Source: Candidatus Obscuribacteraceae bacterium
GTDB lineage: Bacteria > Cyanobacteriota > Vampirovibrionia > Obscuribacterales > Obscuribacteraceae
DNA length: 64,000 bases
Direction of reading: 5' to 3'
NCBI GenBank assembly: GCA_044226015.1
Contig: JBGAHS010000002.1
Location: 369,570 to 433,569, forward strand
The position numbers and the translations under genes were made by a program. The notes under the pieces are model-generated. The model saw nothing but the letters and a program-made list of their open reading frames with translations, ran no database searches and was not told the DNA's origin. Within the stretch, counting starts at the first letter, position 1; each line of letters opens with the position of its first letter. Shown here in pieces: positions 1 to 64,000 of this stretch.

Positions 1-1
1 C

Positions 2-616
2 CATATACCAGCCCGTGGTCATCATAATCACAGCAGCAATTACAACACCGATGGAAGCAAGAAGGTCCGAAACAACCTCAAGATAAGCCGCACGAGTGTT
101 CAGCGAATCTTTGTTATTTGCAGACAACAAACGAATTGACACAATGTTAATGCACATTCCAATGAAAGCAACGACTAGCATAATCATGCTCTGAATTTCC
201 GGCGGATGCGAGAATCGTTGAATAGCTTCAAGCAAGACAAAAATCGAAATAACAACGAGCAAAACTGAATTTGCAAGAGCCGCTAGAATTTCGCTGCGAT
301 GATATCCGTATGTTCGGGATGGACCCGCAGGACGACTAGACAACCAGAAGGCAAAATTGGCTAGACCTAGAGCAGCCACGTCTCCCAGCATATGCCCGGC
401 ATCGGCAAGCAACGCCAAACTACCGGTAAGAACACCAGTAACAGCCTCTACGATCATGAATGTTCCAGACAAACAAAGAACTGCTAGTAGTCGCTTGCGA
501 CCCATAGTGCGAACGTCACCGTGATGATGTCCATGTCCGTGACAAGGACCAGCCTTGCTATGACTGTCGTGATCGTGTTGTTCGTCGTGTTCGTGACTAC
601 CGTGTTCGTGTGTCAT
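2..616 (-). CDS. czcD: Cation diffusion facilitator (CzcD/ZitB-like Zn/Co/Cd efflux), runs off the window edge
   Basis: Translated by hand (not in the ORF track): His-rich N-terminus MTHEHGSHEHDEQHDH, then CDF motifs SLALLADAGHMLGD, TYGYHRSEILAAL and NTRAAYLEVVSDLL. Confidence 0.9.
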   Translation of the reverse strand, partial: MTHEHGSHEHDEQHDHDSHSKAGPCHGHGHHHGDVRTMGRKRLLAVLCLSGTFMIVEAVTGVLTGSLALLADAGHMLGDVAALGLANFAFWLSSRPAGPSRTYGYHRSEILAALANSVLLVVISIFVLLEAIQRFSHPPEIQSMIMLVVAFIGMCINIVSIRLLSANNKDSLNTRAAYLEVVSDLLASIGVVIAAVIMMTTGWYM

Positions 617-741
617 GCCGATGCGCTTTCATATTCCAACTATAAGGATATCAGAGCTTTCCTGATTTGATGAGTCAAGTTCAGAAATGCTTAGCTTTAG
701 GGCACTTGCACGAATGAAAACAGTTTTCGCTTCAAAAAGAA

Positions 742-769
742 ATGCCAGCAGTTTTTACACTGCTGGCAT
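742..769 (-). terminator. Hairpin downstream of 796..2532
   Basis: ATGCCAGCAG-loop-CTGCTGGCAT inverted repeat with an A-rich tract on its left (U-rich on the minus strand). Confidence 0.55.
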
Positions 770-795
770 GACATCAGCCCCCCGACTGATGAACT

Positions 796-2532
796 TTAGT
801 GGCGCATACTCAGCGCTTTCACAAGACTATCAACGCGGCTAATTGCAGCGTAAGCCCCAACAGCAGCAAGTTTTGCCGGAATAGGAATTGGGGCTTGTAA
901 GAGTAGTGGGGCGACAACTGTGTCACCGAGAGCATGGAATTCGTTTGGCTCTTCGCTGAGTCCCAAAGATTTGCTGATTGAATTATCGAGGCATTGCCCC
1001 GCCAAGCCAGCACCAAGTCCAATTGCCATTGTTTTGCCCGCACTGCGCAAAGAACTGAGGCAAAGCGCACGGGAATCAACACTATGAGACAGAAGTTCAG
1101 GATTTATCTTAGAGAATCCAGCAGTTGATTCAGCTGATGCCAGAGCTGGAAGCGGATGCGAACTCACTCCTACACTAAACTCCGGAGCCAAACTAACTGG
1201 AGGCTTTGCAGGTGTGATAGCAGCCTCTAGATTCGAAGCAGACTTCGCTAGATTTTTCGTCAGTGATTCCAGCTCCATTGAAATCATATTTCGTTTCTGA
1301 ACTTCAGCTTCAGCTTTGATTAGCTCAGCATGCGAGTCGGCAAATTTCGCGAGCGTCTTTGCCTCTGCTGATTCAGCATGAAAGAAATCGCCTGTATTTA
1401 GCTGGTGCTGAGCTGACGAAGGATCATGCAAGATTTTCTCGAGAAGATCTATGCGACCTCTATTGTGTGCCAGGTCAGCAGTGGTCATTTCGGGCAATCC
1501 ATTCAACGCTTTTACTTTGCCTTTAATTTCATTTTTCAAAGCAGTTTTACTTACGCTTCTTTCCACCAGATTATCGATGTTATTTTCCAACCTTCCGGTT
1601 CTCACATTTTGTTCCCATGTATGCTGTGAGAGGCGGTAATCATGCGCAAGCTTTGCCTCCTGAGAGCCAGCCAGAAAAATCTTCGAATTCTTTACTGAAT
1701 GGTCTGTGTTAAGAATCTCTTCCATGGTGCCAGTTCTAGCTCTGATATCAGCTGAGCGCAGCTTATCATTGAGACCCGTACTTACAAACTTCTTCTGTGC
1801 CTCCAGCACCTGCCTTGTTTCTGGTCCGTACAGGTAGGCTTCGTCAATCGCCTTGTATTGTTTCAGCATCGATTCGACACTGCCTCTGGCGTCACCAAGC
1901 CTGACATGGCTTTGTTCCAAGGCTCGACTTGCTTCGCTTTGAATTGCTCTGGCTTCTGAATGCAATTTTTCGAAAGCAGCATGATCGGCATTAGTAGCGA
2001 CAGATGCCTCCGGTCCAGCCAGCGCCGATTCAGGGTTTGTTTTATCTTTGTTATGAATAAACGAAAGCACGCGATCCATTGTTTCTTTTGGATTTGAACT
2101 CAATGTAGAACGCACACTGGCATCAAGAGCAGACGCTGCAGCTCCCTGGGGAACACCTGCTCGTACTTCCGCTTTAGCGAGCTTCACAGGAGCAATCGAT
2201 TCATCAGAAATGGCTGATTTTAAAGCATCAAACTTGGAGCTATATTGTGAATTCAGTTCCCGCTGATATCCAAGTAATCCGCCCGTTATGAAAGAATAGA
2301 CAAGCGGGGTTGCTAGAGGCGTGATGTTACCGTCAACCTTCTCACCACCAGCACGAAGCTTGGACCCTGGCACGCCTCCGCAATCTGATTGCGATCCACC
2401 ACCTGCAGTGGCATCATTGTAGAGAGTAGTTGCCGTCGTCACATCATGACCGGAGAGAAAAGGCGACTCACGAAAATGACCATCCGCTGAGTTGTTTGTA
2501 CAACCTGAATTGTTTTCATAGCCACTGAACAT
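796..2532 (-). CDS. Hypothetical protein, coiled-coil middle and hydrophobic C-terminal helices; paralog of 38986 and 40152
   Basis: 578-aa ORF with RBS-like GAGGGGG; shares GT.EE...IFLAGSQEA and the C-terminal AG..LD...D..VAP..L motifs with the two later ORFs. Confidence 0.75.
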   Translation of the reverse strand: MFSGYENNSGCTNNSADGHFRESPFLSGHDVTTATTLYNDATAGGGSQSDCGGVPGSKLRAGGEKVDGNITPLATPLVYSFITGGLLGYQRELNSQYSSKFDALKSAISDESIAPVKLAKAEVRAGVPQGAAASALDASVRSTLSSNPKETMDRVLSFIHNKDKTNPESALAGPEASVATNADHAAFEKLHSEARAIQSEASRALEQSHVRLGDARGSVESMLKQYKAIDEAYLYGPETRQVLEAQKKFVSTGLNDKLRSADIRARTGTMEEILNTDHSVKNSKIFLAGSQEAKLAHDYRLSQHTWEQNVRTGRLENNIDNLVERSVSKTALKNEIKGKVKALNGLPEMTTADLAHNRGRIDLLEKILHDPSSAQHQLNTGDFFHAESAEAKTLAKFADSHAELIKAEAEVQKRNMISMELESLTKNLAKSASNLEAAITPAKPPVSLAPEFSVGVSSHPLPALASAESTAGFSKINPELLSHSVDSRALCLSSLRSAGKTMAIGLGAGLAGQCLDNSISKSLGLSEEPNEFHALGDTVVAPLLLQAPIPIPAKLAAVGAYAAISRVDSLVKALSMRH

Positions 2533-3059
2533 AATGAACCCCCCTCGATATTGGCTTCAAGCGCCCTAGCAAGAAACCAACGTTATTTAACAAGAGATAA
2601 TCTAGAGATTAAACACGACGATCAAAATGCGTGCAGTTCACAACACACAGGTAAAAACACGAAGAAAGATTTAGCTGCCGAATGCCCAAAACGATTGGGA
2701 GACAATCACATTAAATGAGAAAGAGAAAAAAGTCCCCCAAACCAAATTTCCATAAAAAACCTGATTGAAATTTGAATTACGCCTGAAATGCCCAAGCTAA
2801 AGTTGTTTGGTTCGCTTCGAGCTGTCTAGCAGTCCCCAGAATCAATATCTAAATCGCTAAGCATCAGGAGTCCTTGTTCAACCTGCTGCGGAAGTCAAAA
2901 GTATCGTCCGGGCAGGAACGAAGATAACTGTGTAGAGAACAGATTCGCAAATTTACATGGTGTTTCGGATACATTTTTACTGGAGTTCAACAACTTTCGA
3001 GGGCAAAAGTTTTGAGCTAATATCAGTGTGGAACATTAATGGCCTGATGGAGGTCCCGA

Positions 3060-4322
3060 ATGCGTTTTCCTGAGAGAGTCCTTGTTCTTTCGTTTGCTTT
3101 GAGTGTTCTCGCCGGCGTCACTTCCGTAGAATCTGCCAAGGCGCAGATGACAGCATTGCCGGGAGTTCTCGAGGGCGACCAACTAAGGAAAGTGAACGAG
3201 ATATACGGTGAGGTCAACAGTTCGGCGCCTGGGCAGGGTGGCAAACTCGTTCCTGCATTGCTTGAATCTCTCAGCTCAATTGACCAGCGAGGTCTATACC
3301 AGGCTTACACCCAACTACACGATTTGTTAAAAGATCCATCTGTAATCGAAGCACTAGTGCAAGAGCTAAAAACCAACAAGGCTGAGCTAGCTTCCAATCT
3401 TCTGGCACACAACCGCATGTACGGCGGGAATCAAATTGAGTTCAATAATGCAGAAACGACCGAACTGATTTTGGCTCTCAAGTCAGCCAACGCTGTTGTC
3501 CGAAAAAATGTTGTGCAGATGCTGGCTGGCATTCAGCCTCCAAACAACGACACTTCTGTGCAGACCGCTCTCATAGACGTGTTACTCAAAGACCCCGTGC
3601 CCAGCGTCAGGACAGCCGCGGCAAGTTCGCTTTCAACAATTGCTAGAGAAGTTTATTTCAAGAACGCACAACCTATTGCCGCGGCGTATTCAAAAGCAAT
3701 TCAGGAAGACCAATCAGTGCAAGTGCGGGTTTCAGCCGCAGCGGCCCTTTCGCAGATGGGAGGCAAAGCGGCATCAGAGTCTACAGTAATTTGTAGATGC
3801 CTGACCGACAATTCATCACAGGTACGAAACTCAGCATTGCAAGCGATCACAAATATCGGCGCCGCATGCAAAGCTGCAGAGCCAGAACTTTTGGACATGT
3901 GGAACGCGCCTGCTGACCAGAACGGATATTATTCACAATCAAAAGATCGCATTTTGATGGCTTTAGTTGCAATTGGCACCACACCTGAAAAGATTGCGCC
4001 ACTCATCGCTTCCCAACTCAAAGAACACAATACAGTAAATGGAACGATCCACGTTTTGCAGAAGATGGGAAATGATGCCATCCTCGTACTACCCGATTTG
4101 ATGAAGGTACTAGATTCACCTTACGCATATGATAGAGAAGAAGCAGCACGACTTATTGGTCAATTAGGTCCATTAGCAAAAGCAGCAATTCCTGCTCTCA
4201 AGAAGTGCTCTTCCGACTCCCGCAGTATAAGAGGATATGGCTCCGCTGAAAGAGCACAGGCAGCAGCAAAGGAAGCGATTCAAAGCATCGAAATGCATCC
4301 AACCGCTGACTCCGAAGGATGA
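3060..4322 (+). CDS. Secreted HEAT/PBS-lyase repeat protein
   Basis: Signal peptide (AKA cleavage); repeats VRTAAASSL, VRVSAAAAL, VRNSALQAI, REEAARLIG; GGAGG RBS. Confidence 0.85.
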   Translation: MRFPERVLVLSFALSVLAGVTSVESAKAQMTALPGVLEGDQLRKVNEIYGEVNSSAPGQGGKLVPALLESLSSIDQRGLYQAYTQLHDLLKDPSVIEALVQELKTNKAELASNLLAHNRMYGGNQIEFNNAETTELILALKSANAVVRKNVVQMLAGIQPPNNDTSVQTALIDVLLKDPVPSVRTAAASSLSTIAREVYFKNAQPIAAAYSKAIQEDQSVQVRVSAAAALSQMGGKAASESTVICRCLTDNSSQVRNSALQAITNIGAACKAAEPELLDMWNAPADQNGYYSQSKDRILMALVAIGTTPEKIAPLIASQLKEHNTVNGTIHVLQKMGNDAILVLPDLMKVLDSPYAYDREEAARLIGQLGPLAKAAIPALKKCSSDSRSIRGYGSAERAQAAAKEAIQSIEMHPTADSEG

Positions 4323-4380
4323 ACGCGAAGATACATGTAAGCGAACGAAACGGATCTGAAAAGAAAACAAAAAGTCAAAC

Positions 4381-4566
4381 CAATCCGATTCATCAGCGCC
4401 GATCCGCTCCGTTCCGTTCAACTCCAATCCGCTCCAATCCGCTCCGATTCATCAGCGCCGATCTGCTCAACACCAATCAGCTCCGATTCATCAACTCCGA
4501 TTCATCAACTCCCCTCCGCTCAACTCCAATCAGCTCCAATCTGGTCAGCTCCGCTCCAATCCGACC
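4381..4566. repeat. Degenerate pentamer-based microsatellite (CTCCG/CTCCA/ATCAG/ATTC)
   Basis: Visible 5-bp periodicity, with duplicated CCGATTCATCAGCGCCGATC. Confidence 0.75.
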
Positions 4567-4626
4567 AAAACAAATCAAATCAACCAATCAAATAAAGGAA
4601 CACAATTAGCACTCATCGGTGACATC

Positions 4627-6291
4627 ATGCCCTGGCCAACACCTCAAGATTATAATGAAGCACTGCAAGACCCCACGTCTTGTTTCTTTGATGAGGAACT
4701 CATGAACGCCGAGGTACGTTGTGATCGGTTTGGCATGCCGCGCCCGGAGTCAGGAAATTTCGCATCTGTATATAAACTGCAAAATGGGAATGAGTCCTGG
4801 GCCATTCGCTGCTTCCTTTATCAAATTGCGAATCGTGAGTTTCGCTATCAAGCTATTTCAGATTACCTGAATGAAAACAAAATGCCGTTTTTTCTGCCTT
4901 TTGTTTATGTTCCTGATGGTATCAAATGCGGCACCAGCACTTTCCCCATAATCAAGATGAAATATCTTGATGCACATACGTTCAGCCATTATGTATCGCT
5001 CGTTGCAATGCGAAGAGACCAGATGGATTCCCTGCTCTCACAGATCGAACAAATCTCCCAGCAACTTCAGGAGTTAAAAATAGCGCACGGTGATTTGCAG
5101 CATGACAATATACTCGTCGCGGACGGAAGAATATACCTGGTAGATTATGATGCAATGTTCGTGCCAACCCTGACGGGTTCTACCGCAAATGAACTCGGTC
5201 ATCAGAGTTATCAACACCCCTCAAAATCCCCCAGACATTTCAATGAAAACACAGACAATTTTTCTTTCTGGGTGATCAAAAACAGTCTAGAGATAATAAA
5301 GGAAATACCCGACATTTTAGAATGGCCGCACAAAGTATCTGATGGACTTTTATTCTCTTCGGAAGACTTAAAGGCTCCCCAGAAATCTCGGCTCTTTCAC
5401 TTTCTGGAGAAGCACGATAATAACACTGTCCGCAAATGCGCACGCCAGATCCGTTCAGCATTGAATGCTTCACCTCAAGAAACACCCGCCCTCTCCGATA
5501 CTCTATCTATGGAAGCTTTGCTAGAACTTTGCCCTGACCTTCCCGAACTTAGTTTCATAGACGAGAACAAGCTCAAGCACGAAACGCCTGATGCTTTGCG
5601 TGCTCTTGCTACTCAACCCAGGAATTTCTTTGTGGCACCACTTGCGTCAAGCTCTAGCACACAACTCTCATTTGGGCTCAGAACCAAACACAAATGGCCT
5701 GAAATTTTCAATCACGAAACCGATTTTGGCTATGAGCGGCTACACCAACTCATTGAAAAGAAAACGCCGATTGATGGCGAGATTCCATTCTTACCACCAC
5801 TACTACACGCCTTGCTGGAAGAACACGGCATAGTCTTGATTGTATTTCTAATCACGACTTATGTAGCCTGCTTCTTGGTTCAGGGATTAGCTACAGTAGT
5901 GCTCATGCTGACACTGCTTGCAATATCAATGATATTCGCACCAAAGGTGGTGAACAAGTACTTAAAGGACAAAGACACTGTCAAACGAAGTCCCCGAGGA
6001 AGGTTTCTCACCCGAGTTTCAAATATTCTTCTGGATGGGCGCTGCACAATCGTAGAGTTCGAGCTTGAGGGTCCAGCATATGCCCGAAGAATAATTTTCA
6101 AGGCAGGCGTACCTTCGCATCTGCACGAGCGTGTTCACACCATAAAGCACTCAAATTACGATGTGTCAGAACAACAGAGCAAGATTGAATCCAAAAAGAC
6201 AAAAATCGGAATGCTCTATTTCGACCAGGGACACACTGATTTGCCAATCGCATTGTGTGCGGAAGGGAATGTTCTTTTCTGGTTCATTTGA
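4627..6291 (+). CDS. Ser/Thr protein kinase-like protein with C-terminal transmembrane segment
   Basis: SGNFASVY, WAIRCF, HGDLQHDNIL, LVDYDAMF, ELGHQSYQHP; hydrophobic stretch at about aa 400-440. Confidence 0.85.
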   Translation: MPWPTPQDYNEALQDPTSCFFDEELMNAEVRCDRFGMPRPESGNFASVYKLQNGNESWAIRCFLYQIANREFRYQAISDYLNENKMPFFLPFVYVPDGIKCGTSTFPIIKMKYLDAHTFSHYVSLVAMRRDQMDSLLSQIEQISQQLQELKIAHGDLQHDNILVADGRIYLVDYDAMFVPTLTGSTANELGHQSYQHPSKSPRHFNENTDNFSFWVIKNSLEIIKEIPDILEWPHKVSDGLLFSSEDLKAPQKSRLFHFLEKHDNNTVRKCARQIRSALNASPQETPALSDTLSMEALLELCPDLPELSFIDENKLKHETPDALRALATQPRNFFVAPLASSSSTQLSFGLRTKHKWPEIFNHETDFGYERLHQLIEKKTPIDGEIPFLPPLLHALLEEHGIVLIVFLITTYVACFLVQGLATVVLMLTLLAISMIFAPKVVNKYLKDKDTVKRSPRGRFLTRVSNILLDGRCTIVEFELEGPAYARRIIFKAGVPSHLHERVHTIKHSNYDVSEQQSKIESKKTKIGMLYFDQGHTDLPIALCAEGNVLFWFI

Positions 6292-6308
6292 GCAGTTACT
6301 TTGAATGC

Positions 6309-7163
6309 TCAAATTCCCTGGATTCGTTTTTCAGGATTCAATTTGCTCCAGCGATCATCCACCTTTTCAAATTTATTGAACAACAAGGTACTGGAAATCG
6401 AATTTACACCGGTGCCTCGAAAGTTGCTTTCACCAAGCGGGTCGAGATAGCCACCGAAGGTACTGGAAACAACAGTAATCGAAACCTTTCGCGCCAATCT
6501 CGAAACTGTATCTTCGCCAAAATCAGGAATACTATTTTCAAGCGACGCGGATGTACCAGTCATAGTGGCATAGGTTGCAGCCGCCTTGCTTCCCTGCTCA
6601 AGCCGTTTTGACCAGAGCGACTCGCCTGGCTTGAGTTCGGTGGGAGTCAAGAATGAACCAACTATAAAACCGGCACTTGCTTGCTCATAAATAACGCGAT
6701 GAAGCGGCGATAACCCTTCGCTCAAAACTAGATTTCCAACTCCACGCGTGAGTACCACAGCTCCAACCAGAGGAACTAAGGCGCCGACAACCTGAGCAGT
6801 TTTTTGCCCTTTATCATTTACTTGTTGAGCTTTGTAGGATACATCCAAACCAAGGGCTTGTTGCACTGCAGCACACGGAGCAGTGAGAATGCTCTCTTTC
6901 AGCCCCGCAAGAATAGCTTCTGAACTTGTAGAAGAATTGTCCTTCAACAAAAGATGTGAAATTTGCAGTGGAGGCAAATGACAAGCCTGCTTAGACTTCT
7001 CAGCAGATACACATTCGACGTCAACTTTTAGAGCGCCTGCAACTTGCATGCAGTCATTGCTCAAGAGTGCGTTAGCTTCTTCGACAAATTTATTGCTCAC
7101 AGAGCTTTCGGCAGACAAAACTGTCCGCTCATTTGCCTTGAAAATTGAGGAATTTTCTCCCAC
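6309..7163 (-). CDS. Hypothetical protein with Gly/Ala-rich hydrophobic helices
   Basis: 284-aa ORF; segments AQVVGALVPLVGAVVLTRGVG and AGFIVGSFLTP. Confidence 0.7.
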   Translation of the reverse strand: MGENSSIFKANERTVLSAESSVSNKFVEEANALLSNDCMQVAGALKVDVECVSAEKSKQACHLPPLQISHLLLKDNSSTSSEAILAGLKESILTAPCAAVQQALGLDVSYKAQQVNDKGQKTAQVVGALVPLVGAVVLTRGVGNLVLSEGLSPLHRVIYEQASAGFIVGSFLTPTELKPGESLWSKRLEQGSKAAATYATMTGTSASLENSIPDFGEDTVSRLARKVSITVVSSTFGGYLDPLGESNFRGTGVNSISSTLLFNKFEKVDDRWSKLNPEKRIQGI

Positions 7164-7237
7164 GCCTAGTAACCCAAACTCTACCCTTGCTTAGATCTTA
7201 GGCTTTATGTGCGTTCTCTCATATGGGAGAAACGCGT

Positions 7238-7259
7238 ACTGGACCGGTACCGGTCCAGT
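7238..7259. repeat. REP-like palindrome, copy 1 (ACTGGACCGGTACCGGTCCAGT)
   Basis: Perfect 22-bp palindrome centred on GGTACC, followed by CAGATTTTCC, which also flanks other copies. Confidence 0.7.
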
Positions 7260-7292
7260 TCTCATTTTCAGCACAGATTTTCCTGCAAGCAA

Positions 7293-7318
7293 AGAAAAGG
7301 CATCTCCGAAGAGATGCC
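7293..7318 (-). terminator. Intrinsic terminator after the sigma/partner pair
   Basis: GGCATCTC-CGAA-GAGATGCC hairpin with adjacent A-tract (U-tract on minus). Confidence 0.7.
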
Positions 7319-7405
7319 CCTCAAGCAACATAACATTTGTGGAACGAGCGAATCGTAATGTATGGCGCGCCTTCCTCCTACAGAAAGCTGCGGGTTCGCT
7401 AGTTT

Positions 7406-8083
7406 TTAGAGTACAAAGTAAGGAGTTTGAGCTACTTTGTCTCCGACGAGTATCTCAATCTGATACTGTCCTGGACCGACTTTGATATTCGGTGCCACCA
7501 CAGAACCATCCTGGTTTGTTTTCTTCGAGAAGATAACACCACGATCTTGTTCTTTTACACGGAGTTCAACGTCAGAAAGCGCTTCGCCTTTAACGTCTTT
7601 TGCGTTCAAGAGAATTCTGAACTGGTCCTGGTCAACCATCCATCCAAGATTAACTTGAATGTTGGCACCAGACAAATCTTGCTGGAAAGTGCCGAGCGAC
7701 ACCAGACGCGAACCAACTCCGCGAAGAGCGCCAGCAGGAACCATTTGCTGCCATGCCATTGTAGCTAGCATATCTTGCCAGGTCTGAACAGCAGCATCGC
7801 GTCCAGCTCCAACAAAATCGCGCAACTTCAAGACAGCACTTGCGACAGGGTCTGCAACTTCGCCAAGCATCTTTAAAGTGATGCGACTAAGTATGCTCTC
7901 GTCCTTGTCAGAAAGCGTGATGTATTCGGAAGCCTTCCACATGGCGCGGTCAAATGCCGTGTCCTCGCCTGGTAGAGGCAAGCTATCTCCATGACGTTTG
8001 AAAAAATCTTGAACGTCATTAGCAATAGCCCCTTCGTCGTTGCCTTCGAGAATCTTTTTGAGTTCTTCAGTAGGGGTTTTCAT
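7406..8083 (-). CDS. Putative anti-sigma/partner protein, DUF1822 (PatU3)-like C-terminal beta domain
   Basis: Starts 9 nt after the sigma-like gene; C-terminus WQQMVPAGALRG...VGPGQYQIEILVGDKVAQTPYFVL resembles the DUF1822 ending (PGE.F.I.V.LG....E.FVI) from recall. Confidence 0.55.
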   Translation of the reverse strand: MKTPTEELKKILEGNDEGAIANDVQDFFKRHGDSLPLPGEDTAFDRAMWKASEYITLSDKDESILSRITLKMLGEVADPVASAVLKLRDFVGAGRDAAVQTWQDMLATMAWQQMVPAGALRGVGSRLVSLGTFQQDLSGANIQVNLGWMVDQDQFRILLNAKDVKGEALSDVELRVKEQDRGVIFSKKTNQDGSVVAPNIKVGPGQYQIEILVGDKVAQTPYFVL

Positions 8084-8092
8084 GATCTGCTC

Positions 8093-8833
8093 CTAGATGC
8101 ACGATTGATCTCGTTCCATTCGTTCTTTAAATGCCCGCAGAGTTCGAACGATTTTCTTATCGACTGTATCTATACTCTTCGCGTCCATTTTTAGACACGA
8201 AATCAGATCTTCTCTTTTATATCCTTGCACATACTTCAAAAGGAAGCAGGTGCGGTGGATTCCGGGCGGAAGTTCATTCAAAATCTGCTCAATCAGGTCG
8301 TTTAAAAGGGCCTTACTTGCCGGGTCGCCATCTTCACGGCTGCCACCCATGCCATACTCCCAGCCAAAAACGTCTTCAGCACTGCGTCCGTCGTCTTCAT
8401 CAAACAATGAATCAAGCGAAGTCGTGCGCCACTGGCTGCTCGGAGACTCATCTTCTACAAAAGTCTTCCCTGGGGCAAGAGTATTAACCTTAACCGACTG
8501 CCCCTCAAAGCTAGCTTCCTGGCTGTGCAAGGTTTCCGACCGGCTTTTGCTCGCCTGAGGTGCGTCACTTCGTTTTCGAAGCACTACCTTATGATATCGC
8601 TCGAGGTTCTGCGCTATTGCTTTGTTGCACGCGCCGAGGCAGTACAGTGCCAGCTTCGCATCGGGATGGCTAGGGTCAAAGTGCTTAATCACAAGCACCA
8701 TAGCGGTTTGCAAAATATCTTCAATGTCTTCATCGGTGGCAAGCCGCGCCCGCGAACGAATATAACGCATCATGCGCTGAGGGGTGAAATCCATGTCCCC
8801 CTTCAGGAATTTGCGCGCTTCGCGATCATTCAT
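8093..8833 (-). CDS. Sigma-70 family (ECF-like/HetZ-like) sigma factor
   Basis: Region 2-like EDIEDILQTAM...HFDPS; TSLDSL; region 4 HTH-like ELPPGIHRTCFLLKYVQGYKREDLISCL. Confidence 0.7.
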   Translation of the reverse strand: MNDREARKFLKGDMDFTPQRMMRYIRSRARLATDEDIEDILQTAMVLVIKHFDPSHPDAKLALYCLGACNKAIAQNLERYHKVVLRKRSDAPQASKSRSETLHSQEASFEGQSVKVNTLAPGKTFVEDESPSSQWRTTSLDSLFDEDDGRSAEDVFGWEYGMGGSREDGDPASKALLNDLIEQILNELPPGIHRTCFLLKYVQGYKREDLISCLKMDAKSIDTVDKKIVRTLRAFKERMERDQSCI

Positions 8834-9022
8834 ACGTTAATTGGCTTCCCCGAACCGGACACACCGGCAATGCCTTTGAAAGTCTTCCCTGTTTGCCAGC
8901 AAGCCCTGCTGAATATACACAAGAATGGCTCTTTTTGGAATTTACCCGGCGACTCAGGCTTCCATACGCCTCAATCGCGTTCATATTAACAAATCAACAG
9001 GGTCGCTGTCGCGCAGATAGCC

Positions 9023-9952
9023 TTATTTGAAGTCATGAGAAAGGCGGAACTGACTTACCGTGCTGGGGCTAATCTTCAATTCGGCGCCTAAAGCCTTTTG
9101 AGCCGCCTCTTTCCGGATGCTCGCCAGCGCCACCGCCGCCTGTAGATCATTTGTGTCAAAACGCAACCAGTTTCCACCATTTCCCAGATATTCGGACACG
9201 ATGCCTATTTTCCTGGTTTCATCGTAAAGTCTGGGAGTGCCAATAAGCCTGCTTAGCGTATTCACAGCCCTTGCCGAGAAGGCATTAACGTTGCCATGTT
9301 CAATCAAAAGGTCAGCCAGATGCGGGTCTTGAAGTTGCTTCAAAGTGAAAGGACCACCCAGCCTGTCATAGCTGAGAATAGCTTCGCTCAAACGAGTCGG
9401 AGTAAGATTCTCGCCAGTGGTACGCTGCAGTTCCCGCAGAACCTCGACGGTATTTGCCTTTCGAACATCGACACCATGTAACTGAGCGTGGGCGCGACCG
9501 AAATTATCCAGAATGGCAGCCGCTTCATTGGCTTCACCACCTGTAAGGGTCTTCACAGACTGAATCGCTCGAAGATGCTCTTGTTCGAGCGGTCCCAGCT
9601 GCGACAATGATTTTGGTGCTAGTCCAAGCTCTTCAGCACTCAATTTTGGAAGCTCAGGCTTAAAGCGAAATGAACTTGCCGTCTGTGCTTCTGCCGAACC
9701 GGCAAGCGACTTTTCGCCAATTCCGGCAGTTACAGCGCTTATCTCTCCAACTCGACCACGTCGCAAACCGAAAGCCACAGCAGCCGCAGTGCCAAGCGCG
9801 CCAACAACGGCAGTTGCTGCAAAAGCTTCGGAATGGTTAGACAGCATATTCCAAGCTTGCTCAGACAAACTGGGCGACGCCTTCTCACCCGGCGAGAGCT
9901 TATCGCTAAGCAAGCCAGGAGAGTCAGTCAATTTGAGATTCATTCTGTCCAT
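9023..9952 (-). CDS. Hypothetical protein with one N-proximal TM helix
   Basis: ORF 9023..10132; likely start ATG 9952; TM AFAATAVVGALGTAAAVAFGL followed by RRGR. Confidence 0.65.
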   Translation of the reverse strand: MDRMNLKLTDSPGLLSDKLSPGEKASPSLSEQAWNMLSNHSEAFAATAVVGALGTAAAVAFGLRRGRVGEISAVTAGIGEKSLAGSAEAQTASSFRFKPELPKLSAEELGLAPKSLSQLGPLEQEHLRAIQSVKTLTGGEANEAAAILDNFGRAHAQLHGVDVRKANTVEVLRELQRTTGENLTPTRLSEAILSYDRLGGPFTLKQLQDPHLADLLIEHGNVNAFSARAVNTLSRLIGTPRLYDETRKIGIVSEYLGNGGNWLRFDTNDLQAAVALASIRKEAAQKALGAELKISPSTVSQFRLSHDFK

Positions 9953-10349
9953 TAGAAACCAGAAGCTGCCTGAGCAGATTATGCTTTCACTGGTCGACAA
10001 AGTAACTAGATAGACATACATATACAATGTAAAGAAGCTGCTTATGAATGCACCAAAATGTATGGGCCAAATTTCCTGGAAAACTGGTCTCAGCAAGGCT
10101 GTCAAGAACCGGGCGTGTTTGCGATAATCCAACCTGAACGGCTATGAGCGGCTGCTGCAGAAGAGTCAAGGTTTTTGCTCCAATAATTCATCGAATTTGC
10201 CTGAACTTCTATAAAGCTTAAACCTCCGATGGAAAGCCGATCTAGCTCAGACATCTCGGTAGAATTGCATAGTTAAATTGACAGGACGGGTCGCTCGACA
10301 CGTTCCTATTTGTCAACATAGGTATCACGGTGCAGGAGACTCCTCTCGA

Positions 10350-11573
10350 ATGAGAAAAGTTCACTCAAGAGAAGCGAACACACGACATAAGAAACCTTCT
10401 AACGGCAAAGCACCCATATCGCGTCTTTCACATGGGTTCATAAGCAACATCTATCAGGCTATCACTGGCAACGTCCAAATCCCGCAGCACTTCGTTCGCC
10501 GAGCATTGGCAAACGGGCTGCCTGAACCGGAGCTGCAAGATGCTATTCGATGCGCTCGCACAGCGGTTTTACTTCCAGACTATTTGCTTTCCGCTGCCGA
10601 ACAGAAGTTCGAACGAGCCGTTTATTGGGATGAACTTGGACTTAAAACAAGAGCGAGAGATCTTTATCTTGAGGCTGCGCTCTGGGCTTTGAACGCAGAG
10701 CTTCTCATTGACGATGAGGAAAAACGCAATCTCGTTTGGCAAAAATATCGCGAGAGCTACCGCCGTGCAGCGCCATATTTTGCACACCCTGCAGAAGAGA
10801 TCAGCATCAATTATCTTGCCACCGCACTCAGTGGCTATTTCCGAGTACCAGCGAGTGCATTTGATGAGCAAGGACAACTTGCAATCGGACCCGTAAAATT
10901 GCCGGTCATTGTGCTACTAAATGGACTCTTCACGGCTCGCGAAGAATTGCACTACTTCGAAAATTCGCTTTTATCACAAGGCTTTGCGACAGTTACGATC
11001 GATTACCCGGGAACGCAAGCTCACAGTGCACATGTTCCTTCAAGCTTCGACGTAAAAGAGCTTGCCAATTCAATTTATCTTTTCCTGTCCACTCGCCCGG
11101 AAGTTGACTGCTCACGCATTTCGCTTTATGGACAGAGCGTCGGTGGACGCATCGCAATTCAAATGGCGTTGGCATTCCCAGAGCGATTCTGCTCAATAGT
11201 TAGCATGTCTACACCGATCGATTTGCTATCAAACCTGGACAAGCTTTCTGCTGCCTTTGCTAGAGAGCATATGGTTCCTACCAGCGCAGCAAGAGCGTCT
11301 CTCTATGAACTAGCATTACATACTGAAATCGAACAAAACATCCAACATATCGAGTCACCACTGCTGGTGCTCGGCGGAGGGAAAGACCGAGTAACGAGCG
11401 CGGAACAAACTAGAATTCTCTTTGACCGCTCGCTTTCATCCGACAAGAAGCTGGTTCTATCGCCTGGGGCTGGTCACTGCCTCTACGAAATGATGCCTAG
11501 CTTACGCTATGACATCGCTCAATGGTTCAGACAACGTGCCACAGTATTCGCCAGCACACCTGTGACTGAGTAG
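10350..11573 (+). CDS. Alpha/beta hydrolase (FrsA / dihydroxypseudooxynicotine hydrolase-like)
   Basis: Nucleophile elbow GQSVGG, GGKD Asp, GAGH His; AGGAG RBS before ATG 10350. Confidence 0.85.
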   Translation: MRKVHSREANTRHKKPSNGKAPISRLSHGFISNIYQAITGNVQIPQHFVRRALANGLPEPELQDAIRCARTAVLLPDYLLSAAEQKFERAVYWDELGLKTRARDLYLEAALWALNAELLIDDEEKRNLVWQKYRESYRRAAPYFAHPAEEISINYLATALSGYFRVPASAFDEQGQLAIGPVKLPVIVLLNGLFTAREELHYFENSLLSQGFATVTIDYPGTQAHSAHVPSSFDVKELANSIYLFLSTRPEVDCSRISLYGQSVGGRIAIQMALAFPERFCSIVSMSTPIDLLSNLDKLSAAFAREHMVPTSAARASLYELALHTEIEQNIQHIESPLLVLGGGKDRVTSAEQTRILFDRSLSSDKKLVLSPGAGHCLYEMMPSLRYDIAQWFRQRATVFASTPVTE

Positions 11574-11590
11574 CTATCATCAATTACGAA

Positions 11591-11715
11591 TGAATCGATT
11601 CAATGCCTGGTCCGCTACGGTCCTTGCACCCTAAACCATTGCGGCACAGGAGTTCTGAATCGATTCAGTGCCTGGTCAGCTATGGTCCTTGCATCCTAAA
11701 CCAGTGGCGGCACAG
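11591..11715. repeat. 65-bp direct repeat, two copies
   Basis: TGAATCGATTCA.TGCCTGGTC.GCTA.GGTCCTTGCA.CCTAAACCA...GCGGCACAG at 11591 and 11656; each copy begins with the palindrome TGAATCGATTCA. Confidence 0.85.
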
Positions 11716-11859
11716 TTGTAACAGGTAGTTGGTATCAACGAGTTCAGAATCGAATCTATACCGGTCAGATGCGGGGCAAACACCATATCCAGATACGGCA
11801 CCTGTGCACAGTCCTTGTTATTTGCTAAAGTAGCTTTGCAGTTATAAGAAAGCAATTCC

Positions 11860-12342
11860 ATGAAACCAGCAACAACAACATACGCTTCCTTCAAATCATC
11901 AGCCTTCAATACCACCGAAGATAAAGACTCTTTTGTCAACCCAGGCTGTTTTGGCGATGATGTCTGCGCGTTCCTAATGAAAGGACTCGAAAGCTCCCCA
12001 CTGGACTGCTGCAAGGAACCAATCGCAGAAGACTGGGGCTGGGAGTTCACCTTCAAGTGCAACGAGAAGCCATACTTTGTGGGTTGCGCATTCAATACCG
12101 ACTACGAATGCTGGCTGATCTTTATTGAACCAATGAAGGGATTCAAAGACATGATGAAGTCCCTTTTTGGAAAAGACGACAAAACAGTTCCTCTAGAAAC
12201 AGCTAACGAGATCCACAAAGTACTTTCTGCATCCGACAAGATTAGCGATTTAAAGTGGCATGGCAGCAAAGATTGGGCTGACGCTCTGGAAAATCAGTCA
12301 AAAGGTTTGACTGATAACATCGGCTCTAATGAACCATTTTAG
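11860..12342 (+). CDS. Hypothetical protein
   Basis: 160-aa globular-looking ORF (NPGCFG, EDWGWE) directly upstream of the kinase. Confidence 0.75.
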   Translation: MKPATTTYASFKSSAFNTTEDKDSFVNPGCFGDDVCAFLMKGLESSPLDCCKEPIAEDWGWEFTFKCNEKPYFVGCAFNTDYECWLIFIEPMKGFKDMMKSLFGKDDKTVPLETANEIHKVLSASDKISDLKWHGSKDWADALENQSKGLTDNIGSNEPF

Positions 12343-12369
12343 AACGCACCATGTAATTCACCAAAGGAG

Positions 12370-14022
12370 TTGCCATTGCGCTGGCCAAGTCCACAAGATT
12401 TCCGAGAGTCCATTCAGTCTCCCCTGATTAATTTGTCTGACCCGGAACTTCGCGAGAGCGAATTAGCTCTAGATGCATTGCAGCTGCCCATTGTGACATG
12501 CGGGCAGTTTGCTGCAGTTTTTAAGATTACTGGCACGAGGAAAACCTGGGCGGTCAGGTGTTTTCTTCACAACTTTCCAGACCGGCACGAGAGATACAAG
12601 CGAATATCTGAGTTCATCTTAAAAGATGATTTGGAATACACCGTGGACTTCGAATTGATTGATAAAGGAATTCAAGTCGGCGACGAATGGTATCCGCTAT
12701 TGAAGATGGAGTATGTTACGGGGATTCCCTTGGGAAGATACGTTCGAGAGAATCTAAAATCTACGGAAAAACTCTCTACTTTGCTACAGCAATTCGAAGA
12801 AATGATGTTCGCTCTAAAGAATGATGGTATCGCGCACGGTGACCTACAGCACGACAATATTTTGATAAATGAGCAGGGGCGTTTGCGCCTAATCGATTAT
12901 GACGGCATGTTTGTTCCGTCCCTGAAAGGCTGGAGAAGCAACGAACTTGGACACAGGAATTTCCAACATCCCGGAAGAACAGAAACTTGCTTTGGTCCAT
13001 CTCTAGATAATTTCGCAGCGCATTTAATACGAGACAGTTTGAAGTGTTTAATTGAGGATGAAAACTCGCACAAACTCTTCTTGAAACGCGACGAAGCATT
13101 TTTTCTATCGCGAGAAGACTACCTTAATGAAGACAGCGACAATTTTGGCGACATGGAAACCGCAGGAGGTAGTTGTCTCGAATTTTCCAGAAGAATCAGG
13201 ACACTCTTGCGTAAACCGATCGAGGAGATTCCTTTTATCGACGAAAGTTTCGTGAACGACCTGGAGATGGTACCAGCCCTCGCCACTAAATCCAGGGAAT
13301 CAAACTCTTCGAAAATCCAGCTAAATCAAGGTTCAAGACTGAACAAATTAAGCGATGCCGAACTAATGAACCTGGATAAAACAGACCGCTACATGGAGGG
13401 CTGTGCACTACGACCTTTGTGCAAAGTAGAGGCTGGGATGGATCTTGGGGCTTACGCAGGCACTGCATTGAAATCAGTTCCGGGCAAACAGCTAATTTGG
13501 ATGAGTGAGCCTAGAGAAACAACAGAGTGGCGTGAATTTGAGCCAAGAAGCCGGGGCTTGCAAGTATTGGGTATAGTGGTTTGTCTTGTGCTTTCCATAT
13601 TGAGCATATCCGCACTTCCCGTCGCAGCGGTGTTCATGACCTGCCTGGTATTAATTTTTTTCCGAATGAGCCTCACGGATAAAGCGATTTTTAGTTGCGT
13701 GCGCTTTGGCGTCAGCAAAGGTAATCTCTTGCTTGTTTTTCGAACCAACTGTAGGTACGTAAAAACAGAAACACCGCTTGCCACTGAGCTTGTATTACTA
13801 GAAATACCCCTGTCATACATTACGATCGCATGGTTTTCAGAATCAGGCGCAGGGTTCTACGTTAGTACTCCTAATGAAAAACCATTTCAGAAAAACTTTG
13901 ATGGAACTTTTGGACTCCAAAATTTTGACAGCGAAGAGTGCAAGAAATTTGAGGCGGCCCTAAGAGAGGCTGGGATGACTGCAACGAATCCTTATCTGGA
14001 GACATGGGATATTCCTTATTAG
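12370..14022 (+). CDS. Ser/Thr protein kinase-like protein with TM segment; paralog of 4627
   Basis: GQFAAVF, WAVRCF, HGDLQHDNIL, LIDYDGMF, ELGHRNFQHP; AAGGAG upstream; TM at about aa 397-432. Confidence 0.85.
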   Translation: MPLRWPSPQDFRESIQSPLINLSDPELRESELALDALQLPIVTCGQFAAVFKITGTRKTWAVRCFLHNFPDRHERYKRISEFILKDDLEYTVDFELIDKGIQVGDEWYPLLKMEYVTGIPLGRYVRENLKSTEKLSTLLQQFEEMMFALKNDGIAHGDLQHDNILINEQGRLRLIDYDGMFVPSLKGWRSNELGHRNFQHPGRTETCFGPSLDNFAAHLIRDSLKCLIEDENSHKLFLKRDEAFFLSREDYLNEDSDNFGDMETAGGSCLEFSRRIRTLLRKPIEEIPFIDESFVNDLEMVPALATKSRESNSSKIQLNQGSRLNKLSDAELMNLDKTDRYMEGCALRPLCKVEAGMDLGAYAGTALKSVPGKQLIWMSEPRETTEWREFEPRSRGLQVLGIVVCLVLSILSISALPVAAVFMTCLVLIFFRMSLTDKAIFSCVRFGVSKGNLLLVFRTNCRYVKTETPLATELVLLEIPLSYITIAWFSESGAGFYVSTPNEKPFQKNFDGTFGLQNFDSEECKKFEAALREAGMTATNPYLETWDIPY

Positions 14023-14254
14023 CTGATTTATGAAATGATTTACCTTCATTCCGTTTCTTTTTTTCAAGAATCAAGAACAGCAAAATGGTTCCACAAAATC
14101 TTAATGCCTTCCAAGTATTATTGAGCTATCAAACAACCCAATTTCCTAACAGCAGCTCCCGAAAGGGAGCTGCCTGATTTCTGGACTAGACTATTAGCAG
14201 CCAAAATCAGCACAAGCTGGAAATCAAATACTTCCTTCGAGGTCCGATCCGAGT

Positions 14255-14989
14255 ATGGAACAACTAAATGAGCAAGCAGCCACAAAGAATCAATTAGATG
14301 CAACGATACCACTCTACACGAATGCCTACTCTGTTTTCCTATCAAGACAAACTCAAAAAGAAAACGATGATGCTAGCGAATTTTCAAACGCTACGGCGCA
14401 AACCGAAGAACAAAGAACTTCAAAAGCAAGCTGCGAAAGTGAATTCCCTAGTCCAGGAGGATTTCGCTCTAGCCTTCAAGATCTCTCTGAAAAAACAGAA
14501 CAAATCAAAAACACGAAATCGATAAACCGACGCAATGAACAAGTAGAAGATGCGATTATTATACTCACCCATTTAGCTGATACAAAATGTAGCAGCGTTT
14601 TAAATATGGATGACCTCAAACAATTCAAAAACACCCCGGAACTGACCCCTTCAGCCAAAGACCTAACCCAACACGTAATCGACAACTTTGATTCGCTTGC
14701 GAGTTTCAGCGATGTTGATGAAATAGAAGATCCCCTCGCACGCGAAATCGCAGAAGGCATTTTTGCAACAGATGGAAACAGCAAAAGGGTCATCTCTGCA
14801 GTAGACGTGAATAATATGCGCTCGCTAAATCCCTTGTCATTGGCGTTCCTGGGAATCAAGCTCCGTGAGCGGAGTTATCTCAGATTGGAAAAGGAACCAG
14901 AAGAGACTCAACGGCGAACTCTAAATGAATTATCAAGCTATCTGGAAAGAAAATTGAGAGAAAGAGAGAAACTACTCAACTGGAGATAG
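14255..14989 (+). CDS. Hypothetical protein
   Basis: 244-aa ORF with an acidic, disordered N-terminus. Confidence 0.65.
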   Translation: MEQLNEQAATKNQLDATIPLYTNAYSVFLSRQTQKENDDASEFSNATAQTEEQRTSKASCESEFPSPGGFRSSLQDLSEKTEQIKNTKSINRRNEQVEDAIIILTHLADTKCSSVLNMDDLKQFKNTPELTPSAKDLTQHVIDNFDSLASFSDVDEIEDPLAREIAEGIFATDGNSKRVISAVDVNNMRSLNPLSLAFLGIKLRERSYLRLEKEPEETQRRTLNELSSYLERKLREREKLLNWR

Positions 14990-15066
14990 CAGCATCCTCC
15001 AGACAAAAGAGTGTTTAAAGAGAAATCCATGGATCGTCTCAAATATTCCCTTGAAGCGACAGTCCT

Positions 15067-15645
15067 CTATTCCTGATTGACTCGAGAAAGCGCAGCCTCG
15101 ATTTGCTGCTTGAGTTTCGTATCAGCGTTCTTTTGTTTTGATATTAACGTGAGTGCTTTTTCGTAAAAGAAACCCGCAACTTCTTTCTCACCCTTGCTCA
15201 TCGACTGATTTCCTTTGTTGAAGTAAGTCAATGCTTCTTTATCAATCGCAGACTCGATTGTTTTTGCAGATGAGTTACGCTTTGCTGTACGAGAAGAAGA
15301 CGACGACGATGAGGAAGAAAGTGATCTTGTCCCGGAATAGACTTTAACATGACCGATCTTTGAGTGAACCTTTGCAGGATGCGTGCCCTGACTACTGAAA
15401 TTTCTAAATGAGTATGTATTGATTCCCGGTTGCTGACTTGCGTCTATGTGCCGACCGCGTGGATCGTTAATCGAAGTTACGTTGTTAGGCTTTGCGGATT
15501 CAGTCCCCTCAGCAAGTGCCAGACCAAAGCAGGTAAAGGACACGCTCAAAGAGGTGACAAAGCAATACAAGCTTCGCTCAAATCGGAATGCGAATTCATC
15601 AATTAGCTTACCGCGAAACCTAAGAAGTCTGTCCATACGCCTCAA
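15067..15645 (-). CDS. Exported protein with C-terminal TPR-like hairpin
   Basis: Hydrophobic signal/TM segment, poly-Ser linker, YFNKG...GEKEVAGFFYEKAL. Confidence 0.65.
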   Translation of the reverse strand: MRRMDRLLRFRGKLIDEFAFRFERSLYCFVTSLSVSFTCFGLALAEGTESAKPNNVTSINDPRGRHIDASQQPGINTYSFRNFSSQGTHPAKVHSKIGHVKVYSGTRSLSSSSSSSSSRTAKRNSSAKTIESAIDKEALTYFNKGNQSMSKGEKEVAGFFYEKALTLISKQKNADTKLKQQIEAALSRVNQE

Positions 15646-15727
15646 ACAACCAATCAGTCATCGACAGCTATTGTAATCCAGACAAGTGGGACCACAGATG
15701 AGATTGTATACAACTGGACATGGACCA

Positions 15728-16636
15728 CTATTTTGTGGACTCGATTGCTTTCTGCAACTCCTCTCTGAATCGCGGATCGCCAGCCTTCTGTTTGTCAAAA
15801 GCCTCAAGAGCTTTCTCAAAATAAAAATTCGCCATTTGTGTGTTTCCTGAATTCCGCGCAGAGACCCCTTTCGCATAGAAGACGTGAGCAGTGCTATCCA
15901 GGTTTGGGTGTGCGTCGGGAGGTGTAAGCGAGGGCTGTACAAGAGGCACGGGGGCCCCCAAAAGAACATGAGGTTGTGATGGAGGCTGCGGCTTCTTCTT
16001 CACAAGTAAATCAGGTGCAGAACAAGAATCTTTGCTCTTCCCAGGTTTCTGAGGACTTATATGGGTTGGAGCGATAGCCCGCCCCGGAGAAAGAATCGCT
16101 GGCTCTCCTTGTGGAGTAGATTCAACCTTGCGCAAAATCATGCCACCACCAGCGGGGTTATTCCAGTATTCGTATCCTGCGGGAGCGGGCTTTTGAGGAA
16201 CAGCGTTTTCACCCGAAATTCCACCAGTCGCAACTCGAGAATTGCTATCCTTACTATTCTTTTGAGCAGCAACAGCCGTTCCCTGAGCCAACGCGCCAGG
16301 AGCTGCCAACAACAGCACTGCAAAACTCGCTACAGCACGATAGACTGCTCGGCAGGCATTCCTGATTTTGCGCAATCCAACCGGACAATCGTCTGTAATT
16401 ATCGTTCCGTCGAAACGCCGCCGAAAAATCATGCACTGCGTAGTTCCATTTTCAAGCAAAAAAGACGCCGCTTCTTTTCGGCTCATATCCGAGATATTGA
16501 ATACGTTCTTAGAACAGCCGCAACATAGACGCTTGCGCTCATCACCTTGCATAGAGTCCCACGGAACAGAACAGGGCGAAGCGATCACGAGACTATCTAA
16601 CAAATCACATGCTTCCTGATCAGTTTTGGCTTTCAT
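15728..16636 (-). CDS. Membrane protein with Cys-rich N-terminal domain and C-terminal TPR-like hairpin
   Basis: IASPCSVPWDSM...RLCCGCSKNVFNISDM...DGTIITDDCP; TM AVASFAVLLLAAP; C-terminal FYAKG...ANFYFEKAL. Confidence 0.75.
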   Translation of the reverse strand: MKAKTDQEACDLLDSLVIASPCSVPWDSMQGDERKRLCCGCSKNVFNISDMSRKEAASFLLENGTTQCMIFRRRFDGTIITDDCPVGLRKIRNACRAVYRAVASFAVLLLAAPGALAQGTAVAAQKNSKDSNSRVATGGISGENAVPQKPAPAGYEYWNNPAGGGMILRKVESTPQGEPAILSPGRAIAPTHISPQKPGKSKDSCSAPDLLVKKKPQPPSQPHVLLGAPVPLVQPSLTPPDAHPNLDSTAHVFYAKGVSARNSGNTQMANFYFEKALEAFDKQKAGDPRFREELQKAIESTK

Positions 16637-16927
16637 GGAAATCTCCCGAGAAGTCTATTACTACAAGTATTACAAACGCAATCCAACATACTGCAGTATT
16701 TACCCTGAAAGTTCCTCGGTAAATCAAATGGACTCAGGACGCAGTCCTGAGCACGAAGGATGCAATCATTGACACTGCGTGGCTTTGAAGGTTTTCTGAC
16801 AGCGCCGACCGCCGCACGAACCTATTGAACGGATCACTTAAAGACACATTTCGACAGAAAAAACGACAAAGCAGGCGATTGCGCACCTGCTTTGTCAATT
16901 ATTCAGCGATTCTTACTAGACGCCTTA

Positions 16928-17449
16928 TTAGACGCGCTTGATGGTGACCGACTTGATCACTACATCATTGACCGGGCGATCGCCTGGATTCGTGCGAGTC
17001 GAACCGATCTTCTTCACGACATCCATGCCTTCGACGACTTCCCCAAACACGGAGTGCCTGTTATTGAGGTGAGGCGTGGGTCCTAACGTGATGAAGAACT
17101 GGCTGCCATTTGTGTTAGGTCCAGCGTTTGCCATCGAGAACAAGCCGGCACGGTCATGTTTCAAACTCGGATGAAACTCATCTGCGAATTTGTAACCTGG
17201 ACCGCCTGTGCCAGTTCCCTGAGGGCAACCACCTTGAATCATGAATCCGTCGATTACGCGATGGAAAATCAGCCCATCATAAAATGGACGCTTCGTCTTC
17301 TGACCGCGTTCAAGCCACTCTTTTGAGCCTTCAGCCAAACCAACAAAGTTCGCCACCGTATTTGGTGCTTCCTTATCAAAGAATTTAGCTGTGAAGTTAC
17401 CTTCAGAGGTAACGAACTCAGCGTAAACTCCGGGACCTTTTGTAGTCAT
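16928..17449 (-). CDS. Cyclophilin-type peptidyl-prolyl isomerase (cytoplasmic)
   Basis: [43 protein letters not shown]. Confidence 0.95.
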
Positions 17450-17478
17450 CTATTTTCCTCTTCCGTTTATATGTTCGA

Positions 17479-18099
17479 TTACTTTACGTGTTCGATTGTG
17501 ACTGACTGCATGATTACCGGCTTGATAGGTCTATCGCCATTATCATGGTCAACTTTGGTTGAACCGATTTTATGAACGACGTCCATTCCTTCGACAACTT
17601 CACCAAAAATAGAATGCCTGTCGTTCAAGTGAGGTGTTGGTCCCAATGTAACGAAGAACTGGCTACCATTAGTGCCAGGTCCAGCATTTGCCATGGACAA
17701 CATACCTTCCTTGCTGTGGCGCAGCTTAGGATGAAACTCATCTTCAAATCTGTATCCTGGACCACCAGTACCAGTTCCCAATGGGTCTCCACCTTGAATC
17801 ATGAATCCGTCAATGACACGGTGGAAAATTAATCCATTATAGAATGGCTTCTTGACTTTTTGTCCAGTCTTCGGGTCGGTCCATTCCTTGGTACCGTCAG
17901 CCAAGCCAACAAAGTTAGCAACAGTCTTCGGTGCTTCCTTTTCAAATAATTTGGCTTTGAAGGTTCCCATGTTTGTCTTGAATACCGCATAAGTTCCAGG
18001 TGCATCAGCGGCCATAGCGGCGATGGTTCCCACCAGAAGGTTTGCGGATGCGGCAATGCTGAGCATTCCGAATAGTGCTGTACGACGATTGAATAGCAT
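17479..18099 (-). CDS. Cyclophilin-type PPIase with a twin-Arg-like signal peptide
   Basis: Same cyclophilin motifs; N-terminus [11 protein letters not shown]...AMAA. Confidence 0.95.
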
Positions 18100-18464
18100 G
18101 TATTGCTCCCAAAGTTAATCTACAGGTGTACGTAATGAGGAAAATGCTACCACATTGGGACATATCGGGCTTGCTGAGTTAACTTTTTGACCACACACAA
18201 TTTGGAGACTTAACTCAACAAGAAAATGAAAACTGTCACCATATTCGGTATCAGTCTATTTAAATAAAATCCTGATTATAATCTCCATGTATTCCAAGCG
18301 AGCGAATCGAGCCAGTGATATTGGCGGACATCACCGAGGATCAATCCAGTCAGCATCGGAGATCCAAAACATATCACAGCGAACATCTTGCACAACACCC
18401 GTTTGAATATACGCTCGAACAACGCCTTTGCCTAAGCAATCTTTTTATTTTCTGCATGCGGAAA

Positions 18465-18679
18465 TGAAGCACCTATCGCATATCGAACGGATCTCGTGAT
18501 TGAAACGCCTATCGCATATCCAGCGGATCTCGCAGTTGAAACGCCTAACGCATATCCAGCGGATCTCGTGATTGAGACTCCTAACGCGTATCCGGCGGAT
18601 CTCGCAGTTGAAACGCCTATCGCATATCCAACGGATCTCGTGATTGAACCGCCTATTGCATATCGAACGGTTCGCGTGA
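18465..18679. repeat. 36-bp minisatellite, about 6 copies
   Basis: Unit TGAAACGCCTATCGCATATCCAGCGGATCTCG(TGAT/CAGT). Confidence 0.9.
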
Positions 18680-18681
18680 AA

Positions 18682-19155
18682 CTATGTTTTTTCCGCTACA
18701 GACATTTGCTCAAGCGCGTCGTTCTTTTTCTTTCTCTGTATGTATAAGGACAAAAACAATGGAGCAAGCAGCGCCAAGAACCAGAAATAAGCACCAGCGG
18801 ACAAAGAATCAAGAGTGCATTTATGCACCCCGCCTTCATCAAGATAGACTTCCTGAACAAGCCAGGCGAAAGTATCTAATGAAACAACCAGAGTGATTAT
18901 GCTGAAACCGATGCTGGTTCGATAACTGCCAGACAACAGAGAGGCAACGGCACCTATGTTAAAGACATTGGCAAACCAGGCAAACTGCCCTAGTAGCGGT
19001 CCCATCCAACCGATAGATAGAAGCCATAGACCGCTGAACTGCTCAGGTTTGCCGTTTTGATTTACGCAGTTCACCGCCACAGGCAAAGCACATGCAATTA
19101 GATAAGGAAGTAAACAAGCTATCAGCAAAAGAGCTCGACTCGGTTTGACTTCCAC
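18682..19155 (-). CDS. Small multi-pass membrane protein
   Basis: About 4 hydrophobic helices; GWMGPLLGQFAWFAN. Confidence 0.75.
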   Translation of the reverse strand: MEVKPSRALLLIACLLPYLIACALPVAVNCVNQNGKPEQFSGLWLLSIGWMGPLLGQFAWFANVFNIGAVASLLSGSYRTSIGFSIITLVVSLDTFAWLVQEVYLDEGGVHKCTLDSLSAGAYFWFLALLAPLFLSLYIQRKKKNDALEQMSVAEKT

Positions 19156-19169
19156 AGTTCAACCCCAAC

Positions 19170-20156
19170 CTAGTGCGTTGCGCGCTTGTTCCATTCAAAC
19201 CCCAGCATCCCACCTGCAGCTGCAGCAGCAAAAGTAGCAAGTGAAATTATACACGCCGATGCCAACGCTTCCCACCCAAGTTCAAAGCCTATTTTGAATT
19301 GATCTAAAATTAGAGAGACAGAAGTGACTAGTACATTGATTACATTCGCCATCACCAGTGGTGCCAGTGCAAAAACCGGAGTAGCTACAGCAGCAGTTTT
19401 GTTCTTGACCTTCGCTAAAGAGCTGGCCATGAAACTAGCGCAAAACAGACCAAATCCGAAAAGCATAAGCTCTCGCAATGTTCCAACAGAACCTGTAAAC
19501 ATCATAGATGCTACACCAATTGCAGAGAAGCTGAGCAAGCAAGACTTGTACAAAGGCTTGAGCAAAATTCTGCCTTTTAGCTGCTCGATAAAAAATGATG
19601 AAACCTTGAAAGACATTGCAAACGAAACTAAAGTCGAGACAAGATAGCTCGGCAAATCCCAACCACTGGAAGAGGTTCCCAACACTACGAGCTGAGAGAT
19701 CATGAGTAGCCCCAATAAAGGCAAGCTATGCGCGAAAGGATGCTTTCTCACTCTATCAAAACAGGCCAAGCCCATAGCCATACACATGGGAACGATAAGA
19801 AAGTAAAGTATCACGATAGCCATAACACCTTGATTGACACCATGCTGTTGCCCAAAAAAGTGTTTTACAAAATAATAGCCCCAGTCGAAACCAAGATGAG
19901 CAACGAAGTAACCAGTGAAGCCAAGATAAATGGAACAAAGCCAAGGCAGCATGGCAGACTTCCAAAAAAAGCCTTGCCCTCCCTTCGAATTGCTGCCTTG
20001 AGACGGCAAGCTATACCCAGCTGAGCCATCTGGCAAAGGAGTGGCATAAGAGCAGTTGGAATCTACGCTAGCCGAAATGTTCGCAGGCAATTCTGCTTCG
20101 GCTTGCCCTTCAACGACCTTGAGGTCGATTTCCTCTTTTAACGTTTGTTTGTTCAT
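19170..20156 (-). CDS. Multi-pass membrane protein
   Basis: About 8 hydrophobic helices in 328 aa. Confidence 0.75.
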   Translation of the reverse strand: MNKQTLKEEIDLKVVEGQAEAELPANISASVDSNCSYATPLPDGSAGYSLPSQGSNSKGGQGFFWKSAMLPWLCSIYLGFTGYFVAHLGFDWGYYFVKHFFGQQHGVNQGVMAIVILYFLIVPMCMAMGLACFDRVRKHPFAHSLPLLGLLMISQLVVLGTSSSGWDLPSYLVSTLVSFAMSFKVSSFFIEQLKGRILLKPLYKSCLLSFSAIGVASMMFTGSVGTLRELMLFGFGLFCASFMASSLAKVKNKTAAVATPVFALAPLVMANVINVLVTSVSLILDQFKIGFELGWEALASACIISLATFAAAAAGGMLGFEWNKRATH

Positions 20157-20633
20157 AATCTCCGACCGTTTGAGAACAATTCAAGCACCAATAATAATTC
20201 TATGCTTGATGTTCCCCTGGTCCCTCGCCCCCCCGTAACAGAAGATCAACTGGCACGGTTCAAAAATTAGGCGGACCCAAACTGTGCTCATTCAATGTCC
20301 CTTCCATGCTCATTGAACAAACCATTCATTCACTGCCAATTTATCCCAGCTGTTTCCACGAGAACTTTGCCACTTCAAAGCAAAGAAGTCACAGCATTCA
20401 CCTGTCGATAAAGGCAGGATGGCTGACTCCTAAGCAGTGACAATTACAAAAATAAAATCCAGCACCGATTGTGGGCACTCAATTCAAACGCAATAGTTCT
20501 TGCTTTCAGCCACAAAAGCCAGTTTTAATGCCGCCACCACGGTAAGTGTCAAGTTGAAAGATTTGATTGATTTATTGGCTGTGCTCAACTCACAGGCGGA
20601 CAATTATGTCACTTCAACAAATGATCAGAGGTC

Positions 20634-22712
20634 ATGAACATGAGCAACCCTGTATCCAATACCAGAAACATCGCTTTTATCGGTGTTCACCACAGCGGCA
20701 AGACTAGCCTTGTGGAATCAATTCTCTATTTAACTGGCACAATTAGTCGTCGCGGTAAAACGCTTGATGGCACTAGCACAGGAGACCATACACCGGAGTC
20801 AATTGCACGCCAGATGTCCACTTCGGTATCAGCCGTTAACACAAAATATCGCGATTTTCAATTCAACATGCTCGATTGTCCAGGCTTCGTCGATTTCAAG
20901 GAAGAAGTGAAACTGGCACTAATGGGTGTTGACACAGCTGTATTCGTCATTGAGCCCGACCCGTCTAGAGTCGTTCAAATAGAACCTCTGCTGAGGTACA
21001 CAGAGAGTATTGGCATTGCATCAATGGTGTTTGTAAATAAGGTAGACAAGCAAGACAACGCTTTCAAAGAAACACTAGATGCAATGCTTGCAATGCCGCG
21101 ACATGGACATGGAAGACTGGTACCGATTCACTTCCCAATAAAAACAGACACGGTTTTTGGGTACGCTGACATTTTAAAAGTAGAAGCGTTCAAATACGGT
21201 GAATGCGGCAAACCAGAAAAAATGGAAATTCCATCTGACTTAAAGACAAACATTTCAAATGCTCATGAGCTCTTGCTCGAGTGCCTTGCCGATGTAGATG
21301 ACACAGTTCTAGAAATGGTTGTAGAGGGCAAAGAGCCTCCGCTCAACGTCATGGAAGATGACCTCAGAAGCGCGGTTCAAAAGGGAAATCTAGTACCAAT
21401 TCTTGTAGGCTCCGCTCACACTGATGCTGGCGTACTTTGTTTGCTTGATGCAATCATTGCACTGTGCCCTTCTCCGCTTTGTCACAAGTTCAAAGACCGC
21501 GAGGGCAAATTGCTGGAACTAAAAGAAGACGGACCAGTTATTGCGCAAGTCATCAAAACCTATATCCACCCGCAGTTCGGCAAATTGTCTCTAAGCAGAA
21601 TATTTAGTGGAACGTTAGTATCGAACGCGAAACTGCACAACACTTCAATCGAAGGAAGCGGGGAAGAACGCATTGGTGGACTCTACCAATTGCAAGGAAA
21701 GAAACAAGAAGCGGTTCAATCGGCGGGACCAGGCTCGATTGTAGCAATCGCAAGGCTTGAGAAGGTGCGCACCGGTGACACGCTAACAAGCGACCATTGC
21801 CCCATCGTCTTGAATACACCACCAGTAGCACCACCTCTTTACGTTCTTGCTATTGCACCAAAGAGCCATGCCGATGAGGCAAAAGTAATGGCTCTTGTTT
21901 CGAAATTGCTTGAAGAAGACCCTAGCTTGACTTTGGATTGGGATGCTGATTTGCATGAACATCGACTGGGGGGTCAGGGTGAAGTTCTGCTGTCGGTATC
22001 GTTACAGCGCCTGGAACGCCAGTACCATCTACAGGTGAGCGCTGACAAACCAAAGGTCGCTTATCGAGAAGCGATTCAAAGCGCAGTAGAAGCTCATGGA
22101 CGCCACAAAAAACAAACAGGTGGACACGGCCAGTTCGGCGAAGTCTATTTGAAAATCGAACCAGCTGAGAATGGCAGCGGCAATCAGTTTAGCGAATCGA
22201 TCGTCGGCGGAGCAATTCCACATCAGTACATCCCTGGCGTAGAAAAAGGCGCCATGGAGGCACTACAGAGAGGTCCTCTTGCTGGCTTCCCCATGGTTGA
22301 TGTTGCTGTTAACTTGTACGATGGCTCTTTCCATGATGTTGATTCTGATGAAATGTCCTTCCGAACAGCAGCAATTCACGCCATTCGCGAGGCCTTGCCT
22401 AAAGCAAATCCACGCATTCTGGAACCAATTGCTTCAGTAACTATAGTTACTCCAAGCCAATATCTATCGGGCGTTTTATCGCAGATAACAGGACGCCGTG
22501 GACAGATTCTGGGTTACTCTGCTCGTGAAAATGAGCCAGGATGGGACGAAGTAACCGCATTTGTTCCAGAAGCTGAACTCTGGGATTACATCATTGAACT
22601 GCGAACCCTGACTCATGGACTCGGCTTCTATCACTGGGAGCATGCACATCTAGCTCCGGTTCCATCTGCAATAGCAGAGAAACTGCAACACCAGGAGACG
22701 GCAAAAGCCTAG
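20634..22712 (+). CDS. fusA2: Elongation factor G paralog (EF-G2 type)
   Basis: G1 GVHHSGKT, G3 DCPGF, G4 NKVD; domain IV KKQTGGHGQFG and GSFHDVDSDEMSF; 692 aa. Confidence 0.9.
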   Translation: MNMSNPVSNTRNIAFIGVHHSGKTSLVESILYLTGTISRRGKTLDGTSTGDHTPESIARQMSTSVSAVNTKYRDFQFNMLDCPGFVDFKEEVKLALMGVDTAVFVIEPDPSRVVQIEPLLRYTESIGIASMVFVNKVDKQDNAFKETLDAMLAMPRHGHGRLVPIHFPIKTDTVFGYADILKVEAFKYGECGKPEKMEIPSDLKTNISNAHELLLECLADVDDTVLEMVVEGKEPPLNVMEDDLRSAVQKGNLVPILVGSAHTDAGVLCLLDAIIALCPSPLCHKFKDREGKLLELKEDGPVIAQVIKTYIHPQFGKLSLSRIFSGTLVSNAKLHNTSIEGSGEERIGGLYQLQGKKQEAVQSAGPGSIVAIARLEKVRTGDTLTSDHCPIVLNTPPVAPPLYVLAIAPKSHADEAKVMALVSKLLEEDPSLTLDWDADLHEHRLGGQGEVLLSVSLQRLERQYHLQVSADKPKVAYREAIQSAVEAHGRHKKQTGGHGQFGEVYLKIEPAENGSGNQFSESIVGGAIPHQYIPGVEKGAMEALQRGPLAGFPMVDVAVNLYDGSFHDVDSDEMSFRTAAIHAIREALPKANPRILEPIASVTIVTPSQYLSGVLSQITGRRGQILGYSARENEPGWDEVTAFVPEAELWDYIIELRTLTHGLGFYHWEHAHLAPVPSAIAEKLQHQETAKA

Positions 22713-22766
22713 TGATGTATGTGATGGTTGTGCTTATCAACTTTCGATAGCATGCAAGAATAAACG

Positions 22767-22796
22767 AAAAGAGGGCGGCTCAACTGCCCTCTTTTT
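22767..22796. terminator. Bidirectional intrinsic terminator
   Basis: AAAAGAGGGC...GCCCTCTTTTT between convergent genes. Confidence 0.8.
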
Positions 22797-22864
22797 GACT
22801 TCGTAACTTGACTAACTTAGAATCGCTTTGAACAGTTTTGCCGGTAGACCAGTGAGTTCGTGGA

Positions 22865-24844
22865 TTATTTGCCGCCAAAAACCGTTTTGTAAAGCAAGAA
22901 CAGCGTGTTGACATCGCGATCCGAAGGTTCAGTCACACTGTTCTTTTGAAAGTACATTATATCTCCGGCATTTTGACTGTGCCCCATGAGACCGAGAGCA
23001 TGCCCGATTTCATGCAAAGCTGGAGCCCTCATTCCACCTGCGCTCCACGGCTTATTATCTAAGTCGACATAAACGAATGTGATTTTCGCACTGGTTATAT
23101 CTCCAGGATTTTTCAGCGTGCGCTTGCCACTACCAGTAGTACTATAATTCACACTCGCCTCGCCCGACTCCGTTGGGTTATGCAGGTCCTTTCGGCTTGA
23201 TGCCCAGCCAATTACAATGTCTGCGCCAGACGCTGACGATACGAACTGAAACGCTATTCTATTTTGAGACAATTTCGTCCAAGTATCAAAGCCTTCACGT
23301 ATGTCCGTCTCCATATCTTTCGTGTAACTAACAGGAGCCGGAGGCAGAAAAACTTTAATGGGGAAACGCTTCCATGCGCATGGACCAAGCGGAGTGTCAA
23401 CCGAAGGCACGTAATTCCCTGCAGCAGGGTTAGGCGGCTCAAAAGCACCACCAGATACAGTGGCAGCAACATGTCCTTCACCTGACCCAGCCGTTGTTGC
23501 ACTCACACTAGAAGCAGCAGAAGGACCCGAAGATGGTAATATCGGAATCAGTGTCATAGTAGGCATTCCAGGTGCAAGCCCAGCAGACGCGAGTTCTGGG
23601 ATCGCTTGAGTCGGAGTTGGCACGTTAGCTTGCAGCTTTTCAATTGTCTGCCCAGGAGAAGTTGCGACCGCTGCAGGTATTGAAGCATCTGAATTGGGTG
23701 TCACTTGTTGACTTACACTGCCAGCGGCGTTCGATGAAGTATCTGCCGATTTGTTTGAAGCAGTTCCCGAACCAGTTGAAGGAAGAATCGGAATCAAAGT
23801 CATAGTAGGAACTGCACCAGGTGAGGAATTCACTCTCGCGGACTGTGCGGAATTCGTAACCGGCTCGGGCGAGGGTTGCGGCAAAGCCGCTGGAGTATTC
23901 ACATCGTCTCCTGCAAAGGGATCACTTTCCACGGCACTGGCACCCGATGAAGAAGTTGCTTTCGGGGCGCTGTCCCAGGGAGACGACTTTAGGGGGACTG
24001 TACTTGCAGCTGCGACCGCCTTTGCTGCCGTTGAATTTAAGCCTGTCTCTTTGGATGTAAGATTCTCGGTGTTGGTTGAGACCGCATTTTCGGCGCTCGG
24101 CGCAATCGATGTAGGTATGCTGGCTGATTTCAGAGATTCTGCAGGAGCGGACCCCGTCAAAGCTGGAGTGCTTGCAGATGGAGAAGGATTACCCGTCAAT
24201 GGTGTAGCGCTTGGAGGAGAAGAAGAAGCAGCAGCAGCTGTTGTTGATTCATTCGGAGTAAAAACACTCTCGGCTGGAACGCTACTAAAAGGAGAATCAC
24301 TTAACCCTGAAGCTGCAGGACTCTGCGAGGGAGCGGCAGAAGCGAGTGACGAGGATGTAGAACTCTGCGACGAAACGGCAGAAGCGAGTGACGAGGATGT
24401 AGAACTCTGCGACGAAACGGCAGAACTTGTTGGCGAAAGTGTAGAACCCTGCGACGAAGATGGAGTATTAAGAGACGCCCCCTTTCGCTCCGCAACCTTT
24501 CCACTAGAAGGCTCTTCGACTGCGTCAGTGCTTCCGGAGTCCCCGCCAGCCCGAATAATCTGGGACTGCTTCACGCCTTTCATATCCCAATAAGAAATTT
24601 TCAAAATGCCACCGGCTGGAACAACCTTGCTGACCAGCTTGTCCGTTTCCGGGTCATGATATAAAACTTGCACAGCTCCGTTGTTGCGGGAGATCACAGT
24701 AACAAACTGATTGCACTGACTTCTGTCTTCCTTTTCTCCAGGGTCGAGCCAGAGTTTTCCGCCTTTAATCTGGGCAGCATCAGCAAGCGGAAGCGAAGTG
24801 GCTAGAAGCAGCAAAACAGTGATGCAGCGACAAAGCTTTTGCAC
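22865..24844 (-). CDS. Secreted matrixin-family (M10-like) zinc metalloprotease with long Ser/Ala/Pro linker
   Basis: Signal peptide; HEIGHALGLMGHS plus Met-turn DIMY; internal 42-bp repeat at about 24337-24430. Confidence 0.85.
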   Translation of the reverse strand: MQKLCRCITVLLLLATSLPLADAAQIKGGKLWLDPGEKEDRSQCNQFVTVISRNNGAVQVLYHDPETDKLVSKVVPAGGILKISYWDMKGVKQSQIIRAGGDSGSTDAVEEPSSGKVAERKGASLNTPSSSQGSTLSPTSSAVSSQSSTSSSLASAVSSQSSTSSSLASAAPSQSPAASGLSDSPFSSVPAESVFTPNESTTAAAASSSPPSATPLTGNPSPSASTPALTGSAPAESLKSASIPTSIAPSAENAVSTNTENLTSKETGLNSTAAKAVAAASTVPLKSSPWDSAPKATSSSGASAVESDPFAGDDVNTPAALPQPSPEPVTNSAQSARVNSSPGAVPTMTLIPILPSTGSGTASNKSADTSSNAAGSVSQQVTPNSDASIPAAVATSPGQTIEKLQANVPTPTQAIPELASAGLAPGMPTMTLIPILPSSGPSAASSVSATTAGSGEGHVAATVSGGAFEPPNPAAGNYVPSVDTPLGPCAWKRFPIKVFLPPAPVSYTKDMETDIREGFDTWTKLSQNRIAFQFVSSASGADIVIGWASSRKDLHNPTESGEASVNYSTTGSGKRTLKNPGDITSAKITFVYVDLDNKPWSAGGMRAPALHEIGHALGLMGHSQNAGDIMYFQKNSVTEPSDRDVNTLFLLYKTVFGGK

Positions 24845-25102
24845 AATTCATCCTCTCGAAGGCTTAGTCCAGAATAGCAAAATACTGAAAGATGAGCCAG
24901 TAAGTCAAATCGTTGATTCTGACGACATAAGCATGTTATTCGCGTTCGCTGCTAGAAGAATGACTCAATAACGTCCCACGGCATTCCGTCCTCACCTATT
25001 TTCCCAGCAAAACATCTCAATTTAGAGTTTGCATTTTCAAAATGTCAACGAATCCCTGGCTCAACACTTATCAAGGAACTGTCGGGCTCTATCTGAAGCT
25101 GA

Positions 25103-25864
25103 TCAAACCTGGCGACTCCATGGAAGAGCAAACAAAGGTGTAGCAGGCAAGACGAGATTAGACGACTCCGGTTGCTCAGCTCTGTCCCGATCATCTCTCA
25201 CGCAGTGGATGGTTCCAGGAACAACTTTGTGTATAACACCAGATGCGATACTATCGCAATAGAAGAGCCAGTCTTCATGACCAAAGCCAGCATCTTGTTC
25301 TACCTCACGAAACGGTACTTTTTGATAAACAGTTCGTTTAGAAAAGGAAAGTGAACTCCAGGGATTAGATTCGAATAAAAGGTATTTCGAGAAATGCTTA
25401 TCTTCTTGATCAATCAATCTTCTTAAAGCAAGACCTTTTTCAAACGTAAGAACATATGATGGATGCAGAATCAACTCCCGGCAATCTTGAAGCATAAACT
25501 TATGGCACTCCAAAAGCCAGTTCGGTAGAATCAAATCACTAGCGTAAGTCAACGTAACAAATTCACTCTGCGACAACGAAACGGCATGGTTGCAAGCCGA
25601 ACTCTTTCCCAGGTGACTGCCAACAAGATTCTCAACCCTGACGTTTGATGGAAGGAACTCATTACAAAACTCGATTGTTTCATCGTCAGGATTTTCTAGA
25701 ACAAGCAAAATCTCAGTTCTAATGCCATAGGAACCAGCCCGCTCAACAGCCGCAATCGCGCTTCGAATGCAAGGGTGCATTTTAGGACCATTACGGGAAG
25801 CTATAATGGCCAGGGTGATATCGAAACTACAAGCAGCCATCTTACTCCTCCCAAAAACCTTCAA
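25103..25864 (-). CDS. Glycosyltransferase family 2-like
   Basis: EILLVLENPDDET, LGKSSACNHAV, degenerate DxD (YASD), GFGHEDW. Confidence 0.75.
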   Translation of the reverse strand: MKVFGRSKMAACSFDITLAIIASRNGPKMHPCIRSAIAAVERAGSYGIRTEILLVLENPDDETIEFCNEFLPSNVRVENLVGSHLGKSSACNHAVSLSQSEFVTLTYASDLILPNWLLECHKFMLQDCRELILHPSYVLTFEKGLALRRLIDQEDKHFSKYLLFESNPWSSLSFSKRTVYQKVPFREVEQDAGFGHEDWLFYCDSIASGVIHKVVPGTIHCVRDDRDRAEQPESSNLVLPATPLFALPWSRQV

Positions 25865-27782
25865 TTGCTTTCATCTGTTGAGTGAAAGATGACCACGAAT
25901 GCTGACTTCTTAGAAGCGCCTGTGCGCGCAGAACGCGATTGATTGCCTCCTCCGGTGAGTCGAGGATTGCTTTAATCGCAGCCACATAAGCATCGACGTC
26001 ATCGAACTTATCGATAAGATATCCGGTATCTTCTCCTACGAATTCGGCAACACCACCAATCAGCGGTGCTATAACTGGATAGCCTTCCATAGTCGCTTCT
26101 AACATCACTATTGGAAGACCATCGCTTTCAGAGGTATAAAGAAAAATTCCAGTGTCTCCTTTGGGAATTCCTGAAAAGCTTTCATAAAGCCCATGCAAAA
26201 CGATATTCGCTTGCGCTTCAAGTTTTGGAAGCCAGGAATCGTGCAAATGCTCATGCGCCTGACCCCAAACGTGAAAAGTAAGGTCAGGCAATTCATTTGC
26301 GATTGCTAGCAGAATATCCGGTCTTTTGGATAGGCAGAGCCTACTTGCCCAAAGTATGTTCGAATTTTGGGCGCAGAGCCTGGGCTTGCAAATTTTCTCC
26401 ATGTCACGTTGATCGGAAGATACCGGCGTGTAAAGGACAGATTGCTTTGCGCGACTTCGGGCTGAAAAACCGAACTGTGAAGCCAAATACTTACGAAAAT
26501 TATTCGTATCTGAAAACAAATAGCTCAAATTGTCCAAACAATACGCTAGCGAATCAACAACATAGCCAGCTGGAATCTCATCTGAATCAAGGCCGAAAGC
26601 AAACAACGAAGTCGAAAGCTTTGTCATTGATTTCAGTTGCTTGCCATGACGTTTATATAGACTCCAGGCCACATCAGAATTGAAATTTAGAGTGACGTTT
26701 GGTCGGCTTTGCAATATAAGCCGAAGGATAATCTGCTCTTTGTCCGCGAAAGTGAGACCGTCTAGCAACTCATCAAGCACCAGGAGGCGAATTCCAGTGG
26801 GCTTCCATTCCAGAGCTGTCAGGTCTTTCGTATCAGTAATCACCACCAATGGTGCCATATCGCCGAGCTGTTCTTTCACGCATTTGGCCATGTTCATAGC
26901 AACCTTTTCCGCACCACCATGAATTAAGAAAGGCATCAGAAATAAATGACTGAAAGGCTCTTGTAGTGATTCAATCAGCTTGAAATATGCGCGAGCAGCT
27001 CTTGTGTTTACCGTGACCGGACGAGAAAGTGCATCGAGTCGCTCGGTTGCAGGCAAAAGAGGTTCAATTTTTCGGGTATCTATGTAATCTGCCAATAAAG
27101 CCTTTTTATCGAACAAAGGTTCTGGCGAAGAAAGCAGGGGTTCTTCTTCAGAAAAGGCAGGACAGGAAGCACGTCCCTCCCTTTCTCCGTGCAAGACAAA
27201 ATGTACTAACGGGTTGAAGTTACTTGCAGCAATGTCGGGATAACGATCAAAATAGAACTTGGTATTAAAGCCCGAAGAAGGATTAAGACGCATATTTGCA
27301 CCGAATTCCAAATAATGAGTGAGCGGATTAATTCCTTTCAAAGAATCGCTAAGCTGCGAAGAGTAAAAAGCGGTATCAAAAAACCTACTCGGGTTCAAGA
27401 ACCGCTCTGCACCAAAAGCAATGAAATGACCAAGCGGTGTCAACGAATCATCATAATCGTCACCAAGCTGATTTAGATAATAAGTCGCGTCAAACAGCGG
27501 GTGCGGGCTGCAAGACAATTTCTTCTTGCGCAGAATATAATCAATAACAGGATTAAGCTGGTCAGTTGAAGATTCCATCTGCGGAAGATAGAACGCACAA
27601 TCAAAGAGTGGATGAGGATTTAACCGATGCCGCCAATAAAACGTTAAGAAATGCACGATGGGATCAATGCCAGCCAGATCAAATCCAAGCATTCCACTAT
27701 TTCTTACGTAAAAGTCAAAATCGAAAAGCTTGCTTTCCGATATCAGGCGGGCTTGCTGAGCTAATTTCGAACCGGCAAACAT
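25842..27782 (-). CDS. Glycosyltransferase family 4 with N-terminal repeats
   Basis: HGGAEKV, SRLCLSKRP, SESDGLPIVMLEA, IGGVAE; N-terminal repeats P.PLFD..YY / PL.H(F/Y)...G. Confidence 0.85.
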   Translation of the reverse strand: MFAGSKLAQQARLISESKLFDFDFYVRNSGMLGFDLAGIDPIVHFLTFYWRHRLNPHPLFDCAFYLPQMESSTDQLNPVIDYILRKKKLSCSPHPLFDATYYLNQLGDDYDDSLTPLGHFIAFGAERFLNPSRFFDTAFYSSQLSDSLKGINPLTHYLEFGANMRLNPSSGFNTKFYFDRYPDIAASNFNPLVHFVLHGEREGRASCPAFSEEEPLLSSPEPLFDKKALLADYIDTRKIEPLLPATERLDALSRPVTVNTRAARAYFKLIESLQEPFSHLFLMPFLIHGGAEKVAMNMAKCVKEQLGDMAPLVVITDTKDLTALEWKPTGIRLLVLDELLDGLTFADKEQIILRLILQSRPNVTLNFNSDVAWSLYKRHGKQLKSMTKLSTSLFAFGLDSDEIPAGYVVDSLAYCLDNLSYLFSDTNNFRKYLASQFGFSARSRAKQSVLYTPVSSDQRDMEKICKPRLCAQNSNILWASRLCLSKRPDILLAIANELPDLTFHVWGQAHEHLHDSWLPKLEAQANIVLHGLYESFSGIPKGDTGIFLYTSESDGLPIVMLEATMEGYPVIAPLIGGVAEFVGEDTGYLIDKFDDVDAYVAAIKAILDSPEEAINRVLRAQALLRSQHSWSSFTQQMKAIEGFWEE

Positions 27783-27875
27783 CCTTCAACCCTAAACTCG
27801 ACTACATCAAACTAGCTATAATCTAAAGATTCTACCGCTCCATCCACTCCAGAATATTGCAAGAAAACAAGGGGC

Positions 27876-28172
27876 GTGCTTGCACATGAGTTGATGCGCC
27901 TCCAGTTGCGCATCAATACTAACGAATTGGAAAAGATGTTAGATTCAACCGCCTGCAGGTTAAAAAAATTCGCATTCACTGAGGAATTCACAGAATTTCA
28001 AGTGGCCACAGGCTGGTATTGGCACCCAATATTTCGAAAGAAGACTCTCAGACGAATTGAAAACAAGATTCTCTCAGAACGAGACCATACGCAAGCCGCT
28101 TTATTTTGCAAAATTAGAGATAGAATTGCTCAATCGATGCGAATCGTTTCTGAGGACACAGGAATCGGCTAA
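27876..28172 (+). CDS. Small hypothetical protein
   Basis: 98-aa ORF with AAGGGG RBS; stop abuts the epimerase GTG. Confidence 0.45.
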   Translation: MLAHELMRLQLRINTNELEKMLDSTACRLKKFAFTEEFTEFQVATGWYWHPIFRKKTLRRIENKILSERDHTQAALFCKIRDRIAQSMRIVSEDTGIG

Positions 28173-28173
28173 C

Positions 28174-29232
28174 GTGCCAGGCAAAGTTCTTATCACAGGT
28201 GGACATGGGTTCATAGGTGCTCACTTAGGAAGAGCCCTTATTAATGATGGGCATAGGGTTGTCTCGTATGGTCGCTCAAACAATTCAACAACTCTCATTA
28301 GAGATGGGAAAGAGAGTTCGACAGCTCATCAGCAGGTCTTTGCAGAGCTAGACAATTCAAGGCAGCTTGAGAATGCCCTTGTGGACTGCACAACAGTTTT
28401 TCATAAGGCGGCCAGCTGTCCTTCCCCATCAATACAAAATGACGAAAGTCTATTTCAAGGCAATCTTGTCGGAACAAAGGCTTTGATCGCAACTTTGCGT
28501 GCGAACACAACAAACCTCGAACATTTGATTCTGGACTCATCTATTAGTGTCTATGGCGAAGGCGCTTATACTTGTCTTGCATGCGGAATAATTCGTCCTG
28601 ATTTACGCAATCAGGAATCGATTCAGCACTCCACTTCATTCGAACCACGATGTCCAAAATGCAGTTCGCAAATAGAGCCTGCTGACACCTTCGAGACAGC
28701 GACTCTTAATGGACTTTCACATTATGCTCGTTCGAAAGCAGCACAAGAACGCCTTCTTGAAGAAGCCTCAAAGCAGTTAGGCTTTAAGTTGAGCATTCTT
28801 CGTTATGCCACCGTTTATGGTGCTCACCAAAGCGAACGCAGTACATACGGACGATTAATGCGCAGCATAATTAAAGGGGATAAAGTCTATGTTAATGAAG
28901 ACGGAAATCAAAAGCGTGACTTCATACACATCGATGATGTAATAGACGCTAACCTGCGAGTAATGAGCCGCCCCGGCGCAGAGAATGAAACTTTCAACAT
29001 CGGCAGCGGAAAAGAAACTCCCTTGATCGATTTCATCACTACCGCCATCGCACTTACACCAGAAAACGGTCGCAGATCAGCGGTGGAAATCAGAAATACT
29101 TTGAGCGAAGGCGACATCAGGCACTGCAAGATCAGTTGTGAAAAAGCATCAACGGAGCTTGGTTTCGCTGCAAAAATTCCGTTGAAGCAAGGTTTAGCTC
29201 AGACGCTCAATGAGTATGGTTCATCCAAATAG
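28174..29232 (+). CDS. NAD-dependent epimerase/dehydratase with Cys4 insertion
   Basis: ITGGHGFIG, YARSK, RDFIHIDDV; CLAC...CPKC insert; likely GTG start 28174. Confidence 0.9.
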   Translation: MPGKVLITGGHGFIGAHLGRALINDGHRVVSYGRSNNSTTLIRDGKESSTAHQQVFAELDNSRQLENALVDCTTVFHKAASCPSPSIQNDESLFQGNLVGTKALIATLRANTTNLEHLILDSSISVYGEGAYTCLACGIIRPDLRNQESIQHSTSFEPRCPKCSSQIEPADTFETATLNGLSHYARSKAAQERLLEEASKQLGFKLSILRYATVYGAHQSERSTYGRLMRSIIKGDKVYVNEDGNQKRDFIHIDDVIDANLRVMSRPGAENETFNIGSGKETPLIDFITTAIALTPENGRRSAVEIRNTLSEGDIRHCKISCEKASTELGFAAKIPLKQGLAQTLNEYGSSK

Positions 29233-29317
29233 TCCCAGAATTTGGCAGCTTTTTATCTGAGGACCGAGTCCCTTCATCACAGAAACCCTAAATCAAATTC
29301 AGGACAGGTTTAAGCAT

Positions 29318-29755
29318 CTAACTTGCTCTTGTAAGAGATTTTGGGGCAGCGCTTTTTGCTGGCACCAAAGATTGCACTCGAGCCGGCACAGCTGAGTATA
29401 TGGCGTTTCCGCAGGAGGCAGCAGAAAATAATGCAGCTCTAGTAATTTTGAGAATGTCGATAACTCGATTAATCACAATCGAATCGTACTGAGTGTGATC
29501 ATCAATAAGCACACCGTCAACGCCTTCCTGTTCCGCAAAATGCGCAACTGCCGATTGCAAAGGCACAGTAAGCGGTTCTGACCAATGCACAACTTGAACT
29601 TGATTAGAATAGCTTTTCAGCCATTTCTGCATTTTTTTCTTGTCTTCTGCACTATAAACAAGTGCAATTAGCTTCAACTTTTTCATTTCAAATACAACCA
29701 TAAATTCATATCCAATTCTTCGCAATTTTGCAATTCTCGAAAGACGATCTGCCAT
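29318..29755 (-). CDS. Hypothetical protein translationally coupled to argH
   Basis: TAATG stop/start overlap with argH; 145 aa with alpha/beta pattern. Confidence 0.6.
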   Translation of the reverse strand: MADRLSRIAKLRRIGYEFMVVFEMKKLKLIALVYSAEDKKKMQKWLKSYSNQVQVVHWSEPLTVPLQSAVAHFAEQEGVDGVLIDDHTQYDSIVINRVIDILKITRAALFSAASCGNAIYSAVPARVQSLVPAKSAAPKSLTRAS

Positions 29756-31146
29756 TAGCTACAAACATCAGAATTCAATTGCAGCTGGTTCTTGCATTTA
29801 GCAAGCGCAGAAATTACACAATCCTTCCCGGTGCTTCCTGGGGATTGCTTGCTCGACACTGAAAGATGAGGATCAAACAAATCGAACACGTCGTTCTCGA
29901 ACTTATCGGAAAACTGCTTGAACTCCGACAGAGACAGATCACTCAGGGCTTTTGAATTTTCCCTGCTGTAGTTTACGAGTTCAGAAACCGCCTCGTGAGC
30001 GACTCGGAATGCAACACCAGCTTTCACCAGGTATTCTGCAATATCCGTAGCCGCAAGAAAGGGATCCATTGCTGCCTTTTCCATCGTGGCTTTCTGAACA
30101 TTCATTGAATTTATGACTACAACCATAACTTTCAATGACCCTAGAAGGGTGCTTGCTGCATCAATCACCGTGGGTTTTACTTCCTGGAGGTCTCTGTTGT
30201 AGCCGAGGGGAAGTGCCTTCAACGTTATCAATGCATTTACTAGATTTCCGATGATCGAACCTGTTTTTCCTCGAACCAATTCAACCGGGTCGGGGTTCTT
30301 TTTGTTAGGCATCAAGCTCGAAGCAGTAGTTACATTATCGTTAAAACCAACGAAGGAAAACTCTGAACTCGCCCAAATTATCAGTGTTTCGGCAAGCTGC
30401 GAAAGATGGGTTGAAGTGATGCATGCTGCAGAAAGAAACTCAAGTGCGAAGTCACGATCGCTGACCGCATCAAGTGAATTCTTGAATTCTTCGCTGAAAC
30501 CTAGCAATGAAGAGGTCAAGCTGGGAATCACCGGCAAGGCGGTTCCAGCAAGCGCTGCCGCACCTAATGGCGACACAGATACTCTTTTTTTGCAATCATT
30601 GAACCGGTCAAAATCTCTGTTCAACATCTCAATGAATGCGTGCATTGCATGCGAAAAGAGAACTGGCTGAGCGCGCTGCAAATGTGTGTATCCCGGCATC
30701 ACAGCATCAATATTCTCTTGAGCGCAATTCAGCAGAGCTGTTTGAAGTGAAACAATTTGTTTTTTCACCTCAGCTATCTTGCTGGCAGTATAGAGCCTGG
30801 TATCGAGAGCGACCTGGTCGTTCCGACTTCTAGCCGTATGCAGCCTAGCAGCGGCTGAACCAATTTTTGCTTCTAACTGTTTCTCGACGTTCATATGCAC
30901 GTCTTCATACTCTGCAATTAGTTGCAATTTGCCAGAAGAATATTCGAGAGCAAGCTCTTTCAATCCCGAAGAAATTGCTTCGAATTCTTCAGTAGTTATC
31001 AGTCCTGCTTCACTGAGCATTTCAGCATGCGCCAGACTGCCTTTGATGTCTGATTGAATCAATTCAATGTCAGCATCAATAGAGTTGACAAACTGCGAGA
31101 CTGCAGAATCAAGCTCCTGCTTGAACGCTTTTCTTAATACTTTCAT
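29755..31146 (-). CDS. argH: Argininosuccinate lyase
   Basis: EDVHMNVE, LHTARSRNDQV, PGYTHLQRAQP, SSLMPNKKNPD, YNRDLQE; GGAG RBS before ATG 31146. Confidence 0.97.
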   Translation of the reverse strand: MKVLRKAFKQELDSAVSQFVNSIDADIELIQSDIKGSLAHAEMLSEAGLITTEEFEAISSGLKELALEYSSGKLQLIAEYEDVHMNVEKQLEAKIGSAAARLHTARSRNDQVALDTRLYTASKIAEVKKQIVSLQTALLNCAQENIDAVMPGYTHLQRAQPVLFSHAMHAFIEMLNRDFDRFNDCKKRVSVSPLGAAALAGTALPVIPSLTSSLLGFSEEFKNSLDAVSDRDFALEFLSAACITSTHLSQLAETLIIWASSEFSFVGFNDNVTTASSLMPNKKNPDPVELVRGKTGSIIGNLVNALITLKALPLGYNRDLQEVKPTVIDAASTLLGSLKVMVVVINSMNVQKATMEKAAMDPFLAATDIAEYLVKAGVAFRVAHEAVSELVNYSRENSKALSDLSLSEFKQFSDKFENDVFDLFDPHLSVSSKQSPGSTGKDCVISALAKCKNQLQLNSDVCS

Positions 31147-32329
31147 GGGTCTTGCTCCAATTTGATAGTCTGATTGCATTGATGTTGATAAAACCGCCTG
31201 AGTCAGCAGGCGAGAAAGCCGTCATATCATCGAAGCTCGAGAGTTTATGAGCGTATAGAGATTTCTCAGCCTTTCTTCCAACAACTGAAGAATGCCCTTT
31301 GTAGAGTTTCACTTTGGCAGTTCCAGTCACGGGTGCTTGTATCTCATTTATTGTTGCTTTGAGAATTTTTGCTTCCGGAGCAAACCAATATCCGTTATAT
31401 ACAAGTGAAGCGAACTTGAGAGCAAGCTCTTGCGCCCAATGCGCTACTTCCTTGTCTAGAGTCAGTGACTCAACAGCCTGATGAGCTTGCATCAAGACCG
31501 TTACGCCAGGTGTCTCATACACGCCCCTGGACTTGATACCGATATACCGGTTCTCGACCAGATCAACTCTGCCTACGCCGTGTTCAGCAGCAATCTTGTT
31601 CATGCTTTCGACAAGAGTTAACGCATCCATTTTCTTGCCGTTGATGGCAACAGGAATGCCGCATTCAAAATCAATGCTTACGGTTTCTGCCTTGTCTGGA
31701 GCGTTTTCCGGTGAATTGGTCCAGAGGTAAATGTCCTCTGGAGCCTCTGCCCATGGATCTTCCAAAATGCCACCCTCATAACTGATGTGCATCAAGTTCG
31801 CATCCATAGAGTAGGGCTTGTCCTTACTTATAGGAAGAGGTATGCCATGCTTTTCAGCGTAGTCGAAGAGGTCTTGCCTGCCATTGAAGGACCAAGATCT
31901 CCAGGGAGCTATAATCTCAAGTTGTGGTGCAAGTGACTTCACCGCAAACTCGAATCGCACCTGATCATTGCCCTTCCCCGTAGCACCATGAGCAATGGCA
32001 TCACAGCCTTCTTTCAAAGCAGCTTCAACCATTCCTGCAGCGATACAAGGTCTTGCAAGAGATGTGCCCATCAAATATACAGACTCATAGAACGCATCGG
32101 CTTTGATTGACTCGAAAATAAACTCTTCGACGAATTGTTTTTTCAAATCAGCTACGATGCACTTTTCAGCGCCAGTAGCCAGAGCTTTGACTTTTACAGC
32201 CTCAAAATCCTCTTTCTGCCCTACATCGGCACAATAAGCGACCACGGGTACGTTGTAGGTTTCTTTCAACCAGGTCAAAATCACTGAGGTATCAAGACCA
32301 CCGCTATATGCTAACAATATTTTTTTCAT
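31109..32329 (-). CDS. argG: Argininosuccinate synthase
   Basis: LAYSGGLDTS, HGATGKGNDQVRF, SYEGG, SRGVYETP. Confidence 0.98.
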   Translation of the reverse strand: MKKILLAYSGGLDTSVILTWLKETYNVPVVAYCADVGQKEDFEAVKVKALATGAEKCIVADLKKQFVEEFIFESIKADAFYESVYLMGTSLARPCIAAGMVEAALKEGCDAIAHGATGKGNDQVRFEFAVKSLAPQLEIIAPWRSWSFNGRQDLFDYAEKHGIPLPISKDKPYSMDANLMHISYEGGILEDPWAEAPEDIYLWTNSPENAPDKAETVSIDFECGIPVAINGKKMDALTLVESMNKIAAEHGVGRVDLVENRYIGIKSRGVYETPGVTVLMQAHQAVESLTLDKEVAHWAQELALKFASLVYNGYWFAPEAKILKATINEIQAPVTGTAKVKLYKGHSSVVGRKAEKSLYAHKLSSFDDMTAFSPADSGGFININAIRLSNWSKTHESIKKSVQAGA

Positions 32330-32381
32330 GACTTAAATTCCTTTGATCCGCCAGGGCGGTAATGTAATGCTGTTGCGTGAA

Positions 32382-33410
32382 TTAGAGAACAAGCGCGAGA
32401 ATAGCTTTCTGTGCGTGCAGCCGATTTTCTGCTTGATCAAACACCACTGACTGCGGTCCATCAATAACTTCATCGGTAATTTCATAGCCTCGGTGAGCTG
32501 GAAGGCAGTGCATCACGATGGCTGCGGGAAAGGACTTTTTCAGTAACTCCGCATTGACTTGGAAATCAGCAAAAGCTTTGATTTTGGAGCTTGCTTCGGC
32601 TTCCTGCCCCATTGATACCCATGTGTCTGTGTAGATTACATCAGCATCAGCAGCGGCCTCAGCTGCGTCGTGCGTCAGAGTTAGCTTTCCGCCCCAACTT
32701 GCGGCTTCGGCTAGCGTCTGCTCCCATATGGCGGGGTCTGGCATGTACTGCTCTGGGCAAGCAATAACGCATTCGGCACCAAATTTGGTAGCAGCCAGAA
32801 ACAAAGAGTTTGATACATTATTTGGATCACCGATATACGCAATTTTAAGTCCCTCCAGGCAATCAAAGTGCTCAATTATGGTCAAGAGATCCGCAAGTGC
32901 CTGGCAAGGATGTTCGGCATCGCTCAAGCCATTAATTACTGGGATTTTTGCATTCTCTGCCAGCTTTTCAACGGTTTCCTGCAAGAAGGTTCTTGCCATA
33001 ATTCCGCTGACCCATCTTTCCAGGTTATGTGCAACATCAGCTATAGACTCTCTCACGCCGAGAGGACCATCCAAAAATATTGCATGACCGCCAAGCTGCT
33101 TCATACCGAGGTCAAAAGTGACTCTAGTTCTTAACGATGGCTTTTCAAAAAGCATAGCGAGTGACTTATTTTTGCACAGAAGTGATTGCGCATCATCATT
33201 GACGTGCTGCTTCAAGAGAGCAGCAGTATCCAGGAGAAGCTGAATCTCGGCTTTGCTCAGCCCCTCTATGCCCAGAATATCTTTTCCGCGCAGCGAGTCT
33301 TCATCCAGGATTTTTAGAAGCGGCGAGATTACAGCTGCTTTCAATACAGCTTCCTTCGCTGGGCTCTTAGCCTTGTGATTCTGAACCTTTGCTGCGGATT
33401 TCATTTTCAT
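32382..33410 (-). CDS. argF: Ornithine carbamoyltransferase
   Basis: FEKPSLRTR, HPCQALAD, YTDTWVSMG, HCLP, DQAENR. Confidence 0.97.
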   Translation of the reverse strand: MKMKSAAKVQNHKAKSPAKEAVLKAAVISPLLKILDEDSLRGKDILGIEGLSKAEIQLLLDTAALLKQHVNDDAQSLLCKNKSLAMLFEKPSLRTRVTFDLGMKQLGGHAIFLDGPLGVRESIADVAHNLERWVSGIMARTFLQETVEKLAENAKIPVINGLSDAEHPCQALADLLTIIEHFDCLEGLKIAYIGDPNNVSNSLFLAATKFGAECVIACPEQYMPDPAIWEQTLAEAASWGGKLTLTHDAAEAAADADVIYTDTWVSMGQEAEASSKIKAFADFQVNAELLKKSFPAAIVMHCLPAHRGYEITDEVIDGPQSVVFDQAENRLHAQKAILALVL

Positions 33411-33451
33411 TCTCCAGTCATTCGAATTTGTACTTGTTTGAATTTAGATTT

Positions 33452-33524
33452 CACACCCCGCAGGAGTTGAACCTGCAACCTTCGGTTCCGTAGACCGTCG
33501 CTCTATCCATTGAGCTAGGAGTGT
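33452..33524 (-). tRNA. tRNA-Arg (anticodon ACG), CCA not encoded
   Basis: Minus strand ACACTCCTAGCTCAATGGATAGAGCGACGGTCT-ACG-GAACCGAAGGTTGCAGGTTCAACTCCTGCGGGGTGTG folds as a cloverleaf: acceptor ACACTCC/GGGGTGT, D arm GCTC/GAGC, T arm GCAGG-TTCAACT-CCTGC. Confidence 0.95.
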
Positions 33525-33530
33525 ATAAAC

Positions 33531-33550
33531 GCGGGGCGTTTCCGCCCCGC
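33531..33550 (-). other. GC-rich GAAA-loop hairpin between argB and tRNA-Arg (processing/stability stem or weak terminator)
   Basis: GCGGGGCG-GAAA-CGCCCCGC followed by GTTTAT, just upstream of the tRNA 5' end. Confidence 0.6.
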
Positions 33551-33564
33551 AGAACACGCGAGAC

Positions 33565-34473
33565 TTAAAGCTTCTTGTTGAATATTTGACAATCAGAGCC
33601 AGTCTTGCAGGAAATGGTTGTTCCGATTGTTTGTGTTGTTATAGCTTTGAGCAAGGCGTGTTCGGTATGTCCGTCAATAATTTGTGCAGCAGAAATCCCC
33701 ATATTCACTGCATCTATACAGCTTTTGATTTTCGGAAGCATTCCACCTTTGATGGTACCATCGGCGATTTTGGCTTCAGCTTCGTCAACGTTCAGGTTTT
33801 TGATCAAAGTATTCTTCTCCGAAATGTCCTCAAGAACACCAGGAACATCGGTGATATTGATCAGCTTGGTAGCGCCAATTGCAGCAGCTAATTCCAGAGC
33901 TGCCGTATCGGCATTGATATTCAATACGCTGCCCGTTTCATTAAGAGCAAGCGGAGCAATCACGGGCACGGCGCCTTTCAAGAATGCTTCTTTTATTTTC
34001 GCAACGTTCACGCCGTTGACTTTACCAACGAAACCGAGGTCAAGTTCCTTTCCTGATGCATCGCTTGCGGTAAGCTTGCTAGCCGAGAAAATGGCGCTGG
34101 TATTTGGTATGAATTCTGTGGCGAAAACAGTTGATTCAAGCGGGACATAGCCAACGGCAGGAACCGAAACCAGCGAAATCTTCTCAACAATAAGCTGGTT
34201 AATTTCCGTAAGTTCTTCAACAACAATCTGTAGGGTTTCTTTATCAGTGACTCTGAGTCCTTGAATTTTGACAGGAACCTTGTTGAGCGCTGCAAGCTTC
34301 TGGTCAATGGCGGGACCACCGCCATGAACGATTGCCAGAGAGAGACCAGCTTTCACTAGCTCTTTTGCATCTGCAAGCAAATTTTCTAGCAGCCCTTCAG
34401 TTTCGATGACGCTGCCACCAATTTTGACGACTACGATTGTTCCAGTAAGATTGATTGTCTCGGCGGTATTCAT
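33565..34473 (-). CDS. argB: Acetylglutamate kinase
   Basis: VVKIGGS, VHGGG, GLRVTD, LGFVG, NINAD, GGMLPK. Confidence 0.96.
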   Translation of the reverse strand: MNTAETINLTGTIVVVKIGGSVIETEGLLENLLADAKELVKAGLSLAIVHGGGPAIDQKLAALNKVPVKIQGLRVTDKETLQIVVEELTEINQLIVEKISLVSVPAVGYVPLESTVFATEFIPNTSAIFSASKLTASDASGKELDLGFVGKVNGVNVAKIKEAFLKGAVPVIAPLALNETGSVLNINADTAALELAAAIGATKLINITDVPGVLEDISEKNTLIKNLNVDEAEAKIADGTIKGGMLPKIKSCIDAVNMGISAAQIIDGHTEHALLKAITTQTIGTTISCKTGSDCQIFNKKL

Positions 34474-34587
34474 TGTTTCAATTCTCCAAAAAAATTAGTA
34501 GAAGGGCGCAGCAGTCCATAGCAAAGCCTGCTTTTCACCCATAATCAGGTCTTACAGTAGCGAAGGGGATAAACTCGCTACTGAGAC

Positions 34588-35811
34588 CTATGTACGATAA
34601 GCTCCATTGATTCTTACGTAATCGTAAGAGAGGTCACAGCCCCAGGCTGTTGCCTTAGAAAGTCCATCATGCAAATCAATCAATACTTGAATGTTTGATT
34701 TCTTCATCACTTTAAGTGCATGCGATTCATCGAACTTGCAGGGCTCACCGCCTTTGAGAAGCGGCACCACATTACCACTACTTGAAAGCGCAACAGAGAC
34801 CTTTGCGGGGTCGAACCAGACACCGCCATAGCCCAGAGCTGCGACAATTCTGCCCCAGTTTGCGTCTTCACCAAACATCGCTGTCTTCACCAGGTTAGAT
34901 GAAACAACAGATTTTGAGAGCTTGGAAGCATCTTCAAATGACTTGCTTCCCTTTACAGTGACAGCTAAAAGTTTGGTAGCACCTTCGCCATCTTTTGCAA
35001 TGCATTTTGCAAGAAAGACGTTGATAGCGCCAAGTGCTTTCACAAACAATTTCCATTCTTTGCTGCCTTCAACTACTGGTGCAGTTTCAGCAGCGCCATT
35101 AGCCATGATTGCCACCATGTCGTTTGTGCTCGTGTCACCATCAACTGAAATCATGTTGTAGGTTTTTTGCACGCTAACAATCAATGCCTTTTTCAAAAGT
35201 TCCTTTGAAATGTTTAGATCTGTGAGAATGAAAGAGAGCATGGTCGCCATGTTGGGATGAATCATTCCCGAGCCCTTTGCCATAGCAGCTATGGTCACGA
35301 CCTTCTCTCCAACATTGAACTCCACAGAACAATGCTTGATAAAAGTATCGGTCGTCATAATTGCGGTTGCTGCGTTCACACCGGCTTCATCGCTATGAGC
35401 AATTTTTGGTGCCAGGAATTCAATGCCGGCTTCGACTTTCTCGATGGGCATCGGAACACCTATAACACCTGTCGACGCGATGAGAATCTCGCCGGGGTCG
35501 GCGTTGAGGCAAGCAGCGGTTTTTGTAGCCATTCTCCAGGTGTGTTCAACGCCCGTCGCACCGGTACATGAATTAGCGTTTCCACTATTGATGACAATCG
35601 CTTTGATCTTCTTTCCGCTAGCGTCAACCTTTTGGTTCCACATAATTGGAGCAGCTTTAACAACATTCGTTGTGAGAGCGACAGCAAAATCAGCCGGAAC
35701 ATCGCTGACGATAAGCGCGAGGTCCTTTCTTTTTCTCTTCAAACCAACGTGCTCTCCAGCAGCCTGGAAGCCCTTTGGCATTTGAAACTCTTTTGAAACT
35801 TTCACTGTCAT
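34588..35811 (-). CDS. argJ: Ornithine acetyltransferase / N-acetylglutamate synthase
   Basis: NSGNANSCTG, STGVIG, IMTTDT, KGSGMIHPNMATML, DGDTSTND, DGEGATK; ATG 35811 has GGAG 9 nt upstream (the track's 35889 start runs through the attenuator). Confidence 0.96.
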   Translation of the reverse strand: MTVKVSKEFQMPKGFQAAGEHVGLKRKRKDLALIVSDVPADFAVALTTNVVKAAPIMWNQKVDASGKKIKAIVINSGNANSCTGATGVEHTWRMATKTAACLNADPGEILIASTGVIGVPMPIEKVEAGIEFLAPKIAHSDEAGVNAATAIMTTDTFIKHCSVEFNVGEKVVTIAAMAKGSGMIHPNMATMLSFILTDLNISKELLKKALIVSVQKTYNMISVDGDTSTNDMVAIMANGAAETAPVVEGSKEWKLFVKALGAINVFLAKCIAKDGEGATKLLAVTVKGSKSFEDASKLSKSVVSSNLVKTAMFGEDANWGRIVAALGYGGVWFDPAKVSVALSSSGNVVPLLKGGEPCKFDESHALKVMKKSNIQVLIDLHDGLSKATAWGCDLSYDYVRINGAYRT

Positions 35812-35838
35812 CACCCGCATCTCCAAAAGTTCAGAAAT

Positions 35839-35867
35839 AAAAAACCCCGATCCTTCTGGACTCGGGG
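35839..35867 (-). terminator. Attenuator terminator upstream of argJ
   Basis: CCCCGAGUCC-AGAA-GGAUCGGGG followed by UUUUUU on the minus strand. Confidence 0.85.
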
Positions 35868-35893
35868 CTGGAATGCGTAAATGATGCAAGCCT

Positions 35894-35968
35894 TTATTGC
35901 CCCGAGTCCTTCATACGAACGCGGCGGCTACGGCGGTTTGTGTTGGCGATGTAACTAACAGATTTCAT
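35894..35968 (-). CDS. Arg-rich leader peptide MKSVSYIANTNRRSRRVRMKDSGQ
   Basis: ATG 35968 to TAA 35894; codons CGC CGT AGC CGC CGC GTT CGT; 3' codons are complementary (11 bp) to the terminator's left arm. Confidence 0.85.
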   Translation of the reverse strand: MKSVSYIANTNRRSRRVRMKDSGQ

Positions 35969-35999
35969 TTTTTGTGCCCACACTGACAAGATGAATTAA

Positions 36000-36029
36000 A
36001 CCATACACCTTGGAAATCGGATCCGTCAA
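36000..36029 (-). promoter_or_regulatory. Putative sigma-70 promoter of the arg leader
   Basis: TTGACG-18 nt-TATGGT, about 30 nt upstream of the leader ATG. Confidence 0.5.
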
Positions 36030-36395
36030 CAAGATTTACTTTCGCTCATCAAAATGCGCAACATTTATTTTCGCATGCGCTTCACCGTGTGCACCCGGAG
36101 CGGGGCGGGTGACTGAGTCGAGTTTATCGTAGTTACCCATCGGCTCGTACAAGGATGAGCAAGGAGTACGAGGGACAGCTGCAAACAGGGAGCAAGGCTA
36201 CAGGCAAGATCGAAGAGCTCAGGCAAGTGATAAGTTCCATAGACGAGAGCAATGACTCCGAACAAACTGCAGCTACAAGCACAACGGTGGATCTAATTGA
36301 CGAGAAGCCAGCTTGCAGATGGGAATAGACTGATTATCAGTAAATTAGATGCACCGAATTGATGACAACACATTTCAAAAAAAACTTGCTATCTT

Positions 36396-37490
36396 TTGAG
36401 CACTAATTCGGATGGAATCAAAGTGAAGAGTTCTGAAAAACTGAGGATTGGAATCGTCGGAGCGACCGGCTACACAGGCGTGGAGCTACTCCGTTTATTG
36501 TCCAGACATCCTCACGTGAGTATAGAAGGATTGACTACCCGTACGGCAGCAGGCAAAGAAATTGCTCATATATTCCCTTCGCTGAAAAAAGTTTGTTCAA
36601 CGACATGCTCAGATGAGAGTCTTGATGAGCTAAGTAAGAGAACAGACCTTGTATTCATAGCCCTTCCACATGGCGAAGCAGCCAATATGGTGACTTCGGA
36701 CATACTAAACCGCTGCAAAATAATTGACCTCGGTGCTGACTTCAGGCTTGAGGATCCCTTAGATTACAAAAAGTGGTATCACTTAGACCATCCGAATCCA
36801 CTCATGATCACCGAGGCAGTATACGGCTTGCCAGAGTTCAATAGGGAGAAGATTCGCAATGCACGATTGATTGCTAACCCAGGTTGCTATGCGACGTGCA
36901 GTATTCTATCTCTTGCTCCGCTTCTAAAAAATTCCCTGATCGATGAAGACTCGATCATAGTAGATGCAAAATCTGGTGTTTCAGGAGCTGGAAGAGGACT
37001 TTCGCTGGTATCACATTTCAATGAGTGTAATGAAAGCTTCAAGGCATATGCTGTAGCATCACACCGACACACGCCTGAGATAGAGCAAGCTTTGAAACAA
37101 GAAACAGGAGTAGCTACTACGCTAAGTTTCACACCGCATTTAGTGCCAATGGATCGAGGCATTCTAGTGACGGCATATGCAAAACTGAGAAAAGGAATTC
37201 GATTCGAGGAATTGCAAGAGGCTTATGCAGATTCATATAGAGATGAGCATTTCATCCGCATTTATGACAGCGCCGCAGAGCCGACTGTGCTGCCCGAAAC
37301 AAGATGGGTGAGAGGAAGTAATTTTTGTGACATCTTCTACAAAATAGATGAACGCACTAATCGTGTAATAGTAGTTGCTACTATAGACAACTTGGTAAAA
37401 GGAGCAGCTGGTCAAGCGATTCAAAACATGAATTTGATGAGTTCTTTTGATGAGAGACTGGCGTTGGAAGAAGCGGGATTTTTTCCATAA
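36396..37490 (+). CDS. argC: N-acetyl-gamma-glutamyl-phosphate reductase
   Basis: GATGYTG, ALPHG, DLGADFRL, IANPGCY, KSGVSGAG, HRHTPEI, DNLVKGAAGQA; start may be GTG 36423. Confidence 0.97.
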   Translation: MSTNSDGIKVKSSEKLRIGIVGATGYTGVELLRLLSRHPHVSIEGLTTRTAAGKEIAHIFPSLKKVCSTTCSDESLDELSKRTDLVFIALPHGEAANMVTSDILNRCKIIDLGADFRLEDPLDYKKWYHLDHPNPLMITEAVYGLPEFNREKIRNARLIANPGCYATCSILSLAPLLKNSLIDEDSIIVDAKSGVSGAGRGLSLVSHFNECNESFKAYAVASHRHTPEIEQALKQETGVATTLSFTPHLVPMDRGILVTAYAKLRKGIRFEELQEAYADSYRDEHFIRIYDSAAEPTVLPETRWVRGSNFCDIFYKIDERTNRVIVVATIDNLVKGAAGQAIQNMNLMSSFDERLALEEAGFFP

Positions 37491-37674
37491 GCCGCGATGA
37501 AAACAATCCCGCCAGCGCTTAGCTATGAGTTATCCCGCTCCTTCAGCGACAGCTGTCAAAGCTGGATTATTTGAAGGTTGTCCTTCCGTCGAAGTTCCGA
37601 CGATGTAATTCAACACTAGCTATCGTTTTAGCATTGGGTTCAAGGTAAAATACCGACAAGTATTGGAGAGCATT

Positions 37675-38517
37675 ATGGAACTTCTTAGCACATACAACAA
37701 AGTTTCAGTACCATCATTTATGTATGGCACTGCGTGGAAAAAAGATGCAACCACGCGTCTAACAAAAATGGCTGTTGAAGCAGGTTTCAAAGCAATCGAT
37801 ACGGCAAACCAATTAATCCACTATGATGAAGCGAAAGTAGGCGACGCTCTCTTGGAACTCTACAAAAAGGGAATTTCGCGCGAACAATTGTTTCTACAAA
37901 CAAAATTCACCTCGGTGAATGGACAAGACCACAGAACGCCCTATGATGCTTCTGCCGACTTAAGCTCTCAAGTAAAACAATCAATGGATAGTTCACTTAA
38001 GCATCTGCATACAGACTATCTTGATTCGTACGTTCTCCACGGACCTTACTATCGCAGGGGGCTCAGCACCGAAGATTGGGAAATATGGACCGCGATTGAA
38101 TCCCTTTTCCAGGATGGAAAAGCTCGAACAATCGGAGTCAGTAATGTTAATGCAGAGCAGTTGCGCGAACTATGCAGCAAAGCAAAAACGAAACCAATGT
38201 TCGTCCAAAATCGCACCTTTGCCAGTACAGCTTGGGACCGCGAAGTGCGCAGCATTTGCACTAGCCACGGGATAATCTACCAAGGGTTTTCATTATTGAC
38301 GGCGAATAGTCAGGTGCTTTCGAGCAACGAAATCAAAAGCATTTCGAAACGATTGGGCGCCACTTCATCACAGGTGATTTTCCGATTTGCGATGCATATC
38401 GGCATGCTTCCATTAACAGGCACGACAAGCGAAGTTCACATGCGTGAAGATTTGAACGCTACGCATTTTGCTCTTTCAGAAGAAGACATCAGGACAATTG
38501 AAAACATCGCAGTATAG
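37675..38517 (+). CDS. Aldo/keto reductase
   Basis: YGTAWK, GFKAIDTA, LFLQTKF, DYLDSYVLHGP, IGVSN. Confidence 0.92.
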   Translation: MELLSTYNKVSVPSFMYGTAWKKDATTRLTKMAVEAGFKAIDTANQLIHYDEAKVGDALLELYKKGISREQLFLQTKFTSVNGQDHRTPYDASADLSSQVKQSMDSSLKHLHTDYLDSYVLHGPYYRRGLSTEDWEIWTAIESLFQDGKARTIGVSNVNAEQLRELCSKAKTKPMFVQNRTFASTAWDREVRSICTSHGIIYQGFSLLTANSQVLSSNEIKSISKRLGATSSQVIFRFAMHIGMLPLTGTTSEVHMREDLNATHFALSEEDIRTIENIAV

Positions 38518-38605
38518 ACTTGCAGGCTCGTAGTTTCGTGGAATCGTCAATCTCCTGACACGCCTAAAAAGCCGATGGTCAGGTTCTCGACGTAGAGGTT
38601 CTGAC

Positions 38606-38841
38606 TCTCGACGAGAATGATCGGATTCCCCACGAAGAGCTTTGATTCTTGACGAGAACGGTCAGATTCCCCACAAAGAGCTTTGATTCTCAACGAGAAC
38701 GGTCAGATTCCCCACGAAGAGCTTTAATTCTCGACGAGAATGGTCGGATTCCCCACGAAGAGCTTTAATTCTCGACGAGAATGGTCGGATTCCCCGCAAA
38801 GATCTTTGATTCTCGACGAGAATGGTCGGATTCCCCACGAA
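38606..38841. repeat. 41-bp minisatellite, about 5.7 copies
   Basis: Unit TCTCGACGAGAATGGTCGGATTCCCCACGAAGAGCTTTGAT at 38606, 38647, 38688, 38729, 38770, 38811; no spacers. Confidence 0.92.
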
Positions 38842-38897
38842 AAGAATCAGGCGTTTGTGAAATATTGGTACCATGCAGAAATTCTGCTGGGGGGGCA

Positions 38898-38985
38898 TCA
38901 CGTATTGAGTCGGAGCTAAGTTTTGCCAATACTAAAAGTAAGTTGATGGGCCCGGATTCAAGATGCAATTCGAGGTCAACAAGAA
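38898..38985 (+). promoter_or_regulatory. Conserved promoter/5'UTR block, duplicated at 40065-40151
   Basis: CACGTATTGAGTCGG...GCC(A)ATACT...GGTT/AGTTGA...CGGATT...GCAATTCGAGGTCA..CA.GAAATGGAC in both copies; TTGAGT-16/17-(A/C)ATACT. Confidence 0.6.
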
Positions 38986-39990
38986 ATGGACAATTGGCAT
39001 AATTTGGAACAGGCGAAATCCAAAGACGATAGCAGCGCAGAACAATCAGCGCATGAAGACAGCCAGTCAAGCTTGTTTGATCGCATGATGCCAAAGAATA
39101 TGGCCTTTAGCAAGGAGGTTCTTGCACTTTCTACTGTAAGCGGTTTGACGCAAACAGCAGTGAGGTCTGTAGAACATTTAGTTGCTAACAATCTAAATTT
39201 AGAACCCAAAAGCTTTCTGGAAGCGAAACCATTTATGGCAGAAGATTTGGCTCGAAACCATTTACACGCCTGGGCCCTGATGCATGATCAATATGCCATG
39301 AAGGGCTCTGGGCAGCTTTTAGCAGCGAATGCACTAGAAGCAACGAATGCACTGGGAGCAGCGAATAAACCTGGAGCACCAAAAGGACTAGATGCACTAG
39401 CAAAAGCGCAGTCATCCGGCGCTTCCGCCGCCCTGGGAAGACCCGGCTTAGATCTCGGAGAAAAGTCCACACAGCTTGGAATTGAAAGAACGCGTGTGGA
39501 AATAGTAGGCGGCACAGCAGAACATCTTGCTGCATCTAAGAAAATGCTTGCAGCGGGCTCTAATGAAGCCGCTTTCCTCGCAGCTAGAGAACGGCTGCAA
39601 GTGTATAGCGCTTCCCTGTATAGCGAACTGAAAACAATGATAGATGGGGATCTTAACAATGTCTTGAAGGCGGAGCAACAAGTTTACAAAAGCTCAATGC
39701 TAGACTCATCTTCGAAGTCCTTTTGCAAAGGTTTCTTCACCGGTGCAGCTTCTATGACTGCCGGATACGCAATAGACAAAGCTTTAGGGAGCAGTCCCAC
39801 AGAAGAATCAATACCACGATTGTTGATTGATGGTTGCATGGTTCCGGCAGCGCTATCCGGTGGACGATACAAGATGATTAGTGCAGCGGCATTGTTCACT
39901 GCATCACGAGCGGTAGGTATTGCAGAAACGATGAGAACTCAGATGTCTCCTGAAAAAAGTAAATATGAAAACCTAAAAATGAAAAGCTAG
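38986..39990 (+). CDS. Hypothetical protein, orphan family with C-terminal hydrophobic helices
   Basis: C-terminus nearly identical to 40152 (ASMTAGYA.D...GS.PT.ESIPRLLIDGCMVPAAL.GGRY). Confidence 0.8.
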   Translation: MDNWHNLEQAKSKDDSSAEQSAHEDSQSSLFDRMMPKNMAFSKEVLALSTVSGLTQTAVRSVEHLVANNLNLEPKSFLEAKPFMAEDLARNHLHAWALMHDQYAMKGSGQLLAANALEATNALGAANKPGAPKGLDALAKAQSSGASAALGRPGLDLGEKSTQLGIERTRVEIVGGTAEHLAASKKMLAAGSNEAAFLAARERLQVYSASLYSELKTMIDGDLNNVLKAEQQVYKSSMLDSSSKSFCKGFFTGAASMTAGYAIDKALGSSPTEESIPRLLIDGCMVPAALSGGRYKMISAAALFTASRAVGIAETMRTQMSPEKSKYENLKMKS

Positions 39991-40151
39991 AAATGAAAAC
40001 AATATCTACATTAAAGATGAACGATTGGCTGAAAACCTAATTGATCAATTACTGATGGGAAATCCACGTATTGAGTCGGGAACGAGTTTAGCCATACTTA
40101 AGGAAGGTTGAATTGGGCTCGGATTGATAGCAATTCGAGGTCAGACAGGAA

Positions 40152-41192
40152 ATGGACGACGGTAAAGGCAACGCAGGCGAAACAGCTCAGGAAGGCGAAA
40201 AAAACGGCTCCAGAAATACAGATGATAGCCTCAAAGGAATCAGCCTGTACGACCGAGTAATGTCAGACAAAACACCTTTCAAACACGATGTCCTAGCCCT
40301 CTCACTAGTAAGTGGTTCCACACATGCAGGGTTAGCGGTGATGGACCTGAAACTAGCGAAACAACTTACTGAGACTACAACCAAGAATGTCCTTAACGCA
40401 AAAGTGCCTTTCGGGGGTCACTTAAGCGGACAGTATGTTGAGCAAATGGTCAAAACCGATGCTAAAAGCGCGCTGGCGTTGAGCACCTTTGCAGATAGCC
40501 AGCGGGCCGCGACTGCCAATACGGCCGCCGTAAATGAATTTAGAACTGTAGCCAAGGAATACACGACATTCGGACCAGAAGTGCCAGGCGTTCCACGACA
40601 GCTACAAATTGATCGCCATCTTTTCTTCAACGGTTCTGCAAGTGTGAAATTAGGAAGAGGCACATCTGCAGCCGAATTCATTGGCACCGCTGAAGAAGTC
40701 GCCTCATCGCAAAAACTTTTTAGACTCGGCACACGCGAAGCCAACGCTATTCAATTGCTGGACTATACCAATCAGCAAACATCACCAAAAGCTGTACTTG
40801 CAAGAGAAGCGAGCTTTGCTGCTGAACGCGAGTTGGGAGCTCTAAAGCAATTACATTCGAAGATTGCAGGATCCAGTTACGCAGAAGTGAGCACACGAGC
40901 CTTCGGTAAAGGTTTAATTACAAGCGTAGCCTCCATGACCGCTGGCTATGCTGTTGACCACATAATCGGAAGCACTCCTACCAACGAGTCGATTCCACGA
41001 CTATTGATTGATGGTTGCATGGTGCCAGCAGCACTTGCGGGTGGACGATACAGAGTGGCTGCCGCAGGAGGATTGTTTGCGGCTTCAAGAGCAATTGGCA
41101 TACTTGAAACAGCGCTAGACCACCCAGCCCTGGCAAAAGGTAGATATGACGACATAAAACCAAGCGATGCGGTTCTGAAGGCAAAGCTCTGA
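40152..41192 (+). CDS. Hypothetical protein, tandem paralog of 38986
   Basis: Shared SL(F/Y)DR.M and VLALS.VSG.T motifs and C-terminal block. Confidence 0.8.
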   Translation: MDDGKGNAGETAQEGEKNGSRNTDDSLKGISLYDRVMSDKTPFKHDVLALSLVSGSTHAGLAVMDLKLAKQLTETTTKNVLNAKVPFGGHLSGQYVEQMVKTDAKSALALSTFADSQRAATANTAAVNEFRTVAKEYTTFGPEVPGVPRQLQIDRHLFFNGSASVKLGRGTSAAEFIGTAEEVASSQKLFRLGTREANAIQLLDYTNQQTSPKAVLAREASFAAERELGALKQLHSKIAGSSYAEVSTRAFGKGLITSVASMTAGYAVDHIIGSTPTNESIPRLLIDGCMVPAALAGGRYRVAAAGGLFAASRAIGILETALDHPALAKGRYDDIKPSDAVLKAKL

Positions 41193-41204
41193 CGTTCTGA
41201 ACGA

Positions 41205-41400
41205 ATCAGACTTAGTTCTAAAAGTATCAGACTTAGTTCTAAAAGTATCAGACTTAGTTCTAAAAGTATCAGACTTAGTTCTAAAAGTATCAGACTTAGT
41301 TCTAAAAGTATCAGACTTAGTTCTGAATGTATCAGATTTAGTTCTGAAGTATCAGCGTTGGTTTTTAAAACAGCAGCTTGAATTTTAGAACTAAAGCTGA
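41205..41400. repeat. 21-bp AT-rich tandem repeat (ATCAGACTTAGTTCTAAAAGT), about 7 copies plus one inverted degenerate copy
   Basis: Exact units at 41205, 41226, 41247, 41268, 41289; degenerate at 41310, 41331; TTTTAGAACTAAAGCTGA at about 41383. Confidence 0.92.
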
Positions 41401-41492
41401 AGTTCTAAGCATAAGCCTAGTTCTAACACTATACGCTGTTGCGTTCCAGAGACTTGGGGTGTTTAATTGCGATTTGATTTAAGGGTAATCAA

Positions 41493-42338
41493 TTGAGCAA
41501 TTCTGTACCAGACGAAAAACTGCTGGCACAACTTACAGCAGAATACGATGCGCAAGCTCTAACAGGAATCTTCCTGGCTGGAAGTGGTGCGCGCGGCGAG
41601 CTCAGCGAGTTTAGTGACATTGACATTGTTCTGGTGCACAAGGAGCAAATCCCCGCGGATCTTGCCGATTATAGATTACTTTATCGTGATGACAGGCTCA
41701 TCAGTATCCATCGGCGACAATTCAAAAGCTTACTCGATTCCTTCAATTCGCCCTTGAGCGCGATCAAAGTTGTTCAAGGGCTTCGTGATGCGAAAATTTT
41801 GCAGGACCATGACGGACTCTTAGCGAAGTTGCAAAAACAGGCAATCGAATTCACCTGGAGCGATGAGTTGAAAGGGCAGGCTCTACGGGAAGCCAGTTCA
41901 GAGCTTATGGGAAACGTTGAAGAGTTGCACAAGCTACTCAAAGGTCTGAAAAGTGATGATCCGTACACTCTGTTAAACGGAGTATGGGGAATTGGACTGG
42001 CTATGCCGAAAGTGATGGCACTTGTTCATGGTGTGCTCTCTCGCGGTGACAATGCTTTTTACAAACAAGTGCACGATGCAGTTGGTGCAGATTCAAAATG
42101 GACTGAACTCCACAAAATTGTGATTGGAGCTTCCAAAGACGAAACTGAAGATGCCTCCCCACAGAGAGACCTGGCGGGCGTTAAACCTAAACGAATTCCG
42201 CTTATTCACCAGGCAAAAGCAGCGATAAACCTTTTTGTGGAAACCGCAGCACTCTGTGATGAGCTTTTGTTGCCAGAAGACAAGCTGGTCGTTGACAAGG
42301 CACTTTCCATTGCGGAAAACTCGGGACTTATGAAGTAG
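41493..42338 (+). CDS. Pol-beta superfamily nucleotidyltransferase with helical C-terminal domain (KNTase-like)
   Basis: LAGSGARG...SDIDIV. Confidence 0.8.
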   Translation: MSNSVPDEKLLAQLTAEYDAQALTGIFLAGSGARGELSEFSDIDIVLVHKEQIPADLADYRLLYRDDRLISIHRRQFKSLLDSFNSPLSAIKVVQGLRDAKILQDHDGLLAKLQKQAIEFTWSDELKGQALREASSELMGNVEELHKLLKGLKSDDPYTLLNGVWGIGLAMPKVMALVHGVLSRGDNAFYKQVHDAVGADSKWTELHKIVIGASKDETEDASPQRDLAGVKPKRIPLIHQAKAAINLFVETAALCDELLLPEDKLVVDKALSIAENSGLMK

Positions 42339-42356
42339 CAGATAAACAGCGGAACA

Positions 42357-42460
42357 AATTTTTCTTCGCCGCCAGCCCGCAGATTTTCCTCAGAACTCCA
42401 CCGGTACCGTTCGAGTTTTCAATTTTTTCTTCGCCGCCAGCCCGCAGATTTTCTCAGAAC
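42357..42460. repeat. REP-like element copy flanked by a direct repeat (period 64)
   Basis: TTTTTTCTTCGCCGCCAGCCCGCAGATTTT x2 around AACTCCACCGGTACCGTTCGAGTT. Confidence 0.8.
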
Positions 42461-42554
42461 ACAGTCTTCGGACCCGATTAACATTAAAGGTCAGTTTCAT
42501 TGAATGAGGCTGAATCTGATCTACAATGCGCATGGAAACGGAGAAGGCTAACTA

Positions 42555-42851
42555 ATGCGATTGGACAAGTGGCTTAAACTGTCAAGAGTAATCAAGCGTC
42601 GAACAGTAGCGCAGATGGCATGCGAGCAAGGTCGAGTTTTTGTCAATGACAGAACGGGAAAACCGAGTACAACCCTCAAAGTGGGAGACCGCCTTCACAT
42701 AGAACTCGGAAACAGAGCCCTCACACTTACAGTTGCAGAGTTGCCCATTAAGGCACCCGCTGCACAAGAGGCTAGCCGCATCTACAATGTTGTAGAAGAA
42801 ATACGCCGTCCACGAGAAGACAAAGATTTCCAAGATAGTGACTGGGAGTAA
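42555..42851 (+). CDS. rqcP: S4-domain RNA-binding protein (RqcP/YabO/Hsp15 family)
   Basis: MRLDKWLKLSRVIKRRTVAQMACEQGRV matches the YabO/RqcP N-terminus. Confidence 0.8.
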   Translation: MRLDKWLKLSRVIKRRTVAQMACEQGRVFVNDRTGKPSTTLKVGDRLHIELGNRALTLTVAELPIKAPAAQEASRIYNVVEEIRRPREDKDFQDSDWE

Positions 42852-42856
42852 CTCCT

Positions 42857-43801
42857 ATGAAGAAGTTTTCTGGATTCGATTTTTGCATGATTGCTCTTGT
42901 GCTTGCGGCCGCCAACACAGTTCTGTGTGAAGAGGAAACAATTGCTGCAAAACCCGCGGCAAAATCTGCTGGTCCAAAACAGTACATCTACAGCCGTTCT
43001 AACCGGCCTACTAGCTCAAGTGCTCTGGGAATCACCGGCGTTCCGGCCTACGTGAATTTTCCAAATGGTTCTCAACAGTGCGGCGTCTACATCATGCAAT
43101 GTTCGCCTGGTGGTGCATGGTCAAACATGGGATTACGACCAGGACGCGTTTTGCTAACAATCGACGGGCGTACAGCGCAAAGCCCAGGTTCAGTAGACAG
43201 CGCTTTGGCAGGAAAATCAGGCAGCATAGACTACACCTATGCACGAATTTCTGATGGTGTTCCTGAACTTATTAAAAGCAGAGTGAACTATGGAGGCGCC
43301 AGTAGCGTCGGATTGGGAATGGCATTGCCACCACCCGGAAAGGCACCCACAAAATACGGAAATGAACTGGTGGAAGACAACACACCAATAGGTCAACTGG
43401 AAAGCCAAATGGTAGGACTGATCAATAAAGATCGGGGATCCAACGGACTGCCAAGCATATCCGATAACAGCAGACTGTCCGATCTTGCGCGAAATTACGC
43501 ACAATATCTGATTACCCATGGTGGATTCAGCCACGAGGCCGATGGACGAGACCCCCTTCAACGAGCAAAAGCAAGTGGTATCAGCGGCGGTATCGCAGAG
43601 AATCTTGCCTTTGAATCACGCATAAAACCAGACAAAGATTCAGTGATCGCGGCACAGCGCAAATTTATGAATGAACCTCCAAATCAAAAGAACCACAGAG
43701 GAAACATTCTCTGGACTGAGGCAAGATCCGTTGGAGTAGGAATAGTCCGAAACAAAAGTACTTTGATGATGGTACAAGAATTTTCAGACGGCACACCTTA
43801 A
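42857..43801 (+). CDS. Secreted PDZ-like + CAP (SCP) domain protein
   Basis: Signal peptide; GVYI...GLRPG..LLTIDG (PDZ-like); LINKDR, FSHE, AENLA, HRGNIL, VGVG, QEF (CAP). Confidence 0.85.
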   Translation: MKKFSGFDFCMIALVLAAANTVLCEEETIAAKPAAKSAGPKQYIYSRSNRPTSSSALGITGVPAYVNFPNGSQQCGVYIMQCSPGGAWSNMGLRPGRVLLTIDGRTAQSPGSVDSALAGKSGSIDYTYARISDGVPELIKSRVNYGGASSVGLGMALPPPGKAPTKYGNELVEDNTPIGQLESQMVGLINKDRGSNGLPSISDNSRLSDLARNYAQYLITHGGFSHEADGRDPLQRAKASGISGGIAENLAFESRIKPDKDSVIAAQRKFMNEPPNQKNHRGNILWTEARSVGVGIVRNKSTLMMVQEFSDGTP

Positions 43802-43828
43802 GTCACCGTTGCACAGCTTAAGGGAGTT

Positions 43829-43900
43829 GCAACCCATCCTGAGGCACTGCAACGCATCCTAAGTCCCCGCAACGTATCCTGAGCCAGCGCATCTTAAGGC
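43829..43900. repeat. 20-bp degenerate repeat, about 3 copies
   Basis: GCAACnnATCCTRAG at 43829, 43849, 43869. Confidence 0.6.
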
Positions 43901-43991
43901 AGAGCTACGCACCTTATTTAGCAGACAATAAAGCACCGTAACACACACTCTGTTCGCGCATATTTTAACGGCAATCCGCCAGCCGTGTGGA

Positions 43992-45197
43992 CTACTTCAA
44001 AGTACCTTGCTGGACTTTCACAGCTGAGTCTTCATTCTGCAAAGCATGCATAGCTGGTATCACATGAGAGAGAACTTTCTGCCCACCGGTAGGTCCAAGA
44101 TGTGCAGTATCCCAGAAATCGAAATGATTGAACTCAGGACTATCACCTATATCAACGAGTTTTACACCGGGTTGATTAGCGGCGGCAGCTATCTCTTGAC
44201 GAAAACGAGTATAGAAGCCAGTTGGCAACAAATTCCGATTTGTGTCTGACAATGGCATGTTAATCAGAATGACTTTGATTCCACGCTCTCTTGAAACCTG
44301 CAAAAGTCGTTTCAGAAAGCCCATTTGCATTCCCAAATCTCGATCAGCAATATCTTTGTATCGGCGAGTATATTCCTTCTCGCTGCTATCCCAACGATCC
44401 TTCATACCACCAAACATCATGAAGCCGGCATTATTGAAATCGACTTTCTTTTCCTTCTCGTGAATGCCAGTGGCAATATAAGCCATCTCAACACCCTTTC
44501 CAAATTCTTGCTGGATGCGAGATCTGTTCTTGTAAAAATAGCAAAGTCGTGACATCAAGAATTCAATCTTGTCCTGAAAGCCCGGCAAGTAAAGGCTTGC
44601 ATAGGGTGCCAGATTCTCCAAATTGACCAATCTCTTGAAAGTGTTAGTCGCCATGGGCGAAGAAAGATCGTGATCGCTGAAGTCGCGGGGGGCGATTCCG
44701 TACACTAAAAACTCGGGTGCACGTTCTTTCGTCAGGAACTCATTTACGTATATGAAAGCGTCCGAAACCATCTGACCAAAGATCGCAAAACTGAATATGT
44801 GCGGATCGTTAAACCCACCGACTTCTTTGATTTTGTTCTCAAAAACACGCGCACCATGATGATGGAATATGTCCGAAGTCGTAATCGGATCATAGGCTTT
44901 ATCCATTGACCAGAATGGAAACATCATCAAGGACGAGCCGAGCAAAACTATGTTCGGCTTCTGCTTCATTTTATAGAAGTCGTTTACCGTCAGATCAATG
45001 GACCCAGAGCCATGCCACAAGTCTGCTGAGCGCTTATTACTCTCAAGGCGCCAGAGCCCAGCATTGATCAGAGAAAAGATAATCAGTGCCCAGACCGCAG
45101 CCCGCTTCCATGATAAACTCCAGAAACCGCCTTGTGGCTGTTCCAGTTCATCAGCACTTTGCACACTCTTATCTCGTTTTTCGAGGGTTGAAGGCAC
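43992..45197 (-). CDS. Membrane-anchored SGNH-like protein (DUF1574/DltD-like)
   Basis: N-terminal TM; LLGSS block I; C-terminal FWDTAHLG (DxxH). Confidence 0.75.
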   Translation of the reverse strand: MPSTLEKRDKSVQSADELEQPQGGFWSLSWKRAAVWALIIFSLINAGLWRLESNKRSADLWHGSGSIDLTVNDFYKMKQKPNIVLLGSSLMMFPFWSMDKAYDPITTSDIFHHHGARVFENKIKEVGGFNDPHIFSFAIFGQMVSDAFIYVNEFLTKERAPEFLVYGIAPRDFSDHDLSSPMATNTFKRLVNLENLAPYASLYLPGFQDKIEFLMSRLCYFYKNRSRIQQEFGKGVEMAYIATGIHEKEKKVDFNNAGFMMFGGMKDRWDSSEKEYTRRYKDIADRDLGMQMGFLKRLLQVSRERGIKVILINMPLSDTNRNLLPTGFYTRFRQEIAAAANQPGVKLVDIGDSPEFNHFDFWDTAHLGPTGGQKVLSHVIPAMHALQNEDSAVKVQQGTLK

Positions 45198-45485
45198 CGC
45201 CTCAGGACTCCGCTTGACAATAACACCAGATTTAGCTCTTGTATTCTAGCGCTTTCAATTCTATGAGGCAGGTAAAGGGGTTAATCTTAAACGCAGCTAA
45301 TAACAAAAAAAAATCGACAGCAAAGCAGTCTAAATTGACCAGGAGTCGGACTCTTTAGCCGTCCTAAAAGTTACTCAGTATGAATTGATCTGCTCGAACA
45401 TCCTTGAGATTCAAGTGCCGAGCAAATAACAAATCCATATTGCTGAAAGGCAATTCATATTCGGCTAGCGGACCTTAGCCCGGAC

Positions 45486-45968
45486 TCAAATCGCGGATTT
45501 TTTCCTGGCAGCAAGCTCTTTGACCGGGTCAAAAGGAGCCACAGACTTAAAGGAGTTATAGAAACTAGTGATCTTTCCATACTGAATTTGCTGAGCAGCA
45601 AAAATAGCATTCTCAATTGAACTGACTTTATTAGTAGTGACAACGGTGAATTCTGGTTCCAGAGGTGGCTTCATGGTTCCAAAACGTGTCTTTATTTCTG
45701 CAAGCGTTTTCGCAAAAACTACTTCTACACTATTCTTCGAGGGATCAAGCAAAATCAATCCAGAGAAAGTCTTCTCATTTGACGGAATAAAAGCAAAAGC
45801 AACCCCGTCTACTGCGCTCATAAGATCAAGCACTCTAGGAACGTGGCAGCCGCAGTTCAAATTATTGACCTTGAAATCAACTTTTAGCAAATCACATCTC
45901 GGCTCACTGGACAGCTCCGCACTCGATGACTCTTCTATTTTCAAAAAAGCAATCATGGTGCTTGTCAA
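45486..45968 (-). CDS. Hypothetical protein with HMA-like motif
   Basis: FKVNNLNCGCHVPRV...AVDGV resembles an HMA CxxC loop; start uncertain. Confidence 0.5.
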   Translation of the reverse strand: MTSTMIAFLKIEESSSAELSSEPRCDLLKVDFKVNNLNCGCHVPRVLDLMSAVDGVAFAFIPSNEKTFSGLILLDPSKNSVEVVFAKTLAEIKTRFGTMKPPLEPEFTVVTTNKVSSIENAIFAAQQIQYGKITSFYNSFKSVAPFDPVKELAARKKSAI

Positions 45969-46058
45969 GCTAAAGCAAGAAAGCCAGGTGCTTCGCAGTC
46001 AGAAACTTTCCTTCCCGTCAACTTTAGTTCAAACAGCAGAACCAAGTTGCGAGCTTCG

Positions 46059-46167
46059 GCGGACTAAGCGTACTGCCTAGCCAACTGCTACTTAGCACCA
46101 GGTGAAGCGTGCGCGGACTAAGCGTACTGCCTAGCCAGCTGCGACTTCGCACCAGGTGAAGCGTGCG
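46059..46167. repeat. About 54-bp direct repeat, two copies
   Basis: GCGGACTAAGCGTACTGCCTAGCCA.CTGC.ACTT.GCACCAGGTGAAGCGTGC x2. Confidence 0.85.
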
Positions 46168-46279
46168 AACCAACGCTCATGATAATGTCCACTGACAGAG
46201 CGCAAACTGAAGACTTTTGACAATCACCAGCTGATGAGGTGATGGATGGAGCTACTTCTAAGGTAGTGGATGTCCTCAC

Positions 46280-47509
46280 TTAAAAACGTCCGATTTGCAT
46301 TTTGCTTCCTTGATTCTTAAAATCCTTTACCGAGATTGATATCAGATTCCCAAAAGTTCGCAAATTCTCCTTCCAGGGGTTGCGAACTGTAATAGTTCCG
46401 CCATCTCGTCCTTTAGGATTGAAGCCGACGACACTGTAGCAATGTTCGTCAATAATTGAGTCGTATCCTTTTTTAGTCGTGCCAACGCAGATCGGCCGAT
46501 TTGAAACCATCGCGGAGGAAATGATTTTGCCCAGTTGAGCAACGCTCAATTTATCAGTGTGGTATACGTCCGCAGGCTTACCTGTGAAATCCTGCATTAC
46601 TGTCTCAGAAAAGCCACCGTTATTCAGTTTCATTTGTGGTGCTAGAAGAAAATCTCGGTCCTTACGTTGCTGGAGAACACCATACGCCTTTTCTAGCACA
46701 GATACCCAGCTTCCTTCCGAGCTTGGGTTATTGAAAGCCAATTCCTCAGCCAAGGTTGGCTTGCCCAAGACAATCTTTGATTGTCCAGGAAACGACACAC
46801 TGTAGGTTCCATTTTTATTGTCTTCAATCATTTTGCTGATCGCTTTCGGATTAGCTTGAGCAAGGGCTGATATTGCGCCTTCAAAATAACAGTCACCTAT
46901 GCGTCCTTGTTTTCCAACATATGCGGTGACATCCTTCTCTGGATTTGCCTTATGCACAAATGCCGGCAGCCCCTCACTCGAGCTCAGCAGCCAGTTTCGT
47001 TCGACGGCAACCTGGGAAGCAAAAAGATTGTTTATTGCAGTTTGCGCATGAACAACTTTTTCAGCTTCGACCTTAAGTTCACTTTTGCTGATTGGACCAT
47101 TCTCCAAGATGCGTTCACGCAGGTCATCGCACATTGATCCCGAAAGCCTATTCATTTCGTCACGCGACAACCGATGATCGTTGTTTGCGTCCAGCATCGC
47201 GAATTTCTTACCTACGTCAGACAGCATATCCGCGTGCTTATGGCTCAGGTCGTCCATCTTCGCAGCTTCATCAATCATCTTGTCGAATTCCGCCACCGAC
47301 AGATTCGGCAAACCAAGCTCGTCACTTTCGGCTCTGTAAGCGGCAATCATAGCTACGGTTGTAGCATCTTGCAATTTTAGAGAAGGACACGAAAGAGCCT
47401 TTGCTAGCTCGTTGTCTTGTATTATGGAATCATGGTTGTCGTCAAACTTGCGAAGAACTCTTTGAACATCATCAGAGACGTCTTGAACCCTAGCGGCCAA
47501 CATTTTCAT
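46280..47509 (-). CDS. EF-hand-containing calpain-like (C2) cysteine protease
   Basis: EF loops DDNHDSIIQDNE and DANNDHRLSRDE; QGRIGDCYF, WVSVLEKAY, HCYSV, RNPW; GGAGG RBS. Confidence 0.85.
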   Translation of the reverse strand: MKMLAARVQDVSDDVQRVLRKFDDNHDSIIQDNELAKALSCPSLKLQDATTVAMIAAYRAESDELGLPNLSVAEFDKMIDEAAKMDDLSHKHADMLSDVGKKFAMLDANNDHRLSRDEMNRLSGSMCDDLRERILENGPISKSELKVEAEKVVHAQTAINNLFASQVAVERNWLLSSSEGLPAFVHKANPEKDVTAYVGKQGRIGDCYFEGAISALAQANPKAISKMIEDNKNGTYSVSFPGQSKIVLGKPTLAEELAFNNPSSEGSWVSVLEKAYGVLQQRKDRDFLLAPQMKLNNGGFSETVMQDFTGKPADVYHTDKLSVAQLGKIISSAMVSNRPICVGTTKKGYDSIIDEHCYSVVGFNPKGRDGGTITVRNPWKENLRTFGNLISISVKDFKNQGSKMQIGRF

Positions 47510-47661
47510 AAAGTATTCCTCCGTTCATGAGGAATACTAGTCTCGAAATTTGAAACTTAGTTGAAAACAGAGCAGTATGGCAGTCCTCAGGTTCAATCTT
47601 TCGCAAGAGACCTGATGCTGAAATGGACCAGTTTGCGATCCGCGTAGCCAGACCGGTTTAG

Positions 47662-47730
47662 GGAGCCGCGCAAGCTTAGACACTGTTCGGAGCCGCGCAA
47701 CCTTAGACACTGTTCGGAGCCGCGCAACCA
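47662..47730. repeat. 27-bp tandem repeat, about 2.5 copies
   Basis: GGAGCCGCGCAA.CTTAGACACTGTTC repeated. Confidence 0.8.
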
Positions 47731-47740
47731 GGAACAGGTT

Positions 47741-48772
47741 TTAGATACTGTTGGGGTCGGCGTAACCAGGAACATCTTTTAGCTGCCCGCTATCCTCAGC
47801 TCGATTTGTTTCAATTTGAATCTGGGGGATCCGACCCGGGAGTCCACTGGAACCGCCACTGCGTTCAATCATTTTGTTCGTTTTGGGATCGAAAGTAAAA
47901 GACTTACTGAATGAGCGAACAGTTCCGCCTGGCACCTGCATCATTTGTTGATTCTTTGGATCCTGCATACTACGAAGCAATTGACTCATTTGCTGCATCT
48001 GTTGTTGCATTTGCTTTTGCATGCCACCAAATGAGGTATCACCGAAAATATTTCCGAATGGCATCATCAAGCCAAAATCGGGCACTGTTCCATCTAGATC
48101 TGGAGCGTCCGCAATTGGTGGAGTGGAATCCATCGGCACTTCAAAACCATCAGCCGCCCCGCGTCTAGCCTTAGGCATGGGACCCGTTGCAGTGATGCCA
48201 TCGTTTGGATTCAAATTCATACCAATTCCAACGACCTTCTTCAGCCTTTCCACTCGGTCTGCATAAGCCATAGTTTCAGCTGGCTGACCGAACATCTTGC
48301 TTTCGAGGCGACCTAAGCGCTGGTCTAAGGATTCGTCTGGGAAAGTCTTTTTCAGAGTCTTCCATTCAAGTGTGTTCAAAATTGGATACTGCTTCGAGGT
48401 CTGAGGCGGCTTAGCATCTTTGTCTTTTGAAGAAGTTATGGCGGTAGCACCTTTCTCCTGGGCGATAGGCTGTTGGGACCGGGTAGCCACAGTTTTTTGA
48501 AGGCGCCCCAATCTTTCTGTGTTAGTGCCTTCTCGGCTGCTACCATACACAAGACACTCCAATCGCTCAAGGCGCTTCTCTACAGGATCATGAGTGTAAG
48601 CCTGTGAGAAATAGCGAGTTTCCAGCAATGCCAAATCACCCACATTAACTGAATTCGACGTGACTGGCTCCGCAGCAAAGACGGCTGCGCCAGATGCTCC
48701 GATTAGCAGGACGGCTAAACTGAGCTGAACGAAGCTCTTATTGAAACGTGCACCCATGAAAACAACTCCCAT
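47741..48772 (-). CDS. Secreted hypothetical protein with (R)LERLE..(V/M)(Y/F)G repeats
   Basis: Signal peptide; KRLERLECLVYG and QRLGRLESKMFG repeats; Gln/Met-rich C-terminus. Confidence 0.75.
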   Translation of the reverse strand: MGVVFMGARFNKSFVQLSLAVLLIGASGAAVFAAEPVTSNSVNVGDLALLETRYFSQAYTHDPVEKRLERLECLVYGSSREGTNTERLGRLQKTVATRSQQPIAQEKGATAITSSKDKDAKPPQTSKQYPILNTLEWKTLKKTFPDESLDQRLGRLESKMFGQPAETMAYADRVERLKKVVGIGMNLNPNDGITATGPMPKARRGAADGFEVPMDSTPPIADAPDLDGTVPDFGLMMPFGNIFGDTSFGGMQKQMQQQMQQMSQLLRSMQDPKNQQMMQVPGGTVRSFSKSFTFDPKTNKMIERSGGSSGLPGRIPQIQIETNRAEDSGQLKDVPGYADPNSI

Positions 48773-49073
48773 GTCTCTAAATCCGGCACCTAAAAAGCCG
48801 ACGTCCTTATATCCATTGTGTTCCCACCCCAGCCCTCAGTCAAGTGAATACTGGGATATTATTAATATTGCACTGCGGGAGCCTATTCGCCCACAGTAAA
48901 AATGCTGAGTTTTCGTCAGGAACATGACTGTCAGGCAAGCAACGGATTAATAGAGACGATCTGCGCCAACGTCCTGAGGCGCTGGGGTTTGAGGCAAAAT
49001 GTCCATTGCTTCTGGTTATTGATCGCGGCTAGACCCAGCTCCCGCTTCATAGCCATCGAAGGCGACGGCGGCA

Positions 49074-49570
49074 CCAGGTTTCGAGATAGGGCTGGAAACA
49101 CCGGAGCCCGGTACCGAGACAGCGGAACCAGTTTCGGGAGACGCCGGAGCCAGGTTCCGAGACAGTGGAACCAGGTCCGAGAAGCGGAGCCAGGTCCCGA
49201 GCCAGCGGAGCCAGGTTTCGAGCCTGCGGAGCCAGGTCCCGAGCCAGCGGAGCCAGGTCCCGAGCCAGCGGAGCCAGGTCCCGAGCCATCGGAGCCAGGT
49301 CCCGAGCCAGCGGAGCCAGGTCCCGAGCCAGCGGAGCCAGGTCCCGAGCCAGCGGAGCCAGGTCCCGAGCCAGCGGAGCCAGGTCCCGAGCCAGCGGAGC
49401 CAGGTCAGAGCCTACGGAGCCAGGTCCCGAGATAAGGCTGGAAACACCGGAGCCAGGGCTCGAGACGACAACGGAGGTCCGGAGGCAGGTCCCGAGACAG
49501 CGTGTCCAGGTTTCGAGATAGGTCTGGAAACACCGGAGCCGGGCTCGAGACAACAACGGAGGTCCGGAGG
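49074..49570. repeat. Composite GC-rich repeat: 21-bp VNTR (about 11-12 copies) inside longer degenerate repeats
   Basis: GCGGAGCCAGGTCCCGAGCCA units at about 49184-49430; CGAGATA.G.CTGGAAACACCGGAGCC at about 49082, 49428, 49514. Confidence 0.9.
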
Positions 49571-49717
49571 CATGATTGTCGGCTAAGGTTCAGCCGCAGC
49601 CTCCAGCAGCATTCAGACAACATAAAAACAAGCGGACACGGCGAAAGAACAACGGAGTCAAAATCAAACAGATTCCGCCAAGAGGATATAATCCCTTGCA
49701 ATTCGCGGAGATTCACG

Positions 49718-50218
49718 TTGAAACGCAAATCCTCACTCCTATTAGCTTTGTGCATTTTTCTGTCGCCGCAGGTTTTTGCAAATCCCGAAAGTGCCGAATC
49801 CGAAAAAGATCTGAATGTCTTTCAGATGGAACCATCGGTCATCAACGAAAAATACTATTCCAGTGGCGAAAATTTCCGCCATCAAAATATTGGAAAGGTA
49901 CTTCCATATGCCGCCGAAATCCCAAGTAATGAAAAAGCAGAGCCCGTCCAACAAGAACCTCCTTGCAAAACGCAGACCCATGTTACTCATTTTTGGACCA
50001 AATTTAGAAACACCGACAACGCGACCAAAGGCAACTCTTCAGACGCATTGAAATTTTCCAACAGCTTAATCAAAACGGAAATTCGTCTGCCGAATGGAGG
50101 CAACGCTTTGCCGGATGGAAGCAACGCTCTGCCGAATGGAGGCAACGCTTTGCCGGATGGAAGCAACGCTCTGCCGGATGGAGGCAACTCTCTGCCGCGC
50201 ACGGCAAATACTAAATAG
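49718..50218 (+). CDS. Small secreted hypothetical protein with C-terminal LP(N/D)G(G/S)NA heptad repeats
   Basis: GGAG RBS before TTG 49718; signal peptide KRKSSLLLALCIFLSPQVFA; 21-bp coding repeat x5. Confidence 0.55.
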   Translation: MKRKSSLLLALCIFLSPQVFANPESAESEKDLNVFQMEPSVINEKYYSSGENFRHQNIGKVLPYAAEIPSNEKAEPVQQEPPCKTQTHVTHFWTKFRNTDNATKGNSSDALKFSNSLIKTEIRLPNGGNALPDGSNALPNGGNALPDGSNALPDGGNSLPRTANTK

Positions 50219-50237
50219 CTAATGTCAGACAACTAAG

Positions 50238-51554
50238 TTGAGTTCAAAAACAGTGGAGCTTGGTGCTACAAAATTTTTGTTGAGCGCAGAGGGTCGAAAA
50301 GCTCTCGATGAGCTTACGCAGACGAAAATCACTTCATCCGATGAATTGAAGGTTATCAGCAAACTGCGTAAAACATACGATATGGGTAGCGCATCAGCTC
50401 TTATCGACTGCGCCATGGCTCGGCAAAAAGCAATAACGCAAGAGAAATTCTCTCGCGCGGAAAGGATGTTCTTCACGCGAACGGCGCTAGAACAAGCAAG
50501 CGGAGAGCGCATTGCAAGATACAGAGCAAAGCGTTTCTTGAACTTGTGCAATACGAAACAGCAGATCGCAGACCTTTGCTGTGGTATCGGTGGCGACACC
50601 ATTGCACTAAGCCAAGACTTTAAAGTTAGTGGATTCGATCGAGACGAAGCGCGCTTACTTATGGCGCAAGCGAACGCCGCTGAATACGACAACGGCGAAC
50701 GATTCCGTGCAGAATTCATGGACGTAAAAGACTTTGCCCCTGCAGGATTTACAGCTGCATTCTTTGATCCTGCGCGCAGAGACGCGGATGGAAAGCGGAT
50801 TTTTCATCCCGAAAGATACGGTCCGCCTTTATCCACTATCTATCCATTTCTAGGCGATCTTAAGGGAATTGCCGTTAAAGTTTCTCCCAGCATTGACTAT
50901 GATGCATTAAGAGAGTCTGCACCGAAGTTCGAAGTAGAGCTTATCTCTGAGAATGGTGAAGTCAAAGAAGCAGTTCTCTGGTTCGGCGAACTTAGGTCGC
51001 TTGCTACACGACGTGCAACAATGCTTCTAAGAGACAAAGTATTGAACTTCGATGATTCAGATGGCGTGCCTCAGCTAAAATTGAGCCCACTTAAAGCATT
51101 CATTCACGAACCCGATGGAGCCATAATCCGCGCGGGATTAGTTGAGCTTCTGGGTGAACAGCTATGTGCAGAAAAGGTGGATGAGCAAATAGCTTATCTA
51201 ACCGGAGATGAACCCTCAAAAACAGAAGCCGCTAGATCGTTTGAGATAATTGATCACATGCCATTTAGCATGAAACGCTTGAAAAAGCGGCTTGGCGAGC
51301 TAAACTGCTCGCGGGTTACAGTCAAGAAACGTGGTTCGCCGCTTACTCCGGAGGAGGTGCAAAATGCACTGGCTCTGCGCGGCGATGGAATTGAACTCAC
51401 AGTGATACTGACTCGGGTTGCGGAAGAACATACTGCGATAATCTGCCGACCACGAGTCCTCAGCGGACCGGTAGCCTGGAATATACCCGAAGTTTCTAGC
51501 GGCTTAAATGACCAATATAATCATCCGAGTGGAATCGACCGCGACGAAGCATAA
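50238..51554 (+). CDS. Class I SAM-dependent methyltransferase with THUMP-like C-terminal domain
   Basis: ALEQAS, ADLCCGIGGD, FDPARR, KVSP, GEVKEAVLWFG, EPDGAIIRAGL. Confidence 0.88.
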   Translation: MSSKTVELGATKFLLSAEGRKALDELTQTKITSSDELKVISKLRKTYDMGSASALIDCAMARQKAITQEKFSRAERMFFTRTALEQASGERIARYRAKRFLNLCNTKQQIADLCCGIGGDTIALSQDFKVSGFDRDEARLLMAQANAAEYDNGERFRAEFMDVKDFAPAGFTAAFFDPARRDADGKRIFHPERYGPPLSTIYPFLGDLKGIAVKVSPSIDYDALRESAPKFEVELISENGEVKEAVLWFGELRSLATRRATMLLRDKVLNFDDSDGVPQLKLSPLKAFIHEPDGAIIRAGLVELLGEQLCAEKVDEQIAYLTGDEPSKTEAARSFEIIDHMPFSMKRLKKRLGELNCSRVTVKKRGSPLTPEEVQNALALRGDGIELTVILTRVAEEHTAIICRPRVLSGPVAWNIPEVSSGLNDQYNHPSGIDRDEA

Positions 51555-52110
51555 TGTCATATCGCTTGGGAATCAGATTGCCTCTCGTGGGTCCGTCTTG
51601 TTTCTCCAAGTAAATCAGAGGTTTACCATCTACTGTGCTTAGCTCTTTCATGCGCGTCGCTAGTTCCCATTTAGCATCCTGACCATCGACTTTCTTGAAT
51701 CCATCCTGGAGCATCTTCTTGTTTTGAATAAGCCAGTCCCAGTCTTTCAAATGATCAAAGACGTCAGCACCAAAGGCGTCCTTTATTTTCTGGTCTACCT
51801 TTTTATTACGCTCAGCTGAACTCTCTTTCGCAGGTTCAGATTCCTTTGCTTTCTCCGCATCTTTAGCCGCCGGCAGAGATTTGTCAGAATCATTTTGAGG
51901 TGTTGAACAAAAATACAGTGCCCCCTGCTCGCTAACAAGCGCTTTAGGCAACAAATTACTGTCGTCGATCGCTAGCCCCTTCGCGAATCGATCATTGCGT
52001 GCACCTGGTGTATCAATTCGACTGGTGTCATTCAGATGTTCAGCCAGGTCAAGATTCGAAGAAATTACTCGGGTAGATTCTGTTGCGTAAAATTCAAAAT
52101 TGTCACTCAT
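51496..52110 (-). CDS. Hypothetical protein
   Basis: 204-aa ORF with GGGGA RBS; overlaps the 3' end of the convergent methyltransferase. Confidence 0.65.
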   Translation of the reverse strand: MSDNFEFYATESTRVISSNLDLAEHLNDTSRIDTPGARNDRFAKGLAIDDSNLLPKALVSEQGALYFCSTPQNDSDKSLPAAKDAEKAKESEPAKESSAERNKKVDQKIKDAFGADVFDHLKDWDWLIQNKKMLQDGFKKVDGQDAKWELATRMKELSTVDGKPLIYLEKQDGPTRGNLIPKRYDIMLRRGRFHSDDYIGHLSR

Positions 52111-52291
52111 GCTGCTGTCCCCAGATTAGATAGGACCAGCGACAAACCCGTAAAGTGATTAACGCATAAGTCCAAATTAGCAACAATGTGTGTTTCCGCA
52201 ATTATGCGTTTTTGATACAGTTTCAGCCAATATCACAACGCAAAACACAGACAGAAAGAGCTTTTCGAAGTCAATCTGCATCTGCGTGGTG

Positions 52292-52671
52292 CAGTCCAAT
52301 TCAGAAACTACACCGGTACCGATGAAGTTTCCAAAAGCTTCAAGCATCTTATGTAGACTATATTTTGACGATAATCAGAAAAACATACATGATTATCTTC
52401 GTGAAGAAACAACCAGTCCATTTTTAGAAACTACACCGGTACCGGTGCAGTTTCTAAAAACTCCGATTCCTTTGGAAACATTGGTTTTTACCAGGAATCA
52501 GAAATAAACACAAAAATATCTTACCGTAAGAAAAACAATAGTCCAATTTGAAAACTCGGCCGGTACCGGTGCAGTTTTTGAAACGTCTGATTCCCCTGGT
52601 AGGACAGGCTTTCAAGGACAAGCAGAAAAACACCAAGAATATCTACAAAAGAAAAACTTCCAGTCCATTTT
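52292..52671. repeat. Three ~123-bp degenerate units, each carrying the REP-like palindrome
   Basis: AGTCCA..T..AAACT...CCGGTACCG.TG.AGTTT with palindromes at about 52304, 52427, 52551; fourth partial CAGTCCATTTT at 52661. Confidence 0.8.
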
Positions 52672-52720
52672 AACCATTACGTACTAGAGAAAGCACGAAC
52701 GTCTAGAAGACCTTCATGCC

Positions 52721-52762
52721 AAAAAGAAACGCGCCCTGGAAAAGAGCGCGCTTCTTTTTTTT
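52721..52762 (-). terminator. Intrinsic terminator of dnaK
   Basis: AAAAAGAAACGCGC...GCGCGCTTCTTTTTTTT. Confidence 0.8.
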
Positions 52763-52775
52763 ACTGATTTTCCGA

Positions 52776-54764
52776 TTACTCTTCGGTTGGTCTGAACTCG
52801 GCATCGACAACGTCGTCGCCACCGCCGCCGCCACCACCGAAACCGCCGCCGCCACCGCCACCGAAGCCACCGCCGGCTGCGTCGCCACCGAATCCGCCAC
52901 CAGCATCGCCAAATCCACCGGCGCCGCCACCAGGAGCACCAGCACCAACAGGTTCACGCGAACCAGCCTGGTAGGCTTCCTGTTGAAGAATAACGAGCAC
53001 ACCACGGAGGTCGTTCATCAATGTCTTGAAGCTTTCTGGATCAGCATCTTCTTTGAGTTTCTGACGCAATTCGCCAACGAGCATCTCCGCACGCGACTTG
53101 GTTCCAGGAGAAACCTTCTCGCCGAGGTCGCGAACTTGTCTTTCAACTGAGTAACAGAGGCTGTCTGCTTCGTTGCGTCCATCTGCAGCTTCTTTGCGCT
53201 TGCGGTCCTCTTGAGCGTGCGACTCTGCTTCGCGAACCATGCGCTCGATATCGTCTTTGCCGAGGTTGGTGCTTGCAGTAATCGTGATCTTTTGCTCTTT
53301 ACCAGTCGTCTGGTCACGGGCAGTGACATTCATAATGCCGTTAGCATCGATGTCGAATGTGACTTCGACTTTTGGGACTCCTCTTGGTGCTGGCGGAATG
53401 CCATCGAGACGGAAGTTGCCCAGCAACTTGTTGTCGCGAGCCATCGGGCGCTCTCCCTGGAAGACATAGATGTCTACAGCGGTCTGGCTATCGTCTGCGG
53501 TTGAGAACACTTCAGATTTGCGAGTTGGAATTGTTGTATTTCTTTCTACCAACTTGGTGAATACACCACCCATGGTTTCAATTCCGAGAGACAGCGGCGT
53601 AACGTCGAGAAGTACAACACCCTTAACTTCACCACCTAGAACACCAGCCTGAATTGCTGCACCGACAGCAACTACTTCGTCTGGGTTAACGGATTGGTTT
53701 GGCTCTTTGCCACCAGTTAAGCTCTTTACCAGGTCTTGCACTGCTGGAATTCTGGTTGATCCACCAACAAGAACAACTTCGTCCAAATCGGAATAGGTCA
53801 TCTTAGCATCGCGAAGTGATTGCTCCATCGGCTGGCGGCAACGCTCAACAAGGTGACGAGTCAATTCGTTGAATCTTGCGCGAGTCAACTTCATTTCAAG
53901 GTGCTTAGGACCTGAAGCATCAGCCGTGATAAACGGAAGCGAAATATTTGCTTCGATTACCGATGACAATTCAACTTTGGCTTTCTCAGCTGCTTCAGTA
54001 AGACGCTGCAAAGCTTGTCTGTCTTTGCGAAGGTCAATGCCCTCAAGTTTGTTGAACTCATCAGCCAACCAGTTCACTACACAATGGTCGAAGTCGTCAC
54101 CACCAAGGTGAGTATCACCGGAGGTAGACTTAACTTCGAACACACCGTCGCCAACTTCAAGGATGGATACGTCGAATGTACCGCCGCCGAGGTCGAACAC
54201 GAGAATTGTTTCGTTCTCCTTCTTGTCGAGACCATACGCAAGAGCCGCTGCCGTAGGCTCATTGATGATTCTCAACACATCCAGACCAGCGATGGTTCCA
54301 GCATTCTTTGTTGACTGGCGCTGGCTGTCATTGAAGTATGCAGGAACGGTGATTACTGCAGAAGAAACTTTTTCACCAAGGTACTTCTCAGCATCTTCCT
54401 TCAACTTGCGAAGAATCATCGCTGAAATTTCTTCCGGCGCATAATCCTTGCCCTGAATAGCAACTTTACAGCCGCCATCTGGGCCTTCTTTAACTTTGTA
54501 GGAAACGATTGCGCGCTCAGACTCTACTTCACTGTAGCGTCTGCCGATGAATCGCTTCACGGAATAAATAGTGTTCTCTGGATTCAGAACAGCCTGACGT
54601 CGAGCTAATTGCCCAACCAATCTTTCACCAGATTTTGTAAAAGCTACTACTGATGGCGTCGTTCTTCCGCCTTCGGTGTTTGCAATGACAGTTGGCTTAC
54701 CGCCTTCCATGACGGCAACACAAGAGTTTGTGGTGCCCAGATCAATGCCTACTGCCTTTCCCAT
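52776..54764 (-). CDS. dnaK: Molecular chaperone DnaK
   Basis: [39 protein letters not shown]; Gly-rich tail ending DVVDAEF. Confidence 0.99.
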
Positions 54765-54979
54765 GCTTTAAAACTCCCTTGATAACAAGCTATACAGCTA
54801 ATTTGAGGATTATACGCCCAGACCTGGCCTGACAAAGCCAGCCCCCCGAATTTATTCACAATATATGGGCGCACTTTTCCATGATGCCAACGCGTACGCC
54901 CCATACGCCAAGTTATTACAAACTCTTTATTATTGCGGTAGGTTTCGCAGACTTGCCTGTACTTGGATTCTCGGACTCG

Positions 54980-55741
54980 TTAACTCTCTTTGACAAGGTC
55001 TTCCAACTTCTCGCCGATGGCAAGAGTACAAATCTGCACAGGACTCTGATTTGCCTTAGCCAACTTTACAAGATGCGAGGGTCTATACCGGAACGGAACC
55101 TGCTCTACCATCGGTTGCCAATGCATCGGAACCATTCTTACAGCCTTCAACTCCTCGGCAATCCGCAAGGCTTCTTCAGGAGTGGCGATCTTGTATTTGC
55201 CACCAATTGGCAAACAAGCGGTGTGAGTCTCATAGCCTCGTAAGAATTCTGAAATTGCAGGCGTATATAGCGTGTCTCCCGAATGATAATAGCCATTAAA
55301 ATGATAGCCATTAACGGGATTTCCGGGAGCAGAACTCCGGGAAAAAAGAGCGTGCATAGTCTTTCCCATTCGCGACATAGGATGATGCGCAGGAACCGCA
55401 GTTATGCGGATTCCATTAATGATGGTCGATTCACCGTGATCAAGTGCATGGCAAACTTCAGCCGGAATAACCTTCCGATACTTCTTGATCATCCACTCGA
55501 TCAGCCTGCGAGGTCCGACAAACTGGCACTTCCATTCATGCCATAACTTTGCGCTGGACAAAACCCCATGATCAAAATGTCCGTGGCTGAAAAGTACTAC
55601 GGCACCAGGGTCTAGCCGATGAAAATCAACAGGATCCTGAAAATAAGGGTCTACATACAATCGCAGTCCAGGCAGCTCGAACTTAAACGCGCTATGTCCC
55701 AGATAGGTAAGACTCAAGAAGGGCTTCCTTTCACAGATCAC
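54980..55741 (-). CDS. Metallo-beta-lactamase fold hydrolase (UlaG-like)
   Basis: YLGHSAF, VDPY, SHGHFDH, HSGDT, LPIGG, PMHW. Confidence 0.9.
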   Translation of the reverse strand: MICERKPFLSLTYLGHSAFKFELPGLRLYVDPYFQDPVDFHRLDPGAVVLFSHGHFDHGVLSSAKLWHEWKCQFVGPRRLIEWMIKKYRKVIPAEVCHALDHGESTIINGIRITAVPAHHPMSRMGKTMHALFSRSSAPGNPVNGYHFNGYYHSGDTLYTPAISEFLRGYETHTACLPIGGKYKIATPEEALRIAEELKAVRMVPMHWQPMVEQVPFRYRPSHLVKLAKANQSPVQICTLAIGEKLEDLVKES

Positions 55742-55982
55742 GAGGCAATGTTAGCACTTCAAGAGCTTTTCTCAGCTAAAGAACTATCAGCTTTCGCAAA
55801 CGCCCGACGATGTATGAGCTGCACCCTAATTAACAGAAAATTATTCTGAGTCGTATTCGAAAAGAGTTGTCAATTCGGCATCAGCGCCGACCGAAATAAT
55901 AGTAATCATTAATCGCTTTAAAACCGCACCAAGAAGAGTGCAGATTGCTATAACATAGCTCCCACTGACTAGTGGAGGAACT

Positions 55983-57659
55983 ATGAAGGATTCACGTTTT
56001 TGCGCCGCAGCATTCGCTCTCTGCGCGCTTTCGGTATCCCTGAGTCCGGCAGTTGATGCGAAGAACAAGGTTGTCGAGTACATGAAGTACTTCAGCCCAA
56101 TGCCGCAGAAAAACTACGTGAATGAGTCACAAGACCGCCTCATCAAGAAACAAAACTTCAAAGCTGATGCGTTGCCGAACACTCCACAAATTAGAAATCC
56201 TGAACTTGGCTTTTTTGCAATTTTGCCTAGCGACAAAATCAGCCAATTAGACCTAGCCGAGAGCCTTTTGTCAAACGACAAAACTAATGGACTTGCAGTG
56301 CTCGTTCCATGGAGCGCTCTTGAACCCGTCGAAGAAAAGTACCAGTGGGAAAAGATTGATGGAATCCTCTCACTCTGCCAGAAATACAACAAATCATTGA
56401 TTTTGAGAGTCTCGACGGCAGGTGTGGATCTGCCAGTTGCAGAGGCAAGTAAACCTACATCGGATACTCCAGATTGGGTCTGGGAAAACGGAGCTAAGTC
56501 GGTCAAATATATCGGCAAAGATGGAAAAGCCCATTTGATGCCAATCTTCTGGGACAAAACTTACCTGGCAGCGTTTTCAAATTTCATAAATGAATTAGGC
56601 AGTCGCTACGATAAGAATCTATTGATTCAGAGCATAGGCATCACAGGTGGTGGCTATCGCGGCGGTACAGCTGTTGTCCCGACCGACATCGACAATAAGG
56701 GTGGCGTGAAAACTGCGACCAATGAAACAGGCTTCACCACCGCATCTCAAGTCGAAGATTATCTGCGCAAACAGCACGGCATGAATCAAAAACAGATCGT
56801 TGATCACTGGAAATACGTAGCGGATCTCTTCCCAACAGCATTTCCAAATACCCGTTTGAATTTCGCAATCAATCCGCCAACTCCGAACAGAGCTGGTGAA
56901 GATGCTCTCGACGAAATCTCTGATTACCTGGTCTATAGATACGGTGAGCACGTCTACATCACAAGACAAGATTTGAAAAATGGAAAACATGGATTCGATG
57001 ATTATCGTGTTCTTCTCAAGTTCCGTCCAGATACTTATGCGGGATTGTCTCTGCTACCAACCGTTGACCCTGAAGGTATGGCTCGCATATCTAAAACAGC
57101 TCTAGATGATGGAATTAGTTTCATCGAAATTCCTGGCGAACTATTGAATAGCCAGGATGCCACAGTAAAGACTGCCATCGATAAGCTCGCTAGTCACATG
57201 GGATATCAAATCATTGCGCAGAAAGCTTCAATTCCAAATGAGCTTTTCCAGGGAGATCAACTTAAGGCTGAGTTCAGCTTCTTGAACGTAGGCGACGCCA
57301 GTCCGAAGCGCCCCGTAAGAGAACTCGATAAAGACATACCGAGCAGCTACAAAGTCATGATCGAACTGAAAGATGACAGTGGAAAAGTTGTGGCAAAGAT
57401 TCTGCACACTCCAGAGAAGAAGACTGAAACCTGGACAACAGGACAGTCAGTTACCTGGCAACAATCGCTCAAAGTACCACAACTTCCAACAGGCGAATAC
57501 GAGGCTACGGTATCGTTGTATGATCCCGCATCCGACAAGAAGCTCAATTTGATCGATGGACGCGAAGCCGACAAGCAAAAAGTTCAATCAGAGATGTCTC
57601 TCGGTAAACTCAAAGTTGTCGCACCTTCCACAGCATCAAAATCAGCTGCTCCGAACTAG
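55983..57659 (+). CDS. Secreted glycoside hydrolase-like protein (GH42-like N-domain / DUF4832-like C-domain)
   Basis: Signal peptide; PWSALEPVEEKYQW, PDWV, PIFWD, LGSRYD; MGY...N.GDA Ig-like tail. Confidence 0.65.
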   Translation: MKDSRFCAAAFALCALSVSLSPAVDAKNKVVEYMKYFSPMPQKNYVNESQDRLIKKQNFKADALPNTPQIRNPELGFFAILPSDKISQLDLAESLLSNDKTNGLAVLVPWSALEPVEEKYQWEKIDGILSLCQKYNKSLILRVSTAGVDLPVAEASKPTSDTPDWVWENGAKSVKYIGKDGKAHLMPIFWDKTYLAAFSNFINELGSRYDKNLLIQSIGITGGGYRGGTAVVPTDIDNKGGVKTATNETGFTTASQVEDYLRKQHGMNQKQIVDHWKYVADLFPTAFPNTRLNFAINPPTPNRAGEDALDEISDYLVYRYGEHVYITRQDLKNGKHGFDDYRVLLKFRPDTYAGLSLLPTVDPEGMARISKTALDDGISFIEIPGELLNSQDATVKTAIDKLASHMGYQIIAQKASIPNELFQGDQLKAEFSFLNVGDASPKRPVRELDKDIPSSYKVMIELKDDSGKVVAKILHTPEKKTETWTTGQSVTWQQSLKVPQLPTGEYEATVSLYDPASDKKLNLIDGREADKQKVQSEMSLGKLKVVAPSTASKSAAPN

Positions 57660-57682
57660 CTGATATCAGGAAAAAGCATAGT

Positions 57683-57724
57683 AAAAAAGAGGCAGGATGC
57701 GAAACGCAGTCCTGCTTCCTTTTT
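57683..57724. terminator. Intrinsic terminator between convergent genes
   Basis: AAAAAAGAGGCAGGATGCGAAACGCAGTCCTGCTTCCTTTTT. Confidence 0.7.
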
Positions 57725-57753
57725 CTCGCACTGTAATTAGTGGCGGTTCGCAA

Positions 57754-57885
57754 GAACTCCACCGGTACCGGCCGAGTTCCAGGTTTTTCTTCCCGCATCC
57801 AATGCGAAGATTCTCGCGCAAACTCCACCGGTACCGGCCGAGTTCCAGGTTTTTCTTCCCTCACCCAATCCGAAGATTTTCGCGA
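57754..57885. repeat. Two REP-like copies in a 66-bp tandem
   Basis: AACTCCACCGGTACCGGCCGAGTTCCAGGTTTTTCTTCCC at 57755 and 57821. Confidence 0.85.
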
Positions 57886-57897
57886 GAATTACAAAAA

Positions 57898-58503
57898 CTA
57901 GAATGTCTTATCGCTGCTGCGAACTTTACCAGCAACCTGCGTACTTGTTTGAATGGCTTTGCGAACGAACGCTTCTTCGCTCTCAAAAAACTTTGGGGAG
58001 CGACCAACCAGAGAAACTAGATGGCGATTAGCAAGTTTCTTGCGAGCATCGTTTTCGTAAAAGGCTTCGCCCTCTCCGACATTGTCCCAACTGTTAGACT
58101 TCTGCGTAAATCGAAATTTCGCAACGTGAGCCCACTCGCGCACACATTCGTTAAATAAGTCAGGATCATACTGACTGCGCCGTAACTTCATTTCGAGCGC
58201 CATGGCATAGAGACAATGCATATCGACTTCCAAAGTACGACGCGCAAGCGCCTGTCGACATTGTTTAATGGCGTAATCAACATTACCGTTTGTGAGTTGT
58301 TCTTTCACTCCGCGCCAAAATGGCGATTCGGACTCAAAAGCCAGCGAATGCAAGTCATCAATGAACGGATCACCATTTACCGATGGGCTCGCAAAACAGA
58401 CAGAGCCACCCACCCCCGAAGCTAGTACAAGAAGAATCGCCAGACAAAGCAGGACACTTTGAAAAGCAAAGCTTTTAGCTGAATCCTGTTTGTCTGGCGT
58501 CAT
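57898..58503 (-). CDS. Exported hypothetical protein, TPR-like
   Basis: N-terminal hydrophobic helix; GNVDYAIKQCRQAL. Confidence 0.65.
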   Translation of the reverse strand: MTPDKQDSAKSFAFQSVLLCLAILLVLASGVGGSVCFASPSVNGDPFIDDLHSLAFESESPFWRGVKEQLTNGNVDYAIKQCRQALARRTLEVDMHCLYAMALEMKLRRSQYDPDLFNECVREWAHVAKFRFTQKSNSWDNVGEGEAFYENDARKKLANRHLVSLVGRSPKFFESEEAFVRKAIQTSTQVAGKVRSSDKTF

Positions 58504-58536
58504 AATGTTTACCTTCAGAGCAGTACCATCACGCGA

Positions 58537-61134
58537 TTAGGTTCGGGAAAGCGCGAGCGATTCCTTATGGTTTTGCTCAGCCCATTCAATCAAACCTGTT
58601 TCGAATGGAGATGACAAATCGTCGTGGTGTGGCAGCACACGAACAGTGAATCCGTGGCGACCACTTCTGAAGTAACGGATGCTTCCAACAAAAATCGATT
58701 TTCCATTTTCGCTTTCTGTCAAATTCATCTGCACCACTTCACCATCGGTGATATCACCATGGATGCCAATTTGACCGTGATAAATCTGAACACTCAGATT
58801 CTCTGGTTTGATTTGTCCGTGGCTAATCAACGCTTTCACTTCCAGGTCATCGCCAACGCAGATCTTGTTGTCGTTGTTAACGATTACGCTTTCAACGCGA
58901 ACAGCGTTCCAGCCCATATTCATTTCGTACTTCCAAGCGGCCATTTGCTTTGCCTTAGCTGCCTTGTTTTCAAGGAACTCGGAATAGCGCTTAGCAGCAG
59001 GGAAATAACAACGCTGGCTGTATTCACGCACCATTCTATGAATGTTGAACTGTGGGCAAATTTCCATCATGGAGGATTTCATCAATGATATCCATCCACG
59101 TGGAATGCCGTCTTTGTCACGATCATAGAAGAGCGGTGCAATTTCCTTTTCGATCAGATCATATAGTGTGCTCGACTCAACTTCATCCTGATAAAGGGAA
59201 TCGTTGTAAACTTCACCGCGACCGATCGCCCAACCACAGCGCGAGTTGTATGCTTCATCCCACCATCCGTCGAGGATGCTGCAGTTGATACCACCATTGA
59301 ATACAACTTTCATTCCTGATGTTCCACAAGCTTCAAGGAAGCGTCGCGGAGTATTCAACCAGACATCAACTCCCTGAACGAGCCAACGAGCAACGTTAAT
59401 ATCGTAATCTTCGATATAAACGAAACGCGCTTGCATGCCTTCACGCTTAGCAATTTGAACGACCTGACGAATCAGTTCTTTTGCTGGTGTGTCTTCAGGG
59501 TGTGCCTTCCCAGCCATGATTATCTGAATCGGCATATCTTTGCTGCCCATCAGACCAGCAAGTCTCTTCGCATCACGCATCATAAGCGTGAGTCTCTTGT
59601 AAGTTGCAACACGGCGAGAGAAACCGAAGGTCAAAGCATCTGGGCTGAGAATTTCCGCTGCTTCCTTCAATTCCGAGGGCAATGCCCCCTTCTTCTCTAG
59701 CTGTTGTTTCACACTCTTGCGGCAGAAGTCCACAAGGCGCTCACGTCTGCGCCAGCGTAATCGCCAGAACTCTTCATCAGGAATGTCTTCAACACGGCGC
59801 CAAACAGTAGGATCTCCCGAATCATCCTGCCAACGGGGTCCAAGATACCGGTCAAACAGCTCAGCCATATCATCAGAGATGAATGTTGGCGCGTGAATTC
59901 CGTTTGTGACATAAGTAATCGGTACTTCATCTTCAGGAACACCAGGCCAGTTGGACTGGAACAATGCACGAGAAACATCACCATGGAGACGGCTAACAGC
60001 GTTGACTTTCGCTGATAGCTTGATTGCAAGATTAGCCATGCTGAAGAGTTCACCATCATCATTGGCATCGGCTCTACCGAGTGCAAGAAATTCGCTCTGA
60101 TTCAGTCCTAGCTGGCTGCGATAGTACTCAGCGAAATATTTTTCAACTAGTGCTGGCGCAAATTTATCGATGCCCGCAGGAACAGCGGTATGTGTCGTGA
60201 ACAGATTGCCGGCAGCGGCAACTTCTTTTGCTTCGTAAAACGAAAGCTTGTTCTCACGCATGATCTTGGAAATTCGCTCAAGAGCGAGAAACGCAGAGTG
60301 TCCCTCGTTCATATGGCAAATTGTAGGTTCGATACCCAGTGCCTGTAGCACCTTCGTGCCACCAACACCAAGGATGATTTCTTGCTTGATGCGCACGTCC
60401 GGATCAGCATGATAGAGAGCATCTGTGATGTCTTCATCTTCACTGCGTCGTTGTGGAATGTTAGTGTCCATCAAGTAGAGAGGAACTCGTCCAACTTGAA
60501 CTTTCCAGACCTGAATATTCACAGGTCTGCCCGGCAAATCGACGGTGACAATCAAGGGCTCGCCATTTTCTTTTCTGACGAGTGTCATTGGCATGTTGTA
60601 GAAATCATTTATTGGATAGCGCTCTTGCTGCCATCCATCTGGATTCAAATATTGACGGAAGTATCCCTGCTGATAGGCGATACCTACAGCAACAAACGGC
60701 AAACCAAGATCAGATGCTGCTTTCACATGGTCGCCTGAAAGAATTCCCAAGCCACCAGAATATATAGGTAGACATTCTGTCAGACCATATTCTGCAGAGA
60801 AGTAAGCGATAAGCTCATTCTGCGGACGGCGCGCCTGACGCTTGTACCATGTACCTTCCGCCTTTAGATATCTTTCGTTCTTTTGATATATGCGTTCGAG
60901 GTGAGCCAGGAATGCTTCATCTTTTGCTGCCTCATCCAGCAACTCTTGCTTGATGGAACCAAGCATCAAGACCGGGTTGTGACCAGTCGTTTCCCAGAGT
61001 TCACGATCTAGTCGCTTGAATAAATTAACGGTTTCATGATCCCAGCACCAACGCAGATTGTAGGCGAGTGGTCTCAAACTTTCGAGTTCTGGTGGTAAAA
61101 ATGGGGCAACTTCAACTGTGCGAATTGGCTGCAT
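58537..61134 (-). CDS. glgP: Alpha-glucan (glycogen) phosphorylase
   Basis: AYFSAEYG, YSGGLG, HMNEGH, TNGIH, RVATYKR, EACGTSGMK (PLP Lys), DGWW. Confidence 0.97.
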   Translation of the reverse strand: MQPIRTVEVAPFLPPELESLRPLAYNLRWCWDHETVNLFKRLDRELWETTGHNPVLMLGSIKQELLDEAAKDEAFLAHLERIYQKNERYLKAEGTWYKRQARRPQNELIAYFSAEYGLTECLPIYSGGLGILSGDHVKAASDLGLPFVAVGIAYQQGYFRQYLNPDGWQQERYPINDFYNMPMTLVRKENGEPLIVTVDLPGRPVNIQVWKVQVGRVPLYLMDTNIPQRRSEDEDITDALYHADPDVRIKQEIILGVGGTKVLQALGIEPTICHMNEGHSAFLALERISKIMRENKLSFYEAKEVAAAGNLFTTHTAVPAGIDKFAPALVEKYFAEYYRSQLGLNQSEFLALGRADANDDGELFSMANLAIKLSAKVNAVSRLHGDVSRALFQSNWPGVPEDEVPITYVTNGIHAPTFISDDMAELFDRYLGPRWQDDSGDPTVWRRVEDIPDEEFWRLRWRRRERLVDFCRKSVKQQLEKKGALPSELKEAAEILSPDALTFGFSRRVATYKRLTLMMRDAKRLAGLMGSKDMPIQIIMAGKAHPEDTPAKELIRQVVQIAKREGMQARFVYIEDYDINVARWLVQGVDVWLNTPRRFLEACGTSGMKVVFNGGINCSILDGWWDEAYNSRCGWAIGRGEVYNDSLYQDEVESSTLYDLIEKEIAPLFYDRDKDGIPRGWISLMKSSMMEICPQFNIHRMVREYSQRCYFPAAKRYSEFLENKAAKAKQMAAWKYEMNMGWNAVRVESVIVNNDNKICVGDDLEVKALISHGQIKPENLSVQIYHGQIGIHGDITDGEVVQMNLTESENGKSIFVGSIRYFRSGRHGFTVRVLPHHDDLSSPFETGLIEWAEQNHKESLALSRT

Positions 61135-61520
61135 TAATGATACTCCCGAGCATTATGCTGTCCGATTCAAAGCAACCTACGCGTCGCTTGACATCGAATT
61201 CTATAACGAAGCTGATATTCTCCCACACTCGCAAGTCCGGCGAAACATCAGGATTTTCCAGAAATGAAAGATTAAATCAGCTATCGTTGTCTAGCAGAGA
61301 ATTCGCAAGGATGCCGTGAGAATTCTGAATCTTTTCCATTGTGAACCGCAAAAAATCCAGCAAACCCGGTTGTATCCTTGATTCAGCGAAACCTGTAAAA
61401 CTATTTAATCGCTTACAAAGCGCGAGACTTGAGTATCTCCATTGCATATCACATAGAATTTCATTGTGCATGCACAGCCTTCCAGTGGCGCCCCGCAGCC
61501 GTCTTAAAGAGTAATCAAAA

Positions 61521-62036
61521 ATGCAAACATTAAGCAAACTGCTTCGCAGCCTTTCACTAGCCTTCCTCACCGGAGGATCTTCTGCAATCGTTTTTGCAGC
61601 GATAGTGCTCGTGAAAGCCGCTACCGCGAAAGGTGTGCCTGTTAACGAAGCGGCTGCAGTCAATGCACCAATATTCATTCAGTACAGCAAAGTAGCTCTC
61701 GGATGTGCTGGAGTACTAGTTGTTAGCGAAATTCTCGATTTCATATCGAATAATAACAAGAGCAAAATAGATTTTGCTCGATATTTATTCAGCATTCTTA
61801 GCGTGGCTGCAGTAGCAGTTTTCAGCCTCGTAATCGTTCCTCCAATGGAGCAACTCTTGCCCGACCTGGCAAATCAACACGAGCAATTCCATCACCTACA
61901 CGAACAATCGAGAGCAGTATTTGGAGCCAGCATGCTGTTTGCATTTGTCTCAATGCTGTTGCCAATCTTCAAGAAAGAAAAAGCTAGCGCTTCGAATTTG
62001 CAGAGCATCGAGAACAGCAAAGCCACAGTCAGCTAG
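61521..62036 (+). CDS. DUF4149-like 4-TM membrane protein
   Basis: Four hydrophobic helices; IVPPM...FHHLHEQS. Confidence 0.7.
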   Translation: MQTLSKLLRSLSLAFLTGGSSAIVFAAIVLVKAATAKGVPVNEAAAVNAPIFIQYSKVALGCAGVLVVSEILDFISNNNKSKIDFARYLFSILSVAAVAVFSLVIVPPMEQLLPDLANQHEQFHHLHEQSRAVFGASMLFAFVSMLLPIFKKEKASASNLQSIENSKATVS

Positions 62037-62165
62037 GGTTTACGGCATTCCTTATTTGACGGCGGCAGATTCTTGACAAAAGCCGGTGTCAGCCTGCCCT
62101 AGACTGTGTGAGGAAAGTGTCCTAGCATTAGGGTAGTGCAGTCGCATATAGGCAAGAAAAACTCA

Positions 62166-63470
62166 ATGCAAGTTCGTTCGCAGACTCAAACACCGCGCAA
62201 GCGGAGCTATCTTGATCCTATTCATCACGATATTGTGCTTGACCGAGCTGATCGTCGCGATAGATTGATAATCGATCTTATTGACACAGCAGAATTTCAA
62301 AGACTTCGCCGTATCCATCAATTGGGCGTGTCCTATTTTACTTTTCAGGGCGCTGAAGGATCGCGCTTCACCCACTCAGTGGGTGTAATGCACATTGCGC
62401 GCCTCGTAATAAATTTGCTAAAAGACAAGTCTCCTCAGGTGGATGAGGACGAGCCACTGGTGCTAGCAACCGCGTTATTACACGACCTGGGTCATGGTCC
62501 GTATAGCCATGTCACAGAAAAAATATTGCATTACGATCACGAAGACTGGTCTTGCAAAATAGTCAGCGGAGACACTGAAGTCAACGCAGTTTTGAAAAAA
62601 TATGATCCAAAATATCCCGATTACATAGTGGATATTTTAAAGAAGAAACACAAACCAAAGTATATTTCTGACCTGGTATCAAGCCAGCTAGATTGCGATC
62701 GCTTTGACTATCTCTTACGAGATAGCTATTTGACAGGCACCGCGTATGGTTTCTTCGCTCTGCACCGAATCATGTCTTCTATGGAAATTGACCCTGAGAG
62801 CCAAAGAATTATCGTGGCTGGAGAAAAGGGCCAAGCGGCGGTTGAGGATTACCTGTTTGCTCGTTCATCGATGTACCAACAGGTCTACTACCACCGCAAG
62901 AATCTGGCTGCAAGAGCTTTGCTCTCTCGCATAATCAAGCGAGCAAAGCTGCTAAAAGATCAGATTGGATTCATCGATGAGAATACATCGAAATGGCTTG
63001 GGGATGAAGAGCTGAACGTGAGTGAATACCTGTTTCTGGACGATATCCAGATGACCTACCACATTAAGCAATGGGCGACAGACCGCGACCCTATAATGCG
63101 AGACCTAGCCAGCCGATTCTTGAACCGAAAGCTTTTCAATGCAACAAAGCTGCCTCTACTAAACCTTGAGCAGGTCAATGAAGTCAAATCACGCGCCAAA
63201 GAAATGGTCAAACAATTTGGAATGGATCCCGAATACTACATCGCCATCGAAACCACAGGACTGCGCCCTTATGACTTCTATCGGCCAGAGGCCAACCACC
63301 CACAAACAAACATAATGGTTCGCACCGAGCGCGGTGAAATAAAAGAACTTTCGACCATCTCGCCTACCATAGAGGCTTTGGTACGAGGAAGTTTCGATAC
63401 TTACTGGTTGATTCACCCCAGTGAAGTACGAGATAAAATTGCCTCGATGATCGACGAAGACTATAAGTAG
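62166..63470 (+). CDS. HD-domain phosphohydrolase (YwfO/SAMHD1-like dNTPase family)
   Basis: DPIH, FQRLRRIHQLG, RFTHSVG, LLHDLGHGPYSH, LDCDRFDYL.RD, MYQQVYYH. Confidence 0.92.
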   Translation: MQVRSQTQTPRKRSYLDPIHHDIVLDRADRRDRLIIDLIDTAEFQRLRRIHQLGVSYFTFQGAEGSRFTHSVGVMHIARLVINLLKDKSPQVDEDEPLVLATALLHDLGHGPYSHVTEKILHYDHEDWSCKIVSGDTEVNAVLKKYDPKYPDYIVDILKKKHKPKYISDLVSSQLDCDRFDYLLRDSYLTGTAYGFFALHRIMSSMEIDPESQRIIVAGEKGQAAVEDYLFARSSMYQQVYYHRKNLAARALLSRIIKRAKLLKDQIGFIDENTSKWLGDEELNVSEYLFLDDIQMTYHIKQWATDRDPIMRDLASRFLNRKLFNATKLPLLNLEQVNEVKSRAKEMVKQFGMDPEYYIAIETTGLRPYDFYRPEANHPQTNIMVRTERGEIKELSTISPTIEALVRGSFDTYWLIHPSEVRDKIASMIDEDYK

Positions 63471-63479
63471 ATTGGCTCT

Positions 63480-63695
63480 TTAAGCAGCGCAATCGCCATA
63501 ATCACCAAACAAATAACTGTGATATTCAAATGAGTTATTTTCCGCAAGAACCAGGCTAAACCCTTCTAGCATCTCAGCAACTTCTTCGCCACTGGGCGAT
63601 GCTTGGCGCACAATTGTTGATGCCTGATCAAACAAACTCAGCGACTCCATGCAGAATGCGTTGGTCGTTTCTTGTGCTCTCTTGCTAAGTGCCAT
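63480..63695 (-). CDS. Small hypothetical protein
   Basis: 71-aa ORF with GGGAG upstream. Confidence 0.4.
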   Translation of the reverse strand: MALSKRAQETTNAFCMESLSLFDQASTIVRQASPSGEEVAEMLEGFSLVLAENNSFEYHSYLFGDYGDCAA

Positions 63696-63904
63696 GATGA
63701 TCGCTCCCAGTAGACTTCAAGATCTTGACTTGTTCGGACTATCCGAACAGACCAGCTCAAAGCTACCAGCGAGACAGTACAGTCCCTGGCGCTTGTATCA
63801 ACCTTCCCTTTGCCCAAACGAATCTACACACCCCGGACCAATATTAGACAATTCTCAGAAGAATGCGGTTTATTGCAGCCCGACTGCACAATTATGCAGT
63901 CGAT

Positions 63905-64000
63905 GTTTTTCTGCCACCGCTCGCCGCAGATTTTCCTCAGAACTCCACCGGTACCGATTGAGTTTTCACGTTTTTCTGCCGCCGCTCGCCGCAGATTTTC
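63905..64000. repeat. REP-like element copy with flanking direct repeat
   Basis: GTTTTTCTGCC.CCGCTCGCCGCAGATTTTC x2 around AACTCCACCGGTACCGATTGAGTT; very similar to 42357-42460. Confidence 0.85.

Follow-up and report, generated by a model that had tools for sequence, protein, structure and literature searches.

A candidate arginine-codon transcription attenuator upstream of the argJ operon in Candidatus Obscuribacteraceae and its alternation with ArgR

Leader-peptide attenuation is a textbook mode of control for Trp, His, Phe, Thr, Leu and Ile/Val, and arginine synthesis is the textbook domain of a repressor (ArgR). The mechanism of the classical attenuators (trpL, hisL, pheL, leuL, thrL and ilvGL/ivbL) has been summarised elsewhere (PMC2659441). 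The leader described here lies in a 64,000-nucleotide stretch of DNA from a Candidatus Obscuribacteraceae bacterium (the window; positions are counted from its first letter). It resembles the classical attenuators in having a short ORF in which codons for the end product abound, a predicted protector, an antiterminator and an intrinsic terminator, in the read-through that is predicted upon ribosome stalling, and in its position before a biosynthetic operon. It departs from them in using Arg codons, in targeting arg genes and in matching no Rfam family, and also in that several Arg leaders can occur per genome, keeping to the arg operon heads and alternating with ArgR in the family. The type of mechanism is old; its use with this amino acid and on these operons is new, and so is the way in which it alternates with ArgR. 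No Arg-codon attenuator acting on arg genes was found among the full-text literature matches listed, and we use the word undescribed provisionally.

Several described systems share part of this design. In Salmonella, orf34/speFL upstream of speF senses arginine through ribosome pausing at consecutive Arg codons (PMC6386406, PMC12360218). Like the window leader it is a bacterial upstream ORF with consecutive Arg codons, and low arginine raises downstream expression there; however, according to the same sources its target is an ornithine decarboxylase, it works through Rho, RNase G and access to the RBS rather than through an intrinsic terminator and antiterminator, and it has a conserved peptide core and senses ornithine too. 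The Staphylococcus aureus leader peptide rbfL is reported to sense arginine via tRNA-Arg charging (PMC13009471), as we propose below, but with rare AGA/AGG codons, by acting on translation initiation via RBS occlusion, with limitation leading to repression, and with a biofilm regulator as its target. The fungal arginine attenuator peptide (arg-2/CPA1) is likewise described as an upstream ORF that controls an arginine-synthesis gene by ribosome stalling (PMC11550727), although it is eukaryotic, responds to free arginine via a conserved nascent peptide, stalls at high arginine and is translational. Arginine genes are listed under T-box control in PMC1262725, which reports no arg leader in Actinobacteria; the same source describes a Streptomyces ilvB look-alike leader in which mutation of the control codons gave no response, a precedent that counts against the attenuator reading. 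ArgR/AhrC and arginine T-boxes act on the same target genes and answer to the same physiological signal as the window leader, and T-boxes, too, read tRNA charging and use a terminator and an antiterminator. Here, in contrast, neither an ArgR domain (in the genome) nor a T-box match (in the window) was found, and the sensor would be the translating ribosome.

The operon lies on the minus strand in the gene order argJ-argB-argF-argG-argH, as expected from the original prediction and as borne out by profile matches, all of them above cut-off. argJ (34588..35824; TIGR00120) starts at ATG 35811 or GTG 35814 behind a GGAG RBS at 35824-35821, and is followed by argB (acetylglutamate kinase, 33565..34473; TIGR00761), argF (ornithine carbamoyltransferase, 32382..33410; TIGR00658), argG (argininosuccinate synthase, 31109..32329; TIGR00032) and argH (argininosuccinate lyase, 29755..31179; TIGR00838). 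argC (36396..37490, plus strand; TIGR01850, above cut-off) is divergent from the argJ operon. One of the genome's three tRNA-Arg(ACG) genes (33451..33525, minus strand) sits inside the operon between argB and argF and is preceded by a GC-rich hairpin. This gene and the promoter-like site described below were absent from the original prediction. A tRNA-Arg gene occurs in the operon, at an unchanged place, in two genomes (the window's, G000, and G002) and is missing from it in G006, G007 and the other scanned loci; it is not general and therefore dispensable for the mechanism. At the other end of the operon, a 145-aa ORF (29318-29755, minus strand), the start of which overlaps the argH stop, had no NCBIfam match at 1e-10.

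Upstream of argJ, a leader ORF of 24 codons plus TAA (35894..35968, minus strand), with homologous ORFs of 24-41 codons in relatives, carries five Arg codons among seven (35915..35935): Arg12, 13, 15, 16 and 18, encoded by CGC, CGT, CGC, CGC and CGT. The ORF and its Arg cluster are as originally predicted, and all the coordinates given at that time agree with the minus-strand sequence. A sigma-70-type promoter-like site (TTGACG-18-TATGGT, 36000..36029, minus strand; 9/12 consensus matches) stands 32 nt upstream of the leader ATG and would place the transcription start near 35993. A single site of this kind in the stretch searched is about what chance gives (0.8 expected); across the family, the pattern occurs with the same spacing above 57 of the 71 leaders with enough flank, vs 0.8% in shuffles. 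No strong Shine-Dalgarno site was found before the window leader ORF (-2.6 vs -6.4 kcal/mol for argJ).

Three alternative helices can be drawn on the minus strand. Folding and alignment place segment 2 (35899..35909), the 5' arm of the antiterminator, within the leader ORF, and make segment 3 (35858..35868) common to the antiterminator (2:3) and the terminator (3:4). The perfect 11-bp antiterminator between segments 2 (35909-35899) and 3 (35868-35858) is present in the sequence as predicted, and the whole 2:3 hairpin folds at -27.6 kcal/mol. The intrinsic terminator (35839..35867), seen by folding and covariation, consists of a stem-loop at 35867-35845 and a U6 tract at 35844-35839 directly before the argJ RBS; its 9-bp stem carries one bulged G and closes a loop of 4 nt (-15.6 kcal/mol), and because of this bulge a simple terminator scan overlooked it, finding none. 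Less tidy is the protector, in which segment 1 (35917..35928) is predicted to pair with segment 2: it does start at 35928 and fold in the early transcript, but the helix is imperfect, with one bulge and one mismatch. Among 36 leaders, folding gives the protector an early pairing above 0.5 in every one, although its predicted partner varies among lineages. Leaving aside conservation of the protector helix, which is a prediction, every computable feature of an attenuator is present: a leader ORF below a promoter-like site, a cluster of end-product codons, a terminator before argJ, a mutually exclusive antiterminator and, in simulations of the window RNA, control codons at positions where a stall, but not continued translation, would free segment 2. 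Taken alone, the leader region is not striking: a 201-nt region folds no better than its shuffles (z -1.21), and the evidence that rises above chance is comparative. A T-box riboswitch or another Rfam leader family was also considered and rejected, as a covariance-model scan of the window returned only tRNA at gathering score, with no leader family and no T-box match.

We consider it likely that this leader acts as a classical ribosome-dependent transcription attenuator that senses Arg-tRNA charging before argJ-argB-tRNA(Arg)-argF-argG-argH. RNA polymerase would start near 35993, with a coupled ribosome translating the leader. Given ample Arg-tRNA, the ribosome would reach codon 18 and beyond and cover segment 2, or 1:2 would re-form after its release; 3:4 would then form and transcription would stop near 35839. 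Given scarce Arg-tRNA, the ribosome would stall on Arg12-Arg16 with segment 1 covered and segment 2 free, 2:3 would form ahead of the synthesis of segment 4, and the operon would be read.

Folding predicts all the alternative structures of the original scheme (the early 1:2 as well as 2:3 and 3:4), and a ribosome footprint, blocked codon by codon in the window RNA with its 3' edge assumed at +9, +12 or +15, switches between 2:3 and 3:4. The probability of the antiterminator is 0.95-1.0 with the ribosome on Arg12-Arg15 and 0.71-1.0 on Arg16, and that of the terminator is 0.89-0.96 from codon 19 through the stop. The claim that a stall at the Arg codons frees segment 2 thus holds in simulation for Arg12-Arg16; Arg18 sits on the margin of the switching window or outside it, and the control codons are likely to be Arg12-Arg16.

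In relatives the geometry is more varied. The 2:3 hairpin is stabler than the terminator in 36/36 leaders, and in RNA cut before segment 4 it forms under an Arg stall in all 36 and without a ribosome in 28. With a ribosome placed on the leader's stop in this cut RNA, 2:3 still exceeds 0.5 in 20/36, leaving 16/36 with the expected behaviour on the stop side (at equilibrium). This persistence comes about because the stop codon is 18-28 nt beyond the segment-2 core in 31/36 leaders; it is 10-13 nt beyond in the window genus and one neighbour. The claim that a ribosome at the stop covers segment 2 can be kept for the window genus and that neighbour and not for the other 31 leaders, where termination would therefore need a ribosome that passes segment 2 or a 1:2 helix that re-forms. 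In full-length RNA at equilibrium, an Arg stall favours the antiterminator in only 17/36, a count that includes 8 mis-anchored rows. We take from this that the switch in relatives would depend on timing beyond equilibrium calculations, and that it would be less clean than in the window.

Comparison across the family adds covariation to this picture. In a 28-row MAFFT alignment, with structures derived from the window sequence and controls that leave relatedness in, 91.4% of cells are paired in the terminator 3:4 (two-sided changes at 7/10 pairs) and 88.6% in the antiterminator 2:3 (two-sided changes at 5/11 pairs). None of 500 shuffles reached the pairing percentage or the covariation score of either helix, and slid registers gave at most 54%. 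In three leaders (L163, L221 and one of L171), segments 2, 3 and 4 have changed together. As the original prediction had anticipated for an alignment of relatives, the Arg-rich upstream ORF is conserved and both competing helices show compensatory changes. A TGTTGATTT-like stretch recurs near the leader stop codon in several genera (alignment A1, columns 78-90), often as a small hairpin in the antiterminator loop; it is absent from the window's genus.

Could the Arg codons simply be a by-product of a C/G-rich segment 1, below which a real terminator operates with a non-regulatory ORF and with read-through that either is constitutive or comes under the control of a protein or small RNA? The leader ribosome-binding site is indeed weak, the window RNA without a ribosome splits 0.57/0.41 between antiterminator and terminator, the protector partner overlaps the Arg codons in 30/36 leaders, and 314 of the 318 Arg codons in the control window are CGN (CGC 167, CGA 115, CGT 30, AGA 4, CGG 2); across the window's genome, AGA/AGG account for 32.5% of all Arg codons. 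The reading frame argues otherwise. A detector that uses the helices only, with no Arg requirement, returned 79 distinct leaders from the fetched family loci, a sample gathered around arg genes and with the Arg-leader model, so that the following counts are partly circular and kin are not independent. Taken over the 25 nt upstream of segment 2, the Arg-richest frame is both open and equipped with a start codon in 79/79 leaders (ATG in 70), vs 38/158 of the other frames. It averages 4.0 Arg, where the other frames average 0.5 and the best frame of shuffled sequences 1.9; at least three Arg are present in 76/79 leaders, and 318 of 654 control-window codons are Arg, vs 4.6% genome-wide. Moreover, the Arg frame is seen in each of the three possible registers (53/22/4), and since it shifts against the core yet stays Arg, Arg is kept as a codon and not as a by-product of the helix. 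The same bases in other frames would read Ala or Pro, third codon positions vary among CGC, CGA and CGT, and the leader before ilvD described below keeps the scaffold without the Arg cluster. We therefore hold the by-product explanation to be extremely unlikely.

If the ribosome does read this ORF, the signal could still be a free metabolite (arginine, ornithine or citrulline) that works on the nascent peptide inside the exit tunnel, in the manner of SpeFL, TnaC or AAP. Precedent exists in the stalling of ribosomes on speFL by ornithine (PMC12360218) and in the sensing of arginine by AAP via conserved residues (PMC11550727), and peptides of 24-41 aa would be long enough to fill the tunnel. Yet the leader peptides, judged by eye, diverge outside the Arg cluster and the codons forced by segment 2, and their lengths vary; stalling over segment 1 would, in addition, switch synthesis on when the product is abundant, which is the wrong sign unless the inducer is an intermediate. 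Sensing of a free metabolite therefore seems to us very unlikely, and membership in the class of metabolite-sensing arrest peptides was rejected, as conserved residues other than the control codons were not seen among the peptides judged by eye. The reading that we favour remains a ribosome that responds to the charging of Arg-tRNA.

The leader is widespread in the family. We built a covariance model on 28 leaders, which came from 26 genomes. It finds matches in 60 of 104 family genomes, including the 26 that supplied the training sequences. Among the first 13 family argJ loci, an Arg-rich ORF and a terminator stand directly before argJ in ten. In the remaining three argC abuts argJ; one of these carries its leader ahead of argF, where the operon begins, and the operon of the other two is headed by argR. 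We fetched 40 further matches that are not before argJ, and 34 of them have an Arg-rich ORF, 32 directly before argF, argG, argB or argC and two at contig ends; the other six are weak (E 2.9e-4 or worse) and lie upstream of non-arg genes, including ilvD and a DAHP synthase. Several genera have three leaders, before argC, argJ and argF/G, and the leader stays with the operon head through gene rearrangements. ArgJ itself has no match in 51 of the 104 family genomes, some of which have leaders only before argF/argG. The best named ArgJ relative among 80 loci, L067 (Candidatus Melainabacteria, 59% identity), has two leaders of the same type, and we take the family to be a member of that class.

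Individual loci depart from this pattern in various ways. At L230 (G067:C2:977972-978104), the same RNA scaffold carries an Ile/Val/Leu-rich leader before ilvD and looks like a codon-swapped sister attenuator. L223 and L225 (genus g18) have a 16-codon variant before argF, with the stop right after the Arg run, at segment 2. At L046 (G059:C34), the contig upstream of argJ starts with non-leader sequence, and the leader of that genome is on a different contig; the end of this sequence resembles what we take to be the 3' end of a group II intron.

Beyond the family, 151 genomes of the class gave no convincing match to the model, which would overlook unrelated leaders. Non-family class matches came from 14 genomes at E 7.5e-5 or worse, mostly to the terminator half only, and in the five of these genomes that were inspected no arg genes lay nearby. 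An outside scan covered 96 loci (79 named ones with argJ, mostly Bacillota, seven from the class and ten model or pattern matches), with 280 stretches upstream of genes in all. Six candidates combined an Arg-rich ORF with a hairpin, and of these we count one, a family-type leader (L256). A pattern search of metagenomes found five loci, one with a family-type leader before argJ and four with the pattern before a GNAT gene that stays below every ArgA cut-off. These four (L255, L257, L258 and L259) lie on GC-rich metagenome contigs, where a core and terminator of similar form stand ahead of the GNAT acetyltransferase; one frame is Val-rich and another Arg-rich.

The identity of the downstream genes bears on whether the leader might sense general translation stress or antibiotics (for example by macrolide stalling at Arg-x-Arg) and not arginine. 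Arg-Leu-Arg motifs are reported to mark antibiotic-responsive leaders (PMC8632094, the main text of which does not contain argJ, argC or argG). Arg-x-Arg is present in the window leader and in many relatives, and in 4/5 metagenome matches the acetyltransferase gene lies behind a scaffold of similar form, one frame of which has Arg codons. However, of the 40 family matches fetched, all 32 Arg leaders that have a gene downstream stand before arg genes and none before a resistance gene; the leader is absent exactly where argR heads the operon, and many leaders contain a plain RRRR run. Stress sensing thus has, in our judgement, scarcely any chance of being correct, and arginine, read through its charged tRNA, is to us the likely signal.

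How does the attenuator relate to the repressor? Neither the N- nor the C-terminal ArgR domain was found in the window's genome (92% complete), a result that extends to the whole genome the initial remark that the window holds no argR, and 35900-36420 of the window contains no palindrome resembling what we take to be the ARG-box consensus. Membership of the window operon in an ArgR regulon was rejected on these two grounds. Across the family, ArgR was found in 22 of 104 genomes. Within the 53 genomes that have ArgJ, the leader model matches 36/36 without ArgR and 4/17 with it. Where argR heads the operon the leader is present in 0/15, and an ARG-box-like palindrome occurs in 15/15 of these operons vs 1/79 leaders under a stricter pattern, which was picked after seeing the result of a loose one (15/15 vs 29/79). 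Seven genomes carry both ArgR and the leader; in the three of them for which both operons were mapped, argR stands in front of argG-argH, and the leader in front of argJ or argB. A quick ArgJ tree (37 rows) groups the 8 ArgR-only rows into a single clade (SH-aLRT 99) amid lineages that bear the leader, with a support of only 82 at the family node. From this tree we infer that the attenuator may be the older state in the family. The reciprocity between leader and ArgR may rest on few events. In this family the attenuator seems to substitute for the ArgR repressor at the level of single operons.

Within the window's genome the RNA model has a single match. No leader of the same kind was found upstream of the window argC, nor above three argD-like genes, carA, argS or hisG. 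A scan of the 8.19 Mb genome for a leader ORF with a terminator gave 33 candidates, and the downstream genes of 12 were annotated. Among them are Trp-, Tyr-, Phe- and Met-rich leaders with terminators ahead of genes of the matching pathway (trpE; a DAHP synthase with prephenate dehydrogenase; a second DAHP synthase; cystathionine gamma-synthase with aspartate kinase), and the organism appears to use leader-peptide control for several amino acids. The candidate Trp/Tyr/Phe attenuators (L054, L056 and L057; G000:C7:767146-767278, C9:286930-287073 and C10:285994-286102, all minus strand) sit before trpE and the two DAHP synthase genes and have similar-looking terminator stems. The candidate methionine attenuator (L055; G000:C7:258263-258457, minus strand) combines a leader ORF holding a run of four Met with a strong terminator, and the genes for cystathionine gamma-synthase and aspartate kinase follow. 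At E 1e-40, ilvD gave no match in this genome (92% complete).

A weak hint of transcription comes from one RNA library, in which a contig of 240 nt is identical to 35729-35968 and runs across the terminator into argJ. These data are assembled contigs of one study, from which strand, ends and level cannot be read. Cover is sparse in general: a 19.9-kb control stretch is nearly uncovered (4/30 bins), as are most of argJ and argC, and we draw no conclusion from the gaps over these two genes.

At roughly 130 nt the element is self-contained, and it could serve as a sensor of Arg-tRNA charging. If it works as proposed, it would add an amino acid to leader-peptide attenuation. We lean slightly towards a broader reading, in which Arg-codon attenuation would be a full second regulatory logic for bacterial arginine synthesis, undescribed so far and interchangeable with ArgR. 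In the family it would be the older state, duplicated to each arg operon head, dropped where argR and the ARG box took over, and tuned to the CGN-reading tRNA-Arg, the gene of which lies inside the attenuated operon in two genomes. A working attenuator would explain how genomes that lack ArgR can regulate arginine synthesis, and would provide a natural setting, within one family, in which to compare control by RNA with control by a repressor over the same genes.
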